Below are positions 1-64,000 of a DNA stretch of 64,000 bases, piece after piece. Source of the stretch: a virus. The number at the start of each line of letters is the position of its first letter. The stretch's first letter is position 1. The translations under genes and the position numbers were made by a program. Under the pieces are notes generated by a model. That model did not search any database and had not been told where the DNA came from. It worked only from the letters and a program-made list of their open reading frames with translations. Location: positions 32,001 to 96,000 of IMG/VR virus record IMGVR_UViG_3300014613_000018; one strand, 5' to 3'.

Positions 1-42
1 TGAAGTATTGGAATGATGTAGTAATCAATAAGGGAGTTATAA

Positions 43-429
43 ATGAGTAAGATAGTTAAAAGTATACTAATGAGTCAAGCACCTGAAAGACCTAACTGGT
101 TTGAAGGTCACAATATTCCAAGTGCACCTGTAATGCCTAGTAGGAAAATTGAAAGGTACTCTGATTTGAATGATGTTACAATTCTTCTAAATAGCTGGTT
201 AGGAGACCCTCATTGGGATTTGGATAACACTTATGATACTTCAGATCAGTATCCTAAAGGTGTAGATGTATATACTTTTGAAGATGAGTTAAATAAGTTT
301 GCTCAGACTTGGGAAGTATACTGGAAAGCACACTACGAATGGAAGAAAACTGTAGAATTTAAGCTGGATATTCAGTGGCGAGTTTATTGGGCAAATTTAG
401 CATTGGAGGAATTGAATGAGCAAGAATGA
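43..429 (+). CDS. hypothetical protein
   Basis: ORF with RBS (AGGGAG); no recognised motif. Confidence 0.6.
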   Translation: MSKIVKSILMSQAPERPNWFEGHNIPSAPVMPSRKIERYSDLNDVTILLNSWLGDPHWDLDNTYDTSDQYPKGVDVYTFEDELNKFAQTWEVYWKAHYEWKKTVEFKLDIQWRVYWANLALEELNEQE

Positions 430-748
430 TAATGACACACACCAATATTTAGTTATTAATAGTGGTGAATGGTGGACTTGTGAGGAAGTATTTGATGCTG
501 ATTTGTATGACATGGTAATTCCATTGAGTAATATTTCAAGGTCTGCCAACGGTGCAAGAGTCGGGGAGTTGGAGGAAGATGCCAAGAGAATGCGCTGGAT
601 GCTTTCTGGCAATGGCTACTTCATGGAAGAACAGGGACTATGTGGGCATGGGCCATGTGGTGAAGAAGAGCAGAACAAGGCAAGGGCAGAGATAGACACG
701 GCCATGAGATACCTCACCCCTCCAGCCACGGGAACGGAGGAGAAATGA
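416..748 (+). CDS. chimeric Ead/Ea22-like phage accessory protein
   Basis: AT-rich N-terminal half, GC-rich C-terminal half with RVGELE, DAxRxRW...RAEIDTAM and terminal LTPPAT; RVGELE and LTPPAT also occur in 25781..26461. Confidence 0.55.
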   Translation: MSKNDNDTHQYLVINSGEWWTCEEVFDADLYDMVIPLSNISRSANGARVGELEEDAKRMRWMLSGNGYFMEEQGLCGHGPCGEEEQNKARAEIDTAMRYLTPPATGTEEK

Positions 749-915
749 AATGTCCATTGTGCCTCAAAGAGATTGAACTGAAACCAAGAACAGTAGAAGA
801 CTTGTGCTGGATGGCAGAAAAAGCACAAGCAAGAGGACATGACGAGCTTGCCGAGCGCATCTGGCAAATAGCTGAAGAGATGGAACGGCAGGAAGCGGAG
901 GCCAGCCATGAGTAA
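745..915 (+). CDS. small CPxC protein (56 aa, not in ORF track)
   Basis: MKCPLCLKEIE...EAEASHE*; ATGA overlap with upstream gene; same EASHE ending as 25557..25784. Confidence 0.6.
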   Translation: MKCPLCLKEIELKPRTVEDLCWMAEKAQARGHDELAERIWQIAEEMERQEAEASHE

Positions 916-1132
916 GACCGTGGAGCAGATGGCGAGGGAGTTGGCTGAAAAGAAACCGTGTCTGCTTTACTCTTTCGGTGTTACTATAAGTGGTAGTCTA
1001 TTATGTGCCCCTGATCCGTATGCGCTGGAAGGCTGTACTGAGTGTTGGTTGACGAATCTCACTCCTGCCGAAATCACCGCCAAGTACGAAACTCTGATGA
1101 CTGAGAAGGAACAAAATAGGAAGGATTCTTAA
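908..1132 (+). CDS. hypothetical protein, paralog of 25340..25564
   Basis: MSKTVEQMARELAE...CxxCWL...PAEITAKYE matches MSKPTVEEMARELAE...CxxCWL...PAEIRAKYE. Confidence 0.7.
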   Translation: MSKTVEQMARELAEKKPCLLYSFGVTISGSLLCAPDPYALEGCTECWLTNLTPAEITAKYETLMTEKEQNRKDS

Positions 1133-1529
1133 CATTTTACTAAAACTATTTAATTTACTACTTACTACTATTTCATTACACCCCTTACACTCATATAACA
1201 TTAACCCTCAAGAGGTAGTTGTAAGTTACTATGAGACAGGAAGTATTACTGCAACAGGTGAAATTTACAATCCTGATTTACTTACTTTTGCTTCACCTAG
1301 TTTACCTTTTGGTACTAAACTAATTGTTAGAAATGGTAAGATTGAAGTTAAATTAAGGGTAAATGACAGAGGCCCTTTTGCAGTAGACAGTACAGGTAAA
1401 GCAATCTACCCATTACAACCTCATCCAGTTAGGAAGTTAGATTTAAGTAGAGGTGCATATTTAGCATTGTTTGGTGAATTAGATAGTGGTGTAAATGTAC
1501 TTGAAATAGTAGAAGTGGAGTTTCCTTAA
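1116..1529 (+). CDS. RlpA-like double-psi beta-barrel (lytic transglycosylase-type) protein with non-canonical start
   Basis: Open frame 1101-1529 absent from ORF track: SYY...TATGEIYNPDLLTFA...LPFGTKLIV...LRVNDRGPF...RKLDLSRGA; hydrophobic N-terminus; no ATG/GTG/TTG; ATA at 1116 follows GAAGGA. Confidence 0.8.
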   Translation: MGRILNILLKLFNLLLTTISLHPLHSYNINPQEVVVSYYETGSITATGEIYNPDLLTFASPSLPFGTKLIVRNGKIEVKLRVNDRGPFAVDSTGKAIYPLQPHPVRKLDLSRGAYLALFGELDSGVNVLEIVEVEFP

Positions 1530-1538
1530 AGGAGTAAT

Positions 1539-1901
1539 ATGAAACTTATAGGTGAAGATACACAGGAATTTCTTAATGAGCACTCTAAAGTAAATGAATA
1601 CTTGAATGTGCTTGAAGCTGATTTTTCAGCAATAGGAATAAATGATAATTATGTTGTACTAACTAATATTGGAGTAGAAGATGAAAATATACCTTGTGTA
1701 TGCTTCTATTTTACTTCAAGTGGTAAGCAAATTACACTTCAACAGGGTTCAGATATACTGGCAGATCATAGTGAAATGTTAGTAGACCTAGATGTACTTA
1801 TTCATTTTGCCTATGTAAGCAAGGAAGAAATTGACTCCTTAATTGCCAACGATAATAGAGATAACAGAGCAGAAATGTTCTTGAATACTGTGAGCAGCTA
1901 A
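1539..1901 (+). CDS. hypothetical protein
   Basis: ORF with strong RBS AAAGGAG. Confidence 0.6.
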   Translation: MKLIGEDTQEFLNEHSKVNEYLNVLEADFSAIGINDNYVVLTNIGVEDENIPCVCFYFTSSGKQITLQQGSDILADHSEMLVDLDVLIHFAYVSKEEIDSLIANDNRDNRAEMFLNTVSS

Positions 1902-1902
1902 A

Positions 1903-2100
1903 TTGCCACACTATGATTTCAAATGCTTAGTATGTGGCAATGTACAAGAAGTAAAATTACCTATTACAAGTGAGGTACAAGAAATGCCATGCGAAGTGTG
2001 TGGATGTTTAGCTAAAAGACAAATTGGTAAAGGTGGATACCTAGAGTTTAAGGGTGAAGGTTGGTATGAAACGGATTATAAAAAGAAAGGTAAGAAATGA
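1903..2100 (+). CDS. FmdB-family zinc-ribbon protein
   Basis: MPxYDFKCxxCG...CxxCG...FKGEGWYETDYKKK. Confidence 0.85.
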   Translation: MPHYDFKCLVCGNVQEVKLPITSEVQEMPCEVCGCLAKRQIGKGGYLEFKGEGWYETDYKKKGKK

Positions 2101-2587
2101 AAATATTTAAGGAAACTTTAGCAGTAAAAGATGAGCAGAGTCTCGCTCTCTATGCAGATGCAGAAATTTTAACTGTACAAGTACAAAAAGGTGTTCCTCG
2201 CATTTGGTACACAACTAATCAAGTAAGAGGGCTTAAAAGTGTATCAATTTATACTCATGGTACTGGACATGAAATAAATCCTAATGCTGGAAGATATATT
2301 GGAACCTATCAATCACATGATGGAGGATTAGTATTTCATGTGTTTGAAGGTAAATGATGCCGGATTACAGTGGTTGTTTGAATAAAGGTTGTATTTACAA
2401 ATACAACTGCTCAAGGTATATGATGGTTGTGAATAATCCTGAATGGCAGACTTATTGTCATTTTGAAAAAGGTAAAGATGGAATCTGTGAAGGTTGGTGG
2501 CCTGTTAAAGATGCTCCATTTAAGTGCCACACACAGGAAGAGATGGAAGAGTTTGAAGCTACTACAGCACAATTTAAGAGACCTTGA
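2097..2587 (+). CDS. two small phage hypothetical proteins (2097..2357, 2354..2587)
   Basis: ATGA-coupled ORFs; second is Cys-rich (MPDxxxC..C..C.RY). Confidence 0.6.
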
Positions 2588-2649
2588 CAAATGTGAGTTA
2601 GGTGTTATATTACTTTTGTTGTAACTCTAACTGAAAGGAAATTGAAATG
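2584..2649 (+). promoter_or_regulatory. sigma70-type promoter plus phage consensus leader/RBS
   Basis: TTGACA(2584)-16-TATATT, then AACTCTAACTGAAAGGAAATTGAAATG. Confidence 0.75.
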
Positions 2650-3221
2650 ACTTGGAAAGAAATAAGAAAAAGTTATTTAAGAGGGGCTACGGAGGCTCAA
2701 GATGTACTTACTTCTCCTAGCAACTGGACTGATTTGATGTATTATATTCATTGCTCTAGGCTTATTCTTGGTTTTGTGTTGGGGTTCTTGGCTGCTTTTT
2801 TTCTTTTTGTGATGTAAGGAAACTAAAATGAAAAATCTACTTAGCCGTTGGAACCCTATAAGCCTACTATTCTTCGGGATTGCAGGAATATTCATGTTAA
2901 TGGGATTACTTAATGGATTTGAGTATAAGGCACTTAATCTAATTGTAGTAATAGGCAGTGTAGTAAATGCACTTCTTATTCAGTACCAGAAGGAGCATAA
3001 CATTGATTAGAACAATACTGCAATGGGCATTACCAATCAGTGTATTTCTGTTTGGTATTCCTAAAGTTTACAGATGGAATGCAGCACAGGATGGACACCA
3101 AATTTCTTATTGGAAGAGTTGTAAATGTGTGTGGATAGGAATAGTTCAAGTCGCCTTTGTACTGGCTCTTGTTTACCTGTTTGGTACGGGTGTTTGGGCC
3201 TTCTTTAGTTGGCTATATTAA
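2647..3221 (+). CDS. three small membrane proteins (2647..2811, 2828..3010, 2967..3221)
   Basis: Each has 1-2 hydrophobic helices; first is below the ORF-track cutoff. Confidence 0.6.
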
Positions 3222-3514
3222 TGCTTCACAATATTAAACAAGAAGCTAAGTGTGCATTTTCAAGTGATACTTATGTGTGGTATTACAAGTGTAGAGAGAA
3301 TGGCTGTAAACACTTGAAAGTTAGAAGGTGAGATTGGAAGCCTATTGATAATTGGAATGATTTACAGCAAATTAAAAACTTTACATTTGGTAAGGAAGCA
3401 GTGGCAATAGAAGTATATCCTAGAGAATCTAAATTAGTAAATGAAGTAAACATGAGGCACTTGTTTATACTGACACAAGAACAAATAGTAGGCTTGAAAT
3501 CGAAAGGACTGTAA
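3221..3514 (+). pseudogene. phage protein interrupted by in-frame TGA (3329-3331)
   Basis: HLKVRR*DWKPIDNWNDLQQIKN...AIEVYP..KLVNEVNMRHLF reads as one domain across the stop. Confidence 0.65.
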
Positions 3515-5077
3515 GTGAAAACAATAGAAGTACCATACTACATTGACAATCTTGATCTAAAGAAGGATAAGGCTGTGATAATGACAGATTTATGTAAAGT
3601 ACTTCGAGATGGTGGTATTCCTTGTTATTACAGTACTAAAGTAAATGATATAATTGTACAGTCAGGTAAATTAGCATACACTAAAACTGAAACAGGTTTT
3701 AACTTCATTTGGGAGAGTGAATAATGAAAGAGAAAATAATTAGAGTGTTAATGTACATCTTTACTCCTAAAAAGTATGGCATGAAGTATCATCCTTGTAT
3801 AAAGTGTAAGTGGTGTGAGTTAGATAAGAATGTGTCTCCTTATTATTTTGAGTCTCTACCTCCAGAAAGTAAAATATACTTTTATTATTGTCAAGTTCCT
3901 TTGAAACAAGTGAGAAAAGATATGCTAACAGGTTGTACACTAAAATACAATAAACCTGTAAATGAATCTATTTGTACATTTAGGATTGCTACCAATAGCG
4001 AGGATTGTGGCTATAGAGGTAAGTACTGGGAAGCTAAGAGTGCGGAATGAAATGAATGAGTTAGAAGAACCTGTGGTTGATGATACTCCACAAGATGTAG
4101 AATATTGGAAGAATGCTTTTGCCATGAAAACACAACTGCTGTATAAGGCTAGGTGCGAAAAGATAGATTACTTAATTATGTATTATAGGTTAAGAGATAG
4201 TGTTGAAGGTTTGAAATGTTCATTCTGGAGAAGGTTGAAGTTTCTGTTTACTGGTAAGATAGAAATAGAGGATTAAAAATGCCTAAATCAATGCCTCAAC
4301 CTAATTTTGAATCTTCACAGGAATATTTTAAGGAATACTGTACAGATCAGATTGAAAAGATTACTAATGAAATGGTTAGACTTGACAAACGATTGAAAAA
4401 GTTGAATATTGCAGGTAACTTGTATAAAGAGCGATTTGGAGAGAAGCTTATATTGGAGGAATCTTAGTGGAAAATTGTATAGATAAGTTACTGGAAGTGA
4501 TTAAAGTAAGAGAGAATCACACTGTAGGTAAATATCAAACTCCAGATGAATCTATTCTGAGGTATATGGATAAGCTTGAGAAACGGTATGATAAAGCAAT
4601 GGATGCCATTGTGGATGCTTCTGTTGTTGCTGAAAATGGAAGTATAGCTCCTGCAAAGCTTCAATATGCTTATTTAACTAAAATAATGGCAATTCTTGAT
4701 TATCAGAAGTGTCAAGATATTTCATTTGTTAATAATTTATCTGATTTGGAGGACTAATGTTATGTTTTAGATGTGAACATAGAGCTAAATACTTAGAAGC
4801 AACTTCAAGAGGTGACAAGTATGCACCTAGACCTAGAAGTGAATGTGGTGACATTAATAGTAGTAAAATAGGCTGTTATATGTTTGAACCTTGTCATCCT
4901 GTTGTAACTGAACCTCCTAAAGGTGCTCCAGCAGTATTAAGGTTTCAAGCACCAATGTTAGCATCAAGAGAATATGCTGTAAAAGTATTAGAACGAGAAG
5001 ATAACATTAAACTTGAAGTAATCTATGAAAATGGTAAACAAGTAGCATTAGGATGGAAGGTTAAAAATGAGTCCTGA
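3515..5077 (+). CDS. run of six coupled hypothetical proteins
   Basis: Abutting/overlapping ORFs 3515, 3724, ~4052, 4279, 4467, 4757. Confidence 0.55.
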
Positions 5078-5480
5078 ATTAGAGTATAAACTATTCCATA
5101 AGTATCCTACAATATTTAGACAGCGAAAATTGCCAATGACACAATCTGCAATGTGTTTCGGATTTGAGTGTCAAAATGGATGGTACAACATTCTGGATAA
5201 TCTTTGTCAGCATATTCAGGATTATGTTAATGAGAATAATTGTGGCCCTGTAGAAGCTGTACAAATAAAAGAAAAATTCGGTGGGCTGAGATTTTATATT
5301 ACAGGTGGTGATGATGCTATTGATATGTTTATTCAAATGGCAGAAGAGGAAAGTTATCATACTTGTGAATATTGTGGTACTAAAGAGAATGTTGGTATGA
5401 CACGAGGCTGGAATGTAACTTGTTGTGCAGATTGTCATAAAAAGTTTAGATCAGAATTAACATGGAGTAAAAATGAATAA
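5067..5480 (+). CDS. conserved phage protein (QIKEKFGGLRFY family, C-terminal CxxC zinc site)
   Basis: GFECxxGW, QIKEKFGGLRFY, TCEYCG motifs. Confidence 0.7.
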   Translation: MSPELEYKLFHKYPTIFRQRKLPMTQSAMCFGFECQNGWYNILDNLCQHIQDYVNENNCGPVEAVQIKEKFGGLRFYITGGDDAIDMFIQMAEEESYHTCEYCGTKENVGMTRGWNVTCCADCHKKFRSELTWSKNE

Positions 5481-6099
5481 AACGGATTTAGTTTGTTTGG
5501 ATACATTCAATACTTATAAACCTGTTCCTAATGACATCCTTCATCTTCCAGAGAAGCTATTAGATTATGGTATTAAATGGAAAGGTAAAAGACTATATGG
5601 TGAAGGTGCTGTTAATTGTAATCATGTGCGTATTTATGTAGGAGTGTTTGATGGCATTCATGTTGGGTTTGAATGGACACATCCTAGAGCCAGATTCATT
5701 ACTATTGAAGACTGGATGATGGATTCTGATTATGCTAAGATTTATAGATACAAAGACCTTATGAAAAAAGATTTTAGTAGGCAAGTAGCTAATTATTTAA
5801 GTGTTTATGAAAATTCAAAGTATGATTATTTACAGCTTCTAGGCATAGCTTTAGGTATTAAGTGGTTACAAATGAGTGATTACCGTAAAGTGTGTGCTCA
5901 AGGTGTACTAGATACTCAAGAATATGTATTAAGAAGAGTACATGATACAGAACCATTATTTCCTGAGTCTGCAAATTGGGCAACCTTACCTTGTGCTTGG
6001 ATGAATCATACAGAGAAATTTAGCCTAATGAATGGTGGAAGTAATTCAACATTACTGAAACCAGAATTAAAAACATTTAATGCTAACTGGTTAATATGA
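5473..6099 (+). CDS. putative permuted papain-like (NlpC/P60, YiiX-like) enzyme
   Basis: His-then-Cys order: NHVRIYVG ... KYDYLQLL ... VCAQGV. Confidence 0.45.
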   Translation: MNKTDLVCLDTFNTYKPVPNDILHLPEKLLDYGIKWKGKRLYGEGAVNCNHVRIYVGVFDGIHVGFEWTHPRARFITIEDWMMDSDYAKIYRYKDLMKKDFSRQVANYLSVYENSKYDYLQLLGIALGIKWLQMSDYRKVCAQGVLDTQEYVLRRVHDTEPLFPESANWATLPCAWMNHTEKFSLMNGGSNSTLLKPELKTFNANWLI

Positions 6100-6117
6100 A
6101 CCTTACAAAGGAGTCTA

Positions 6118-6657
6118 ATGTTACTTAATATACTTTTAGCTACAAGTGCAATATTACTATTAAACAGTGAGTTTGTTGATAATTCTAATGTGGTGTATGA
6201 CACTCTAATGATTAAAGACAGTAATTATAATAACTATTTATACATTTCTGAAACTAATTATTATAAAATTACAGGGAATACTTATGAGATAATTCCTGCT
6301 AATGAAGATTCTCTAATTTTTACACTTACTAATCCAATAGGAGATGAAGAGTTAGAACCTTATACTGGTGATATAATACTTGATCCTAATTTTGTAAGAA
6401 GAGTAAATGAGCAAGGTGATACCATATATGTTTCATTTAGTGAGGCTGGAGAAGATTTTGATTTTTCAATAGTAGAGACACCAATTATTACTGAGAGAGA
6501 AGATAATCTATTTGTGTGGATAGAGGAAGATGGAACAATGTTTCCTTATCCTACAGAACCTTATTCTCCACCGGTATCATTTAGTACAATCTTAATTGTC
6601 TGTTTTGGAGTGTGTATTATTGGACTATTAGGTGTGATTTTATGGAAGGTAAGATAA
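6118..6657 (+). CDS. exported, C-terminally membrane-anchored acidic protein
   Basis: N-terminal signal-like hydrophobic run, Pro-rich linker, C-terminal TM helix ending WKVR. Confidence 0.6.
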   Translation: MLLNILLATSAILLLNSEFVDNSNVVYDTLMIKDSNYNNYLYISETNYYKITGNTYEIIPANEDSLIFTLTNPIGDEELEPYTGDIILDPNFVRRVNEQGDTIYVSFSEAGEDFDFSIVETPIITEREDNLFVWIEEDGTMFPYPTEPYSPPVSFSTILIVCFGVCIIGLLGVILWKVR

Positions 6658-7004
6658 TGAAAGGATTTGTTATTTGCAGTGTGCGAGGCCAATCAGAGGA
6701 ATATAGAGTTAAACTTGAACTGTTTGTGTCCAACAAAGAAACTCATGGTTGGGTTATCCATTTGCCTCACAGAGATACAGATCAAAAGGCTAAAGGTTAT
6801 GATATTTGTAAGCAAAATGCCGAAGCTATTAAAAACGCAGATAAAGTGTTTGTGTTTTATAATCCTGAGTCACAAGGAACTCATTTTGATTTAGGAGTGG
6901 CTTTTGCTTTGAATAAACCTATTGAAATTATTGAGTCAGTTGAATATGGAGAAGAAAAGTCTTATCCTAGAATGCTGCAAGAATGGGTAGACACTTTTGA
7001 ATAA
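6657..7004 (+). CDS. nucleoside 2-deoxyribosyltransferase-like protein
   Basis: HLPHRD...NAEAIKNAD.V...SQGTHFDLGVAFAL.KPI; likely start ATG 6657. Confidence 0.75.
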   Translation: MKGFVICSVRGQSEEYRVKLELFVSNKETHGWVIHLPHRDTDQKAKGYDICKQNAEAIKNADKVFVFYNPESQGTHFDLGVAFALNKPIEIIESVEYGEEKSYPRMLQEWVDTFE

Positions 7005-7989
7005 AATTCTTCTTATTGACGCAGATTCTACAATTCCTAATTTAGCATTAATGAAATTATCGGCTTATTACAGAGCTAAAGGATATATGATAGATTTGAT
7101 GAAATTGAATTTACCTTATTATCCCAATAAGAAAAAGAGACATCACGCTATTTCTAACTTAGGTTATGATAAAATATTCTGTAGTGTTATTTTTGAAGGA
7201 AACTTACCCTATATTCATGGTGACAACATTATATTTGGAGGTACTGGTGTAGACTTAACGACAGAGCTAGAACCTGAAATAGAGAACTTACAACCTGATT
7301 ATACTATTTATCCTGAAAATGATACTTCCTATGGCTTTATTACAAGGGGATGTATTAGGAATTGTTATTTTTGTAAAGTACCTAAAAAGGAAGGCCATAT
7401 TAGACAAGTTAATAAACCTACAGACATTATTCAACATAAAAAAGTTAAGTTCATGGATAATAATATTCTTGCACTTCCCAATCACTGCGAGATACTAGAA
7501 GAATTGGCATATTTAAAAGTTAATTGCCAGTTTAATCAAGGGCTAGATATAAGGCTGTTAACTAAAGAAAGCTCTGAATTATTATCTGCGATGAATTATC
7601 TTGGGGGTAGATATACTTTTGCGTTTGATGATAGAAAGCATATTAAAATAATAGAAAAACAAATGCAGCTATTATCTTGGAGGAGGCCATGGGAGATTAG
7701 GTTGTTTTGTTATATTCATCCTACAATGCCTATTGAGGATACCTTGTTTCGCTTAGACTGGATGAAGAAAAATAAGTGTTTACCTTATGTTATGCGAGAT
7801 ATTAGTTGTTGGGATTCGGAATACTCTCATTTTTATATCAGTCTTGCCAACTGGTGCAATCATGTACATTTATGGACTTCAATGCCTTTTGAAGACTTTG
7901 TAATTAAGAAAAATCCTCAGTTAAAGCATACTGAAAGAAATAAACAAGAAATAGAAATTTATAACACAGCACTAAAGGCCATTAGTTAG
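6997..7989 (+). CDS. radical SAM protein
   Basis: TRGCIRNCYFC; N-terminal LIDADS..PNLALMKLS; MDNNILA; FNQGLDIRL. Confidence 0.9.
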   Translation: MNKILLIDADSTIPNLALMKLSAYYRAKGYMIDLMKLNLPYYPNKKKRHHAISNLGYDKIFCSVIFEGNLPYIHGDNIIFGGTGVDLTTELEPEIENLQPDYTIYPENDTSYGFITRGCIRNCYFCKVPKKEGHIRQVNKPTDIIQHKKVKFMDNNILALPNHCEILEELAYLKVNCQFNQGLDIRLLTKESSELLSAMNYLGGRYTFAFDDRKHIKIIEKQMQLLSWRRPWEIRLFCYIHPTMPIEDTLFRLDWMKKNKCLPYVMRDISCWDSEYSHFYISLANWCNHVHLWTSMPFEDFVIKKNPQLKHTERNKQEIEIYNTALKAIS

Positions 7990-7997
7990 GAGCAATA

Positions 7998-8306
7998 ATG
8001 TCTGATTGGAAAGAACGCTCAATTAAAAAGAAGGATTATCGTAGAGGCGGATTAGAGCCTGATCCTCCTAGAAGTAAAAGTAAGAATAAAGCACCTAAAA
8101 TTTATCGAGTAGAGTATAAGTACAATAAACCTTTGTTTGGTAAAGATGACTGGTGGGGTTTTAGTACATACAGGGATTTACAGTTAGCATTAGATAGAAT
8201 TGAAAAGTTAAAGAGAGATATGAGACAATTTGAATGCTCATTATACAAGTCATTTAGAATTGTTAATAAAAAGACTAAAATAGTAGAATATTTGGAGGAA
8301 AGTTAG
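7998..8306 (+). CDS. basic hypothetical protein
   Basis: ORF with RBS AGGAG. Confidence 0.55.
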   Translation: MSDWKERSIKKKDYRRGGLEPDPPRSKSKNKAPKIYRVEYKYNKPLFGKDDWWGFSTYRDLQLALDRIEKLKRDMRQFECSLYKSFRIVNKKTKIVEYLEES

Positions 8307-8308
8307 CG

Positions 8309-9421
8309 GTGAGTTTAGAAACATTTAACCCTCTATCTGTTAGTAGTAAGTTTGCTATTTGTGGCCTTCCTATTCGAGTAGATACTTATAAAACTTGCTC
8401 CTTTGGGTGTAAGTATTGTTTTGCTAACTATCGAAAAGTAATGCACACTGCTGATGAATTACAAGTAGCAAACTTAATGAGTCTGAAAAATAAATTAATT
8501 AAAGTTTATGATAAAAAGCAAATTAATCCTAATAATTTCTTAGATTTTTTATTGACAGAGAATATTACTTGGCATTGTGGTGGGATGTCAGATCCATTTC
8601 AACATGCAGAAAAAGAACTTAAAATTACATCTAAAATGCTTGAAATTACCAATGACTTTGACATATCCATTCTTTTTTCTACAAAAACGGATACTACTTA
8701 TGATTATACTCACCTAGAATCTGATTTGCATTCTTTTCAACTAAGTGTTACTTCTGCAACTACTAATACTGAGTTAGAACCTAATGTGCCTGCTCTTGAA
8801 AAAAGAATCCAGTTTTTTCAAGAACTGAAAGATAAAGGGTTTGCTGTAGGTATTAGAATCCAGCCTTTTATTCCAAGTGTTTCTAATGCTAATATAGTAG
8901 ATTTATTTAAGGAAGCGGATTATTTTTCTATTGAAGGATTAAAACTCGTGCCTCAAAATAAAGAGCAAAAACAATTTTTACTAAATACTTTGAATCTTAA
9001 ATCTACTGATTTTATTCAAAGAGGATTACTGAATCTTTGTCCAGAATTAAGGTGGACTCTTTATCAAGATTTAATTGAAAGACTACAGCATTACAATATA
9101 CCATATTCTTTAGCAGATAATGATTTGCACCATATATCCTCTAGTAAGTGTTGTTGCGGAGAGCCTTTAATTAAAAAATCAACTGAGTTCAATAATACTG
9201 CTTTATTTAAAAAATATGGCAAGTATTACACTATAGATGAAGTAAATAAGGCAATAGGAGCTTGTAAAAAGTGCAAAGTTGCATCCTTGTTTGCTTCTAA
9301 TAGGCAGGAAGAGGGAGTTACAGTTCAAGACTTTTTTAATTTAAGATTTAGTAGAAAATCTTCTCCCTTTTCTCCAAAATTTATGTTCTATCCTCAACCT
9401 AAATTGAACTTATTTAATTAA
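8309..9421 (+). CDS. radical SAM protein, spore-photoproduct-lyase-like subgroup
   Basis: DTYxxCSFGCKYCFA, GGMSDPFQ, STK, LEPNVP...R, RIQPFIP. Confidence 0.85.
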   Translation: MSLETFNPLSVSSKFAICGLPIRVDTYKTCSFGCKYCFANYRKVMHTADELQVANLMSLKNKLIKVYDKKQINPNNFLDFLLTENITWHCGGMSDPFQHAEKELKITSKMLEITNDFDISILFSTKTDTTYDYTHLESDLHSFQLSVTSATTNTELEPNVPALEKRIQFFQELKDKGFAVGIRIQPFIPSVSNANIVDLFKEADYFSIEGLKLVPQNKEQKQFLLNTLNLKSTDFIQRGLLNLCPELRWTLYQDLIERLQHYNIPYSLADNDLHHISSSKCCCGEPLIKKSTEFNNTALFKKYGKYYTIDEVNKAIGACKKCKVASLFASNRQEEGVTVQDFFNLRFSRKSSPFSPKFMFYPQPKLNLFN

Positions 9422-9437
9422 AATTAGAAGGAGAGAA

Positions 9438-10065
9438 ATGAGGAAGAAAATGAATAAAAAGGTACAAGTAATAGATAATTTTGAGTTAAGTAGTGTATCT
9501 TTTACAGAGTTTGGGGTTGAAGTTGATGGAGTAGTTTTAGATCACCACTTTGAAGATGCTCCTGTAGCTACTGCAAAGTATAAGGAATTAGGAAATAGTC
9601 TTGTAGGCAGCATTGCTGCTAACTGTGAGTATGTTGGATCAAGTGATTTACCTCCTTGTGCTGGTGTGGATATGACTCAATTTGAAGATGATAAGTTTAG
9701 ATTAATAGAATATGATTGGAAAGATAATGTTCCTTACATGGTTATAGAAAGTGTAAGAACAAAGCAACGAATTAGACTAGAAAATTGTTATCCTATTAAA
9801 TATAGTGTTAAAAATCAAAATGAGTTACCTAAAGGAATTAAAATTGAATATTTACCTTTGGAGGAAGAAAATGAAGTTTAATCCGATTGAAATTACTTGG
9901 GAAAAACACTGGAAGCAAATAGGAATCCTTAATTTTCAGTTTAATGAGACTGGTACTAGACACTTGTTAGCATTTAGGTTTTCTAAGGGTGTTATAGATA
10001 TTAATGGTAATGAAAAGTGGTCACTTATTATTGCATTTTTGTTTAACTGGTGGTGCAGATTCTAA
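9438..10065 (+). CDS. two hypothetical proteins
   Basis: Coupled ORFs 9438..9881 and ~9871..10065. Confidence 0.5.
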
Positions 10066-10196
10066 TGATAGATTACTTTAATTCTGTAAGATAATCTATA
10101 CTGTTTATCTTACAACACAATCATTGTAACTTCTAATTATTTTACAACTTAAACCTTGTTACTCATCTTGGGTACTTGACTAACCATACAGTTTAC

Positions 10197-10229
10197 TTGG
10201 ATAATTCAGTTAGCGTGTAAATTGACCTT
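10197..10229 (+). repeat. direct repeat TTGGATAATT-N14-ATTGACCTT, copy 1
   Basis: Identical arms and spacing to 11082..11114. Confidence 0.7.
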
Positions 10230-10238
10230 AATGCAAAG

Positions 10239-10268
10239 AAAAAGGATAGGTATATATACCTATCCTTT
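10239..10268. terminator. bidirectional intrinsic terminator
   Basis: AAAAGGATAGGTA-TATA-TACCTATCCTTTT between convergent genes. Confidence 0.85.
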
Positions 10269-10287
10269 TAACTACTTCATACTTTTA

Positions 10288-10830
10288 TTATAGGTAAGGT
10301 CTATTCAATATCTCTATAGCTTCCTCAACATTCTTTTCACTCAGTCCAGTTTTACCATTAACATGAACTAATCTATCCATTAAGTGTTCCATATCACTAT
10401 CATCATCTAGGATGACAAAGCTATCAATAGGCTTAGGAGGATAGCTATCTTCTTTTCTAGCTTCAACCAGTTCTTCCCAATCATCTAGCCACTGTTGGAT
10501 TTCTAGTCCTCTAGGTTTCCATAGTTTAGGTGTAGAAGGCAATTCAAAACATATTCTAGCAGGTAAATCAAATCCACCACAGGCATACAGCATTGATTCC
10601 CAAACATAAGGATCTGCACCATTATGTCGCCATGTAGAACTAATTACAATTTCAGTATCAGGAAAAGCATTGTTAATTCTAAGTAATCTTTCAGTTAATT
10701 CCGGTCTAGGACAGAATGCTTCAGCAAAAGTATGGAAGCCTCTCTTATCACCTTTTTCTTTCATTTTAGTGTGGTGTTCTACATCTCCATTATTTAGTAC
10801 ACCATCAATGTCTAGGAAGATTATTTTCAT
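10288..10830 (-). CDS. HAD phosphatase, Swiss-Army-knife RNA-repair type (HAD_SAK_2)
   Basis: IFLDIDGVLN, IVISSTWR, RGLEIQQWL, FVILDDDSDM, GL. Confidence 0.9.
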   Translation of the reverse strand: MKIIFLDIDGVLNNGDVEHHTKMKEKGDKRGFHTFAEAFCPRPELTERLLRINNAFPDTEIVISSTWRHNGADPYVWESMLYACGGFDLPARICFELPSTPKLWKPRGLEIQQWLDDWEELVEARKEDSYPPKPIDSFVILDDDSDMEHLMDRLVHVNGKTGLSEKNVEEAIEILNRPYL

Positions 10831-10993
10831 TTTTAAACCTTTCATCTATTCTACCTTTAGCAATTCCCATTTGATACTCCATATCCAACAGAGCTTGTAG
10901 GCAGCTATTTTTCCATTCCTTACCTTGACTGTCCACAGTAGTAAGCTCATTTACTAATTCTTCATAACTCAAGTCCTTAACTTCTTTTGACAT
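10805..10993 (-). CDS. hypothetical protein
   Basis: Follows GAAAGGAAAATTGAAATG leader. Confidence 0.55.
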   Translation of the reverse strand: MSKEVKDLSYEELVNELTTVDSQGKEWKNSCLQALLDMEYQMGIAKGRIDERFKNENNLPRH

Positions 10994-11034
10994 TTCAATT
11001 TTCCTTTCTATTTAGTTTACAAGACTACCTTACT

Positions 11035-11162
11035 ATTATAACCTTTCAGCTACATATTGTCAACCCTACAGACCAGTAAGATTGGATAATTTAGGTTACT
11101 CTCGTATTGACCTTTCATGGTAAATCCTTACACTTGACAATCACTATTTTGAATTGTATATT
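11035..11162. promoter_or_regulatory. divergent sigma70 promoters
   Basis: - strand TTGACA-17-TATAAT (11063-11035); + strand TTGACA(11134)-17-TATATT. Confidence 0.85.
11082..11114 (+). repeat. direct repeat TTGGATAATT-N14-ATTGACCTT, copy 2
   Basis: See 10197..10229. Confidence 0.7.
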
Positions 11163-11167
11163 CTAGT

Positions 11168-11892
11168 ATGAAAACTTATGTTTGTGTAAATAGCTGGGCT
11201 GGTAGAAGAGAATATTCTTGTAGTATTTTACTGGAGTTAAAGAAGTCCTATAGAATCCAGCTTTTAGAGGAAGGCTTACTAGGAAACAAACACCATTGTA
11301 AAGATGACATTTTTCTAGTACCTAAATGGTCAATTAAATTTAAGGAGTGATATGAATGATTTTTACAATGAAGACTGGAGACAAGAGATACTAGGTGTCT
11401 TTGCCCCTAATGAAAGAGAAAGATTTCTGTTTGAATTAGCAGAAGAGTACCATTATGAAACTGAAAGATTTGACAGAATGATTTGTCAGCATAGTAAAGA
11501 TGGAATTGCTATGCCTATTACAAGTGTAGAATTTAAACTCTGTTCAGATAGAGCTTATGAGATAAAAAAGAACCTATTAGAAAAAGGAAAATTTAGTAAA
11601 CATCAAATTACCCCTAAAGAATTTATGAGAGCAATTAATGAACCTTGTTGGTGTAGAGGAGGAATACAAAAATTAATGGACAGAAAGGATAATGATGAAA
11701 CCATATAAAGAAGTACTACAAGACAATCTTAATGAGGCTAATAATCTCTATGAAGAACGTGAAGAGATTTGGAGACAACTACAAGCAGTGGATTTAAATG
11801 TGAGAGCGGTTTTATCACAATTACTATACACACTACATGATAGAGGAATACTAGATTTTGAAACTATTAAGAATGACATTTTATATTTTTAA
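11168..11892 (+). CDS. three small hypothetical proteins
   Basis: ORFs 11168, 11352, 11692 downstream of the promoter. Confidence 0.55.
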
Positions 11893-11906
11893 GAAGGGAT
11901 AATTAA

Positions 11907-12644
11907 ATGAACTTATTTAATAAGACCTTTCCAAACAAACCTGTTGTAATTGGAATGGTACATCTTTTCGGAGATTACGAAGAAGATATTTTAGAAAGAG
12001 CAAAGAGGGAAATTGATATTTACATCGCCCACGATGTAATTCCACTTGTAGAAAACTACGGCCCTCGCTCTACAGACACCAGTGTTATGCTTGCTCTAAG
12101 TTATCTTAATACTTATTATCCTACCTTTAATTATGGTGTTAACTTTTTAGGTGATTGGAGTGTCAGCAGAAGTCTAGCTAATATCTTTAATGCTACTTTT
12201 ATTCAAATAGACTCAGTAGTAGGGCATCTTCCTTCTATCAAAGAAATATCCTTTTTAGCAGACCTCCATTTAGTTAGAAACAATTATTCTAACTTTGCTG
12301 TTCTTGGAGGTGTAAGATTTAAGTATCAACGTTTATGCTCTAAAAGAACTTTACAAGAAGACCTCACTATTGGTAGTCAATTTACAGATGCTATTGTAGT
12401 TACCGGAGAAGGAACTAATATTGAAACACCCAAAAGCAAAGTTCTTGAGTTTAGAGAAACCTTATCTAGCTTTCCTTTAATTGTAGGTGCAGGAGTCACT
12501 ATCAATAACTTACCTAATTATATCAATCATGCCGAAGGATATATCATAGGTTCCTGGTTCAAAGACTTTCATAAAACAGATGAAGAACTTAATCCTGATT
12601 ATGTTGAATCCTTCATGGAAAAACTAAATGAATTGAAAGGATAA
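11907..12644 (+). CDS. BtpA/SgcQ-family TIM-barrel protein
   Basis: KPVVIGMVHL, VENY, GVN, GGVRFKY, DAIVVTGEGT, PLIVGAGVT, GYIIGSWFK. Confidence 0.85.
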   Translation: MNLFNKTFPNKPVVIGMVHLFGDYEEDILERAKREIDIYIAHDVIPLVENYGPRSTDTSVMLALSYLNTYYPTFNYGVNFLGDWSVSRSLANIFNATFIQIDSVVGHLPSIKEISFLADLHLVRNNYSNFAVLGGVRFKYQRLCSKRTLQEDLTIGSQFTDAIVVTGEGTNIETPKSKVLEFRETLSSFPLIVGAGVTINNLPNYINHAEGYIIGSWFKDFHKTDEELNPDYVESFMEKLNELKG

Positions 12645-12648
12645 CTAA

Positions 12649-13370
12649 ATGTCAGCAAATACTCCTAAAGATATAAGAAAAATAGAACAAGAACAATTCT
12701 ATAATTATGTAGGTAGTAAACCTGTTAATCTATGGAAACAAAGAAAACAACTTCAGTCACAGCTAAAGAAAATTGAAACTACTCTAATAGAACAAGCTCC
12801 TGTTAAAGTCGGAGATGTTCTTTTAGGAGTTAAGCCTCCGCATTCGTCTCAGTATCTATTCGTTGCAGATATTTATCTTAAAGACGGCACTTACTCATTT
12901 GGTTTAATTCAAATTAGTTTAATCAATGAATTTGCAGATGAAAATGTGTCTATTTATACTTCACCTCTTTACTGCGTATGGCATGGCCTTGATTTAGCTT
13001 CTTATGATTCTTATACTAAAATAGGTTACATTAAAAAAGATAAATTTATTCATTACGATATTCCCACTGAATTAGGTAAAATAAGATGACTAAGGATAAA
13101 GAACTTTATAACTTAGAAAGAAGATATGTAGGAAAAGAAGTTTGGTTTTATGCAACAGATGTAATGAGCAAACATAGATTTTCAGATGGTAGTTGCCCCA
13201 AACAAGGCCCTTTTAAGGGTTTCTGTGATGGATTACATACTGCTGAGTATTTTTCTTATGCTGAGAGTAGGACTAAGTTGTGCTTTAATGGGTTTGCTTT
13301 TATTATTCCAGAAGAAAACCTCAATGTAGTACTAAATATTTGTTTGAAAGATGTTTTTATCAGAAAATAA
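12649..13370 (+). CDS. two hypothetical proteins
   Basis: ATGA-coupled ORFs 12649..13089 and 13086..13370. Confidence 0.55.
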
Positions 13371-14341
13371 CACTTACAACGATTTTATAAATTTAAGTTC
13401 ATCATTTACACCATTTCAAATTTCAATTTTCAATTTTTCCATTTGTGTCTATACAGTATCAAACTTGAGATAATTCAACCAAGGGATTCAAAAACTCTAA
13501 AATGAGCTAAGGGTTTTTAACCAATCTCTGTAACTACTTCTAATTTGAAACAATTATTAACCATTATTTGTTTCAACACCTCACTTTTCTTCCAAGTTTA
13601 CTAATTTTTATATCATATATTTTTTTCAGTTTCAATTCTAATTTCAATTATTCAAATTCCACATTTATATTCTTATCCCCTACCCCCATATGTTACACTC
13701 AGGCATCACATACTCATTTGTTATGCTAGAACATGTGTTTTTAACATGTAAGACCAATCTTAAACCTATTATCTAGATTACTATTATAGAAGAGTACTCA
13801 CAACTGTAAAAGGTCAGTATAAGGTTAAATCAATGTACTTGTAATGGTAAGTGTGTAAATAAGCACTCATTAATATTACTTGGTTTACCATTTTCTAAAA
13901 TTATAAAATATAGTATAGATGTCTGTAAGGGCTTGTCCGGCCTGTTTCCTTGCTATTGTCGTTTTATTGCTAACGTAACCATAATAAACTCCCCCTTACA
14001 TACCACATACTAACACAAACAATATAATAAACTGTACTTTAAATAGTGTCATTAAACTAATACCACAGGGCTAATAAATTGCTGTTCAATCTTGAAAGCT
14101 GATTTTCTAAGGTTATTTTATTAGTCAATTGCAATGTATAGTACTCGGGTATTTTAGATATTCACAGGGTATAATTTAGTGTATGTTCAATTGTTCTGTA
14201 ATGATCCGAGAACACAGGAGGATATTTAGTAAAAATTATATACTAGTTTATGGTGAAATATTGGAATAAAATAGTGTTAACCATAATTCCCAGAGTATGC
14301 CGTATATTAACAATTATAAATATATATTAATGTGACACACA

Positions 14342-14369
14342 GCTTTACATAATACACATTATCGGACAC
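14342..14369 (-). other. dif-like XerC/XerD site
   Basis: GTGTCCGATAA-TGTGTA-TTATGTAAAGC, 11-6-11 layout like E. coli dif GGTGCGCATAA-TGTATA-TTATGTTAAAT. Confidence 0.7.
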
Positions 14370-14912
14370 CGTTTCACGAAACTATAAGATACCCCTTAAA
14401 AGCATATAAGCATATGAGTGTATATTCATATAGAAATTTTTAAATATAGGGGTACTTTGCCCTAAATTCTCAAGCTAATAAACTACCATATTACATTATC
14501 TATGGATTATCTCATAATTGTACTATCATAATAATTGACTGTATTATACTACTAGTACAAAAGTGCATATTATAAATTCCTTACAGTCAAGTATAGATTA
14601 CATAATGTCGCGTTTACTTTACATTATGTTGTAAATATGCAACATATAGATATAAGTATACAATGGTTTGCAGTATTGTATATTGAATAGTTTATACTAG
14701 CATGAATAGGTATGGTAGGTTGAAAAATAATGGCTTGTAATAGGTCAAGGATTGAATAACTATATAAGGGTAATAGTAAGTATCCACTAATATAGATAAT
14801 GGCTAGAATTGGCTTAAAATAGGCTTAAATTGGAATATGCTATATACTATACAATAATGATAATAAAAATATAATAGTATAGAAACGTTTCAAGAAACTG
14901 AATGAAGTATAA

Positions 14913-14945
14913 GAAAAAAGGGAATATTGATGATATATTCCCTTT
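14913..14945 (-). terminator. intrinsic terminator closing the early-gene array
   Basis: AAAGGGAATAT/ATATTCCCTTT stem followed by T-run on - strand. Confidence 0.85.
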
Positions 14946-14950
14946 AATGA

Positions 14951-17394
14951 TTAGGTATTGATTAGTTCCATTATTCTATTTACTATATATTTCCTTTCTA
15001 TTTTATAGTTTTCAGTAAACTCATGTTCAATAGTTTGAATATCTATAGTAATAGATTTCAGCATATCACACAGTTCCAATAGTTCCAAGTGATCAATATA
15101 CTCTTTAATGATAGGTTCTAATACTGGGGGTATTCTATCCTGATTCCTATTGAATATTGTATAGATATGTTCCATTATTCTATTTCCTTTCTTACCTGTG
15201 ATTCTAGAGTATCGATTAATAACCTTATGTTTCTTATTCTAGGGATTATAAATTTCCTGTTTTCCTTATATGTAGCACTATTGGAATATTTTTCATTCAA
15301 TAGTTTATCTATATATAAGTATTTTAGCATTAAACTTAATTTATGCAATTGTACTTTTATATATGTATTTTCCATTATTCTATTTCCTTTCTGTTCTGAA
15401 TTAGCTTTCCTCTAGTATGTATTAGTATGCTTGCCTCTATACATATATAGGCAACATAAGCTCCTATCTCATTATTTACAGTATCCTCCGAAAGGTTATG
15501 ATCAATAGCTTTCTGTTCTGTTTTTCCCAGTAGGTCACTGATTATTGTTTCAATAGTCCTTTCTCTATCTATTCTTATCCAATCCTGAATGCTTGTATCC
15601 TCGGTTTTAGATATTGCAATATCTTTAATTATCTTTATTCTAGGGTTCATTATTCTAGTTTCCTTTCTTATTCGTCACCATATGCGGATTCACATATCTT
15701 ATTACAATTATCGCAGTAAAGACTGGTATCCTCCCAATTCACGAAAATATCTATTATTTCCCATTGTGAGTCATTGTCTATGCTGAATGTTGCCTCCATT
15801 ATCAGGTTATAGTTTTCTTTGAAACATTCATAACATAGTACGCCATTATCAGCCATTAATGCAAACATTGGATAGCCTCCGGGCCATGCATATTTATTTG
15901 CATCAAAGTACAGTATCTTGTCAAGTATTGTATTCATTATTCTAGTTTCCTTTCTTATTTCCGATAAGGGAATATCTATACTTTTTTCCACCTAATCTAC
16001 TATTACAACAGTCACAAATTGCAATAGAATATTCATCAATACCCTCTCCTGTTTCACTGTCATAATTGGGTACTATTGCAGTATCCTTATATAGTGTATT
16101 GGAATTATGAAGGTCAATTATTCCCTGTTCAATAGTTTTTAACCTTTCTGTACTTTCAGGTTCATCATAATAGTAATCTAAGAATGTAACGTCACCTGTT
16201 TCCAGTACTAGCATACATTCTTCACATAGTGTCAAGTTATCGTCAATTATCTTCATGATCATTTATCCTTTCGGTTTATGGTTGCCTAATTCTTAACAAT
16301 GGACAGCCCTTTAAACTGTCCATGATTAAAGATTAGATATTAGCTTTGATCCATTCAATTATTTCAGTCTCGGGAATATAGTGGATATTGTGGAGTTTAT
16401 ATAGTCTAGTATAATCACTATAACTTTCCCAGCTTTCCCGACATTCTACTACCACAGGATAGCAAGTATTTTCTATTACTTGTCCTATATAAAAGTTAAT
16501 ATTGCCTGAATGTTCGGGAATATAAATACTTTCCCCTGTTTTCGTGGAAATTAAGCGTGTGAACCTTTCAGAATGCCCATTAGCTTTACTCCAATAGGCA
16601 ACAGACTGAATTACAAATCTTACCTTATTCATTATAGCATGTCCTTTCTAAGCTGAGTATCAATTTCCCTATCTGATAGCACAGGAACATAAGATATTGA
16701 CAATGGTACAGTTAATTCTGATTTCAGCATGTCGTCAATTTGAGGGAGTATTTCAGATACACTATTACCGGGAACCCTGTGAGTACTAACATGCCCTCCG
16801 CCGTGATTAATTATTACCTTATACATGCTAATTATTATCCTTTCTTTACTTTATTGTTATGGTGACTGATTCTATTGAATCAACATGTTCAATGGTTGCG
16901 TCATAGCACCAGCAATTGGGTTCCTGTTTATCCCGTATGATTTCCGTACAAGTATCTTCCGGTTCAACTATCTCATTTTCAATTATCACCCTTGCTGTTT
17001 CGGCGTTATGGTGATCACATTCACCGCACACAATGGATTGACCATTTTCATCAGTTATTTCATATCTGTACATGATCATTTTCCCTTTCTTCATTGTCCA
17101 TTATGTCCAGTTCTGCGAATATTTCCCAGTCAATATCCTCCGGGAAATCTTCATTTATGGTGTCAAGGATCATTGTTCTATTTCCTTTCCTGTTTAGTTT
17201 CTCAAGCCTGAAAACCAGCCATCCATAATAAAGCAACCTAAAGCAACAGATACCATATAGCAGGTCAAGGCAAGAACCCCAGTGCTAAGGGTGATAAACA
17301 GTATCGATGCAAGGATAATCAGGGCGGTAAGGGCGGTAATAATAAGGGCGATATAGTTTTTCATTTCTTTTCTTCCTTTCGAGTTTGCTTTCAT
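14951..17394 (-). CDS. array of ~9 small early genes (hypothetical)
   Basis: Short coupled ORFs joined by repeated AGAAAGGAAA(C)TAGAATAATG; includes KYAWPGGYP protein (likely start 15937) and a 2-TM protein. Confidence 0.65.
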
Positions 17395-17956
17395 TGTGTT
17401 CCCCTTTCACTGGTACAAACCTAATAGGCAAGCTATATAGTGTCAACCCATCTTAAATACTTATATTTCAACAGTTTACAAAATAGCTTAATTTAAGTAG
17501 TCTATTTTTCTTCATTCTTGACCAGATTTAGCGTTATAGTAGTTTATGAAATATTCTTAATTAAACTATATTTTATGTCCTAAAACTATATTGAAATCAT
17601 ATAATAAAACGCCATAATGTTCTGCACACTGGTATATTTTCTATGCAATAAAATGCACTTCAAATTCTATATTTTTCAGGCTTGACAATGGGCTTTTTTA
17701 TGCTATATTCGGGAGTATGTTAGGGAAATTGAAGGATCAGAATGAAGGGCAATTTATTGGAGGATTGAAAATAATCTAAATTTACTGGACACTGAAAAAC
17801 ATACTAAACTATGCGGTTTTTTACTAAATAGTAATATTGTGAATGTTTGCACAATATCTAGTGTTAAGTTAATAGTACTATGAAATTAACAATAGCTAAA
17901 TAAGAATGATTCTTAGATAGGAACGCCTCTTAGGTAGGAATGATTCTTACTGCCTT

Positions 17957-18035
17957 AAAAATCTCGTGACGTGAAGGTTAAAACCACTTAGTCAAAAATC
18001 TCGTGACGTATGAGGATTTTCCTCTTAGTCAAAAA
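17957..18035 (+). repeat. 37-bp tandem unit CGTGACGT-N14-CTTAGTCAAAAA (2 copies)
   Basis: Copies at 17965 and 18002; third at 23907. Confidence 0.85.
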
Positions 18036-21000
18036 TTTCACCATTACGATTTTTACCGTTTTTGATACAATATTCATCATACATTTTATCAATCTTATTA
18101 GCCTCAATATCCTTGAGTATAGCCAGTATAGTATCTCTTTTATACATAAGGTTATTGGCTACTGTAATCCTTTTATCTTCGGGGTATTCAGTAGTATTTT
18201 CAATATCATCAATAGCACTATCTAAAGCTGTGAGTTTAATGTTAAGATAGTGTACCATTGCATTTTTAAGTATGATTTCCATATAAATATCCTTTCAAAA
18301 ATCGAGTTTAATGTTCAGTAGTATAGAAGTTCAAAGTATTCTCAGTTATTGGATTCTGAATAGTAATAGAAGTTAAAATACCCCTTATCTATACCCCTTA
18401 CCCCTATTGGAACATAGCCCCTTTTTAATGATAGCCCCTATTTTAGATAGTAGCCCCTTATTATCTTATTTTTGAAATTTTAATAGGATGTATTCTATAC
18501 TCCTCACCTTTAATAGTCACATGATAGGCAATAACTTTACTATCTTCAACTACTCTACCTGAAATAGTTGCAGTAATTTTTCTCTTATTAGGTAAGTGAA
18601 CCCAAACAAGAGTACCTATATTCATTATTCTTACTCACCCCAATCCGATTGTGAATCTGTTTGTCTAATGTCAGTCAAGATTACAACACGTCTACCATAA
18701 GCATGTACTACTTTATGACAATGGTTGCACTTGAAATTTACAGAATTACTACCATAAGCATCAATATTCCCAGTAACAAAATAAGGTACAAAATCTTCTT
18801 TATTACAGTAGGGGCATTTAATCCTGTCATTCATTTCATTATCCTTTTAATTTAGAGTTTTCCTAACACTTCTATTATAGCACAATTAGAAAGTGTTGTC
18901 AAGTGCTAGTTTTTACATCCATTTATAGCCCTGTGTTAATAGTTCATCTTGTTTCTGTTCAAATTTCTTTTTGTTTGAAAATGTATAGACCCCAAAGAAT
19001 TTACTTCCATCAGGATACTTAGATACTCCATCATGGTAGTTTATAACATACTTTACTTTACCTATGTTATATTGAAGGTGCATTAATTTCTCATTCATTA
19101 TTCTTCCCTCCACACAAGTATTTGTGCATACCTGCTAAATGAGATTGAATTGCCAATATTCCAGCCGTAATGAATAATAGTGGTGTCACCTTCAATTAGC
19201 CCTGTAGTGTTTATTACTTCATTGACACTAAATAGCTGATTGTTTAAGAATATTGAGTCAGTAATTTTAGCATCCTTTGCATCAATTACTTTAAGCATGA
19301 TAATTCCTTTCAATTTAGAGTTTTCCTAACACTTGAATATAGTACATTTAGAAACCATTGTCAATAGCTTGTTTGGCTCCATTTAGTCCTGCTCTTTGAG
19401 TAATACAGGTTCCATCTTTAACAACATCCCAAACTTGTCCAGAGATTCTTTCATAGATTAGGTAGCCTTTATACTCTTTAGGTTTTACATTAGTAATATA
19501 GTATTCAGGCCCATAATTGTTAGTTACTGGATTGTGCCAAGGGTTTTTATAGGTTGCCATTATTAATCCTCCAAATCTGCTATTATATTTTCTCTCCATT
19601 TAATTTGCCAAGATCTGTCACTGTTAAATGGTCTTTTACTCCATACCTCAATGTCTTCTGTAAGCATGGTGACTATTGCTTCTGCTGTTTCACCTTCTAC
19701 ATAATTGTAGTCAGAATTATTATAGTACCAACCATATTCATCATAAAAGGTATCTTCAAAGGTACTATCAATATCCTGTTCTATACAGTTATGGTGCATA
19801 TCCTCGGTAAGTAGAATATCATATAATTCTTCATCATTGTTATGCAGTACCTTGAATATCTTACCAGCTTGTGTAGTATGCTGTGCAAAGTAATATACTC
19901 TCATTTCAATTTCCTTTCTCAGTTACCAAGAATAGGCATCTTTTTCCTTAGTAGTATTATCATGCAACACACTAAAATAATTTTCTTTTAAGGTTTCTAC
20001 TTTTCCAGTGTAATCAGCATGAAGCATTACTCCATTAAAATTTACTACTATTTCACATTTAAGATCAGTAGCTAATCTTATCATTTCAGAACAAGTATCA
20101 GTGATAGTTTCTCCACCAACTGTTTCCATTTTTAGAATTAACATTTCAATTTCCTTTCAATTTAGAGTTTTCCTAACAGTAGTATTATAACACTTAGAAA
20201 TCTAAATGTCAATAGGTCTTACTTCAAAACAGATACCTTCAGGTATAGCAATGAATATCATGTTAGTATCTGTAAAATTCATTACTCTAAATTCTATCTG
20301 AGTAATACCTAACTGATCGTTATGAAATGCTTCCTTAGATAGTATTGTCACTGTAGTAATACTTCCATTGACTACATGAAGTATTTCACTGCCAATTGTA
20401 ACATCATCATAAGTAGTAACTTCTAGTCTTAGTTTCATGTTAGTATCCTTTCAATTTAGGTTAGTAATATACATTCTGCTTTAGTGTAATACAGAATATT
20501 GTTAAGATATAATCCTAGTATTCTATTAGAAGGGTAAGTATCATGTAGTACTCCATAGCGAGTAAATGAAATAGCATGTTCTACTGCTTTGATAGTACCA
20601 ATTCCATCGGGAGTATTTACCTTATCTTCTATTTTCATTTTAGTTTCCTTTCAATCTGGTAAAACATTTGAAGGTACTGTTATTGAATACAGTTCTGCAA
20701 TGAAAACTAATCCAGCTTCCCTATCTACTGCTATTACTCCAGTATCAGCATGTTTAGCACAGTAATTATTAGCATCTTCTTCACTTGTAGCTATGTGAGT
20801 TACTCTAAATATCTTACCCATACTTTTACAGTAAATATGCAGATTGTTTGTTATGTTCATGTTATTCCTCTTCCTCATAAGGTTCAAAGATTGAAGGGTT
20901 AATACCTTTGTAAATATTACCTCTTTCACCTACAGGAGTAACCCAGATAGTATTTTTACATACCTTGTAAATTTCATAAAAGCGAACACAAGGATTGGTT

Positions 21001-21918
21001 TTAGAAGTAACTTTCATTCTTGTCTTACAATCTTCAATCTTCATTTCAGTTTCCTTTCAAAATAGAAATAGCTTTTTCTGCTCTTTCAATGATAGTAAGC
21101 TGAATCTTACTTTTTTCATCATATATTTCAGCATTAGGAGCATATTCTTCTATATAAATCAATTCAGCTTTAGCTTCTGCTATGTAGTCATTAAGTACAG
21201 ATATAGCATGTGCAAACATTGAAGACATTTCAATTTCCTTTCTACTGTGCTAAGTGACAATCTTCATGGTAAAGACCGGCAGGACATATTGCGTTACCTT
21301 CCCAGTATACTATTGTATCAAATCTAGTAAATTCTTCTCCACAATGTATACAGCAAGGGGTTTCTGGGCAAGTGACTGTAATTTCCATTTTTTTCACCTT
21401 TCAAAATAGAGTTTCAATTTCCATGTACATATAATAACTATTTTCTAAATGAATGTCAAGGGGTAAAACAATTTGGTTTTACCCCTTTGTGTAAGTAACT
21501 TCTACCATCTAACAAAGATCACTATATCTTCCTGATAGCCTTTTCTCTTTGCAATTATTCCGCAAGTAGCCTTATTGCGAGTATGCAGATACTTACCTTT
21601 CATTTCAGGGTGGTTTTTACCTGTCATTAAAAAGGCCATATAGGTAACATAGAAATCTTCTTGAGATACTTCACAAAGAATATCTCCTCTTTCAGTAGTA
21701 TTAAGTAGCTCAAGGAAGTTAAGCTTTCTATATGTTCTCTTATCCTTCTGTACTGGCTTTTCAATAGGAGGTTCATATATACCTTTAAGTGTAGTAGAAA
21801 AGCCTGATTCCTGTGCTAATTCTCTTGCCTTACTTCTGGAGATATTAGCTGTAAATATTCCATTAGGACTAAGATAACCAAAGTGGCCTGTAGTATCCTT
21901 GTAAATTCCGGGGTTCAT
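18025..21918 (-). CDS. array of small early genes (hypothetical)
   Basis: ~15 ORFs of 48-138 aa, most preceded by TGAAAGGAAATTGAAATG-like RBS. Confidence 0.65.
21458..21488. terminator. stem-loop
   Basis: AAGGGGTAAAAC/GTTTTACCCCTT. Confidence 0.7.
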
Positions 21919-21980
21919 TTTAGTATCCTTTCAATTTAGAGTTTCATGTACCTATAATAACTAATTCTTACAAGATTGTC

Positions 21981-22010
21981 AAGAGGATAGGTATCTATGC
22001 CTATCCTCTT
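21981..22010. terminator. stem-loop downstream of beta clamp gene
   Basis: AAGAGGATAGG/CCTATCCTCTT. Confidence 0.7.
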
Positions 22011-22022
22011 ATTCCATTTAGT

Positions 22023-23147
22023 TTACTCAGGTTCAGGCAGTCTCACAGGCATAAGTAAGGCTATTCTTTCAGTATCCTCATACAATACTGCTGTACTGCA
22101 ATCCTTAACCTTGAGTACCAGAGGATTATTGTCAACAAAGTTAGCAATATCCTGAAGCAAGCAAGCATTAAAAGCTATCTGCCCATTATAACTACCTGTT
22201 CCACATTCGGATTCCCATGACATGCTATCAGTGTTCTCACCATAGGCAGTAATTTTATCATTGTTATAAGCGAGAAGTATCTGATGTGTCGCAGGGTTAA
22301 TCAGCTTGATAGGAATGTTGTCTATTACTTTTCTGTCAAGGTTAATTACTTCCTGATTGTTTGCAGGTATAACCTTTTCATAGGGAGGATATGGCCCTTC
22401 AACTTTGCGTATACTAATCATCCAATCCTCACCGGAAAACTGGGTATAAGTAATGTCACCAGTAGTAATTTCACCAGTAGTAAGGTTAGTAACCTTTGTT
22501 AACAGGCTACCTATTGCCATTGGTGCATACTCTTTCCTATCATAGCTTTCACTTGCCTTAACAAGCTGTAGAAGTGGCTTGATTCCATTACCATCTATAA
22601 TGGTACTCTGATGGAACATTTCAGGTGCATTCTTAAATATCCCCATTACATGCCCATTAGTACCAACCAATTCAGACCTTTCCTTATTGTAGCATATTCC
22701 TGTAAGACTGGCTCTAATTTCATTCCTATCAGCTACAAAGGGCATCAATGAAACCAGCTTGTCAACTATTGCAGTAGTATGGTCTGTTCTTGTGTTGTCA
22801 GCAATCTCAGGCAATGAAGGATAGCTTTCCCGGCTGTCAGAAGGAAGATTAAAGATACCTATGGGAGTGTGTATGTTGAGTTTCTTATTGGCTACTGTAA
22901 GGCTGATTTCACTACCTTTAGGAGTAGCATCAATAGCCTTTACAAGTGAAGCATAGTCAACTACTGCCGTGAAATCATTACTGGTAAGGTCAATTACTTT
23001 TACTACAGTAGTAATGTCAAGGTCTGTAGTAGAGAATGTAGTCTCACAAGTGTTATTTTCAATCAGTACATGGCTCAATGAAGGTAGAGAAGTTTTAGGA
23101 GGCACATGCAGAGCCTTGAGTTTCTTAACCAGTGTTTCCTTGTTCAT
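22023..23147 (-). CDS. dnaN: DNA polymerase III beta sliding clamp homolog
   Basis: 374 aa; P.LSHVLI, TTDLDI, YPSLP, RASLTGI, VGTNGHVM, EGPYPPYEKVIP, IAFNACLL.D, C-terminal LLMPVRL. Confidence 0.9.
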   Translation of the reverse strand: MNKETLVKKLKALHVPPKTSLPSLSHVLIENNTCETTFSTTDLDITTVVKVIDLTSNDFTAVVDYASLVKAIDATPKGSEISLTVANKKLNIHTPIGIFNLPSDSRESYPSLPEIADNTRTDHTTAIVDKLVSLMPFVADRNEIRASLTGICYNKERSELVGTNGHVMGIFKNAPEMFHQSTIIDGNGIKPLLQLVKASESYDRKEYAPMAIGSLLTKVTNLTTGEITTGDITYTQFSGEDWMISIRKVEGPYPPYEKVIPANNQEVINLDRKVIDNIPIKLINPATHQILLAYNNDKITAYGENTDSMSWESECGTGSYNGQIAFNACLLQDIANFVDNNPLVLKVKDCSTAVLYEDTERIALLMPVRLPEPE

Positions 23148-23228
23148 TTTAGTTTCCTTTCAGTTTCAAGTTTAAGTAACCAGTCATAACAATTAGAATA
23201 TAGCTAATGAAAATCTAATTGTCAAGTG

Positions 23229-23585
23229 CTAGCTTTTAGCCTTTTCAATGGCTACTATGAAAGACCCACAACAATTATAACAGGAGTATCCTATCATGGT
23301 TTCATCCTCATAAGGTTCAAAATAGTCCCTTGAACCACCAACCAGATAGATACCTTCAATGTTCAAGTTATGGTTTCTATCATTAGCATTTTTGTTAGCA
23401 TTAAGTGAAATTGGAATATGCTTAATGAGAGTAAATTCAGCATCCTTGTTATAAGCACAGCCATCAATCATACCATCAAATTTAGATTTAACCTTAATGA
23501 ACAGTGGAGTTTTAGGATCATTTCTGTACTTGTTAACAAAGCTTTTGAAGGTAGCCTTTGTGGGTTTCTTTTTAAGTATTATCAT
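23229..23585 (-). CDS. conserved phage early hypothetical protein
   Basis: TKATFKSF, FDGMIDG, GIYLVGGSRDYF, YNCCGSF; own promoter. Confidence 0.65.
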   Translation of the reverse strand: MIILKKKPTKATFKSFVNKYRNDPKTPLFIKVKSKFDGMIDGCAYNKDAEFTLIKHIPISLNANKNANDRNHNLNIEGIYLVGGSRDYFEPYEDETMIGYSCYNCCGSFIVAIEKAKS

Positions 23586-23906
23586 TTCAATTTCCTTTCA
23601 AGTTTAAGTTTAGTATCAATTTCTACACAGGTAGTATAACAGGTTATTGCTAAATGTCAACCCCTAAGTTGAAAATTATCTAAATCGTTGAAACACTTGC
23701 ACTTGACATCTAAATTAGGCCACCACATACTCCAGTGTTGAAACAGGATCACAAAAACTAAAAGTGAAATTAGATATTCGGGAAAATCATGGCTAGATTA
23801 CAGCTAAATCCACAAAACTACTTTTAGTATTACAAAATGTTTCGTGAAACTCATATTCAGGTTAGCAATTAGATAAAAGGAGCATAGAATGATGATTGAA
23901 TTTTCC

Positions 23907-23940
23907 CGTGACGTATAGCAAATTTCCTCTTAGTCAAAAA
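23907..23940 (+). repeat. CGTGACGT-N14-CTTAGTCAAAAA, third copy
   Basis: Matches 18002..18035 including TTTCCT. Confidence 0.85.
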
Positions 23941-24357
23941 TTGATGTTTTTTAATTTCAAAAATTATTATTTAATGGTACTTTTTACAAGTGCATTACAT
24001 TATTTAGTCATTTCAAGTGACCTATTTTAACATTAAATAACTTGATAAATATTACTTTAATTGTTACTTAAACTAGCATTACAGTTATGTGTGTTCAATA
24101 ATAAGTCTTGTACAATAAAATTGAACATGCTAAAATAATGAACAAGTAGTATTAAATAATCAGTCTAATTAATTCTAACACTTACTATTAAGTTTATATT
24201 TTGTGGATAATTTAGGCCGTAATAATGTAGTTTTAATAGGTAAGTTAAGTAGTATACTGATTAGAGAAGTTCAACAGTTATTGAAAGTTAAATGTGAGAA
24301 TTTGAATAAAGAAAAGGACACCCCTTTAAGATGCCCTTTACTCCCTGTAAGATAGCC

Positions 24358-25347
24358 CTATTTAAGTGTACTCCCTTTATTGTTTAGTAATATTCTAATA
24401 TTTTTATTGTTAACTAGAACATTATTACTGACGGCATGGATAGCGTTACCTATATCTACATTAACTTTAGATTGTTGTGTAAGGAATTGTAAATAGGAAG
24501 TTCTTAAACCTATACAGAACAATGTTAATATTACTGTAGTAGTATAGAAGAACCATATAACTAGGGTTAATAGAATGTAGATTAACATTTAGTATCCTTC
24601 GCCTTCTGGATGTCGGCGAGAACTGATTCTGCTATTAGGGTAAAAGGATAGGCATCGCACCAATCAACTGAACTGATGTTTTGCCGACGAGCCTCACGAA
24701 ACAATTCGCACAAGTCGTTTAGGCTGCTCTCCATCCTCCCCACCATCTCGGCGGTTTTGCGGAGGCTGGCGTTTTCTTCTGCAACCAATGCTGCCTTTTC
24801 AAGTGCATCCTTCACTTCATCCAAGTCAGCAATTTTGATTGTTATAGTTGAACTAGCCATTATCCTTCTCCCCTTCCTGATGTGTCTGTCATGTGTGGTA
24901 GAATTTCGGGTTCTGGAGGAGAATACCACAACTTGACATATTCTCTGGGTTTACCTTGTATTTCTTGAATTGTTATCTCTCTGGAAAATTGGTAAGATGT
25001 GGCAAATGTTGACTGTGCCATTACTTCTCCCCTTCCTTTCCCTGCGGGGTGGCGAGGGCTTCATGCTTCCTCATCCATTCGGGCACACTATCACACTCCC
25101 CTGGTTGACCTATCTTGAGATAATGCAACAAAGCATCTCCAATACCACTGCGAGGATCGATCTTTCCTGATACAATCTGACAGGCACACACATACGCCAG
25201 TCTGTTGGCTCCTATCTTGTCAATGTCCCCCGCCCTCTCCTGTGCCGGGGTGAGGGGGGTAATTTTGCCTGACTTCATTCCACAGGCATATTGCGTCATA
25301 CCTATAACAGACGACAGCCACTCCGCATCCACCACCAGCTTACTCAT
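24358..25347 (-). CDS. hypothetical proteins at distal end of GC-rich island 2
   Basis: ORFs 24358..24588 (TM), 24582..24860, 25021..25347. Confidence 0.55.
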
Positions 25348-25564
25348 TATCGGCTCCCTTCTGCTTCATCATCTCTTCGTACTTGGCGCGGATTTCGGCG
25401 GGGTATGCAAACGCTAACCAACAATGGAAACATGTGTAGTATTCGTCCCCCTCTCGTGAAATCTCCATGTTGGGAGCCACGCATTTCTTAAACATATTGG
25501 GGCATGGCATAGAATCATCTTCAGCCAACTCCCTCGCCATTTCCTCCACGGTAGGTTTACTCAT
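25340..25564 (-). CDS. hypothetical protein, paralog of 908..1132
   Basis: Likely start MSKPTVEEMARELAE after GGAGGCCAGCC. Confidence 0.7.
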   Translation of the reverse strand: MSKPTVEEMARELAEDDSMPCPNMFKKCVAPNMEISREGDEYYTCFHCWLAFAYPAEIRAKYEEMMKQKGADNE

Positions 25565-25784
25565 GGCTGGCCTCCTCTTCCGTGGCTGGAGGGGCTTCCG
25601 GGGCATCCATCCACGGCTGACAGCCATGTATTTCGGACGGGCTTAGCTCTGTTTGGTATCCACACGCCTCGCAGTAGCACCCCCAATGCTGGACAAAATA
25701 GGTATGAATGCCCATTCGGAATGCAACCTCTCCACACTTGGGGCAGACATGTGAGGGGGCTGCAGGATTTCTGTCTCTCATCAT
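25557..25784 (-). CDS. small zinc-ribbon (Lar-like) protein
   Basis: CPKCG...CEACG; ends EEEASHE. Confidence 0.6.
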   Translation of the reverse strand: MMRDRNPAAPSHVCPKCGEVAFRMGIHTYFVQHWGCYCEACGYQTELSPSEIHGCQPWMDAPEAPPATEEEASHE

Positions 25785-26461
25785 TCACCTTCCTTCGTGG
25801 CTGGAGGGGTGAGGGCAGCAGCTACTATTGCCATGACTCGGTTGGTGTTTGCCATGTTTAGAACATTCTTGCCTAAACACACTCCATATATTCGGTCAAG
25901 TGCGTTTCTGGCCACACCGAGTTCCCCCTCCAACTCCCCGACCCGTTTGCGGAGGCGGTTATTCTTTTTTATGAGATTCCGTACCATTCCGTAGATAGTG
26001 TTATCTATGCCTTCTCCGGCGACAGCATCATCTAAGAGTTCCAAAATAGCTAGTGCTGTTTCTTGTGGGACATAGCTCTTCTCCAACTCCCCGACCCGCT
26101 TCCTGAGTGCGTCCTCGGTGGGGCGGTAACTCTGCCACTGTTCGACCAAATTTGCAACGGTATGGGCTATGGCCTCTACCACATATTCGTTATCAGCCTT
26201 ATGCTCGTCTGGAGTAAATTCTCCCACGAAGTATTGAGCCACATGAACCATCTCATGCACAATCACAAATAAGGGGCAAGAATCAATAGGTACAGACAAC
26301 CTGATAATGCCAATGTTGTGAGATATTTCATAATCTGGATTCAGCTCAAATTCAGCAAAGTTGCCTTTCTGCAACTTAACATTGTCAACAACAGAGACAA
26401 ACAATGGTGCTTGTTCTCCTGCTGGAAACAATCTAAACGGGCACTTCCTCTTCTCACTCAT
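25781..26461 (-). CDS. chimeric protein: Lar-like ends, HExxH core, repeated LRKRVGELE
   Basis: MSEKRKCPF...VHEMVH...EAIAH...RPTEDALRKRVGELE x2...LTPPAT. Confidence 0.6.
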   Translation of the reverse strand: MSEKRKCPFRLFPAGEQAPLFVSVVDNVKLQKGNFAEFELNPDYEISHNIGIIRLSVPIDSCPLFVIVHEMVHVAQYFVGEFTPDEHKADNEYVVEAIAHTVANLVEQWQSYRPTEDALRKRVGELEKSYVPQETALAILELLDDAVAGEGIDNTIYGMVRNLIKKNNRLRKRVGELEGELGVARNALDRIYGVCLGKNVLNMANTNRVMAIVAAALTPPATKEGE

Positions 26462-26819
26462 TATCGGCCTCCCCGTCGTGTACGGAGCCGTATTCAATTC
26501 TTTCCGACACAAAGGTTCCAACTTCGGAATGATGCAGAATCAGACTATCACCATCCGCCGTATAGAACTCACGCCAGTACATTGTTTGTGGGCTGTAAAT
26601 TATGCCTGCACCATAGACAGATGCAGTCCACTCAAGAACAATCATGCCATCTGTATAGCTGACTCCAATGCACTCCATGTGCTGATAATTGAGCCTTGTA
26701 TCTATTAAGCGAATTGTGGTACCATTCTGCATTGTCATGGTCTGGCCTGGTTCAACTTCAACTTGGTTAGCTATGTAGCTTTTGGGTATCAATGCCAGAA
26801 GTATCAATATCAAATTCAT
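26454..26819 (-). CDS. exported hypothetical protein
   Basis: Likely start MNLILILLAL after GAGGAATTGAA; bracketed by a 21-bp direct repeat. Confidence 0.55.
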   Translation of the reverse strand: MNLILILLALIPKSYIANQVEVEPGQTMTMQNGTTIRLIDTRLNYQHMECIGVSYTDGMIVLEWTASVYGAGIIYSPQTMYWREFYTADGDSLILHHSEVGTFVSERIEYGSVHDGEADNE

Positions 26820-26855
26820 TTCAATTCCTCTCTTCCCCATCGTGTACGGAGCCGT
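26471..26855. repeat. 21-bp direct repeat CCCC(G/A)TCGTGTACGGAGCCGT
   Basis: Copies 26471..26491 and 26835..26855, one mismatch. Confidence 0.85.
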
Positions 26856-26919
26856 TTTCTTCTTCACACTCTACCATATCATCTTTCCTTTCTATTCAAG
26901 TTTTCTTAACTACCTTTGT

Positions 26920-27070
26920 AATATACACCTTTAATTTTCATTGTCAAGTGTCTAGGATTCCTTGATTGTTCCTCCTCAGTCTTCAAGTAATATATCACTA
27001 ATCTTCACAGTGTCAATAGTGGAGATTGAAATAGCTCCTACTTGACAATCGTACAGTGTTGTTATATAAT
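26920..27070. promoter_or_regulatory. divergent promoter cluster (two - strand, one + strand)
   Basis: TGTCAA at ~26942 and ~27011 with AATATA boxes; TTGACA(27042)-17-TATAAT. Confidence 0.8.
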
Positions 27071-27108
27071 AGCTAAGTAGTAATTCTTAACATTGAAAGG
27101 AGAATCTA

Positions 27109-28130
27109 ATGAATGAAGAAAAGTTTGTACCTACTACCTTAAAGGAATTTAGAATAGGTGCAATTGTAATGTGTGATTTTGGTAATTATCATAGACCTGA
27201 GTTAAGGGTAGGTAAAATTATCAATGAAACTAAAACTCTATGGAAAGTAGAGTTTAAGACTGGTGTATCTAGTTTTGATAAGGTTTCTGGTAGGCTTAAA
27301 GAAGTTCATTGGAATACCCCTTGGTTGGAACCTTATAATGAAGATAAAGTAATTGAACAGAAGAGGCTAAACATGCTAAGTAATTTGAAGTACAAATTGT
27401 CACAAGGTGAGTTTAACAAGTTAAGTAGTAAAGCCTTAAAGGATATTTGGAGAATCATTTATATTGATCTTGAAATTGTAGGGAAGGATGAAGAATGATT
27501 GCTGGCATTCTAGCTTACCTCATTACTGCCTGTGGAATTGCAGCATTTTTCTTCATGTGGATATGGTATGTTACTAAAGAAGAATGGTGTGTAATAGCAT
27601 CCTTATACAGCTTGATTATAGGTGCTGTAGTAATGATATTCTCAATGGTAGTATAATGAGTGTGTTAGTACCTAATCCAATTCTACACACATTGAAAGTA
27701 AAAGCATTTTTGTATGATGCTACTATTTACCCTATCGTTGAAAAGTATGATACTATTGTTGCAGGATTAACATTAGCAGTAATAGTATTGTTTGTAATTG
27801 CAGTAATTTTTATTATACTGTACAAGCAACAAGTAAGTATAACTAAATTTTATAAGGAATGCTTAAATGAAAACTTTGGTTGGTGGAAATGGTAAAGTAT
27901 AGTTTACATTAAGTGGTTTAGTGTACAGAATACTTAACATTAAATGAAAGGAAGCTGAAATGAAAGCCCTGAGTAGATTGTCAATTTTTACAGGTAATTT
28001 TGTAGTCTTAGGAGGTATACTTCAAGGATTACAGAAGGTACAATGGATAGCGAGTTTGAATGTGATACTTTGGATACTGATAGGCGTAATAATGATGGCT
28101 GTAGGTGCAATAGTAATATCTCACGAATAG
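27109..28130 (+). CDS. inverted mini-operon: one soluble and three small membrane proteins
   Basis: 27109..27498, ~27495..27656, ~27656..27895, 27960..28130; the last three are hydrophobic. Confidence 0.6.
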
Positions 28131-28145
28131 TTTGAAGGTTAAATA

Positions 28146-28179
28146 AAAACCCTCCGAGATTAATTTCAAGGAGGGTTTT
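28146..28179. terminator. bidirectional terminator
   Basis: AAAACCCTCC/GGAGGGTTTT between convergent genes. Confidence 0.8.
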
Positions 28180-28192
28180 CTGTTAGTGTATA

Positions 28193-30020
28193 TTAAGATG
28201 AAGGATAAGCAAGGTCAAACAGAATACTCAATATAGGTTCAGGATGAAATGCTTCTTGTCTAGGTATAAGTACTGCACTTGGGTTAAGTTTACTATTCTT
28301 AAGTACTTGGTTATAAGTAGTATGCTCACTTTCATTAAACCTATGATACAAAGCCTGTAATTCCTCTTTACTTTCAATTACAATTCTCAATTCAATAGGC
28401 TTAAAGTCTATTTCCTCATTAACAATATTACATTTCATTTTCTCACCTTTCATTTTAAGTGTAAGAGAAGAGCAAGACATTACATCTTACTCTTCTCAAT
28501 ATTTACTTACTCTTATACTCTACTTTGATACTACCATCAGAATAGGTAGTAATGATTGATACTATTCTCTTGCTACACACTACCAAACCTTTCCGTTCTT
28601 GTATATTTCTAATGTAAACTCCAAGCTGACCTCTTGACATTAATGTTACATTAGGAAGTGGTTCATCTGGATACCTTTGACACAGGTTTCTAATCAAGTT
28701 AATCTGTTCAGAAGTAGGGCAGTCTGAGTGTGCCATTACATTTCCCTTCAGATTAGTGTTTCCGCTTCAAGTATCTAACATTACTGGGGGAAGTACCTAC
28801 AATGTAATGTGTATCATTATAACTGACTATACACTCATCATTCTTCATAGGCTTATCACCAAATGCCATAAGATACATTGGTTGGCTATTCTTAGGATTA
28901 GTAAACCTTGCCCATATAATCTGTGCTTTAATTAGATCATACAAATCCTTTAACGATATATCATAGGCAACCATGTAGTACTCATAAGGATGGAATGATT
29001 CAGCATTGTCTACTGCTTTCCACACTTCCAAAAATTGACCACCAATAGGATGCTCAATCATGTGGTAACATTCACATATTTGATAGTTGTCAGTGTTTTG
29101 TATTTCTTCGAGCAGTACAGGTGGTTTATAAGTGTTTGATTTAATGGTAGTAATACCATCTCTCTGTTTGAAGATACAAGGCTGAGCGATATTGTACCTA
29201 TGATTCATGTTAATTTTCCTTTAAGTTAGTGTTAAAATCCATAATCTTTCAATTTACCATCTCGTATCAAGGGGTTATCTCCAAAGGTTCCTACCAGTAT
29301 AAATTTAGGCTTATTTACTCCTTTCAACTGGTCAATGTGAGTGAGGTAACTGTAAGTACCCTTATGATGTTCACAGTAATGCTTGTACTCTGTGTAAGTA
29401 CCTGTTACAATGAATGTTTGTTTAACCACTGTTACCCTTTCGTTTTTCTAGTGTTACCTCTAAATGGAAACAGAGGACACAGGTTATTATTACATTCTTT
29501 TACATTACCTTCCCAACCTAAGCATTCCACACAGAACACTTTAATGGCTAAACTTCTAGTATAATTTTTTATTGTTATGTTAGCATCATTGAAAGTCCTG
29601 ACAGTATGTGTAATAGGCCCCTTTCTTTTAGCATTCTTTTTACCTTCAGCAAGTTTAGCAAGATGTTCTTCAGTTAGTTTCATTTTACACCTGTTCCATC
29701 TCAGCTAAGTTCAAGAACTTTTCTATAGTATCATAAGCTCCTCCTCCTTCACTGTAGTAACCATTATGAGATTTATTTTTAGTTTCGTTTCCGAAAGTTA
29801 AGAATTGATGAATTGCACTTCTAACATTGCCGGGAATATTTTTGGAAGTTTCAATATTCTGTTGAAGAATAGCCTTTTGATTAAAGCACACCTTACAAAC
29901 TCGTCTATGCTTCCCTCCACAGAACATCTTTTTACAAAGAATACAAGTACAAAGATATTGACCGTTTTCTTGATCAAAATCCTCAGACCAATCTCGGTCA
30001 CTAAATCTAAAGCCTTTCAT
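28193..30020 (-). CDS. six small hypothetical proteins including Cys-rich 29432..29683
   Basis: 29432..29683 has AIKxFCxEC...ECxxxxCPLFPFR zinc-binding pattern. Confidence 0.55.
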
Positions 30021-30021
30021 T

Positions 30022-31056
30022 TTACACCCTTTCCAATTCTACAAGCATCATTTCTCTAACCTTAAATGAGATGTACTTGTTTATATCTTTAGGAATTAGA
30101 TTGTTTTCAACTAATGTGTCCATTTCTTCCTCTACTATATCTTTAATAACCCACCTTATTACATCTCCCATTTTAGTAATACTTAAATCCCCTTCTCCAA
30201 ATACTTCTTGAATAGCTTGCTGCAATCTATTTTCTGTTACAGCATATTCAACAAATGCTTGAATTGAAGTTATTTTTTCAGTATCTACTTTAGCCAGTGT
30301 TTTCACTCTAGTTACAGAATGCTTTTCACCTTTCACTTTGAACCTAAGGTTACTACCCTCATAATAAGCAGACCATACCACACCTTCACCCACACCATTT
30401 TCGATTCCTAAAGCCCTAGCAACAGGACACTCCTTTTCTACCTTCTCGGTGATTTCAATAAACTTGTTTTGTGCAAGTTGAGGGTTATTAAAGTCTACAT
30501 CTACAGAGTATGTTTCAAAGTCTTCCACATTATAGATTCTATATGAGGGGCAATGTAATTTACTAGAATCAATCCAGTAACTAACAAACTCTTCATCGTT
30601 AAGATTAGAAACTTTCACACCAAAGATAAAGAATGATTTCTCTACTTGTGAAATTCCAACGCCCTTCTGAATACCCTTACCTGCCCACTCACCATAAATT
30701 GTAGTGGTGTAAATGCTAGGATCAATATTCTCTTTAAAAATAATTGCATTAAGCATAGTCTGGAAGATGTTTTTATGTGACTCCACAAAGAAGGCAAATC
30801 CTGCATTATCATGCTCCATAGTAATAATGTTCTGACGAGATTGAATCCAGAATCCATCAGTAGTATTATAACTGACTCCAGCATTAGTACCATGTAGTTT
30901 AACAGTACCCTTAAATGTGATAATAGGTTTAGGAGCATTAGGATTATATGTAGGCTTACCACTTGTATCTAATCCTATAAAAGTTGCACCTTGAATAACT
31001 GTTTTAATAATACTTCTAAATTGATCAATTTTAGGATACTTAATATGCTTCTTCAT
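30022..31056 (-). CDS. RNA ligase, Rnl2-like
   Basis: Nucleotidyltransferase motifs KLHGTN, QSR, YGEW, GEGVV, FKVK. Confidence 0.85.
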   Translation of the reverse strand: MKKHIKYPKIDQFRSIIKTVIQGATFIGLDTSGKPTYNPNAPKPIITFKGTVKLHGTNAGVSYNTTDGFWIQSRQNIITMEHDNAGFAFFVESHKNIFQTMLNAIIFKENIDPSIYTTTIYGEWAGKGIQKGVGISQVEKSFFIFGVKVSNLNDEEFVSYWIDSSKLHCPSYRIYNVEDFETYSVDVDFNNPQLAQNKFIEITEKVEKECPVARALGIENGVGEGVVWSAYYEGSNLRFKVKGEKHSVTRVKTLAKVDTEKITSIQAFVEYAVTENRLQQAIQEVFGEGDLSITKMGDVIRWVIKDIVEEEMDTLVENNLIPKDINKYISFKVREMMLVELERV

Positions 31057-31079
31057 TTCAATTTCCTTTCAAGTTTCAT

Positions 31080-31436
31080 TTAGAGGATGTTAATTTCTAC
31101 TTTTTTAATATCCCCACCGGAACCCCACTGCCAGAATTTAGGAAGTTCTACTGCCTTATTAATAACATCTTTGAGTGTGCCTGTAAATATTCCAAGTTGA
31201 GGCATGTAGTGTGACCCACCTAAATCACAATTAGAGTCTTCACCTGTAACTTCCCAAGTACCATACTCATCTATGGTGTGCATTTTTAGTAAAGCCTTGC
31301 CTCTGTAACCTTTAATAAACTTTCTAGCATTACTAGAGGTAAAAGTGTGTTGCTCATTCTCATATCGTTTAGCTTCCAGTTCAGTAGGAAACTCTGTACC
31401 ATCTGAAGTAACATAAGTAATTTTCTGAGTAATCAT
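31080..31436 (-). CDS. conserved phage hypothetical protein
   Basis: YxxxDGTEF.TE.EA; GEDSNCDLGG; FWQWG.GG. Confidence 0.6.
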   Translation of the reverse strand: MITQKITYVTSDGTEFPTELEAKRYENEQHTFTSSNARKFIKGYRGKALLKMHTIDEYGTWEVTGEDSNCDLGGSHYMPQLGIFTGTLKDVINKAVELPKFWQWGSGGDIKKVEINIL

Positions 31437-31508
31437 TTCAATTTCCTTTCAAGTTTCAGTATCAGCACTATTACTGATGCTAGAATATAAGTGTTATGAT
31501 TAGAGTTG

Positions 31509-31901
31509 TCAATAGGTGATTATTTTACCATATTTCACAGCCCAATCATCAGCATTTACAATTTCTATATACTGAACAGGGACAAACACATTGTTTCTAA
31601 TAACATAACAACTTATTCCATTAGAAATTGCTTCAGATACTTCAGCAAAAACACCTTTACCTACATGATTTTGATATTCAGATGCTACAACTATTTTACT
31701 TTTTCTAACAAATTGTAAGCAGCCTTTCATTATCTGCGACCCTGAACTATTAGCCCAAGATTTAGGTCTACTTTTGTTAGGACAAAAGAACTTATATTTA
31801 CTGAAATGTTCTTTGATAAGTTTTGTTTCTTCTGCTTCTCTCTTAGAGTTGTATATCCTCATTGAGTGAGCATAGTAAAGTTGCTGTTTAAACCAAGTCA
31901 T
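31509..31901 (-). CDS. nucleoside deoxyribosyltransferase-like (NDT-fold) protein
   Basis: YYAHS...CPN...VGKGVFAEVSEA. Confidence 0.55.
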   Translation of the reverse strand: MTWFKQQLYYAHSMRIYNSKREAEETKLIKEHFSKYKFFCPNKSRPKSWANSSGSQIMKGCLQFVRKSKIVVASEYQNHVGKGVFAEVSEAISNGISCYVIRNNVFVPVQYIEIVNADDWAVKYGKIITY

Positions 31902-31976
31902 TTTGTTTTCCTTAAAGGTAAGGGTTTATTGATACTGAAGTATAATGTATTTAGGAAGGCTTGTCAAGTGGTAAAT

Positions 31977-32014
31977 GAAAAGAGAGAGAGAATGTAAAGT
32001 AATCCCCCTCTCTA
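31977..32014 (-). terminator. terminator after tRNAs
   Basis: AGAGAGGGGGA/TCTCTCTCTCT-TTTC on - strand. Confidence 0.7.
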
Positions 32015-32018
32015 ATGT

Positions 32019-32092
32019 TGGCTGGGGCTAGAAGAATCAAACTCCTGTGACAAGGGCCAAATCCTTGCGTTCTATCACTGAACTAAGCCCCT
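32019..32092 (-). tRNA. tRNA-Gln(TTG), atypical
   Basis: Cloverleaf GGGGCT/AGCCCC, anticodon arm CAAGG-ATTTGGC-CCTTG, G73, encoded CCA; A1.A72 mismatch, T loop TTTGATT. Confidence 0.75.
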
Positions 32093-32121
32093 ATTAAACT
32101 TTACTAACGGTTACAAGAAGA

Positions 32122-32208
32122 TGGTACTGGAGGAGGGATTTGAACCCTCAATCCCTTTTGGGGCGACTGGGTTTAAACCAGATGTGTATGCCTTTCCACC
32201 ACTCCAGC
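32122..32208 (-). tRNA. tRNA-Leu(TAA)
   Basis: GCTGGAG/CTCCAGT acceptor, loop TTTAAAC, long variable arm, GGTTCAAATCC, A73 + CCA. Confidence 0.9.
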
Positions 32209-32292
32209 ACTGCATCTTCTTATATGTCAATCATCAATAGTCTTTCCGACTCAAGTAATATACACATTTTTCAAGGATTGTCAAGTGCTTGT

Positions 32293-32619
32293 TTAACCAT
32301 TATAGTAAGAATCTTCAATGAATCCTACTTGCCTACCTTCTTTTAGTTCAAACTTAGCATTAACTAGTTCAGTTACTCTTGCAATAAACTGATTTTTAGT
32401 TTCATCCATACCCATACCTTCAACATCAATATAGAAGGCTACGGTATCTTCATTCCAATTACAAAAAATATCTAAACCTGTATTTAAGCCTATACCATTA
32501 TTAGTATCAACTTTTGTAATATCAGTACCTCTTACTTTAGCAATATCTTCCCCCCAAACACCTACTCCAAAGAAACTTGAAGTTGAACTGTTACTCACAT
32601 GACCATACCTTATTTTCAT
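32293..32619 (-). CDS. HVSNSS-motif protein
   Basis: MKIRYGHVSNSSTSSF. Confidence 0.8.
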   Translation of the reverse strand: MKIRYGHVSNSSTSSFFGVGVWGEDIAKVRGTDITKVDTNNGIGLNTGLDIFCNWNEDTVAFYIDVEGMGMDETKNQFIARVTELVNAKFELKEGRQVGFIEDSYYNG

Positions 32620-32633
32620 TTAATTTTCCTTTC

Positions 32634-32888
32634 TTAACACTCATGTGCATAATAGTTTTGAGGAATATTTGCTTCCTTTAGCAAACTCATGTCTAGTATG
32701 CTGTGTTGGGCATCCCCCATAATAAATTGACCATTACTACTAATCCACAAATATCCATCATAAGCTTCAGCATTATGATCTTCTACCATTTTAGTAAGTA
32801 TATCCTTCTGTTCTTGTGACAGACCGTCTAGCCTACACACAAACGAGCTTGTTGAACTGTTACTTACATGCCCTGTTCTTATTTTCAT
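32634..32888 (-). CDS. HVSNSS-motif protein
   Basis: MKIRTGHVSNSSTSSF. Confidence 0.8.
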   Translation of the reverse strand: MKIRTGHVSNSSTSSFVCRLDGLSQEQKDILTKMVEDHNAEAYDGYLWISSNGQFIMGDAQHSILDMSLLKEANIPQNYYAHEC

Positions 32889-32900
32889 AATTTTCCTTTC

Positions 32901-33500
32901 TTAATGATGGCTTATACGAATATTAGCTACATTATGCCAATGACTGCCATGCTCAAGTTGACAACCTAATCTTCCATCTTCATCTGCAAAGACAGCATAA
33001 ACTATATGCTTACCTTCAAACTTAGGTCTTTGTTTTTCCATGTATTCTTTAGCTAAATTTAGAGCTATTTGGTTCCACTTAATTTCGTACTTTTCACATG
33101 CTTCGTGGTTATTCCACGCAGGTAAATTATCATAGTAATCTTGATTCAACTTTTGATTAGAGTATATCTGCCGCCAACCAATTTCAATCATAAGTTCTTC
33201 ACAATTTAAGATGTCCTCAATAGTATTTATTGAATAATTTTTCTCTTCATATTCTCCTTTCTCTTCATTCCAGCATTCAGTCTCGTACTCTTCACAAATA
33301 CCTTGCTTAAAGCCTTCACACAAGTCTTCTATTCTAAAAGGGTCATCCCAATATTCTCCTGAAACCCAACCTTCAGTATTGCTTCCAGCATTGTGAAATA
33401 CTTGTTCCTTAATTGCTTCTACCGAATCCAGAGGCTTATCAGTAGCGATAATGAATGAACTGGAGCTTGAATTGCTCACATGTCCAGCACGAATTTTCAT
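32901..33500 (-). CDS. HVSNSS-motif protein
   Basis: MKIRAGHVSNSSSSSF. Confidence 0.8.
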   Translation of the reverse strand: MKIRAGHVSNSSSSSFIIATDKPLDSVEAIKEQVFHNAGSNTEGWVSGEYWDDPFRIEDLCEGFKQGICEEYETECWNEEKGEYEEKNYSINTIEDILNCEELMIEIGWRQIYSNQKLNQDYYDNLPAWNNHEACEKYEIKWNQIALNLAKEYMEKQRPKFEGKHIVYAVFADEDGRLGCQLEHGSHWHNVANIRISHH

Positions 33501-33501
33501 T

Positions 33502-34557
33502 TTAGTTTATCTCCTTAAATATTAGACACTGCCTACAACCATTACAATCCTTACTTGTAATAGACTGTTCTCTCCAATTGTTTAACCTCTCACTGAACCA
33601 AATATCCTTTACAAAGTCCTCACATTCAAGAACGCTTATTCCTTTTTCCCAACCTTTCTCATTTTCACAGAAGCTACAAGGAAAATATTCTCCATGAACA
33701 TTTACATATGCACTGAACATTCCAAAGCTCTCACAACTTTCAGCAGCTTGTATCATTTCAGTTTTCTTTTCCAAAGGAATACTCATATCCATTACAGCTT
33801 TAACATACTTAGGAGCACTACAGCTATCAAAACCATAAGGTATCTTGTAAGTATCGCAGTAGCCTATTAGCTTACTAAACTCAACTTGACTAAGACTATG
33901 AAACTTACCTTTAGCTCTACCTTTAGGCTTTACTCCGAGGAATACTACTGCATTAAGATCATTAAGCCTTTCATCGGTTCTTATATCATTCAAAACTTCA
34001 TACACAAAACTTCTACTCTCTTCACTAACAAATAGGTGAATATTAGTCTGTGTAACTCCTCTGTCTAGCATCATTTTAATAGCATTATAAGCTATATTCT
34101 TGTCTCTCTGGTAGACACTGATTGCACAAGCTCCTATCAATGGTGCAACTTCATCAGCAATTTCCGGTGTAAGGTCTACTCCTGACATTGTAAAGTTAGG
34201 TATAATACCTCTAGCTCTACTTTCCTTTAGCATGGGAATAAAATCAGGATTAGCTTGAACATCTGTAATTCCGAAAGCAATACTATCAAGATTCTTAGAG
34301 AATTTACTAACAATCTTTTTGAAAGTATCAAGAGTCATGTGAGTACCATTCTCAGCAGTGTTTCCTTTGTAGCAGAATGGACAGTTCATACTACAATCCC
34401 CAACAGATACCTCTAAATCTAATATTTCAGGGCCTACAGGAGAGAATTGAGGGTCTTCCTCTTTAGTCTTTCCCCAACGAGCCATGAAACCACTTTCAGG
34501 TTCAAACACTCTGTTGTAATGAAATGGTTCTGTTATATGCACTCTTTTAACTTTCAT
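33502..34557 (-). CDS. radical SAM protein with SPASM/twitch-like C-terminus
   Basis: CSMNCPFCY; SCES...YVNVHG..FPCSFC; terminal CNGCRQC. Confidence 0.9.
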   Translation of the reverse strand: MKVKRVHITEPFHYNRVFEPESGFMARWGKTKEEDPQFSPVGPEILDLEVSVGDCSMNCPFCYKGNTAENGTHMTLDTFKKIVSKFSKNLDSIAFGITDVQANPDFIPMLKESRARGIIPNFTMSGVDLTPEIADEVAPLIGACAISVYQRDKNIAYNAIKMMLDRGVTQTNIHLFVSEESRSFVYEVLNDIRTDERLNDLNAVVFLGVKPKGRAKGKFHSLSQVEFSKLIGYCDTYKIPYGFDSCSAPKYVKAVMDMSIPLEKKTEMIQAAESCESFGMFSAYVNVHGEYFPCSFCENEKGWEKGISVLECEDFVKDIWFSERLNNWREQSITSKDCNGCRQCLIFKEIN

Positions 34558-35026
34558 TTTCAGTATCTCTTTTGTAATAATCAGAGATAGGTTCTGTTCT
34601 CATAATTGGGCCTTTTTGTTCAAGTTCTTCTAATAGCCTATCGTTACGACCTTTCCAAATTAGTGATTGTCCAGTGTTTCGTACAAAAATTATATCTTGA
34701 GACTTACCATCCCAAAACACTTCCTCAGAACCATAATGACAACACCCGTGAAACGGGATTTTATATTGAATTAGAATAGTAAATACTTCATCGTGGTTTA
34801 TTAGATGGTGATATGCAAAATTATGTCCGTCTTCATCCCACCGATCAATTCCTGCTTCTATCTGCTGAGGAAATGAAACCCAAGTTCTCTTAAACCCTGT
34901 TGTTTCAAGAGCATATATCTGTTCGTCTGTAAGGTGTGGTTCTCTGCTCGAGTCTAGCCAATCACAATAGTTTATTATAAAACTTGAAGTACTACTATTG
35001 CTGACATGACAAGCTCTAGTTTTCAT
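34547..35026 (-). CDS. HVSNSS-motif protein
   Basis: MKTRACHVSNSSTSSF. Confidence 0.8.
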   Translation of the reverse strand: MKTRACHVSNSSTSSFIINYCDWLDSSREPHLTDEQIYALETTGFKRTWVSFPQQIEAGIDRWDEDGHNFAYHHLINHDEVFTILIQYKIPFHGCCHYGSEEVFWDGKSQDIIFVRNTGQSLIWKGRNDRLLEELEQKGPIMRTEPISDYYKRDTENES

Positions 35027-35059
35027 TATTTCATTTTCCTTTCAGTTTGAGTTTCAATG

Positions 35060-35088
35060 AATATACATCTTAAAACTTAGATTGTCAA
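35060..35088 (-). promoter_or_regulatory. sigma70 promoter of HVSNSS/radical SAM operon
   Basis: TTGACA-17-TATATT followed by AAACTGAAAGGAAAATG. Confidence 0.8.
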
Positions 35089-35384
35089 GTGCCTATTCAC
35101 CACAGCTACAACAGTCAGTATCTACAGGAAAAGGTTGACTATCATATTTAATATCTTCTTTAGTAGGCTCTTCTACACAGTCTAGTCTAACAGGCTTAGT
35201 ATTTCTCACAATTACAGTACCATCAATCTCAAGTGAGTCTATTAATTGATGAATTAGTTCTAATGTAAAATCTACTGAAGCAACCTCTGAGTCTAAATCT
35301 AAAATAAATTCTTGTATCTCTGGTTCATCTAGTATATCAGCTATATTGTCAACTAAATTTTCTGTATCTAGTGTACTCCAAATA

Positions 35385-36107
35385 CTAATTTTCATTATTC
35401 TCCTTAACTTTACAAACTTCACCAGTTACTATTCTCAGTTTATGAGGTTTGTTGTCATACAAGTCTCTAGGATTCTTAAACTCCATAGGGTCTCTATTAT
35501 CAAACTCTTGTGAATATATTTCTAATTTAATTCTGCGTTCTGTCTCCATTAAGTTAAGTAGGTTCCAACAAGCAGCAGCTAAATGGTCTTCATCATACTC
35601 ACCCATTTTCCAAAGCTCAATGTGCCTTCTAGCTGAGTCATAAAAATCAATTGTATACATTCCTTTCTTCCAATTTTCTTCTGCCATTTTAGGATTATCA
35701 GCATCACTATATTTGACTCTACCAGCCTCATAATGTTTAGCTATCCTCTCAAGTGAATGAGAAGGAATCAAACTGTACATACCTTTACCTACTCTTTTAT
35801 CTCTCACTGCACCACTAGGATACTTAGTCCTATCACCTGAATCCTTAATTGTACTATATACTTGTTCTTGTTCCTTTGTTGGTCTAGGTAACTCATCTAT
35901 CATAACACTCATTGGAGCTACAAACTCTAGGTGTTCAATTCCAATATCTCTAAATATCTTATTAACATACCCACCAGTCAATATTGCCTTAGCAGGAAAC
36001 TTAACCCTAACCGTGTGCTTATCTATAATTGCCGTTATTGTTCCTTCTCTATTTACAAGATTAGGAAATGCTTCACCTACATACTTAACTCTGTCATTAA
36101 TTTCCAT
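35385..36107 (-). CDS. dATP/dGTP diphosphohydrolase-domain (DUF5664-like) protein with N-terminal SH3/KOW-like extension
   Basis: KDSG.R..YPSGAVRD...GKG.Y.LIP, HYE.G..KY, ENWKKG, DSARRH, DEDHLAAACWN. Confidence 0.8.
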   Translation of the reverse strand: MEINDRVKYVGEAFPNLVNREGTITAIIDKHTVRVKFPAKAILTGGYVNKIFRDIGIEHLEFVAPMSVMIDELPRPTKEQEQVYSTIKDSGDRTKYPSGAVRDKRVGKGMYSLIPSHSLERIAKHYEAGRVKYSDADNPKMAEENWKKGMYTIDFYDSARRHIELWKMGEYDEDHLAAACWNLLNLMETERRIKLEIYSQEFDNRDPMEFKNPRDLYDNKPHKLRIVTGEVCKVKENNEN

Positions 36108-36993
36108 TTAATACCACCATTTATGAAGATTACTTACGAACCATATAATTACTCCTATGAGTCCTACAATTACAAACCAGTACCATGCTACACTAAAGAA
36201 TATTCCTAAACAGATTAATGTAGCAACTATTGCTCCTAGTACAAAATTAGTCATTTATTTTCCTTAATATATTTCATCTTCGTCACACCAGAATACAGTA
36301 TCCTTTATTAATACTAAATATGTTGTTACTAATTCCTTATTAGAATTTTTGTGTAAAGATATTTTAAGAATCTCTCCTTGTGCTTCTCGTAAGTCAGTGT
36401 AAGGATACTGTTGAGATTCTTCTTTAATTCTAACATTGCTATTGAGAGCATACCTAACTTTATACTTCATCTTCCACACTCACAATCTCTATCGTTATCT
36501 TATCACCTAATTTAGTTACAATTACATTCTGTTTAATTAGATACCATCTTTCCTTTTTATCTGCTTCGTGACACATTTCTCTTAGTTTTCTTTGTTGTGG
36601 CACTGTTAAAGGAAACTTATTAACCTGAGTTTTACCTTCAAACCATAAGATTGTACCTGTTTCTCTTGATGCAGGTTTATCATGCAACTTATGTTCATGT
36701 AACCAATCTTGATTAGTTTTCATTCTATTAACTCCTCTTCTACAAGCATTTCATTTTCCATTAAGTTTTCTATAATTTCATGTGCAAATGCTTCAGCTAT
36801 TTTTTCATTAGGAAACATATCTGCAAATTCTGCTGTCCATAGATTGTTAGTAGGATCACTCAGACTAAGGATTATTAACTGTACTCCAGTTTCACAATTT
36901 GTTTTAGGTAATGTAAATATACAACTGCCAACTTGAAAGAAATCCTCTTGTGTGGCAGGTGTAATATTGTACTTGAAATTGCCAATTCTAAAC

Positions 36994-37629
36994 TCACTCA
37001 TTAGAACCTTTCATAATCCATTCAGGATGTTCAATTTGTTCCATTACAGCATCTATAAACATTTTCCATTGTGGTAGCTTATGATTCTTCCTCTGATTAC
37101 AAATATTCTGTAATGCCATATAATTAGTGCTTATTACTCTAGTGTAAAGATAGCCTACAGGAATCCTGTTTACATATTCTTCAAACTTCAAGTTACCTAA
37201 TTGTACATCTTTCCTATCTCTACTTAACTGTTCCAAGTAAACTTCAGGAATATAATACTCAAAGTTATCCTGTGTCAAGTCCTCATTTAGAATGGTGTGC
37301 ATCTGGGAAGTTGAAAGATCATAGACAAATGTATATTCCTTCATGTGCTTCCACCAGAAATCAGGTGCTTCAATAAGGAACTGTAGGAAGGAGTGTCTAA
37401 GGAACTCTGAGTGTCCACCATTTTTAAGAGCAAGTTTAGAAGCTCTGTTCTCCATACGAGCTATTATAGCATCTCCTATTTTCTCAGGTAGAGTATCTGT
37501 AGGTGTCCAATCCTTAGAGTAACTAGGACTCAAGATGTAATTAGTAAAGTCACAAGTCTTACCATAGCTTAATCCTATGCCTAGTAGAGCACCATTAACG
37601 CCAGATTCTTCTATTTTAACTATTTTCAT
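36994..37629 (-). CDS. divergent ThyX/Thy1-like flavin-dependent thymidylate synthase homolog
   Basis: GGHSEFLR, APxFWW, NYxxLxNIxxQRKNHKLPQW; canonical RHRx7S absent. Confidence 0.6.
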   Translation of the reverse strand: MKIVKIEESGVNGALLGIGLSYGKTCDFTNYILSPSYSKDWTPTDTLPEKIGDAIIARMENRASKLALKNGGHSEFLRHSFLQFLIEAPDFWWKHMKEYTFVYDLSTSQMHTILNEDLTQDNFEYYIPEVYLEQLSRDRKDVQLGNLKFEEYVNRIPVGYLYTRVISTNYMALQNICNQRKNHKLPQWKMFIDAVMEQIEHPEWIMKGSNE

Positions 37630-39494
37630 TTAGTAACTCCCTAATTCTTGTATCAAAGTGTTCTCTACAAGAAGTTAAATGCCCTACACAAGGGAATAGT
37701 TCATTAGAGACTTGTATATTCCAAGGCTTAGGGATTAGGCGTAGTTTTGTTGCTATTCCGTCCACTATTCCTCTGGGGTAAGGGGCTGTAAATCTTTGAT
37801 GTGGTATATTAGGGTCTCTAAATAGAATCTCTCCACAAAAAAGTTCCTCAGCATTACTAAAAGAGTCCTGATTGGGGTATACTCTAATAAGCACATCTGG
37901 TTCATCTGCATACTCATAATCTAAAAACAGTATTGGCATTTCTATTCCTTTCTATTATAATGAACTATCCAATTTAGCTGTTTTCATTTAGTAATCTCCT
38001 GTTACAAGTATAATTGCTGTTTCATTAGTCATATCTACTTCTCTTAAATCATTTTCTGTAGCCCCAGCAGTTAAATTGCTTCTCTTCAACTCTAAGTTAA
38101 TTAGTTCTACTGCCTTTTCAATATTAAGAGCTAATACAATAGCACCAAATCCAACAGGCCATCTAGCAAATTTTGTATCGTTACAAGTAAATAACTTCAT
38201 ATCACCATTCCTTCAGGATACTTAGTTGTAAGAGGTCTATAATTTTCTGCTTGACCCTTACCACATTTAGTACAAGTCATTTTAGGTATTACATTCTCAT
38301 GGAAGTTTCTGTCATCATAACCATTACCTTTTTCCTCGTAACCACAATGTTCACACACATAAATTGCAGTAAAATCCCTTCTATGTTGTGAAATAATTTC
38401 TTTAATTTTCATCTAATTACTCACCAATCTTTACAGTGTCTACTTCAAGTACATAGCCTGTTACGACAAGTGTATCAGGTATATTAACAGGATCACTTCT
38501 AACAGGTGTTGTATCTAATCCTGCTAACAAACCTAAGAAGAACATACATAGAATTAGTAAAATAGTACCTATAGCACCTCGTGCCAATTTATCACTATCG
38601 GTTGCAATTATCACTAAACAAAATCCTACAAATGCCAAAGCTCCAAATAACCAACCCATTTCAATTTACTCCTTTTCTACTATGCTATAATGCTGTGGTA
38701 TTCTGATAGTGCCACATTTAGGGCAAGCATATAATTCTACTTCATAATCATCAGTTTCATAGTAACCGCCTCTATCAGGATTATCTACAAAGAAGCCCCT
38801 TCTACTATCAGATTTAATCTCTCTAAAAGGATCATCACCTTGCTTAGGTTTACTATCTAAATAATCACCCTCATAAACATAGCCACAGATACAACTAATT
38901 TTCATTTTAATTTCCTTTCACTTTATTCTATACATCATGTGTGCTCGTGCTGTTTCACAGGCAATGAGAGTGTTCAATTCTCCTACTAAGTAACAAGCTA
39001 CTTGATTCATTCCAACACTATTAGGTAAGTCTCTTTTAAGATTAAGTCTAGTAAAGGTCTCTGTTACAATTGCGCGTATGACCTCATCAAACTTATACTT
39101 AGTCAAGACTTTACACATGACTTTATAAGCTTCCAACAATTGAGCATCTATTTCTTGTTGTATCTTTAATTCCATTTTAACTATTCCTTTCATACATTTC
39201 AAAGTTACCACTAACCCACATTTCAGTCATTCTATTTTCAACCTGCTCAATAGTATAATCATTGGGAACCTGAAAGTCAATATCCCATGTTTCATCACCC
39301 CTACTAAATTGAACATTAGCTGTCCAGTAAATCTTATTAGGCAAGTTAGGAACATTAGTATAATCATACTTGTAGAGTTGTAAGTAGAAGCATATTCCAT
39401 CAGGATTAAGCATCTTTTTCTGCCAACATTCAGTAGTATTTTGAGGAAAATTAGTGGTAAATTTAGTGTAACCTTTAGCCGTTAAATTAGTCAT
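37616..39494 (-). CDS. seven small hypothetical proteins (two zinc ribbons, one membrane protein)
   Basis: 38197..38412 RRDF.A..CEHCG..CTKCG; 38666..38905 CICG..CPKCG. Confidence 0.55.
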
Positions 39495-39590
39495 TTCATT
39501 TTCCTTTCAGTTACTCTAGTTTCCAATTAGATACTTCAGTTTCACAATCCCACTTAATATAACACTTCAAGTTTCAATGTCAAGTACCAA

Positions 39591-39678
39591 CAAGAAACCT
39601 CCTATATTTCAAGGAGGCTCTTGCTGAAAGGAGGTAATATGAAACTCACACTGTAAGAAGGATGAGTCTTATCAGTGC
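39591..39678 (-). ncRNA. putative ~90-nt small RNA with anti-SD/anti-AUG tract
   Basis: Promoter TTGACA-17-TATATT (39713-39685), 5' hairpin, AGUUUCAUAUUACCUCCUUUCAG, terminator-like hairpin; no ORF. Confidence 0.6.
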
Positions 39679-39715
39679 AAGTGTAATATACAGATTGAAG
39701 ATTAGATTGTCAAGT

Positions 39716-40762
39716 CTACATTCTCCACACTCTATACTCACATCTACATTCTACATGATAAGGAATTGCTATTCCCACACTTGCTAATGCTTCTGAATCT
39801 GACATTACATCTATTCGTGCACCATTTGCTAATATAAATTCATTAGTATCACTGTCTATACCATTAACAAAAGGACTAGCATTTACTAAATCGTCTAGTG
39901 TAGAAGCTGCCATAGCTCTTTCATACCCAGCAGCAACATCATCTACTCTGTACACTCCTGCTAATGCAATACACCTTTCGCAGGTACGATCATCACCTAC
40001 AGGCAAACTTTCCACGTAGACAACACCACTTCTTTGATAGCCGAACACACGACCATAATTCCTAGCTCTACCTACAACTACACTAGCTAATCTATCATAG
40101 TAAAGTTGGCTCTTCAAAGGAATTAAATCTTTTAATCCTTCAGCAAACAATCTCTGTGCTTCTACTCTGTCTAATCCTTGTACCAGTAAATCTCTAGTTA
40201 ACCTTGTTGTAACAGGTGACATTATCTGACTTGCTACACTTAAACCACCATAAATAATCCCTACATTAACTAACTGTGAGATTGCACTTCTATCTTGCTC
40301 TTCATTAGGCTGATATTCATTTTCAGAAGCATTTCTACTTACATCTAAACCAGCATTATACATTTCAGTTACAACATCATTTACTTCAGATTCATGTTCT
40401 CTTGACCACACAACTCCAAAAGGCTGACTAAGTAAGGTGTCAACTTCTTTTAGATTCTGAGTAAGTGCTTGTGTCATTTCAACATTTGTAGCACCTGAAT
40501 CATACAGCACTTTTAAGCTTTCGTAAATGATACCGTAAGCAATTAGAATTAACTTAGTATCTGTAAGGTAACTTAAATGCTCTTGAAACTTAGTGTTAAA
40601 ATCCTCTGTAAATATCTCACTAAATTTATCTTCAAATGGTAAAGGGTTATCCAAAGGTGAGATACCTTTATTTACCAATACTGAAGATAATGTGTAGTCT
40701 ACTTTAGATAGCTCTTGTTGTAGTAACTGTTTCTTTAAGTCTATTTTATGTTGTTTGAACAT
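39716..40762 (-). CDS. head morphogenesis / minor capsid protein (SPP1 gp7, Mu gpF-like)
   Basis: RARNYGR, DDRTCERCIALAG, terminal PYHVECRC; near portal. Confidence 0.8.
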   Translation of the reverse strand: MFKQHKIDLKKQLLQQELSKVDYTLSSVLVNKGISPLDNPLPFEDKFSEIFTEDFNTKFQEHLSYLTDTKLILIAYGIIYESLKVLYDSGATNVEMTQALTQNLKEVDTLLSQPFGVVWSREHESEVNDVVTEMYNAGLDVSRNASENEYQPNEEQDRSAISQLVNVGIIYGGLSVASQIMSPVTTRLTRDLLVQGLDRVEAQRLFAEGLKDLIPLKSQLYYDRLASVVVGRARNYGRVFGYQRSGVVYVESLPVGDDRTCERCIALAGVYRVDDVAAGYERAMAASTLDDLVNASPFVNGIDSDTNEFILANGARIDVMSDSEALASVGIAIPYHVECRCEYRVWRM

Positions 40763-41687
40763 TATTCTCCCTAAATAAATCTTGTTCTATTCCTTCTGGT
40801 TGTTTCATATCATAGGCAACATAGGGAACCCCAATATAATCTAATACTTCTCCACAGCCTAGTTTATTTATACAGTAATCCCATTGTTTGGGGTGTGTTT
40901 TTTGCATACGCTGAAATCTGTTAGGAGTATCTTCTAGGTGTACTCCAAACATGCAAAACATACACCCAGTTCGGGTGTACCCTTTATTATAGATAGGAGC
41001 ATAAGAAATCTGGTTGACACTTAAATAGTTCCAAATATCTTTTTCTGTCCAAAAAGCTAAAGGCATGGAAAGAGGTCTATTTGATTCAAAGTTGTTACAC
41101 TCCGTTGCCAAATAGCTTGTTTCCCTGAGCCTAGAATCTTGAGCCATAGTCCCAACATATCCTTTTCTCCCTTGCTTTTCATACTTCTTAATTGGGCTTT
41201 TTTTCATTATGTTGCAACAAGTTGAGGACACAGAAAACGATGCAGTTATTAGCCTTCTCCACTTAATAGGAAGTTTACCATTTCCTTTTATATCCCCATA
41301 CATTCTTTTATTCTTTAGCTGTTTTGATTTAGTATTTCTTATCTCAGCTACCTTTTGAGCTACTTCCTTACTGCCTACAGGATAACCATATTTTTCTATG
41401 ACTTTATTAAAAGGCATTTTAGGTTTTAGCCAAGTTACATTATCTATAGTTTTAACAAAGTCTCTTATTTCTGGGTATTCTAAACCTGTGTCTACAAAAA
41501 CAGCAGGTACTTCAGGATATAGTTCTCTTACTAAATGCAAGAGTGCTGTGCTGTCCTTCCCTCCACTAAAAGAAATATAAACTTCACCTTTCCAGTAGTC
41601 ATACCAGCTTCTTATGCGTCTTTTGCTCATCATTATTTTAGCTTCTAAAGGCAAGCTTTGTCTTTGGGCTAATTGCCAAGCCTCAAT
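40746..41687 (-). CDS. PAPS-reductase-family (adenine nucleotide alpha-hydrolase) protein
   Basis: SFSGGKDS PP-loop, DTGLEYPE, CCxxMKK.P, RTGCMFCMFG; frame extends to ATT at 41687 behind GAGGGTG. Confidence 0.85.
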   Translation of the reverse strand: MEAWQLAQRQSLPLEAKIMMSKRRIRSWYDYWKGEVYISFSGGKDSTALLHLVRELYPEVPAVFVDTGLEYPEIRDFVKTIDNVTWLKPKMPFNKVIEKYGYPVGSKEVAQKVAEIRNTKSKQLKNKRMYGDIKGNGKLPIKWRRLITASFSVSSTCCNIMKKSPIKKYEKQGRKGYVGTMAQDSRLRETSYLATECNNFESNRPLSMPLAFWTEKDIWNYLSVNQISYAPIYNKGYTRTGCMFCMFGVHLEDTPNRFQRMQKTHPKQWDYCINKLGCGEVLDYIGVPYVAYDMKQPEGIEQDLFRENNVQTT

Positions 41688-41734
41688 GATTTCACCCTCT
41701 TTTCTTAGGGAGCCATATTTCAGACTCCCTTTAA

Positions 41735-43690
41735 TTAATCTTCCTTATTCCTTGTAAGTAAATTATTTATTAATTCGTTATCTTCAGCTAAACTACTGTA
41801 AAACATATCTAATGCTTTAATAGTAGGTTCGTCTACATGTTTGTGTTCAAGAACCTTATTTAAGCCTTTACGCATAAACATTAAAGCCTTCACAGTGTCA
41901 TCAATTACAACACCTTCATCTGCAAAATCATCTTTCTTATCTTGCTTTATAGCTGCTACCAATTCTTTATTATCAAGGATTTCGCCAATAAGAGTAGGAG
42001 AAATTTCACTAAATTGGAGGATGCTTATTGCTATTCCACGGGGCATGTCTGCCCAGAACTTATCAATCTTACTTAACCCTAACACTTCTGACCTGTAATC
42101 ATTGATAGTTAAAGCTCCAGCAGTTACTTCCATGATTGACAATTCCTTCTCATCCTTCTGTGACATTGTACTTAACTTAGTAAAGAATATTTCTGCAAGA
42201 AGATTGTCCTCTTTAACTTCGCCATCTTCATCATTAACAATGTAACCCTCTTGTACTGCCCATTCCTTAGTAAAAGTATCATTACAAAGATTAGTCATTA
42301 TTTCACCTTCAGGAATAAATACTGTAGTTGTACACAAATCCCTAGATGTATAGCTTGTAGCTCTATTTACTCCACCACCAGTACTGCCATAAAATATGGA
42401 GCTTATATTAAATGCTTCTCTAATAGTCTCTTCACACGCAGCTTGATACTTCATAAAACTTGCATCTTCAGATAATCCTACAGTGATAGGTTCAATCTTA
42501 ATTGTTGGGGGTTTAGAATTAGGTGAAAGCTGATTCTTACTACTCACACAAAGTAGCATTGCTCTACCTACATTTTCTCTACCTTTACCTTTAGTTTGGA
42601 AGTACTTCTTTAAGTTACCAATAGTATTATCATCAACAGCACCGCCTGCAATAGTAATGATAAATCTAGGCTCTGCTCTATTGTTAAAGAAATGTACATT
42701 AGTCTCAGCAGCATATCTTGCACCTAAAATTTGAGGTATTGCACCTGTCCAGTTAGATACACCATACACATCTGAAATCAGGTTATATTCCTTATATTTT
42801 AACAGCCTAGTAGCTCTGCTCTTTAATGGTGCATTATTACTAAAATCTTCATAGCTTCTTTTAGTCTTATCGTCAAATCGCTTAAAATACTTCTTTTTAC
42901 CATTCTTAATCCAGATATATCTATCTAAATTCTTACCTTCATAAATGTAAGTAGGATTGATTGTAGTGATCTTACTAATCTCACCTTTACGGTTATCTAC
43001 AATCTCAAATATTCCCTCACCTAAACCGAACTTACTAAAGTCAACTTCATAAGCAATTTGATAGAATTTTTTACCTTGTTCTACTCTTGAATTATACCAC
43101 TCAAGTAACTTTCTACCTTGCTCGTAATATTCCTTCTGTTCATCCTCTGAATAGTCAGCTACTTTCCTACCTTTAGTAGGTCTGAATGATTGACCTAACC
43201 CTACTGAGTTTCTTGCAGCAACACCTACACTTGACTTTAACCTTTGATTACCTTCTATCAATTCAGTCAGTGCTTCTTGGTCATAAGGCTTATCTACATA
43301 TTCACCTGCTGCTAAGTAATCTGCTTGAGTTTCAATGGTAACATCGGATGCAGGAAATGGAGGGTCTGTAGGGCTGTAATAAGACTTGTTTAATTTCTCA
43401 TACTGTTCTTGTAACTTATCATATTCCTCATTAGTTTTAGTAACCTTTAATGATGATTTAAGTACTGCTAATTTTTCCTTTTTATCTTCATCAAACTTAA
43501 CCTTTAACTTCTTGTTATCTGACTTCCACTTCCTATGTAAAGTCTTCCATGATTCAACATGAGTTTTCCGTTTAGATTCAGACTCATCAGTTTCCTTCTC
43601 TTGTAAAGAAAACTTTTGCATATACTTAGATTCATCCCATTCTCCTATAATGATAGATTCACTGTTATCACTGACTGTTTTACTCTTCAT
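41735..43690 (-). CDS. portal protein
   Basis: G.G.FEI, YGVS.W, FFNNRAEP..II, DASF..Y...I..AF.I, GALTINDYR..LGL; between TerL and head protein. Confidence 0.85.
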   Translation of the reverse strand: MKSKTVSDNSESIIIGEWDESKYMQKFSLQEKETDESESKRKTHVESWKTLHRKWKSDNKKLKVKFDEDKKEKLAVLKSSLKVTKTNEEYDKLQEQYEKLNKSYYSPTDPPFPASDVTIETQADYLAAGEYVDKPYDQEALTELIEGNQRLKSSVGVAARNSVGLGQSFRPTKGRKVADYSEDEQKEYYEQGRKLLEWYNSRVEQGKKFYQIAYEVDFSKFGLGEGIFEIVDNRKGEISKITTINPTYIYEGKNLDRYIWIKNGKKKYFKRFDDKTKRSYEDFSNNAPLKSRATRLLKYKEYNLISDVYGVSNWTGAIPQILGARYAAETNVHFFNNRAEPRFIITIAGGAVDDNTIGNLKKYFQTKGKGRENVGRAMLLCVSSKNQLSPNSKPPTIKIEPITVGLSEDASFMKYQAACEETIREAFNISSIFYGSTGGGVNRATSYTSRDLCTTTVFIPEGEIMTNLCNDTFTKEWAVQEGYIVNDEDGEVKEDNLLAEIFFTKLSTMSQKDEKELSIMEVTAGALTINDYRSEVLGLSKIDKFWADMPRGIAISILQFSEISPTLIGEILDNKELVAAIKQDKKDDFADEGVVIDDTVKALMFMRKGLNKVLEHKHVDEPTIKALDMFYSSLAEDNELINNLLTRNKED

Positions 43691-43759
43691 TTAATTCCTT
43701 TCTTTAATACAATTCTAAAATACCCTGTCGTAATCTATTTGCTGCAATTATTTAAATTC

Positions 43760-44866
43760 CTAAATTTTATCAAGCCATTGTTCATATACCCTCGTTGCAA
43801 CTTGTGCGGCCATCACTGGTGGAACGGACATTCCTATTAGATAATGAGGATTACACCCAACAAAATTGTAATCTGTTGGAAAAGTACCTGCCCGTATAAG
43901 TTCTTTTGCATTTAATTGTCTTTTAATAGCATAATGCCAACTTCCGTGATGAGGATCAGCAGCAATAGTTGGTATTACTATACAAGGTGAAGTTTTATTA
44001 TCATTAAAAAAAGAACCTGTCGGGTGGTATTCTGAAAAACTATGTCCTGGTTTGGCTAAATCCCACAAAGTAGAAACCTTGGTGTGCACTATAGTTGACT
44101 GATCACAAACATCTTCAATTTCTGAAAAAACAATTTTGCTCTCATTAAACTCTAACTGAAGCACCGGGATTGTACAAAACAAATCTACAAAGATACCTGT
44201 ATACAAATCCTTCCGTATAGCATAAAAGAAAACTCTTTCTCTGCGCTGAGGCACACCCATTTTAGAAGCATTAAGTAATTTAAAACCTACATAGTAACCA
44301 GCAAAGTCAAATGCTCTGCGGATTTCAGCTACATACTTTTCAGCATCTCCTAACAACAAACCTTTAACATTCTCAGCAATTACTACCTTTGGTTTAAGTT
44401 TCTCGGCAAGGTCAATAAAGTCAAAAAATAGAGTATCTAGTACTTGGTCAGCCTGTCCTTCTCTAAACTTCTTTTCCTTACCCCAATCCTTATCACGATT
44501 ACCAGCCATGCTAAATGATGAACACGGAGGGGAACCATCTAAAATATCCAAGTTATACAATTCTTCCGGTAAATCTTCTCTAAGCTTAAATGTCTGGATG
44601 GGTTCAAGATAACTATACTTCGGATGATGGTTTGCTATATATGCTTCCATCATTTTTGGGTCTATCTCATTACAACCTATAACATCAAATCCTGCCAGCT
44701 TATAGCCCATAGTAGAACCACCGCCACAAGCAAAACAAGAGAATACTTTCCCTTTATCCTTCTTAAAATTAGTATCTTTTAGTGTCCACACATAAGGAAA
44801 CCGATGCTTTTCAGACTGATATAATTTTATTTTGTTATTTCTTACTCCTCTTTTAGCTACACCCAT
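43760..44866 (-). CDS. C5-cytosine DNA methyltransferase
   Basis: FACGGG (I), GSPPCSSFS (IV), ENVKG (VI), VPQRRER (VIII), GMSVPP (X). Confidence 0.95.
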   Translation of the reverse strand: MGVAKRGVRNNKIKLYQSEKHRFPYVWTLKDTNFKKDKGKVFSCFACGGGSTMGYKLAGFDVIGCNEIDPKMMEAYIANHHPKYSYLEPIQTFKLREDLPEELYNLDILDGSPPCSSFSMAGNRDKDWGKEKKFREGQADQVLDTLFFDFIDLAEKLKPKVVIAENVKGLLLGDAEKYVAEIRRAFDFAGYYVGFKLLNASKMGVPQRRERVFFYAIRKDLYTGIFVDLFCTIPVLQLEFNESKIVFSEIEDVCDQSTIVHTKVSTLWDLAKPGHSFSEYHPTGSFFNDNKTSPCIVIPTIAADPHHGSWHYAIKRQLNAKELIRAGTFPTDYNFVGCNPHYLIGMSVPPVMAAQVATRVYEQWLDKI

Positions 44867-46794
44867 TAAAACACCATTGCACTACTACTAAATTTTTCAT
44901 TAGGCTTAATATCATTATCTAAGCTCCAGCTTTCATCTAATATTGGTAAATCATACTTTGATAATACTATACTGTTATACACACTACCTGCCATTCCTTG
45001 TGCTACATCATCACTACCATACTTATTCTTTTCAACTTTTTTACCATTCTTTTCTAATCCATAAATCTCTCTGTTAAAATCTTCAAACTGAAAGAAGTCT
45101 AATCTATCTTCAATTATACACCATTTAAGATTATCAAATAAATCTTGACTCTTGCCATCTACACTTAATTTTTCAGCATTTAATCCTTCAGCTTGAAACG
45201 CTTGTAACATTTCTAAACTCTGATAAGTGTCTGCTGTAATCAAGCCTATTGGAAACTTTTTAATCTTCCATAACCACCATACTAAATCCCTTATTGTTCT
45301 TAACTGAAAAGGATTAACTTGACTAGGCTTGAACCTGTAAATTAAATCTATCTTAATATTAGCAGTCTTTTTATCTGTTAGCCCTGTAGGGTGAGACATT
45401 ACCAGCACAGCACTGTCGCCATTCTCGGCTAAATCAATATGAATAGCATACCACGCCCAATCTTGCCTAATTATATCTATAACATTACTAAAATCAGGAA
45501 TCTCATTATCTAGGCTATACTTGGGCATTGGATGTAACTCTTTTTCAGGTATAGGTGAAGTCCTATTTCTGTTAACTTTTTGAGGTAAAATTGATTGTGA
45601 ATCTGCCCACCATTGTCCAACTGCACTTGTAGGTCTTCCTGCATAATCCCTCAATCCAATTTCAGGTCTATCTCTAAACACATCATAATACTGATTGCTG
45701 CCTTCAACAGGGCCATAGGGAATCCTTAATATACTATCATCTAAGTTCTTGTTGTGTAACTTCCTTCGCTTGTAAACTTCATCATTAACTATTTTTTTCT
45801 TTTCAATATCAAAATGAAAATGAGGATATACTGGATTTCCTTCTGCATCTAAAAGATCAGGGTTAAATTCAGGTAGTTTAGCTTGCCACACAGGTCTAAG
45901 TTGCACCGTGTAAACTGTAGAGTCATTAGCTACTCTCTTAAAACTTCTCTGAAGAAAATCGTCTTTGTGCTCGGGATTGCCCACACAACACACATGTCCG
46001 TTATCTGCAAACCTACTTACTGTTCTTGCCTTCAATGCTGCATGTAACACTTCAGCTTGGTCTGTGTCTTCATCAGTAAGAGTTCTATCTTGTGCTGACT
46101 GAAACTTAGTGACCTCATCAATAATCGAAAATATAGTATCAAGGCCCAAAACACTATATTCAGAAGAACTACCGGGAACAATCGAAATGTTTTTATACAG
46201 CTTACCTATCTTATGGTTCTTTCTGTTTCTCGGCATAGCGTCAAATACTACCCTGCTCATTATTTGTGGGTCAGGTAGATAAAACTCATTAAACCATTCA
46301 CTTTGTAAAACAGACATATTTAACTTCTGGAATACCACCTCTTTAGCATTATCTTCTGTTCTTGACAGCATAACAATACTAATTTTTGAATTAGGTAATA
46401 GTTTAGCTCCAAGATTATTAAGTTCTTTAATAGGATTCCTGAGACAAAGTAAGTGTTGTGCCATAAAGCCGCACATCCAATTTAACTTTGTGCTTTTACC
46501 AGTACCTACAGCCTCACTAAAATAAGACTCTCTTTTAATAGGAGCTACTCTATAAGGATCGGTACCAAATATTGAAACCATGTCATCCATTACACATTGA
46601 TAACAACCTAATCCTGTACTTGGATTATACTGAGCATCCATAAATCTAGGGGATTCTATATACTCAACAATATTGATAGGTGTGTGCTCCCAAGTTTCCT
46701 CTTCTTTATCGGTAAACACACCTGCATCATTAGCAAAGGCATCTAAAGCAGAATCTATTCCTAGATAGTCTAATTCAACATTATGTTTTTTCAC
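44866..46794 (-). CDS. terL: terminase large subunit
   Basis: Walker A VGTGKST, Walker B IIDE, RNase H-like HIDLA...D, ADTYQS, DDVAQG. Confidence 0.9.
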   Translation of the reverse strand: MKKHNVELDYLGIDSALDAFANDAGVFTDKEEETWEHTPINIVEYIESPRFMDAQYNPSTGLGCYQCVMDDMVSIFGTDPYRVAPIKRESYFSEAVGTGKSTKLNWMCGFMAQHLLCLRNPIKELNNLGAKLLPNSKISIVMLSRTEDNAKEVVFQKLNMSVLQSEWFNEFYLPDPQIMSRVVFDAMPRNRKNHKIGKLYKNISIVPGSSSEYSVLGLDTIFSIIDEVTKFQSAQDRTLTDEDTDQAEVLHAALKARTVSRFADNGHVCCVGNPEHKDDFLQRSFKRVANDSTVYTVQLRPVWQAKLPEFNPDLLDAEGNPVYPHFHFDIEKKKIVNDEVYKRRKLHNKNLDDSILRIPYGPVEGSNQYYDVFRDRPEIGLRDYAGRPTSAVGQWWADSQSILPQKVNRNRTSPIPEKELHPMPKYSLDNEIPDFSNVIDIIRQDWAWYAIHIDLAENGDSAVLVMSHPTGLTDKKTANIKIDLIYRFKPSQVNPFQLRTIRDLVWWLWKIKKFPIGLITADTYQSLEMLQAFQAEGLNAEKLSVDGKSQDLFDNLKWCIIEDRLDFFQFEDFNREIYGLEKNGKKVEKNKYGSDDVAQGMAGSVYNSIVLSKYDLPILDESWSLDNDIKPNEKFSSSAMVF

Positions 46795-47513
46795 TTCTTA
46801 CCTCGTTTAGCCTTACCTCTAACAAGATCATTTACATCTTCCATATCATTGACCTCTTCATACTCAGCATCAGTAATCATTTTAGGTATATCTTCAGGTT
46901 CAGCAAACAGTAGCCTTTTCATATCATTAAAATCAGTCTCAATTAAAGGATAATCCTTCTGTATCCTCTTTAACCTTTTAGCTACACTTGCTATTTCATC
47001 GTCGGTGAAATTTTGCTGGCGAAGTGCAAGATAAAAAATCTTTGTAAGTTGCATTAAACTAGCATGATGCACCTCTAAACCTATCCTTTTAGTGTTCATT
47101 TGTGACTCTTCAATTTTAGCTTTAGAAGTTAAATGCTGTGTTAACATCCTTGAATGTCTACCAAGTTTATCCAGTATCTCTACTCTACTAACCTTTGCTT
47201 CTAATCTTTTTAACCTGTTAAGTAGTTTATTATAAGTAGTTTCGGGTATCTTTGTGTAGGCTCTGTTATCACTATAATCAGTTTCAACAAATTCCTCTAA
47301 CTCTAATTCTAAATCTTCATCAGTAGGAAGTTTATCTAATTCCTCTTCTAACCTTGCAATAGTACTCCACGCATGTTGAATAGCTGGCTGTACTTCATCT
47401 AACTCTATATCAAGTTCAGCATAAGCCTTAATCTGTTTCTCTAATCGTTCTCTTTGTTTTCTGAAGGAAGCATATATCTCTTTTTCTTCAGGTAAATCTT
47501 TAGGTCTTCCCAT
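46791..47513 (-). CDS. putative terminase small subunit
   Basis: Helical protein starting MGRPK, overlapping TerL start; positional inference. Confidence 0.45.
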   Translation of the reverse strand: MGRPKDLPEEKEIYASFRKQRERLEKQIKAYAELDIELDEVQPAIQHAWSTIARLEEELDKLPTDEDLELELEEFVETDYSDNRAYTKIPETTYNKLLNRLKRLEAKVSRVEILDKLGRHSRMLTQHLTSKAKIEESQMNTKRIGLEVHHASLMQLTKIFYLALRQQNFTDDEIASVAKRLKRIQKDYPLIETDFNDMKRLLFAEPEDIPKMITDAEYEEVNDMEDVNDLVRGKAKRGKK

Positions 47514-47553
47514 TGTATACTATATTCCTACCTTTCTATTTCAATATACAAGT

Positions 47554-47594
47554 TAAGCTGAATTTACTTACGGTTGCAGATAAATCCAGCCTAA
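47554..47594 (-). other. 13-bp stem-loop upstream of packaging genes
   Basis: TAGGCTGGATTTA/TAAATTCAGCTTA with GU pairs on - strand. Confidence 0.6.
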
Positions 47595-47608
47595 ATTGCA
47601 GACTAATC

Positions 47609-48028
47609 CTATTCCTTTCTTAGTTGTACAGTAAAGCCTAAATGATAACCTTTGCCACCACCTACAATCTTATCTACTTCTGCAACTAAGTTTTCTGGAT
47701 ATGTATAAATAGCTTGATTAAAGTTTTTCATATAGCGTTTTCTTATTCTACCATCCTTTAATACTACAGTAAAATCAATGTTTCTTGGAATATAACCTAC
47801 ATCATTACCTTTATACTCTAATCTAATAGCATAATCATCATAAGGATTATTAGCTTCTTTAATATAGTCTATTTCTTTATCTTCTCCTGATGTTCCTTTC
47901 TGCATAAGTTTAATTGCATCTTGTCTATGCTTATTTGGATTATTAGTACACACAAAGGAAGTACCTGAAGCATGAAACTCGATTGTAGCACCTTCATCTA
48001 ACCATGTATGGATTGTACTACTGTTCAT
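47609..48028 (-). CDS. HIRAN-domain protein
   Basis: GTSF, EANNPYDDYAI, VGYIPR. Confidence 0.85.
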   Translation of the reverse strand: MNSSTIHTWLDEGATIEFHASGTSFVCTNNPNKHRQDAIKLMQKGTSGEDKEIDYIKEANNPYDDYAIRLEYKGNDVGYIPRNIDFTVVLKDGRIRKRYMKNFNQAIYTYPENLVAEVDKIVGGGKGYHLGFTVQLRKE

Positions 48029-48335
48029 TAGCTACCTTTTCCTCACTTACCTGTTTCTCTTTCATTTGACGCATTTTCTGTTCTCTTACAAGTAATCTAA
48101 AGTTACTTAATGCACACCTTTTAGCACTGCAACCTACTGGCATTTTCTTCTCTACAGTTTCACCATCTATTACTTCAGTGCCTACAGTGTGCAATCCTAC
48201 ATACCCTCTACCATAACATTTAGTACACTTAGGATTAGCTAACATTGTAAATAATCCTTGCCAATCCTCACAAGTTTCCAGCTTCTTAGAAGTAGGAGAT
48301 TTAACATCATCATTAATTACAGTTTCATCATTCAT
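48018..48335 (-). CDS. small zinc-finger protein
   Basis: CTKCYGRGYVG...C...C. Confidence 0.55.
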   Translation of the reverse strand: MNDETVINDDVKSPTSKKLETCEDWQGLFTMLANPKCTKCYGRGYVGLHTVGTEVIDGETVEKKMPVGCSAKRCALSNFRLLVREQKMRQMKEKQVSEEKVANEQ

Positions 48336-49117
48336 TTCTCAATCCCTTCAGGTACTTTAATCCACACACCACCGAATATTTTTACTATCTCTTTAATCTG
48401 ATCATCATGTAAGTATCTACACAGCCTACCAAACATTGAGCTACCATCAATTTCTAATTTATCAATATGTATAGTATCTCCATATGCTTCTCTACAAGTT
48501 ATCAATACTTGGTCATATACTTCTCTTGCTGCTACTCTGCCTAATCCAAACTCATTTTTAAGTAACTTCATTGCTTCTGTTACATTCATGTTTATATCAC
48601 TGGAAAAAACTAAGGCTTTTAGATGCTCATAAGCTAATCCTTTAATCCCTCCTAATTCTACTGCATTTTGAGTACTAATATGCTTCTGTAACAAGCTAGT
48701 ATATCCTTTCTCTACTAATTCAAAAGTATTCCAATAATCTAAATCTAATGGGTCTACTAATATTTCATTTTTATTATCTCTATTTCGCTTTACATAATAA
48801 TTTATACTACGATGCTTAATGCTCATTCTATAGTAACCTTCACTAGGCTTACCTATAGGTCGCCAACCGGGAATGATTTCAGTTAACATTACTTCAATTA
48901 AGTGTGCTTCTAAATCCTCATCAAACACACTATGGTTAAACCTTAAACTATAAGCCTTAACTGCACCATTAAGAATAGGCAGTAAATCCTTCATTATAGC
49001 ATTTCTTAATGTTATCTTTTCCTTTTTATCATTACATCTATAGTAATCAATATTTAACTTTTCAAAGAAATCCTTATCTACTATGTTACACATTTTAACC
49101 ACACTTACTATAACCAC
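48332..49117 (-). CDS. putative divergent sigma-factor-like protein
   Basis: Region 2-like LRNAIM..LLP...EDL...; size and context; weak. Confidence 0.4.
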   Translation of the reverse strand: MVIVSVVKMCNIVDKDFFEKLNIDYYRCNDKKEKITLRNAIMKDLLPILNGAVKAYSLRFNHSVFDEDLEAHLIEVMLTEIIPGWRPIGKPSEGYYRMSIKHRSINYYVKRNRDNKNEILVDPLDLDYWNTFELVEKGYTSLLQKHISTQNAVELGGIKGLAYEHLKALVFSSDINMNVTEAMKLLKNEFGLGRVAAREVYDQVLITCREAYGDTIHIDKLEIDGSSMFGRLCRYLHDDQIKEIVKIFGGVWIKVPEGIEK

Positions 49118-52100
49118 ACTCTGTACAAGTGAGGCAACCTTCTACTCGCTGTAAAGTATATTCCTTACAGTTTGGGCATTGTTTACTTTTAGGTAATTCT
49201 ATAATTTCATCTATTGACTTGCAAGTATAATCTTGAGTTGCAACTTCAATATCCTCATTTAAATCTAACTTCCTAAAATGCTTATGAATAACTGTGCCTA
49301 TTGCATCCAGTATACTCTTCAAACACTTCCTTTTACCTCTCCTATACTCATAAAAGCTACCTGCATTAGGAGACTCATACTTACAAAATTCATCAAACAA
49401 ATGGTCTGCTCTAATGCCTCTACGCCACAATGAAGTAATAGACCTTGATAATCCATCTAAGTATTCTTGATCCTTAGAATTATTCACCGTAAAGAATATT
49501 TCAAAAGGCTCTTCCTCTAAATCATTGATGGTAATGTACATTGGTGATTCATTAGGATTAAACTTAACTTTGTAAGTGCATCCTTCTAAATCATTAGGTC
49601 GTTTTTTAGGATTAGCCACATAATCTATTACTTCAATGTCATAATCATAATCATCATTATCATCATCTAAATCTTCAGTATCCCATGAAACAGGCTGATC
49701 ATCTCTGCAACCATCTCTGTAAACTGTAACACCTTTAATACCATTTTTCCAACAGTACATATAAACATTACTTACATCTTCTACTGTAGCATCTTTTGGT
49801 AAGTTTACAGTTTTACTTATAGCACTGTCACAATGATAGGCAATAACCTTTAACACAGCTAAATGATCATTGACTGTAAGTGAATACTTTTGCTCTGTAC
49901 CGCCAACAAATCTAGCATGATTAGGAAACTCGGTAAGATTATTGTCAACCATATACTTATCTATTATAGGATTGCCTACTACATCTCTACCTAAGTCCTC
50001 ATTACGCACGACTGTAGGAGCAAAGTGTGGCTCAATCCCATAACTACATCCAATTAATCCACTAATCGTACCTGTAGGAGCAAATGATAGTAATGTAGAA
50101 TTTCTTCTAGGAGCAAAGTCTGCTTTATCAGGGTCATAGTCAGGGAATGTACCTTTAGTTAAGGCTAATTGTTCACTTGCAAATTTAGCTTCATTATAAA
50201 AGGAAGTCATTAAATCTTCAAGAAACTCTAAACATTCAGGATTGTCACCATATGGTATTCCTAATAGAAACAATGTATCAGCAAGTCCAGTAAACCCTAA
50301 ACCAATAGGTCTAGTCTTTTTAGCTACCTCTTCTATTTCAGGAATTGGGTAAGAAGCTAAATCAATAATACTATCCATGTGCTTAACCATTTTGTTTACT
50401 ACAGACTTAAATTTATCGTAATCAAATCCATTAGTACCCTCGATTACAAAGCTAGGTAGGATAATAGAAGCCAATAAACATTGACCATAAGGTACTAAAG
50501 GCTGCTCCCCACAATTTGCTAAGACACTACCTTGACAGTAGTTATGGTGAGGGGGAACATGCATCTGGTAATCCCATACCTCTTCTCTACCTAATGGTTG
50601 AATACTTGTTACAAAAATTCGTACCTTATTCCGAATTGATTTTTTAATATTATTTTTCTTAGTGGCTGCAAAAAATCCTATTTTAACTTGAAAAATTTCT
50701 GCATAGCTATTGGGAGTCTGAACATTATAACTTTTCTTACTTACATAGTCTCCATTTTCCCAGTGTACTGTTGCAGCTTTATTTTCACAGATAGACGCAT
50801 GAATATTCATGCTACCTAAAATTAGTTGAATATGTTCAGCTAATTTTGAATTAGTAGTTTTTAATGAAATTTGTCCATGATGATTGCAAGAGCCGTTAGC
50901 TGCATATACCCCTCTAAGAAATGAGTGTGGTCTTCCTAACAGTACATCTTCTGGTAAATTCCTGCACCAAACAGGATACTCTAAAAAATCTATATTAATT
51001 TTTGCTTCTACATCTTTACGATTCATATAATAAGCCCCTGAGTCTTGCCTATGAAATCCAAACTCCTCAAGCATACTTGCAACTTCGGGTTCCTTATCGG
51101 GATTAAGCTTTACGGAAACACCTTGCCTTTTACCACAAATAAAACCATCCCCAAATAAAAATCCTCGTACCATTTCATTAACTTGTACAAAATTGCTATA
51201 ACTACAAGCAGTTAATTCTTCCCACTCGCTAGGCTGCATTAACTCTTTATTTAAACAATACTGTGCTTGACATTTTGTACCATCTTTTAGAATAATTTCG
51301 TGATTAGGAGTACACTTTATCTTCAACCCAGTATTAGTACTCAGTTCCACAATATTTTGAATACCAGTTTTCCACGACCTCCAACTTTCAGCATTTTGAT
51401 CTGTAATATACCGCAATCTATCCACATCCCACAGTAAGGTATCTGCTGGCTGACATGGATTCGTTTCTTTAATCTCATACTTATACCTTAAAGGAAACTT
51501 ATTATTGATAGTATCAAGGAATACAACTCCGGGTTCAGCAGATTTCCAAGCACACTCACAAATTTCATCCCACAATTTCCTAGCACTAACTGTTCTATAA
51601 ACCTTGTTCGCAAATACTAAGTTCCAATTAAAATCACCTTCCACTGACCTCATAAATTCATCTGAAACACCTACAGAAACATTAGTATTAGTCCACCTTT
51701 TATGGTCTGTCTTAGCATGAATAAATTCTTCAACATCAGGGTGATCTACATTCAGTATACTCATTTTAGCTGCTCTTCTTGACCCACCTTGTCGTATGGT
51801 TTCAGCATATCCTTCATGAGCATCTATGAAACTACAAGCACCACTACTACCATGTTCTGCACCCTGTACTGGAGCATCTTTAGGTCTTAATATTGAAAAG
51901 TTAGTACCTACTCCACCGCCTTTCGCATATACTTTAACTGTATCAGATTGACACTTCATTATTGCATCTAAGGAATCTTCTAACAGAGGTACAGTATTAC
52001 AATTCCCCGGCATATTGTTTCCATTTCCACCCATGTTAGATATGATTCTACCACCAAAGATACCATACTTGTTCATTAAAATTTGGAATATCTCTTCATC

Positions 52101-52220
52101 TTCAAATGAGATTCTTCTAAAAGTTTCCTCTATAGTTTCCTTAGTACCGTCTTCTTTAGTCTGTGCATATCTATCTTCAAATATTTTGTGTTGATATTCA
52201 GTAGTAAAATACTCTTCCAT
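49095..52220 (-). CDS. nrdJ: class II (adenosylcobalamin) ribonucleotide reductase with intein
   Basis: RQGGSRRAA, EPG, TNP|CGEQPL split by intein, RPIGLG, APTGTIS, AISKTVN, KGVTVYRDG, C-terminal TSCPD and zinc ribbon. Confidence 0.95.
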   Translation of the reverse strand: MEEYFTTEYQHKIFEDRYAQTKEDGTKETIEETFRRISFEDEEIFQILMNKYGIFGGRIISNMGGNGNNMPGNCNTVPLLEDSLDAIMKCQSDTVKVYAKGGGVGTNFSILRPKDAPVQGAEHGSSGACSFIDAHEGYAETIRQGGSRRAAKMSILNVDHPDVEEFIHAKTDHKRWTNTNVSVGVSDEFMRSVEGDFNWNLVFANKVYRTVSARKLWDEICECAWKSAEPGVVFLDTINNKFPLRYKYEIKETNPCQPADTLLWDVDRLRYITDQNAESWRSWKTGIQNIVELSTNTGLKIKCTPNHEIILKDGTKCQAQYCLNKELMQPSEWEELTACSYSNFVQVNEMVRGFLFGDGFICGKRQGVSVKLNPDKEPEVASMLEEFGFHRQDSGAYYMNRKDVEAKINIDFLEYPVWCRNLPEDVLLGRPHSFLRGVYAANGSCNHHGQISLKTTNSKLAEHIQLILGSMNIHASICENKAATVHWENGDYVSKKSYNVQTPNSYAEIFQVKIGFFAATKKNNIKKSIRNKVRIFVTSIQPLGREEVWDYQMHVPPHHNYCQGSVLANCGEQPLVPYGQCLLASIILPSFVIEGTNGFDYDKFKSVVNKMVKHMDSIIDLASYPIPEIEEVAKKTRPIGLGFTGLADTLFLLGIPYGDNPECLEFLEDLMTSFYNEAKFASEQLALTKGTFPDYDPDKADFAPRRNSTLLSFAPTGTISGLIGCSYGIEPHFAPTVVRNEDLGRDVVGNPIIDKYMVDNNLTEFPNHARFVGGTEQKYSLTVNDHLAVLKVIAYHCDSAISKTVNLPKDATVEDVSNVYMYCWKNGIKGVTVYRDGCRDDQPVSWDTEDLDDDNDDYDYDIEVIDYVANPKKRPNDLEGCTYKVKFNPNESPMYITINDLEEEPFEIFFTVNNSKDQEYLDGLSRSITSLWRRGIRADHLFDEFCKYESPNAGSFYEYRRGKRKCLKSILDAIGTVIHKHFRKLDLNEDIEVATQDYTCKSIDEIIELPKSKQCPNCKEYTLQRVEGCLTCTECGYSKCG
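50514..51455 (-). mobile_element. intein (314 aa) with LAGLIDADG endonuclease domain
   Basis: Starts CQPADT after TNP, block B CTPNH, GFLFGDG and FLRGVYAANG, block F VWD, ends VLAN before CGE. Confidence 0.9.
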
Positions 52221-52811
52221 TTAACTCCTTACTAACATTTTAGGTTCAACAATATTCATAAAATCTTCCAATTTAAGGATGTAAACATGCTCCATATAAG
52301 GTAAATGTTCTTCCTCAATAAACTTTTTAGTAATTCCTACACTGCGAAATTGCTTACTATATAGACTACTCACATTAGTACCTGCCAGAGGGTACATTAT
52401 GTAATCTGGAAAGTAATTTTTAGTAAACACTAACATTGGAATTTTACTAGCTCTAAATCCTTCATTACAAGATTGATACCAGTATTCTCCTAATCCACAT
52501 GGAGCATTAGGCTTACCTATATTTTTACCTTTTTGGATAAGTGAAGGTGCTTTAGCAATAGTAGTCTGAAACAATTCCTTAAAATCCCAACTTTCAGTAC
52601 ATTTACACTCAATGGTTGCATTAAATCCTTCAGGTGTACATAGATCACCAATTACATCATCTCTTTTTGCCCATCTTAATCCGCCCGATGCTGGCGTCTT
52701 GAAAAACTCACCTTCTAATTCACCACTTTGCCACCAAGCTGTAAACAGTTTAGCAATCTTCCTCTCGAATGTGCTACCCTTATTCTTCGCACCTTTTCCT
52801 TGTGATGCCAT
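52221..52811 (-). CDS. Holliday junction resolvase (Hjc-like PD-(D/E)xK)
   Basis: KGSTFER, TPASGG, GDL, IECK, W.Q. Confidence 0.8.
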   Translation of the reverse strand: MASQGKGAKNKGSTFERKIAKLFTAWWQSGELEGEFFKTPASGGLRWAKRDDVIGDLCTPEGFNATIECKCTESWDFKELFQTTIAKAPSLIQKGKNIGKPNAPCGLGEYWYQSCNEGFRASKIPMLVFTKNYFPDYIMYPLAGTNVSSLYSKQFRSVGITKKFIEEEHLPYMEHVYILKLEDFMNIVEPKMLVRS

Positions 52812-53593
52812 TATTCAAGTGTAAAATAAGGATGGTAAGGTACCGTCCACGGCACTGTAGGGTATGGATTGTAAGGTTCACCAAGAGGATAAGTAGGATA
52901 CTGAGTTATGTAAATATACTCCTTTTCCTTCTCTACTCCAAACATATCGTTAAGTTCCTTCTGTAGTGCTTTAGCTTCCTCTACAGTTAACTCTAATTTA
53001 TCACCATCAATATTCTCTATTGTAATCTTAGTTGTTTCTATCATTATAGTATCTCCAATTCATTTTCAATCTCTACAATCCTAGCAGTTACACACTCCAT
53101 GAAAACAACTTCAACATTATCTATAGCATCTTGTAGTGCTTGACTTGTAACCCTATTTTCACTAAGAGAAAATAAACTTGTACGATGAATGTTGTCAGGT
53201 AACTTACTTGAGGTGTGAGGATAAGAATAACTAAGACTCTGTTCCGCCCACTCCGCTGCTACTCTAACATACCCCTTTAAAACCATCAGTTCATCTAACA
53301 ATTTTTCTACTCTATCTGCGTATTCAAGTTTCATTCTAAAATCCTTCCCATTCTACAGGAGCTTCAGGTTCTACTCCATTTTCTTCACATTCTTTTATAT
53401 ACTGATTTATTACATTACAAATTACACTTCTAAGGCCATTATAATAACTACACCAAGGTACTGTATCTCTAATCATCCCACCTAATTCACCTGCATAACT
53501 TCCATCATCTTGTAAGTGACCTATTGTCCAGTAACCAGTATGGTCATCTTTGAAGTAAATTAGATTACTTTGCTTAGACTCAGTTTCAAACAT

Positions 53594-53951
53594 TTATTCT
53601 CCCGTATAAAAAATCATTGCTTGAGCATAACCATCCCAGTCTTCCTCTACTGTCCAACATACACCACCTTGAGGAATCCAACCGTCTACAATATGAGCAT
53701 TAACCTTTTCACATAAAGAATCTAAGTTTTCCGCAGTTACAACATTATACTTCATTTTATTCCTCTCTTAACTTTTTTACAATCTTACTCAACCAACCCT
53801 TAAAAGAATCTTGTTTAATCATTGCTTGAATGTATCTGTCATTATCATAATGGATACCACCTTGACACTTCCAACCTTCATTTAAGTGAATATTTACTCT
53901 ATCCTTTAACTTATAAATACTGTCACTTCTAATGAAGTCATATTGCATACT
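53594..53951 (-). CDS. two tandem DUF1737-like paralogs (53757..53951, 53594..53755)
   Basis: Both Y...L..VN.H...GW..QGG....Y.QAMI; second is not in ORF track. Confidence 0.75.
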
Positions 53952-54405
53952 CAAGTCCTGTAAAATCTTCACCTTTGAAAGTGTCAACATTGCCTACAAA
54001 TTTACTACTTACAATTACTAGCTCTTCAATCTCACCATAATTATTTACTGCACTCTTGTTTCTAAGTTCCTCTGTAGCACCACAAATAAATCTCTCTTCA
54101 GACTCACCTGTAACAGTATCCTTAACCTTGTACTTGTAAACCTGTTCTGTCATTTTTCCTCCATTTCATATAAATTATTCATTTCGCCTACTGGAAAATA
54201 CTTCTGAATTACTCGTTTAATCTCATCACACATTGCTAACATTTCTGGCCCTTCAGGTAAATTCTTATCCTCAAATCTCATTATAGTTCCGGCTCCACTA
54301 TACATAAATTCATCTGGGTAACCGTGTGACCTAATTTCAATAATTCCTTCATCGTCACTTTCATTCATTCTTGCAAAGAAAATATTTAACCTTACTGCAT
54401 CTTTG

Positions 54406-55080
54406 TTAATCATTATTGTCCTTTTCTACTAATTCCATTTCTTGTACTAATACCTTAAATAGTCTAGGTGATTTATCATCCATTTCACTAAAAATTGCAA
54501 ATCCTTTTTCAGGGTTAAAAGATATACACTGATACTTATCTTCAAAGTTATTCTCAGCACCACACATGATTGACCATAAATCATTTATGATAGTGTACTC
54601 AATAGTAACATAAGGTGCTATTACATCTTCACTTAGCTTAACTGCATGTTCAGATGCAATATCAGTTGCTTCTACTACCTTTTCAAGTACAAAGTAAGGA
54701 AATGCATACTCATCACTATTAGAAAACCTACAGGAAACCCCATAATAATCAAACTCTATAACTTCTCCTTCTTGACCTACACTATCCGTCATTTCTTCTA
54801 CCCAACAGTCATTCCAACCATCTTCATAATCTTTGGCTATTCTAGTAACTCTTACCTTGTCACCTTCCTGAATATCATTTGCAATTGACCACTCAGATTG
54901 TCTATCATTATAAGATTTAGCTACTTTCTTTTTGGTTTCCTTAACTGCTTCCTTATACTTTTTAGTGTTCATACAATTACCACAAGTAACCATATTGACA
55001 CTTTTAGTAGTGTCATGCGAATTACCTACAACTCCACAAGCAGTATAATACTCATTCACATCAAAGTGTATCTTTTCCAT
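54406..55080 (-). CDS. hypothetical protein with zinc-binding and SH3-like segments
   Basis: H..TACG...VTCGNC; GDKVRV...W...M...VG. Confidence 0.5.
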   Translation of the reverse strand: MEKIHFDVNEYYTACGVVGNSHDTTKSVNMVTCGNCMNTKKYKEAVKETKKKVAKSYNDRQSEWSIANDIQEGDKVRVTRIAKDYEDGWNDCWVEEMTDSVGQEGEVIEFDYYGVSCRFSNSDEYAFPYFVLEKVVEATDIASEHAVKLSEDVIAPYVTIEYTIINDLWSIMCGAENNFEDKYQCISFNPEKGFAIFSEMDDKSPRLFKVLVQEMELVEKDNND

Positions 55081-55090
55081 TTCAACCTTT

Positions 55091-57037
55091 CTAATTAAAT
55101 TCTATCCAACTTGTTTTATTTTTCCTGCAAACTGTCCACTCACCATCAAAGCTGTCACTTAAAATATCACTTGTGTTACTTATTACAAGTACTGTTTTAA
55201 TTTCCTTTTTTATCTCAAACAGCAAGTCCATAACTTTACTCTTACCTACATCATCTAAACTCAAGAATATCTCATCCATGATAATGAAATCTAATTTTAC
55301 TCTACTGGTAACTAAATGATGCAAGGCTAAATTCACACACATATTTACACGATTCTGCTCGCCTGAGGACAGCTTATGATACTGATTTGAACCGTACTTG
55401 TCAAGTACCTCTATCTGTAGCTTATTACGAGATTCAGTTTTACTACCACTACCAATTTCTGTCTCACCACTGAAAGCAATTTCTATCTCACCCTCACAAA
55501 GTATATCTGCAAACCTTTGAGCATTCTTTGTCAGCTGTGGTATGATTGATCTGACAAGCAAATTTCTTATACCTGTAGGCCCAAATCCAATCTTCCAGAA
55601 GTCTAAATCTTCCATTAACTCTGTTAAATCATCTGCTTGTTCTTCTATATCCTCAATTTCATCTTCCAGCCTTATAATCTCCTTTTCAATCTGACTGGAA
55701 TCCTCACTCATAGGAGGTACTTCATTCTCTAAATTACTTATACTTACTTCAACATCACTAATTCTAGCATTAGTATTCACAATATCACTTGCTATAGACT
55801 TGATTCTTGAACTAATTCTGTCTACCTTACTCTTCTGTGATACTACATCATTCCTTAAACTTCTAACCTTATTCAATTCATTCTCAGCATTAGTATACTC
55901 TGAATATATTAAACCTCTCTTTTCAACCAGTGATTCTAATGCAGACTCATACTCCTCAACTTGCTTATTCTTTTCATCTATAATTTCATATAAATATTCC
56001 TCTGAAACTTGATTAAAACACTTAGGGCATGTTGCAGTACCTCTCATACTTTGTGCTTGTTTTACATCCAAATTAAGTGTTTTTATTAAGCCTTTATACT
56101 CACCTTGCTTTTCATCAATCTCACTAAGTTTAACTCTAGCTTCTTTTTTAGCAGTTTCAAACTTAGATTCATCAATACCTTTAATTGATAATTCTAATTT
56201 ATCAAGTTCCTTTTCTGCTACTGACAATTCTTTAGCTAAACTAACCTTTGTATCTTCTTGGTCTGATACTTCTTTCCTAAATTGGGAAACTTTGTTCCTA
56301 AATTGGGAAAGTTTAACTAATTGCTGTTCATTCCAGAGTTTAACCTTATCAGCAACTTGAGTTAACCTTACTTTTTCTCTTTCAATATGCGAGTTTAATT
56401 TATCAATTTTAGTATCACAGTTTGAGAGGTCAAGATTAACTTCCTTCTGTCTATCTCTAACTCGCTGTCTGGCTAATTCCAACTCTTCAAGATGCAGCAA
56501 TTTAGAGAATATCTCTTCCTGTTTACTGCTGGTTTTAGAAGCAAATGACTCACTTGAACTAGCAAATAATGCGGCTGTAATAAATGAATCATAATCTAAC
56601 TGTAAAAATTGATCTATGTTATCCTGTGTAACCTTAGTAGTATTACCTCTGCAATCCTTACTGTCAATGAAGAACAGTGTAAAATCACCATCAATTTCAA
56701 CTTCATCACTACCATTAGAGTAAGTATTTCTATCACATTTAATGCCTCTAACTATGTAGGCAGTCTTATTATTCTTAGTAACCCAACCTTCTACTATACA
56801 ATTTTTACTAGCATCCTCATTTATCATTTCTGATTTCTTAAACTTCTCAGGATACACACCATAAAGTAAATATGCTACAGTGTTGAGAATAGTAGACTTA
56901 CCACACCCATTAGAAGATTTAGCTCTGGAACTGATATGCTTACCTCTAACTGAAACCAATCCTTGATTATTAAAATCAATTTCAACAAGCTTGTTACCCC
57001 ACGCTAATAGATTTCGTGCTTTTAAGTTAATTTGCAT
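55091..57037 (-). CDS. sbcC: Rad50/SbcC-like ATPase (gp46-like)
   Basis: NGCGKST, coiled coil with CPKC hook, LSSGE, IIMDE. Confidence 0.92.
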   Translation of the reverse strand: MQINLKARNLLAWGNKLVEIDFNNQGLVSVRGKHISSRAKSSNGCGKSTILNTVAYLLYGVYPEKFKKSEMINEDASKNCIVEGWVTKNNKTAYIVRGIKCDRNTYSNGSDEVEIDGDFTLFFIDSKDCRGNTTKVTQDNIDQFLQLDYDSFITAALFASSSESFASKTSSKQEEIFSKLLHLEELELARQRVRDRQKEVNLDLSNCDTKIDKLNSHIEREKVRLTQVADKVKLWNEQQLVKLSQFRNKVSQFRKEVSDQEDTKVSLAKELSVAEKELDKLELSIKGIDESKFETAKKEARVKLSEIDEKQGEYKGLIKTLNLDVKQAQSMRGTATCPKCFNQVSEEYLYEIIDEKNKQVEEYESALESLVEKRGLIYSEYTNAENELNKVRSLRNDVVSQKSKVDRISSRIKSIASDIVNTNARISDVEVSISNLENEVPPMSEDSSQIEKEIIRLEDEIEDIEEQADDLTELMEDLDFWKIGFGPTGIRNLLVRSIIPQLTKNAQRFADILCEGEIEIAFSGETEIGSGSKTESRNKLQIEVLDKYGSNQYHKLSSGEQNRVNMCVNLALHHLVTSRVKLDFIIMDEIFLSLDDVGKSKVMDLLFEIKKEIKTVLVISNTSDILSDSFDGEWTVCRKNKTSWIEFN

Positions 57038-57282
57038 CTAACTGTTCCTTCTCAAAACAAGAATGCAAGTATCGTATAACTTGTGCTATTGCATATCTTT
57101 GAATGCCTTGTACTGTCGTATAATCAAGCTGTTCTTCCATCAAATCTAAATCATATAACAAACCTTCTATACTTTGTTGTGAAAACCCCTCCAATGAAAC
57201 TAAGTAGTTACCTGCAATACTAGGTATTACTAAGTTACCTTTATTTAGCTCACCTTGCACAACTTGCATCGCCTCAAGATTT

Positions 57283-58338
57283 TTAGACATTTATTAACTC
57301 CTTACCTAACTTCTTTAACCTGTTATGTTGTCTCTTTTTATTACAAGTAATCTCCACATATTTATCCACCATCAATTCCCATGATAAATTTGCTTGTATA
57401 ACCTTATCTTCATCTACTACTTGCTCTTTTCGCTCACCTGTAGTAGCATAAACATTTTCATCCTTCTCTAACCTTTCAATATCCTTCCTAGTAACACCTG
57501 TAACCTTAATGTAATTCTTACCTTGATAATCATTAGGATTATAATTTTTAGCTTCAACTTCAATAAATTTAGGAGAATCTAATGTTACCCTTTGATTATT
57601 AGTTCTCCATTGACCATTAACTAATTCTAACTCAACTATCATGTAGCCTCTATCAGCAGGTTTATCTACAAGAGAATGTTGGCAAGGCGACCCAATGTAA
57701 TAGACAGAGTTCTTTTCATCTAAACATTGTGGAAGATGATAGTGACCAAGGTAGCTGCCTAAAAACTTATCTACCTGTAACTCACCTAATGTAACTGGTT
57801 CTTTAGAAACATGGTCAAACCCACTAAGGAAAGCATTTTCAATTCCTACATGAGCAAACAGAAGTCTATTACTATTCTTACCTTGCTTCAAAAGTAATTC
57901 TAATGATTTTATTGAACCACGATATTCCTCATAGGGAAGAAAATAACAATCGAAACCACTTATAGGAATTATACAAGGCTTATCTATTACATTACAAATA
58001 TCCTTCATGTTCTCAAAGGCATGAACTGTACCATTGATATTGGCTTGATCGTGGTTGCCCACGAGAAGGTAAACAATTATTCCTTTTTCTTTAGCATAGA
58101 GAAGTAAAGTTTTAATATAATTGTTAATAGAATCTTCTCTAATGTTTCGGTTATGGTTCATGTCACCTAGAATAAAAAGATACTTAATTCCTTCAGCAAC
58201 ACAATCATCTACAGTTTGCTTGAATGTAGCACCTATTTCCTCTATTCTGTCTGTTAACATGTCCTCACGAAGTAAAGAAATATTCTTGAACAAGCCAACA
58301 TGATTATCTGCTGTAGCTACTAATTTGAAATTATTCAC
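57283..58338 (-). CDS. sbcD: Mre11/SbcD-like nuclease (gp47-like)
   Basis: ADNH, LGD, GNHD, AH, GHYH. Confidence 0.92.
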   Translation of the reverse strand: MNNFKLVATADNHVGLFKNISLLREDMLTDRIEEIGATFKQTVDDCVAEGIKYLFILGDMNHNRNIREDSINNYIKTLLLYAKEKGIIVYLLVGNHDQANINGTVHAFENMKDICNVIDKPCIIPISGFDCYFLPYEEYRGSIKSLELLLKQGKNSNRLLFAHVGIENAFLSGFDHVSKEPVTLGELQVDKFLGSYLGHYHLPQCLDEKNSVYYIGSPCQHSLVDKPADRGYMIVELELVNGQWRTNNQRVTLDSPKFIEVEAKNYNPNDYQGKNYIKVTGVTRKDIERLEKDENVYATTGERKEQVVDEDKVIQANLSWELMVDKYVEITCNKKRQHNRLKKLGKELINV

Positions 58339-58823
58339 TCTTTCACACTCCCAATATTAAACTCTTTAACAGTATTCTTAAACACTGCTTCTAACACTTC
58401 ACCATAATGAAACCTATCCTTGTTTATTTCAATCGACTTGTTAATATCACCATGCTCATGCCTAGTTGTAGTAGCACACCAATCTACAAACATTTCAATT
58501 ATATCTACTAAATTCATCCCTAGTATCTTATCCTTATGATAACAAGGGTGATGCCTATTTATACTGTAATGATGGTTCAATGCTTCCTGCATTTCGACTA
58601 AATTTTGAGTATATTCTTCAGTGCCGTATTCAAGGTGCTGTAAATTAGGAGTATGAGTATCAAATGCTTCCTTTTCAGGACTACTTAATTTACTTAAATC
58701 ATGCTCTTGTCCTCTAATCAATAACTGGTGTGCAATAAACCTTAAATACTTGTCTACTAGCTTAATGTGAGCTAAAGTATCTGGAGCACTGTCATATACT
58801 TGTTCCACTATATTTTCCTCCAA
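58335..58823 (-). CDS. HD-superfamily protein (DUF5662-like)
   Basis: H...HDLSK...E...HHY..NRHHP...EM..DW. Confidence 0.8.
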   Translation of the reverse strand: MEENIVEQVYDSAPDTLAHIKLVDKYLRFIAHQLLIRGQEHDLSKLSSPEKEAFDTHTPNLQHLEYGTEEYTQNLVEMQEALNHHYSINRHHPCYHKDKILGMNLVDIIEMFVDWCATTTRHEHGDINKSIEINKDRFHYGEVLEAVFKNTVKEFNIGSVKE

Positions 58824-59114
58824 CTTTCATCTTTTCCATAAGTCATTCTCTGTAACCACATTTCAGCATGATAGTCTGTTAGTATCACATAATAAAATTT
58901 AACAGGCTGCGTACTACGGTACTTAAATCTAATGAAATGACAAGGACACTTCAAGTAATTCATACACAGTAATCTTAACTTCTCTAAATTCCTGTGCATA
59001 ACATAGAACACATAATTTCCCTTAGCATCTTTCAATGGATAAATACCATTCTTACCTCGTTTAACTCTACCTAAAGCCTTACGATACTGTACAATATTCC
59101 ATGTTCGTTTACTT

Positions 59115-59339
59115 TTAATACTTATCCTGAAAGATGGCAACATCATGTGGGAAGAGTCTTGTTCTACCATTTGCCTCTGCTCTCTTTTTAGAACTCATTA
59201 ACATTAAGTATAATGCATACTCTATTGCATCCTTAGTTTCAGGGCCAATCTGATTACCTGACAATATCTCCTTAACTCTAGTCCATTTAACACAACCATG
59301 ATGCCTGTTAGCAATATCTCTGTCTAGCTTACTTGACAT
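59115..59339 (-). CDS. putative histone-fold protein (74 aa)
   Basis: VKWTRVKEIL...IGPETKDAI...KRAEANGRTRLFPHDV fits the three-helix prokaryotic histone pattern with RxxxxxxD; likely start ATG 59339. Confidence 0.7.
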   Translation of the reverse strand: MSSKLDRDIANRHHGCVKWTRVKEILSGNQIGPETKDAIEYALYLMLMSSKKRAEANGRTRLFPHDVAIFQDKY

Positions 59340-59822
59340 AATAAATCCCACATTCAATTTTAGTATTATCAATAATGAACTTTGAAATGAATAATTTATC
59401 CCATTCCTTATGATTATCTCCAGCAACTTCAATCCTATTACCTTCAATAAAAAATGGAAGTAAACCCTCTTCAATCCTGCCTAGTATATCATCCTGAAAC
59501 TCTTCTGTAGTCATAGGCTTAGTAATCCATTCATCCATTACTAAAGTATCAGGCCATGTAATTCTAATTATATGTTTCTTTTTAATATCAGTCTGTTTAG
59601 GTTCATTCTGTTCAGGCGTACTAATCTGTTTCATTGTTATCCTCAATCACAGGAGTATCTAAAATATCTTCACAGTTTATTTCTTCTCTAATTAAAATGC
59701 TACCATCATAATCTATTGTAACAAGATAGCCAAACCTAGCTATAGCAGACAGCAACATTAGCTCATTTTGTGCCTTCAATTCAGCACTACCTCTAAACTT
59801 ATCTGTGTAAATCTTGAACTCT

Positions 59823-60746
59823 CTAAATTTCATTATTCAACACTCCAAAATACATTTCAATTTCCTTCCAGTGATCTAAAATGCTCCAACAATCTACATC
59901 AATAAGTAACTCTTGAGCCTCTTCACTATTATACATTCCCCAAACCATTTTGTCAAGTACCTCGTCATGTGTTATTGGTACTTCTGATAAGTCTATTAAC
60001 TTTTTAGCTAATTCAAACTCTAATTTAGCTTCAGGTGTAAAAGCCTTCTGCAACTTTACAGGTATATCCGCTAACTTACATTCAGCAAACAATTCATAAC
60101 CCATCCAACCTAATATTTCAAGTGCTGTCTTCTCGCCACAACCTTGTATTCCTTTAATTTTATCCGATGTATCGCCCACCATACACTTATAGGTTAAGAA
60201 ATCAAATGAATCTACTCCAACAATTTCCTTAAAATTCTCTAAACCTATTACTTCCTCTTTACTAGGATTAAATATTCTCAAGTTATCTGAAACTAACTGT
60301 AAGTAATCTCCATCTGAACTTATGATTACCTTTTGTTTATCCTTAAATATCCTACTTAATACTGCAATTATATCGTCAGCTTCAAAGTAATCTACATCAA
60401 TATAATTTACACCTAAGTTATAAAATATATCTTTAAGGTAATCAACTTGCTCATAAAACTGTTCTTTAGGAATAGGTAAATTAGACTTCCTACCTTCCTT
60501 ATAACCACTGTAAATTTTCCTTCGCCGGTCTCTACTATGCTTACCTTCACCTACAATGTAAACCTGTTGAGGATTAAACCTTTCCACATACATTCTAAGT
60601 GCGTTAATAACACCATAGATCACACCTGTAGACTGGTCATTATACTTTAGTTTACCTTGTGTGTAAACCATTCTGTAACATAGGTTCATGTAGTCAAAAA
60701 CTAAAATGTCACAATTTTTAGCTCGTAAAGACCGACGTTTGTTCAA
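59823..60746 (-). CDS. 5'-3' exonuclease / flap endonuclease (T4 RNase H-like)
   Basis: VFD.MN, R...Y..YK.GR, FEADD, SSDGDY.QL, GDTSDKIKGI.G.GEKTA. Confidence 0.92.
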   Translation of the reverse strand: MNKRRSLRAKNCDILVFDYMNLCYRMVYTQGKLKYNDQSTGVIYGVINALRMYVERFNPQQVYIVGEGKHSRDRRRKIYSGYKEGRKSNLPIPKEQFYEQVDYLKDIFYNLGVNYIDVDYFEADDIIAVLSRIFKDKQKVIISSDGDYLQLVSDNLRIFNPSKEEVIGLENFKEIVGVDSFDFLTYKCMVGDTSDKIKGIQGCGEKTALEILGWMGYELFAECKLADIPVKLQKAFTPEAKLEFELAKKLIDLSEVPITHDEVLDKMVWGMYNSEEAQELLIDVDCWSILDHWKEIEMYFGVLNNEI

Positions 60747-60752
60747 TTAAAG

Positions 60753-60971
60753 TTACCCTTTCTTAGAAAGTATTGCTGCAATAACGATAATAACTACTCC
60801 TACCAACATTACTCCAATAAGTATAGCAAGTCCTATCCAGAGTGGACTAAGCACCCACACCCAACTCCATGCTATAACTCCACAAAGCTTCAACACAATA
60901 AAAGCAATAGTAAGTAGCCCTGTAAATCCTATTCCTCCACTTGCTGTAGCACTAGCATTAGCTTGACTCAT
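60753..60971 (-). CDS. small conserved phage membrane protein
   Basis: GGIGF.GLLTI.FIVLKL.GVI.WSW.WVLSPLW. Confidence 0.75.
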   Translation of the reverse strand: MSQANASATASGGIGFTGLLTIAFIVLKLCGVIAWSWVWVLSPLWIGLAILIGVMLVGVVIIVIAAILSKKG

Positions 60972-60986
60972 TTCACTTTCCTTTCT

Positions 60987-62042
60987 TTACTTATTTAACA
61001 GTTCGGGGTTCTCTTGTAACATCTTTTCAATTACATCATCACCTGCAACATAAATAGGATTTCTTGTGCTGCCTTCTTGTCTACATCTATAACTATTACT
61101 TCCTATTGTAACTTTACCTGTTCCTTTTTCTGCCTTTCCACATTCTACCCAATAGTTAATTAAACCACTATAGTACTTCAACTCAGGTGTACTGTCTCCA
61201 AACAGCCAATCAACTGTACCTTCAGTAAATGGTTTAGCTATACGGTTTTTGATGACATTAAAATGCAACCTTGAACCTATTATCTTACTATCAGAGTCAT
61301 ATACTTTTCCAGCCTTACCATTAACAGCCTCAAACATTACTCTAATTTGTGACTGATAACCCACAGCCTTTCCACCACGGCTGATATATTTTTCAGCAGT
61401 AGGTGTTGCAGAAATGTTAGAATACATCTGATTGATTATTACAAACAAAGTATTAGATTTAGTTACTTTAGCTCTAATTCGCTTCAACCATATTCCAATC
61501 TCTTTAGCTTGAGCGCCTTGAGTAGCTTTCGGCCTATCTCCATCTAAATCTTGTGAAAATGGCATTGCTCCTAATGAATCCAATACAAATGTAAACAGTT
61601 TATCTCTACCATACTGTCTGTGAATTTCATCAATTAGAAATTCATACTGTTGAAACATTTCATCAAATGAGTATGGTCTAATTGTACCATCCTTTTCAAC
61701 ATTGCTAGGAGACAGTACAAGTAGTTGTTCTCTATCTAGCCCTATATTTTCAGCAAGTTCAGTATCATGTGCATCCTCTACATCTGCTAATGCTGCAATT
61801 CCTCCAAGCCTAATAGTATTTCTTAACAAGTGGTCTGCAATTAGTGTTTTTCCAGAAGATGATAACCCAGGGAGTTCAATTACATTGCTTGTGGGAAAGC
61901 CCCTACCTGAAGGGTGAATAGCATGATTCAAACTAGCACTACCAGTATCTATCCATGTTACATTTTCATACTGTGAGGCAAGTTCAGAGGAGGTATTAGC
62001 TCCTCCTCCAAACTTTTTATTAAAACTATCTTTCAAGCTCAC
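60987..62042 (-). CDS. recA: RecA/UvsX-like recombinase
   Basis: WIDTGS..LN, GLSSSGKT, DVE, VLDS, INQ, GGKA, KNR. Confidence 0.93.
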   Translation of the reverse strand: MSLKDSFNKKFGGGANTSSELASQYENVTWIDTGSASLNHAIHPSGRGFPTSNVIELPGLSSSGKTLIADHLLRNTIRLGGIAALADVEDAHDTELAENIGLDREQLLVLSPSNVEKDGTIRPYSFDEMFQQYEFLIDEIHRQYGRDKLFTFVLDSLGAMPFSQDLDGDRPKATQGAQAKEIGIWLKRIRAKVTKSNTLFVIINQMYSNISATPTAEKYISRGGKAVGYQSQIRVMFEAVNGKAGKVYDSDSKIIGSRLHFNVIKNRIAKPFTEGTVDWLFGDSTPELKYYSGLINYWVECGKAEKGTGKVTIGSNSYRCRQEGSTRNPIYVAGDDVIEKMLQENPELLNK

Positions 62043-62963
62043 TTATTTACTGCCTCTCTTACCCCTTGTAGGTCTCCCACTTTTAGCACCTCTAACTGGC
62101 TTTGGTTTATCTTCAGGTTCATCATCGTTACCATAAGGGGGAGTTTCACCTGTTTCTTCACCTTCCTCACCATTTCTAAGTGCTATTACATCCTGTAGTG
62201 TAGAGCCTTCAACAAGCAGCTTTGTCTCTTCATAATTAAGGAAGGGTTTACCATGCTCAAATATATCAGGTAGTACATTATTTATCTCTTCTGCTGCTTC
62301 CCAATCAAACTCGCCATCTTCAGTAGTAACCATAAATGATACTTCTCTGGTATCACTAACCCTGTAAGTAGTATCCTTCTGACCCATACCATGCCTTGTA
62401 ACTTCAATATCAGTACCTTCAAACAGCAAGTCTGGATCAGGTATTCTAGTGTCCATGTAAAGAGCCATTACATCGGTGTCTACAGTCTTGCTACATTCCC
62501 ACAGCCACACCTTTTTAGGCTCGTCACTGTTCTTCCAAAGGACAAATCTAGCAAACCTCTGAGAAGCCCACATATCATTAGCAGTATACTTATCCTTCTT
62601 GTCACCAGTTTCCTTCAATGCTGCAATTTCCTCACACACAGGACAATCTTCATCATTCCAGAAATTCAAACACGCACAAATCTGATTCTGTGAGCCTACC
62701 TTAAAGTGTGTTCTAAGCTCCTGATATGGCATTGCTTCATCTTCAAACTCAGCATCTTCATCCTCACTGTCAAGATAAAACTGTAGTGCTGCCTTTGAAG
62801 GTAGTATTCTAAGTATCCTCTTTTCCTTATCTTTCCATGAAGGAAGTCTATCTATCTTCACAAAATCAGAATTATTATTCTCATCCTGCTTCTTTTTATC
62901 TTCCATTCGCTTCTCGTAAATCTCTTCTGCCATCTTTGCTCTTGATTTTCCCCTTGTTGCCAT
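62043..62963 (-). CDS. single-stranded DNA-binding protein (gp32-like)
   Basis: RILP, H...C...CPVC, G.DI...R.G....T.Y; adjacent to RecA. Confidence 0.75.
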   Translation of the reverse strand: MATRGKSRAKMAEEIYEKRMEDKKKQDENNNSDFVKIDRLPSWKDKEKRILRILPSKAALQFYLDSEDEDAEFEDEAMPYQELRTHFKVGSQNQICACLNFWNDEDCPVCEEIAALKETGDKKDKYTANDMWASQRFARFVLWKNSDEPKKVWLWECSKTVDTDVMALYMDTRIPDPDLLFEGTDIEVTRHGMGQKDTTYRVSDTREVSFMVTTEDGEFDWEAAEEINNVLPDIFEHGKPFLNYEETKLLVEGSTLQDVIALRNGEEGEETGETPPYGNDDEPEDKPKPVRGAKSGRPTRGKRGSK

Positions 62964-63265
62964 TTAATTTTCCTTTCTTAACTATTCTTAGCTCTATAAA
63001 TTGTAACTAATGCTGAACCTAGGCTACCCATAGCATCTAACAGTGGAAACTCTACCTTCATTACACCACCAGTATCTTCACCTAGTATTTCCAACTTAAA
63101 CAGATGTCTAGTTATTTCTTTACCATCAACTCCAGAAAACTTAACCCAACTCAAAGGTACTCTAAATACCTCCAATTCAACTTCACCACCTACTATTTTA
63201 GGGTTCCATTTACCACTTCTAGCAGTAGGTACTATATATCCTCTTACTTCCTTGTATCCATCCAT

Positions 63266-63805
63266 TTACTTTCCCTTCTTACCTCTTATAGGCTTATTTC
63301 TTTTACCTTCTTCTCTAAATTTTTCTACTTCCTTTTCATTTACTTTTTCTTCAGTATTAACATTTAGATTTCCCATTCTACCTTGTGCTAATTCAATTTC
63401 TACTAGCTTTTTCAGATCACTATGGCGCATTCTCATAGCACTCAACTGTCCAGCAACAATACTAATCTGATATTCCTTAGCAATTATCTCTTCCTTAAAC
63501 CTGACTACAGTATCATCTGAATCCAACCTAGCATCAATATCCTTTGCAGTAGGCTTTTTACCTAATTCCTTTGTAAGTTCCTCTGTAATCTCACCTGTTA
63601 ACCTACCTTGAGTATTAGCAAATTCAGCTTGCTTCCTTTTAAGTGCAGTCCTTAACTCTGATTCTATACTTTCAATATAAGCATAATTAGAAGCATCCTT
63701 ATGTAACTCTTCAACTAAATCTGTTGAAATACTAAGATAATCATTGAAATCTACTTCTTGTGTACCATAAGCACCCAATTCTACTGTAATTACTGGTAAT
63801 CTCAT
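63266..63805 (-). CDS. UvsY-like recombination mediator (putative)
   Basis: Coiled-coil with K.T...I.A...D pattern; context. Confidence 0.5.
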   Translation of the reverse strand: MRLPVITVELGAYGTQEVDFNDYLSISTDLVEELHKDASNYAYIESIESELRTALKRKQAEFANTQGRLTGEITEELTKELGKKPTAKDIDARLDSDDTVVRFKEEIIAKEYQISIVAGQLSAMRMRHSDLKKLVEIELAQGRMGNLNVNTEEKVNEKEVEKFREEGKRNKPIRGKKGK

Positions 63806-64000
63806 TCATTCTCCACTTCTGTAAAATATGTGTCAATTGCACTGACTAAATCTAGCCCCTTTTGAAATAGCTGTTTTGCCACATGAAAATCTAAGGACAT
63901 TATTAGAGGATTTCCATTAGCATCTTCCGAGACCCAATCTGTTAAAATAATCGCACAAGCATCATTATCATAAGCTACACTTACACTTTCAACCACATGT

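Follow-up and report, generated by a model that had tools for sequence, protein, structure and literature searches.

The 114.5-kb IMG/VR virus record analyzed here carries two GC-rich islands in inverted orientation, which share short blocks of identical DNA in the same order, and the segments between these blocks have diverged to the level of shuffled sequence. The reading that we favor, at a probability of about 0.6, is that the islands represent two captured pieces of a mosaic array of small genes, which would stem from a higher-GC phage pool in which exchange took place at standardized junctions. It is an old and unsettled question whether mosaic phages result from homologous exchange at short conserved linkers or from random illegitimate joins that are then selected, and clear linker cases are rare among cultured phages (PMC3029335). 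The locus offers a compact test bed for this question, in which each border is a recognizable module of 8–27 nt, exchange extends below the gene level, a single groundwater community contains the carriers together with several variants, and the array would have moved from a pool of approximately 55% GC into a phage of 35% GC.

Phage Record and Composition of the Islands

The window, i.e., the whole stretch of 64,000 nt that was analyzed, corresponds to bases 32001–96000 of the record, which originates from groundwater metagenomes and is approximately 70% complete. The whole 114.5-kb genome has a G + C content of 35% and a CpG observed/expected ratio of 0.33, and its genes include those for a portal protein, a ribonucleotide reductase, a sliding clamp, and an RNA ligase. 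As a UvsX-like recombinase, an SSB, an SbcC/SbcD-like nuclease, and a RusA-like resolvase are encoded as well (Table 1), it represents a large, recombination-proficient phage. No close relative was detected among cultured phages or in IMG/VR.

Island 1 (541–1132, + strand) and island 2 (24582–26867, − strand), the latter being longer than the range of approximately 25340–26120 given earlier, have G + C contents of 50–52% and CpG observed/expected ratios of 0.58–0.66. The earlier note had described both as GC- and CpG-rich within an AT-rich, CpG-poor genome, and the measured composition bears this out. Other GC-richer spots of the genome (42–45% GC) are Ala/Gly/Thr-rich structural genes and not further islands. 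DNA and protein searches with the islands against cultured phages and plasmids yielded no match, and no relatives were found for the gene at 43–429, which neighbors island 1. None of the island proteins was assigned to a significant family in Pfam, PHROGs, or NCBIfam, the Lar-like and M91-like matches being below the cut-offs.

Table 1. Features of the two islands and of the surrounding phage genome (positions in the window)
Feature	Position	Strand	Description
RVGELE block	560–575 (island 1); 25942–25927 and 26095–26081 (island 2)	+; −	15–16 nt
Shared block	712–730 (island 1); 25814–25796 (island 2)	+; −	19 nt
Shared block	717–731 (island 1); 25594–25580 (island 2)	+; −	15 nt
Shared block	897–915 (island 1); 25575–25557 (island 2)	+; −	19 nt
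Shared block	929–949 (island 1); 25540–25520 (island 2)	+; −	21 nt; extended 33 nt, 94%
Shared block	1078–1090 (island 1); 25388–25376 (island 2)	+; −	13 nt; extended 46 nt, 78%
A1	416–748	+	110-aa chimeric ORF
A1, N-terminal part	416–540	+	First 125 nt; AT-rich native-type DNA, 33% GC
A1, C-terminal part	541–748	+	Imported DNA, 55% GC; RVGELE hinge 560–575, LTPPAT tail 712–740
B1	745–915	+	56 aa, CPxC knuckle; ATGA overlap with A1
B1, junction block	891–915	+	Last 19–25 nt of B1, common to B2/C2; ribosome site and overlapping ATGAGTAA stop/start
C1	908–1132	+	74 aa, four-cysteine family; N-terminal helix block 917–949, C-terminal 1064–1109
Z2 cassette	26454–26859 (ORF 26454–26822)	−	First gene of the imported operon
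Z2 brackets	26834–26859 and 26470–26495	−	26-nt direct repeat, 92% identity; both copies encode a ...GSVHDGE tail
A2	25781–26461	−	226 aa; N-terminal HExxH domain, two RVGELE hinge units, LTPPAT tail 25791–25814
A2 hinge units	26081–26107 and 25928–25954	−	27-nt direct repeat, 153 nt apart
B2	25557–25784	−	75-aa zinc ribbon; weak Lar-like match, below cut-off
B2 brackets	25791–25809 and 25576–25594	−	19-nt PPAT tail repeat
C2	25340–25564	−	74 aa, four-cysteine family
C2 brackets	25557–25564 and 25340–25347	−	8-nt stop/start ATGAGTAA
D2	25021–25347	−	108 aa, two modules
D2 parts common to community contigs	25315–25339; 25231–25258; 25024–25047	−	Head; module hinge; tail
E2	24860–25021	−	53-aa ORF
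E2 brackets	25024–25036 and 24865–24877	−	13-nt exact repeat in two TAATG junctions
F2	24582–24860	−	92-aa coiled-coil protein, last imported gene
Sigma-70-type promoter	26920–26947	−	11/12 consensus positions; AT-rich DNA just upstream of island 2
Second sigma-70-type promoter	27016–26989	−	
Terminator-like hairpin	24313–24339	−	Closes the island 2 transcription unit
UvsX-like recombinase, SSB, SbcC/SbcD-like nuclease, RusA-like resolvase	60987–62963, 55091–58338, 52221–52811	−	Recombination set

The possibility had to be considered that the islands are an assembly chimera, with GC-rich reads of other elements joined to the phage contig at common words, and the assembly of sequencing run X4 indeed breaks at the F2 block, which is common to other elements. 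However, the island proteins occur on four to five independent contigs, which come from JGI, ENA, and Logan assemblies and reach 114.6 kb, and the island 2 genes recur on a 70.7-kb contig of a strain that is 99% identical. One contig from an RNA library (24269–25551) crosses the AT/GC boundary at 24582, and at both kinds of boundary the reading frames continue as in-frame fusions or overlaps. Since the same proteins recur on independent contigs and on the strain contig, a chimera is very unlikely, to the point of being almost negligible.

Shared Blocks and Uneven Divergence

The five blocks quoted in the earlier note were all recovered at their positions, in the same order and in inverted orientation. 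Six colinear exact matches of at least 14 nt exist between the islands, where 500 dinucleotide-preserving shuffles gave 0.002 on average, whereas global alignments of the inter-block segments scored only z = 0.3–1.7 relative to shuffles. Since exact blocks alternate with DNA at shuffle level, divergence between the islands is extremely uneven, and not of the uniform kind that had been named beforehand as the mark of ordinary paralogy.

Three kinds of blocks can be distinguished: gene tails that hold the ribosome site of the next gene together with an overlapping stop/start, the RVGELE sequence, which is an inter-domain coiled-coil hinge within gene A, and the N- and C-terminal helices of a family of four-cysteine proteins of approximately 70 aa (C1 and C2). 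The cores between the blocks had been described as unrelated or far more diverged. This holds for the A and B pairs, where similarity outside the blocks was undetectable by BLASTP in both A1/A2 and B1/B2, and the A and B cores of the two islands are different proteins. It has to be revised for the C pair. C1 and C2 are 43% identical at the protein level (E = 1e-9) with the four-cysteine scaffold kept, and because of this identity and the common cysteines their cores are fast-diverged homologs and not unrelated sequences, even if the core DNA aligns at random level despite the homology of the proteins.

Organization of the Islands and Their Junctions

Island 1 begins within A1 and terminates at the stop codon of C1, and island 2 consists of seven − strand ORFs running from 26822 to 24582 (Z2, A2, B2, C2, D2, E2, and F2), the last of which overlaps the start of a native AT-rich membrane ORF (24358–24588). 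At every border in both islands, a GGAG-type ribosome site in the tail of the upstream gene is followed by an overlapping stop/start, which is ATGAGTRA in four cases, ATGA in two, and TAATG in another two. The ribosome site lies 5–9 nt ahead of the ATG in all junction blocks, and both LTPPAT and the block that ends in ATGAGTAA belong to these tails and junctions. The cassettes of island 2 are each bracketed at their junctions by direct repeats of 8–27 nt (26 nt for Z2, 27 nt for the A2 hinge unit, 19 nt for B2, 8 nt for C2, and 13 nt for E2). The upstream copy of the Z2 repeat is a tail remnant inside an 18-codon mini-ORF, the tail and junction of B2 (25557–25594) match the tail of A1 as well as the B1/C1 junction, and the RVGELE hinge, which is present twice in A2, has a single copy in A1, at the beginning of its imported part.

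Some of the encoded proteins have features that may bear on their function. Z2 has a hydrophobic N-terminus (MNLILILLALIP...), which suggests a secreted or membrane-anchored product. Residues 1–112 of A2 (26125–26461, −) comprise an HExxH domain (HEMVH) without a Pfam family, which may be a small metalloprotease with an early role in the phage. The head block of D2, which is conserved, contains an E. coli Chi octamer (GCTGGTGG; 25332–25339, −) immediately past the C2/D2 junction, possibly by chance.

Apart from one weak terminator-like match, no promoters or terminators were found inside the islands, and the signals flanking island 2 are listed in Table 1. Contigs from RNA libraries cover 24127–26897, start near 26897, and include island 1. 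No such cover exists at 23800–24053 and 26975–27101, and it is low at 27102–27600. As RNA libraries can contain DNA, this cover is a hint of island transcription.

The Four-Cysteine Family

The family of C1 and C2 has neither a name nor a Pfam entry. A profile search of 1.8 billion representatives retrieved 25 representatives of 59–90 aa and <50% identity, which have an N-terminal helix of the TVEEMARELA type, the cysteine pairs CP..C and C..CW, and a C-terminal PAEIRAKY helix. The cores of these proteins differ in length and sequence; the terminal motifs and the four cysteines are constant. The predicted structure comprises three helices and a cysteine loop (mean pLDDT 76). A fold search of the PDB with C2 gave no match, a protein atlas contained nothing usable, and IMG/VR, when scanned with degenerate and peptide patterns for either the C or the D family, yielded no true member.

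A member of the family is encoded on an unrelated metagenome contig of 54% GC (L004), which has similar junctions and carries a 20-nt word that is also found in C1 and C2. Silent sites were compared at residues identical between the proteins. Among 26 such codons in C1 and C2, 20 were the same compared to 10 expected from island codon usage (P = 6e-5), and for C2 and L004 the corresponding figures were 17 of 26 and 8.8. Within the blocks, 18 of 20 codons agreed; for the core the figure was 2 of 6 (Fisher p = 0.013). All of these codon counts are small. The codons in common include AGG, TTG, and GCT, for which these genes have no strong preference. Silent sites within the blocks have not reached saturation.

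The family combines constant flanks with cores that are hypervariable and cysteine-rich, a pattern that targeted hypermutation of the cores could in principle also produce, by a mechanism of the diversity-generating retroelement type or similar. However, what distinguishes the cores is their length and whole domains, not substitutions at one base type, no reverse transcriptase (PF00078) is present in the record, and neither a template repeat nor a long repeat pair was found. Hypermutation is hardly a credible explanation on these grounds.

Variants in the Groundwater Community

A search of metagenomes for the linkers had been proposed earlier. In GC-rich contigs of the same groundwater the blocks were seen again in unchanged order, with cores that were different or absent. 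For this analysis, contigs of four runs were mapped on positions 23800–27600 at 80% likeness, so that breakpoints are resolved only to this threshold and skipped parts may be distant homologs. The phage has a depth of 375–620 in the runs, and contigs of other elements occur at low depth. A 1805-nt contig of run X4 (depth 10.5) has nine short colinear matches to island 2 over 1024 nt, compared to 1663 nt in the island. Another X4 contig (1472 nt, depth 6.1) contains six matching pieces with a C core of 110 letters compared to 143, and has its F block joined at a distance of 8 nt from the D hinge. Runs X1 and X6 have short contigs that likewise match the blocks only, and do so colinearly. The 9% share found in X6 consists of block-only and short near-identical pieces, and statements on habitat are confined to groundwater. 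The F2 block at 24729–24776 is present in other contigs of all three DNA runs. At the joint 25339→25557, found in X1 and X4, C2 is gone exactly at the common 8-nt stop/start, and at the joint 25945→26102 one RVGELE unit is absent.

The block-bearing low-depth contigs run on into flanks of approximately 60% GC, which marks them as elements of the donor type as opposed to phage variants. Together with the composition of the islands and the 54% GC contig L004, these contigs support the earlier proposal of an import from a higher-GC pool. The exact linker words are absent from IMG/VR, and the exact 20-nt word had only three chance matches in bacterial genomes. Two details of the mapping may be added: an A>G difference at 26507 is present in contigs of X1, X4, and X5, and three letters left out at 25553–25554 mark a place where island 1 cross-maps on island 2.

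Exchange below the gene level, which the note had also put forward, is corroborated by the C cassette missing at its 8-nt repeat in two runs and by the protein relatives of D2 and A2, which are domain mosaics. The relatives of D2 pair its N-module or its C-module with other partners, and head and tail are retained. In P0036 and P0037 the N-module and the tail of D2 surround other cores, whereas in P0034 and P0035 the C-module of D2 is found behind other N-termini. One of the latter has an added DUF551-type end, which matches a gene located in a row of small genes beside the cI repressor of Pseudomonas phage MR13. P0004 combines the HExxH domain of A2 (51% over 103 aa) with a different C-terminus.

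Orientation of the Islands

The near-identical inverted blocks (62 nt at 89%, 19–21 nt exact) could also be thought to serve a programmed inversion or shufflon, in which the 24-kb segment between the islands flips and thereby creates hybrid A, B, or C genes, and a flipping of the intervening segment had been suggested earlier. The data lend no support to this suggestion. The 114.5-kb contig and the contigs of X4 show a single arrangement, and all contigs have one orientation, contigs alone being liable to miss rare inverted forms; the 70.7-kb strain contig agrees in its island 2 genes. What looked like loose ends at the blocks proved to be cross-mapping of island 1 on island 2. Tyrosine (PF00589) and serine (PF00239) recombinases are absent from the 114.5-kb record (approximately 70% complete), and the blocks occur also as direct repeats and in other genomes. 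Moreover, each island points along the transcription of its own operon, which explains the inverted orientation. Programmed inversion is therefore highly improbable.

Constraint Versus Exchange

Another explanation is ordinary paralogy or homology under very uneven constraint: the islands would derive from one ancestral array in which the blocks were kept for their function, and the rest drifted or was driven apart by an arms race, with no role for recombination. The constancy of the terminal motifs and the four cysteines among the 25 C-family representatives is in line with this view, as is the uniform placement of the GGAG-type sites in all junction blocks. In addition, an anti-Shine-Dalgarno-like CCUCC of the PPAT tail pairs with the downstream site in 3 of 3 minimum-energy folds. 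Since the junction blocks are selected as ribosome sites and start-stops, and the C helices are conserved motifs, part of the conservation needs no recombination. However, constraint does not readily account for silent sites that are almost unchanged in the blocks next to cores at random level, for A and B pairs without detectable homology beyond the blocks, or for tails that are duplicated on both sides of a cassette. The whole cassettes missing at repeats in community variants and the domain mosaics in the D and A families also speak against it. The fold energies of the junctions, furthermore, were no better than those of shuffles (z = −0.9 to +0.7), so that the hairpin between the PPAT tail and the ribosome site is only a lead. 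Taken by itself, uneven constraint is a rather unlikely explanation of the islands.

According to the favored reading of captured array pieces, the source array would circulate in a higher-GC, probably temperate-phage-like gene pool of the same groundwater community. Its tiny genes would be chained by translational coupling, with a tail that holds the next Shine-Dalgarno site and is followed by ATGAGTRA, ATGA, or TAATG, an overlap that would dictate the head (MSK/MSE) of many genes. The junction modules, the RVGELE hinge, and the terminal helices of the C family would be kept at the DNA level. As these modules are in frame in any two arrays, they would offer short homologies for the insertion, deletion, or swap of cassettes and half-genes, and swaps at the modules would leave frame and coupling intact. 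The phage would have acquired one piece, consisting of the C-terminal end of A followed by B and C, in a + strand operon, and a second piece (Z-A-B-C-D-E-F) behind a strong promoter on the − strand.

We infer that homology itself drives the exchanges; the exact blocks, at 8–27 nt, are no longer than the usual limit for RecA/UvsX-type exchange. The breakpoint of the island 1 capture lies approximately 15–20 nt upstream of the RVGELE block and thus outside it, and the capture into the phage itself looks illegitimate. The island genes presumably have early accessory functions of the host-takeover type, and the four-cysteine and HExxH domain families are candidates for such early functions.

Comparison With Known Systems

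Boundary or linker sequences have a long history in the modular evolution of phages (Susskind and Botstein, 1978; Clark et al., 2001, both as cited in PMC3029335). In the mycobacteriophage Island3, a gene tail is duplicated beside an inserted gene (gp67/gp68), which has been attributed to exchange at short boundary sequences (PMC3029335), and the cassettes Z2, B2, C2, and E2 resemble this case in that the inserted gene has the C-terminal tail of the preceding gene. The islands also have in common with the linker model that short sequences identical at the DNA level lie at the borders of unrelated modules and that genes are intact after exchange: their border sequences are conserved at the DNA level, the modules in between are unrelated or far more diverged, and the linkers recur around other modules. 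In contrast to the linker cases described, the island linkers consist of coding tails that contain a ribosome site and an overlapping stop/start, supplemented by within-gene hinges. They are 8–27 nt long as opposed to approximately 50 bp, they reside in foreign GC-rich DNA of an AT-rich, lytic-type large phage, and their variants were seen directly in the same community. The locus illustrates the old linker model cleanly in a natural setting and does not constitute a new type of system.

Integron arrays resemble the islands as rows of unrelated small cassettes with a recurring border element and one promoter. The islands, however, have neither an integrase (PF00589 is absent from the approximately 70% complete record) nor folded sites of the attC type, their junction folds being no better than shuffles, and their borders are coding and their cassettes translationally coupled. 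The junctions might also be imagined as active sites of a dedicated cassette-capture mechanism for translationally coupled genes, integron-like without a known integrase, which would be encoded by the donor elements or by UvsX/SbcCD of the phage and would load small genes behind one promoter. Such a dedicated mechanism is improbable, and exchange between arrays at the junction modules is preferred.

The A proteins resemble Ea22, encoded in the lambda exo-xis region, which has an N-terminal domain, a coiled coil that is alike at its beginning and variable further on, and dissimilar C-terminal domains with a common K/RGE end (PMC7093339). A1 and A2 likewise have a common hinge (RVGELE) and the ends ...KEGE and ...TEEK, and are located in a row of small early genes; the family searches showed no sequence homology of Ea22 to A1 or A2.

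The PeSL (promoter-early stem-loop) cassettes of T4-type phages (Arbiol et al., 2010; PMC2839356) are comparable to the islands as repeated short elements between small non-essential genes, which undergo insertion, deletion, or replacement in a large, recombination-proficient phage. However, PeSLs are non-coding units of promoter and terminator, whereas the island linkers are coding, contain neither of these signals, and connect translationally coupled genes. Between the island genes, where the junctions overlap, the PeSL order of sigma-70 promoter and terminator stem-loop does not occur.

Elsewhere in the window, at least nine copies of a 31–52-nt element ending in a ribosome site and ATG precede small AT-rich early genes (18826–23607, −). 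These leader repeats are a native PeSL-like promoter/leader array, distinct from the GC-rich junctions and absent from the islands. The early-gene array is bracketed by a 39-nt repeat containing CGTGACGT, which is found in tandem at one site (17962–18037) and as a single copy 5.9 kb away (23904–23942). Finally, a perfect palindrome of 31–33 nt is present in two copies 11.7 kb apart (10240–10272 and 21978–22011) and probably serves as a bidirectional terminator or binds a protein.

Follow-up and report, generated by a model that had tools for sequence, protein, structure and literature searches.

In the KpAvs2 operon of Klebsiella pneumoniae, an Avs2 sensor-nuclease is encoded together with a radical SAM protein, Avap1, and a small partner protein, Avap2, which was linked to DUF6375 by HHpred (Bechon et al. 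2024, PMC11564622). Avap2 binds the sensor constitutively, the radical SAM partner was dispensable against one phage and is needed only against some phages, and the functions of both partners were left open. Three other kinds of system also bear on the locus described here. Anaerobic sulfatase-maturating enzymes (anSME/AtsB) are radical SAM enzymes with auxiliary clusters that act on a serine or cysteine in a short motif, (C/S)-x-(P/A)-x-R, near the N-terminus of whole folded sulfatases, so that one enzyme serves many different clients. Triceptide (three-residue cyclophane) synthases such as FxsB, XyeB, GrrM, and the His-x-Ser system are radical SAM/SPASM enzymes that act on aromatic-x-X motifs in short peptides with a leader and repeated C-terminal motifs. 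In RiPP systems such as the prochlorosins or those with SkfB- and SuiB-type radical SAM maturases, one maturase is paired with many precursors that share a leader, usually along with a protease and/or exporter and a leader-recognition (RRE) domain.

We analyzed a 64,000-nucleotide stretch (the window; positions 32,001 to 96,000 of the IMG/VR virus record IMGVR_UViG_3300014613_000018) that carries a radical SAM gene packed among four genes for small acidic proteins. The five ORFs lie on the minus strand, with spacings of an 11-nt overlap followed by 1, 12, and 14 nt:

35060..35088, minus strand: sigma70-like promoter sequence (TTGACA-17-TATATT), just upstream of the first gene
34547..35026, minus strand: tagged protein 1 (159 aa, pI 5.2), beginning MKTRACHVSNSSTSSF
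33502..34557, minus strand: radical SAM enzyme (351 aa) with a SPASM/twitch-like C-terminal part
32901..33500, minus strand: tagged protein 2 (199 aa, pI 4.8), beginning MKIRAGHVSNSSSSSF, with a conserved C-terminal [SA]D..G...LEHG..F...H..IS.H motif
32634..32888, minus strand: tagged protein 3 (84 aa, pI 5.1), beginning MKIRTGHVSNSSTSSF
32293..32619, minus strand: tagged protein 4 (108 aa, pI 4.6), beginning MKIRYGHVSNSSTSSF, with a conserved DDETG.QFK motif

The four non-enzyme proteins all start with MK[TI]RxxHVSNSS[ST]SSF, and the observation made in the preliminary description, that a radical SAM gene is accompanied by four otherwise unrelated proteins with one shared N-terminal tag, is confirmed. 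A degenerate DNA pattern for HVSNSS matches 4 times in the window against 0.13 expected, none of 100 shuffles reached 4, and there are no further copies in the window or in the 114.5-kb record. The codons for the tag differ synonymously between copies, as had been noted: Arg4 is AGA, AGG, or CGT, and Ser11, 12, 14, and 15 switch between AGY and TCN. Conservation is therefore at the peptide level, and a DNA-level explanation such as recombination or a regulatory repeat is rejected. The claim that the proteins diverge completely after the tag is confirmed at the profile level. An hhalign comparison of the 199-aa family with the 108-aa family aligns only columns 1-20, and with the tag removed the best probability over all pairs of ten tagged families is 12%. 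The preliminary description also held that one sigma70 promoter drives all five genes. Sigma70-like sites with 11 of 12 matches to the consensus lie at 35088-35060 and, just after the last gene, at 32284-32257, which fits one transcription unit, although these are consensus matches only and the total count of promoter-like sites in the region is not above chance.

The enzyme belongs to the radical SAM superfamily. It matches Pfam Radical_SAM (PF04055, E 1.3e-7, 32.4 bits against a cut-off of 29.5) and phrog_7293 (E 8e-78), and its CX3CX2C motif (C55, C59, and C62) is invariant in 74 sequences. Four more Cys (C246, C275, C294, and C344) are invariant in the same set, which is enough for one auxiliary cluster. 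The full SPASM motif, CX9-15GX4C ... CX2CX5CX3C ... C, has seven Cys, and twitch is a shorter form with one cluster. The first part of the SPASM motif is present as C275-x13-G289-x4-C294, whereas the PF13186 match for the window protein is below the cut-off (19.0 bits against 21.5, E 0.0018); a plasmid homolog described below scores 27.3 bits, above it. The nearest solved structures are those of SkfB, a peptide thioether synthase (E 0.0016), and BtrN, a twitch dehydrogenase that matches the C-terminal part (E 0.007). Beyond the generic radical SAM core, the enzyme hits no NCBIfam model for a sulfatase-maturating, triceptide, or other named peptide maturase at E ≤ 1. Among the clients, as we term the tagged proteins, Pfam, NCBIfam, and PADLOC searches returned nothing, the 199-aa protein matches phrog_7397 (E 5e-9), and a search of the ESM Atlas gave only viral hypothetical clusters.

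To determine whether the tag and this enzyme clade are linked, we examined their co-occurrence in both directions. Of 80 IMG/VR loci with a relative of the enzyme, 76 carry 1-10 tagged genes within 10 kb, nearly all on the enzyme's strand, and 15 of 22 loci picked through a tagged protein have the enzyme within 10 kb. A blastn search of the region against cultured phages found nothing, but a protein-level search found the enzyme in 173 cultured T4-like phage records and the KP27 client of the 199-aa type in 175, with the same genus tallies, although in T4-like phages such as KP27 the clients lie about 20 kb from the enzyme. These records include T4-like phages of Klebsiella, Enterobacter, Cronobacter, Citrobacter, and Escherichia, as well as Pseudotevenvirus records; in KP27 the enzyme is KP27_176, and the RB43/RB16 group of E. 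coli phages carries a homolog. A profile of the tag hits 25,693 protein clusters at 50% identity. The clients in the window are not a random set. In 114 enzyme loci, the BLAST clusters of the 159-, 199-, 84-, and 108-aa proteins occur in 33, 53, 51, and 62 loci, respectively; they belong to the four commonest tagged families found beside this enzyme, and 12 loci carry the same quartet. The "variable set" of the preliminary description is therefore overstated. A search of the 114 loci for another conserved partner found only generic nucleotide-metabolism neighbors and no conserved protease, transporter, or PqqD-like gene.

A short, strictly N-terminal tag on otherwise unrelated small proteins of T4-like phages resembles the capsid-targeting sequence shared by T4 internal proteins, and the tag could in principle be a sorting signal of this kind or an N-terminal degron, read by other machinery and unrelated to the enzyme. 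We consider this very unlikely because the tag also occurs in bacterial plasmid operons that have no virion genes, its linkage to one enzyme family is strong in both directions, and no protease gene is conserved nearby.

Tag residues K2, R4, S9, N10, S11, S12, and S15 are invariant in 53 tagged proteins and near-invariant in 293 tags, the tag always starts at Met1, and 148 of the 150 best database hits begin with it. In the wider system, the tag reads M-K-x-R-x-G-(F/H/Y)-V-S-N-S-S-S-S-S-F. The GFVSNSSSSSF form mentioned in the preliminary description is real and is the majority form, with Phe at position 7 in 279 of 293 tags. His at this position is rare (1 of about 285 tags elsewhere) but marks a whole clade, in which all 4-5 clients have His7, a two-nucleotide change from Phe, across proteins down to 40% identity; orthologs of the 84-aa client occur in two all-His metagenome contigs (L095 and L096 among our loci). 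The enzyme of this clade has specific substitutions at otherwise conserved positions, for example Q92S, where Q is found in 99% of Phe-type enzymes; T91D and Y112E are also clade-specific. This concerted change points to one common reader of position 7. The suggestion that the uniform His reflects tag-enzyme co-evolution is, however, only half right. The clade is one lineage (n = 1), and two loci (L074 and L098) mix His and Phe tags beside one Phe-type enzyme; two further loci (L099 and L100) also mix tags, but no enzyme lies on those short contigs. Strict co-evolution is therefore not required and is rejected as a rule.

AlphaFold models of two clients suggest how the tag could be presented. 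In the 199-aa protein (pLDDT 91.5), residues 1-10 are modeled at about 45, and in the 108-aa protein (pLDDT 72.7) strands are predicted at residues 2-4, 7-10, and 13-23. In both models, residues 1-10 are left at low confidence and residues 13-20 form a core β strand, so that the head of the tag is free to be bound. The core strand partly satisfies a condition that had been set in advance as counting against the tag hypothesis, namely that the motif is just a core strand of one shared fold. Fold searches with the two models found nothing convincing: Foldseek against the PDB gave a best E of 0.79, BFVD a best E of 0.14, and VIA-align best Z scores of 4.6 and 4.2 for the 199-aa and 108-aa models, respectively.

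These models raise the possibility that the tag is mainly a structural element, an N-terminal hairpin plus the first strand of one ancient, extremely diverged fold, such that all tagged proteins would be distant paralogs and the enzyme a neighbor by common descent in one mobile module that does not read the tag. Half of the tag is a core strand, so part of its conservation could be structural, and both models have a similar order of elements (β, α, β-β, α, β). Within loci, variable tag positions are also somewhat homogenized, with identity at position 5 of 0.32 within loci against 0.14 between loci, a pattern that recent duplication would give. We nevertheless regard this reading as unlikely. 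No pair of the ten families shows profile similarity once the tag is removed, the invariant K2, R4, and S9-S12 lie in the low-confidence, unpacked head, a purely structural strand would not keep Ser-Asn-Ser-Ser invariant across 25,693 clusters, and the concerted Phe-to-His change in all clients of one lineage needs a common reader.

The system is not confined to phages. In three of three alphaproteobacterial plasmid loci examined, a STAND gene, a tagged protein, and the enzyme lie in a row, like the published KpAvs2-Avap2-Avap1 operon. The STAND protein has SMEK_N and NACHT domains and matches the PADLOC Avs2 models (E 8e-27) in the one locus scanned, the tagged protein is 131-132 aa long and starts with MK[IL]K[LM]DFVSNSSSTSF, and the enzyme is 29-32% identical to that of the window. 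This layout, together with the properties of KpAvs2, leaves possible, though less likely in our view, a docking role without modification. The tagged proteins would then be interchangeable adaptor or regulatory subunits that use the N-terminal hairpin to bind the radical SAM enzyme and steer it to another substrate, such as a nucleic acid, a nucleotide, or a host protein, or that bind a third partner such as a STAND NTPase, with the tag itself chemically unchanged. The location of the phage loci among nucleotide-metabolism genes and the frequent co-occurrence of the four commonest families, as would suit subunits of one assembly, are consistent with this view. On the other hand, the SPASM/twitch radical SAM enzymes nearest in sequence act on peptides or small molecules directly, near-invariance of seven polar residues in a loose segment is more than a docking strand usually needs, and no candidate third substrate or partner gene is conserved beside the phage loci.

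The interpretation offered in the preliminary description, a phage post-translational modification system in which a portable tag is the recognition or modification site that activates a variable set of effector domains, is partly supported. The functional link between the tag and this radical SAM clade is supported, whereas modification, activation, and an effector role of the proteins remain inferences. With moderate confidence, we propose that the locus is the phage form of a widespread two-part system, consisting of a radical SAM enzyme with one putative auxiliary iron-sulfur cluster and a set of folded, mostly acidic client proteins that share only the tag. In this view, the second half of the tag, from about residue 13, is the first β strand of each client's own fold, and the first 10 or so residues (MKxRxG[F/H]VSN) stick out as a flexible hairpin that the enzyme binds and probably modifies covalently by radical chemistry. 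The most likely chemistry would be either oxidation of one of the invariant serines (Ser9, 11, or 12), as in formylglycine-forming or BtrN-type dehydrogenases, or a cross-link from aromatic residue 7 to Ser9, the omega-x-X pattern of three-residue cyclophanes, although Leu or Met at position 7 in 3 of about 285 tags does not fit an obligatory aromatic cross-link. The window carries the minimal core set, namely the four commonest client families, in a rare lineage where residue 7 is His in every client. Our data establish the genes, peptide-level selection on the tag, enzyme-tag co-occurrence in both directions, the lack of homology between clients beyond the tag, and a bacterial Avs2-linked counterpart; binding, modification, its site, and the biological role are inferred. 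The role is probably host takeover or counter-defense, because the clients are small acidic proteins encoded among early or nucleotide-metabolism genes. A more speculative extension, which we consider unlikely on present evidence, is that the phage arrays of tagged acidic proteins are matured mimics of the bacterial Avap2-type regulator that hold Avs/STAND immune sensors, or other host targets, in check, forming a counter-defense arsenal built on a shared and chemically activated handle that would be present on more than 25,000 protein clusters.

If the enzyme really modifies the tag, this would be a very common protein-level radical modification that has not been characterized, acting on whole folded proteins rather than peptides and shared between phages and bacterial NLR-like immune operons. 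The all-His clade offers a natural comparison of specificity between Phe and His tags and their matching enzymes, and the system could also explain what Avap1 and Avap2 do in KpAvs2 defense. To our knowledge, no paper explains it. Literature searches found no paper with SNSSSSSF or related strings in a relevant context and none on a phage radical SAM/SPASM tag system, the KP15/KP27 genome paper does not mention the enzyme, and the "FxSxx plus radical SAM/SPASM" system of Kaur et al. 2020 concerns C-terminal peptides of other proteins.

Compared with the described systems, the tag shares with triceptide substrates an aromatic-x-X pattern, F/Y/H-V/I-S at residues 7-9 in about 99% of 293 tags and H-V-S in the window, although this is a pattern match only. 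No curated triceptide maturase model matches the enzyme, and the substrates would be predicted folded proteins with a single site seven residues from the start rather than leader-plus-core peptides. As in the anSME systems, one enzyme would serve many folded clients, but the tag has no Pro/Ala-x-Arg after any Ser, no sulfatase-maturase model appears among the NCBIfam hits, the enzyme has four invariant auxiliary Cys rather than seven or eight, and the clients have no Pfam sulfatase domain. As in RiPP systems, one enzyme is paired with a conserved N-terminal sequence and hypervariable remainders encoded in tandem, and SkfB is the nearest solved sequence relative; the "cores" here, however, are proteins of 84-199 aa that are predicted to fold, without a conserved protease, transporter, or RRE/PqqD-type domain in the loci. 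Pfam DUF6375 (PF19902), the family linked to Avap2, gave no hit on 53 tagged proteins, on the plasmid protein, or in 403 genomes and records, and the KpAvs2 paper does not mention a tag. The pairing of a radical SAM enzyme with a small partner protein is common to the published KpAvs2 operon, the plasmid loci, and the window; the window operon has no STAND or Avs2 gene, carries four clients rather than one, and lies in a phage, with a rare histidine variant of the tag.

The observation set out in the preliminary description, a radical SAM/SPASM enzyme encoded together with four unrelated proteins that share one N-terminal tag, holds. Five ORFs lie on the minus strand of the window and are packed tightly, with an 11-nt overlap followed by gaps of 1, 12, and 14 nt, and two tRNA genes lie directly downstream of them:
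34547-35026, minus strand, tagged protein of 159 aa
33502-34557, minus strand, radical SAM enzyme of 351 aa
32901-33500, minus strand, tagged protein of 199 aa
32634-32888, minus strand, tagged protein of 84 aa
32293-32619, minus strand, tagged protein of 108 aa
32122-32208, minus strand, tRNA-Leu(taa), downstream of the operon
32019-32092, minus strand, tRNA-Gln(ttg), downstream of the operon

A sigma70-like site with 11 of 12 matches (35088-35060) precedes the first gene, and a second (32284-32257) follows the last gene and leads into the two tRNA genes. Although these sites are consensus matches only, the arrangement fits one transcription unit. The gene just upstream of the operon (35385-36107, minus strand), which overlaps a 109-aa ORF at 35093-35422 by 38 nt, has a dATP/dGTP diphosphohydrolase N-terminal domain (PF18909, E 4.7e-16). 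Such enzymes accompany 2-aminoadenine (Z) DNA in some phages, but the record holds no PurZ-like adenylosuccinate synthetase (PF00709).

The four non-enzyme proteins start MKTRACHVSNSSTSSF, MKIRAGHVSNSSSSSF, MKIRTGHVSNSSTSSF, and MKIRYGHVSNSSTSSF. A degenerate pattern for HVSNSS matches four times, against 0.13 expected, and the 114.5-kb record holds no other copy. CheckV estimates this record at about 70% complete, and IMG/VR classes it as linear. Its last 15-16 bases (positions 114486-114501) nevertheless repeat its first bases (positions 1-16; AACCATCATCCCATC), which may be an assembly overlap of a circular or permuted genome. The copies of the tag use different codons, in that Arg4 is AGA, AGG, or CGT and several serines switch between AGY and TCN. 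Selection therefore acts on the peptide, as the preliminary description had stated, and these synonymous differences exclude a DNA-level repeat. No paper in the literature that we could search describes the tag.

The enzyme passes the Pfam Radical_SAM cut-off, has a sub-threshold SPASM match, and belongs to phrog_7293 (E 8e-78). In an alignment of 74 relatives, C55, C59, and C62 (CX3CX2C) are invariant, as are four further cysteines (C246, C275, C294, and C344), which include C275-x13-G-x4-C294, the first part of the SPASM motif. This is enough for one auxiliary cluster, so the enzyme is SPASM/twitch-like and not a full seven-Cys SPASM enzyme. Its nearest solved relatives by profile are SkfB (E 0.0016) and BtrN (E 0.007); higher-ranking pentatricopeptide rows are repeats of 5-bit matches and are spurious. 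No curated NCBIfam maturase family matches beyond the generic core. A second, unrelated radical-SAM-like gene in the window (6997-7989, plus strand; phrog_9298, E 6e-56; no Pfam hit) is followed by a protein with a weak DUF1848 match (8309-9421, plus strand), and no tag lies nearby.

To determine whether the enzyme and the tag are linked beyond this locus, we searched in both directions. Among 80 IMG/VR loci with a relative of the enzyme (36-56% identity), 76 carry 1-10 tags within 10 kb, almost all on the enzyme's strand and mostly downstream. The tag always begins at the start codon. In 293 distinct tags, K2, R4, S9, N10, S11, S12, and S15 are nearly invariant, whereas position 7 is F in 279, Y in 5, L in 2, M in 1, and H in 1; the remaining five matches are chance hits without a start codon. 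In the other direction, 451 viral stretches match MKxRxG[FH]VSN, and of 22 loci picked through a tagged protein, 15 have the enzyme within 10 kb. A 35-column tag profile finds 25,693 representative proteins at E <= 0.001 among 1.84 billion, and of the 150 best, 148 start with the tag. The best hits of this profile (database proteins P0006-P0012 and P0015) are single called proteins with two tags, the second of which is internal and directly follows the first client domain. These are either read-through or fused gene calls, or real tandem fusions in which the tag is not N-terminal.

In cultured phages, the enzyme occurs in 173 records (Klebsiella 111, Enterobacter 20, Cronobacter 14, Citrobacter 11, Escherichia 9, and others), and a tagged protein of Klebsiella phage KP27 occurs in 175 records with the same genus tallies. 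In KP27, the two tagged genes (KP27_124 and KP27_130; NC_020080.1, 65.5-69.9 kb) flank a 738-aa hypothetical protein (KP27_128) and lie about 20 kb from the radical SAM gene KP27_176, all of them annotated as hypothetical. Poor adjacency in some phages therefore does not break the link at genome level.

We collected 318 distinct tagged proteins (hereafter clients), which fall into 112 BLAST clusters. With looser clustering, the four proteins of the window belong to the four commonest families, found in 62, 53, 51, and 33 of 114 enzyme loci, and twelve loci carry all four. The window therefore holds a core quartet, not an arbitrary set. Profile-profile comparison aligns only the first 20 columns between the 199-aa and 108-aa families, and with the tag cut off, no pair of ten families exceeds 12% probability. 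The clients have no Pfam, NCBIfam, or PADLOC family. They are acidic, with a median pI of 4.8, and 84% are below 5.5 against 46% of neighboring ORFs. No other gene family, such as a protease or transporter, is conserved beside the enzyme, where the neighbors are nucleotide-metabolism genes. In some viral loci (6-7 loci each), a protein kinase-like gene and a PP2C phosphatase gene lie a few kb downstream of the tagged array (at about 14.6-17.5 kb in loci L016 and L017), which may bear on a serine-rich tag or may be coincidence.

AlphaFold models built from family alignments reached a pLDDT of 91.5 for the 199-aa protein and 72.7 for the 108-aa protein. Both put residues 2-4 and 7-10 in a small, low-confidence hairpin (in the 199-aa model, the mean pLDDT of residues 1-10 is about 45), and both make residues 13-20/23 a strand of the core. 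The tag as modeled thus has two halves, an exposed head that holds most of the invariant residues and a structural tail. The preliminary description had named a motif that is just a core strand of one fold as evidence against its own reading. Neither model matches a known fold convincingly, and because it cannot be said whether the families share a fold, that condition is only partly fulfilled. A purely structural reading of the tag is one of the weaker alternatives.

The histidine at position 7 sets the tags of the window apart from the majority form. Relatives of the 199-aa protein down to 40% identity all have G-H-[VI]-S, and three metagenome contigs (L094-L096) repeat the gene order of the window with 3-5 tags that are all His and an enzyme that is 69-70% identical to that of the window. 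His7 is therefore a trait of a clade. It arose in each of several non-homologous client families, and each change needs two nucleotide substitutions, which argues for one common reader of position 7. The enzyme of this clade differs at sites conserved elsewhere, namely T91D, Q92S (Q in 99% of Phe-type enzymes), Y112E, and F25M. This is a single lineage, however, and two loci (L074 and L098) mix His and Phe tags beside a Phe-type enzyme, while two others (L099 and L100) also mix tags. The co-evolution of tag and enzyme proposed in the preliminary description is thus suggested but not proven.

The best-supported reading of these data is that the enzyme recognizes the exposed head of the tag and probably modifies it. 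The preliminary interpretation, in which a portable tag is the recognition or modification site of the enzyme, is therefore partly supported: the linkage of enzyme and tag and the selection on the peptide are established by the sequence comparisons, whereas recognition, modification, and its chemistry are inferred. Two chemistries would fit the sequence. The first is oxidation of an invariant serine, by analogy with anSME and BtrN. The second is a cross-link from residue 7 to Ser9, following the aromatic-x-X rule of triceptides, with FxS in most phages and HxS here. The enzyme belongs to neither family by HMM, however, and the rare Leu or Met at position 7 argues against an obligatory aromatic link. 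A sorting-signal reading of the tag is, like the structural one, weaker, whereas a docking role without chemistry is a serious rival, given what is published for the bacterial protein Avap2 described next.

To gain insights into whether the pair also occurs in bacteria, we searched with tblastn and found homologs of the enzyme (29-32% identity over 96-99% of its length) on Agrobacterium, Rhodobacter, and Rhizobium plasmids. In each of the three loci that we examined, the enzyme is directly preceded by a 131-132 aa protein that starts MK[IL]K[LM]DFVSNSSSTSF, and before that lies an SMEK-domain protein of about 880 aa. In the one locus scanned, this protein has SMEK_N and NACHT domains and matches the PADLOC Avs2 models (E 8e-27). 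In two of the three cassettes (plasmid loci L142, at 4237-4602, and L143, at 4213-4578), an extra untagged 121-aa protein sits between the STAND gene and the tagged protein, which makes a four-gene unit. This is the layout of the published KpAvs2-Avap2-Avap1 operon (PMC11564622), and homology to its Avap proteins is inferred from architecture only. In that system, in which neither partner has a known function, the radical SAM protein Avap1 is needed against some phages, and Avap2 binds the sensor, the finding that makes docking without chemistry a serious alternative for the tag.
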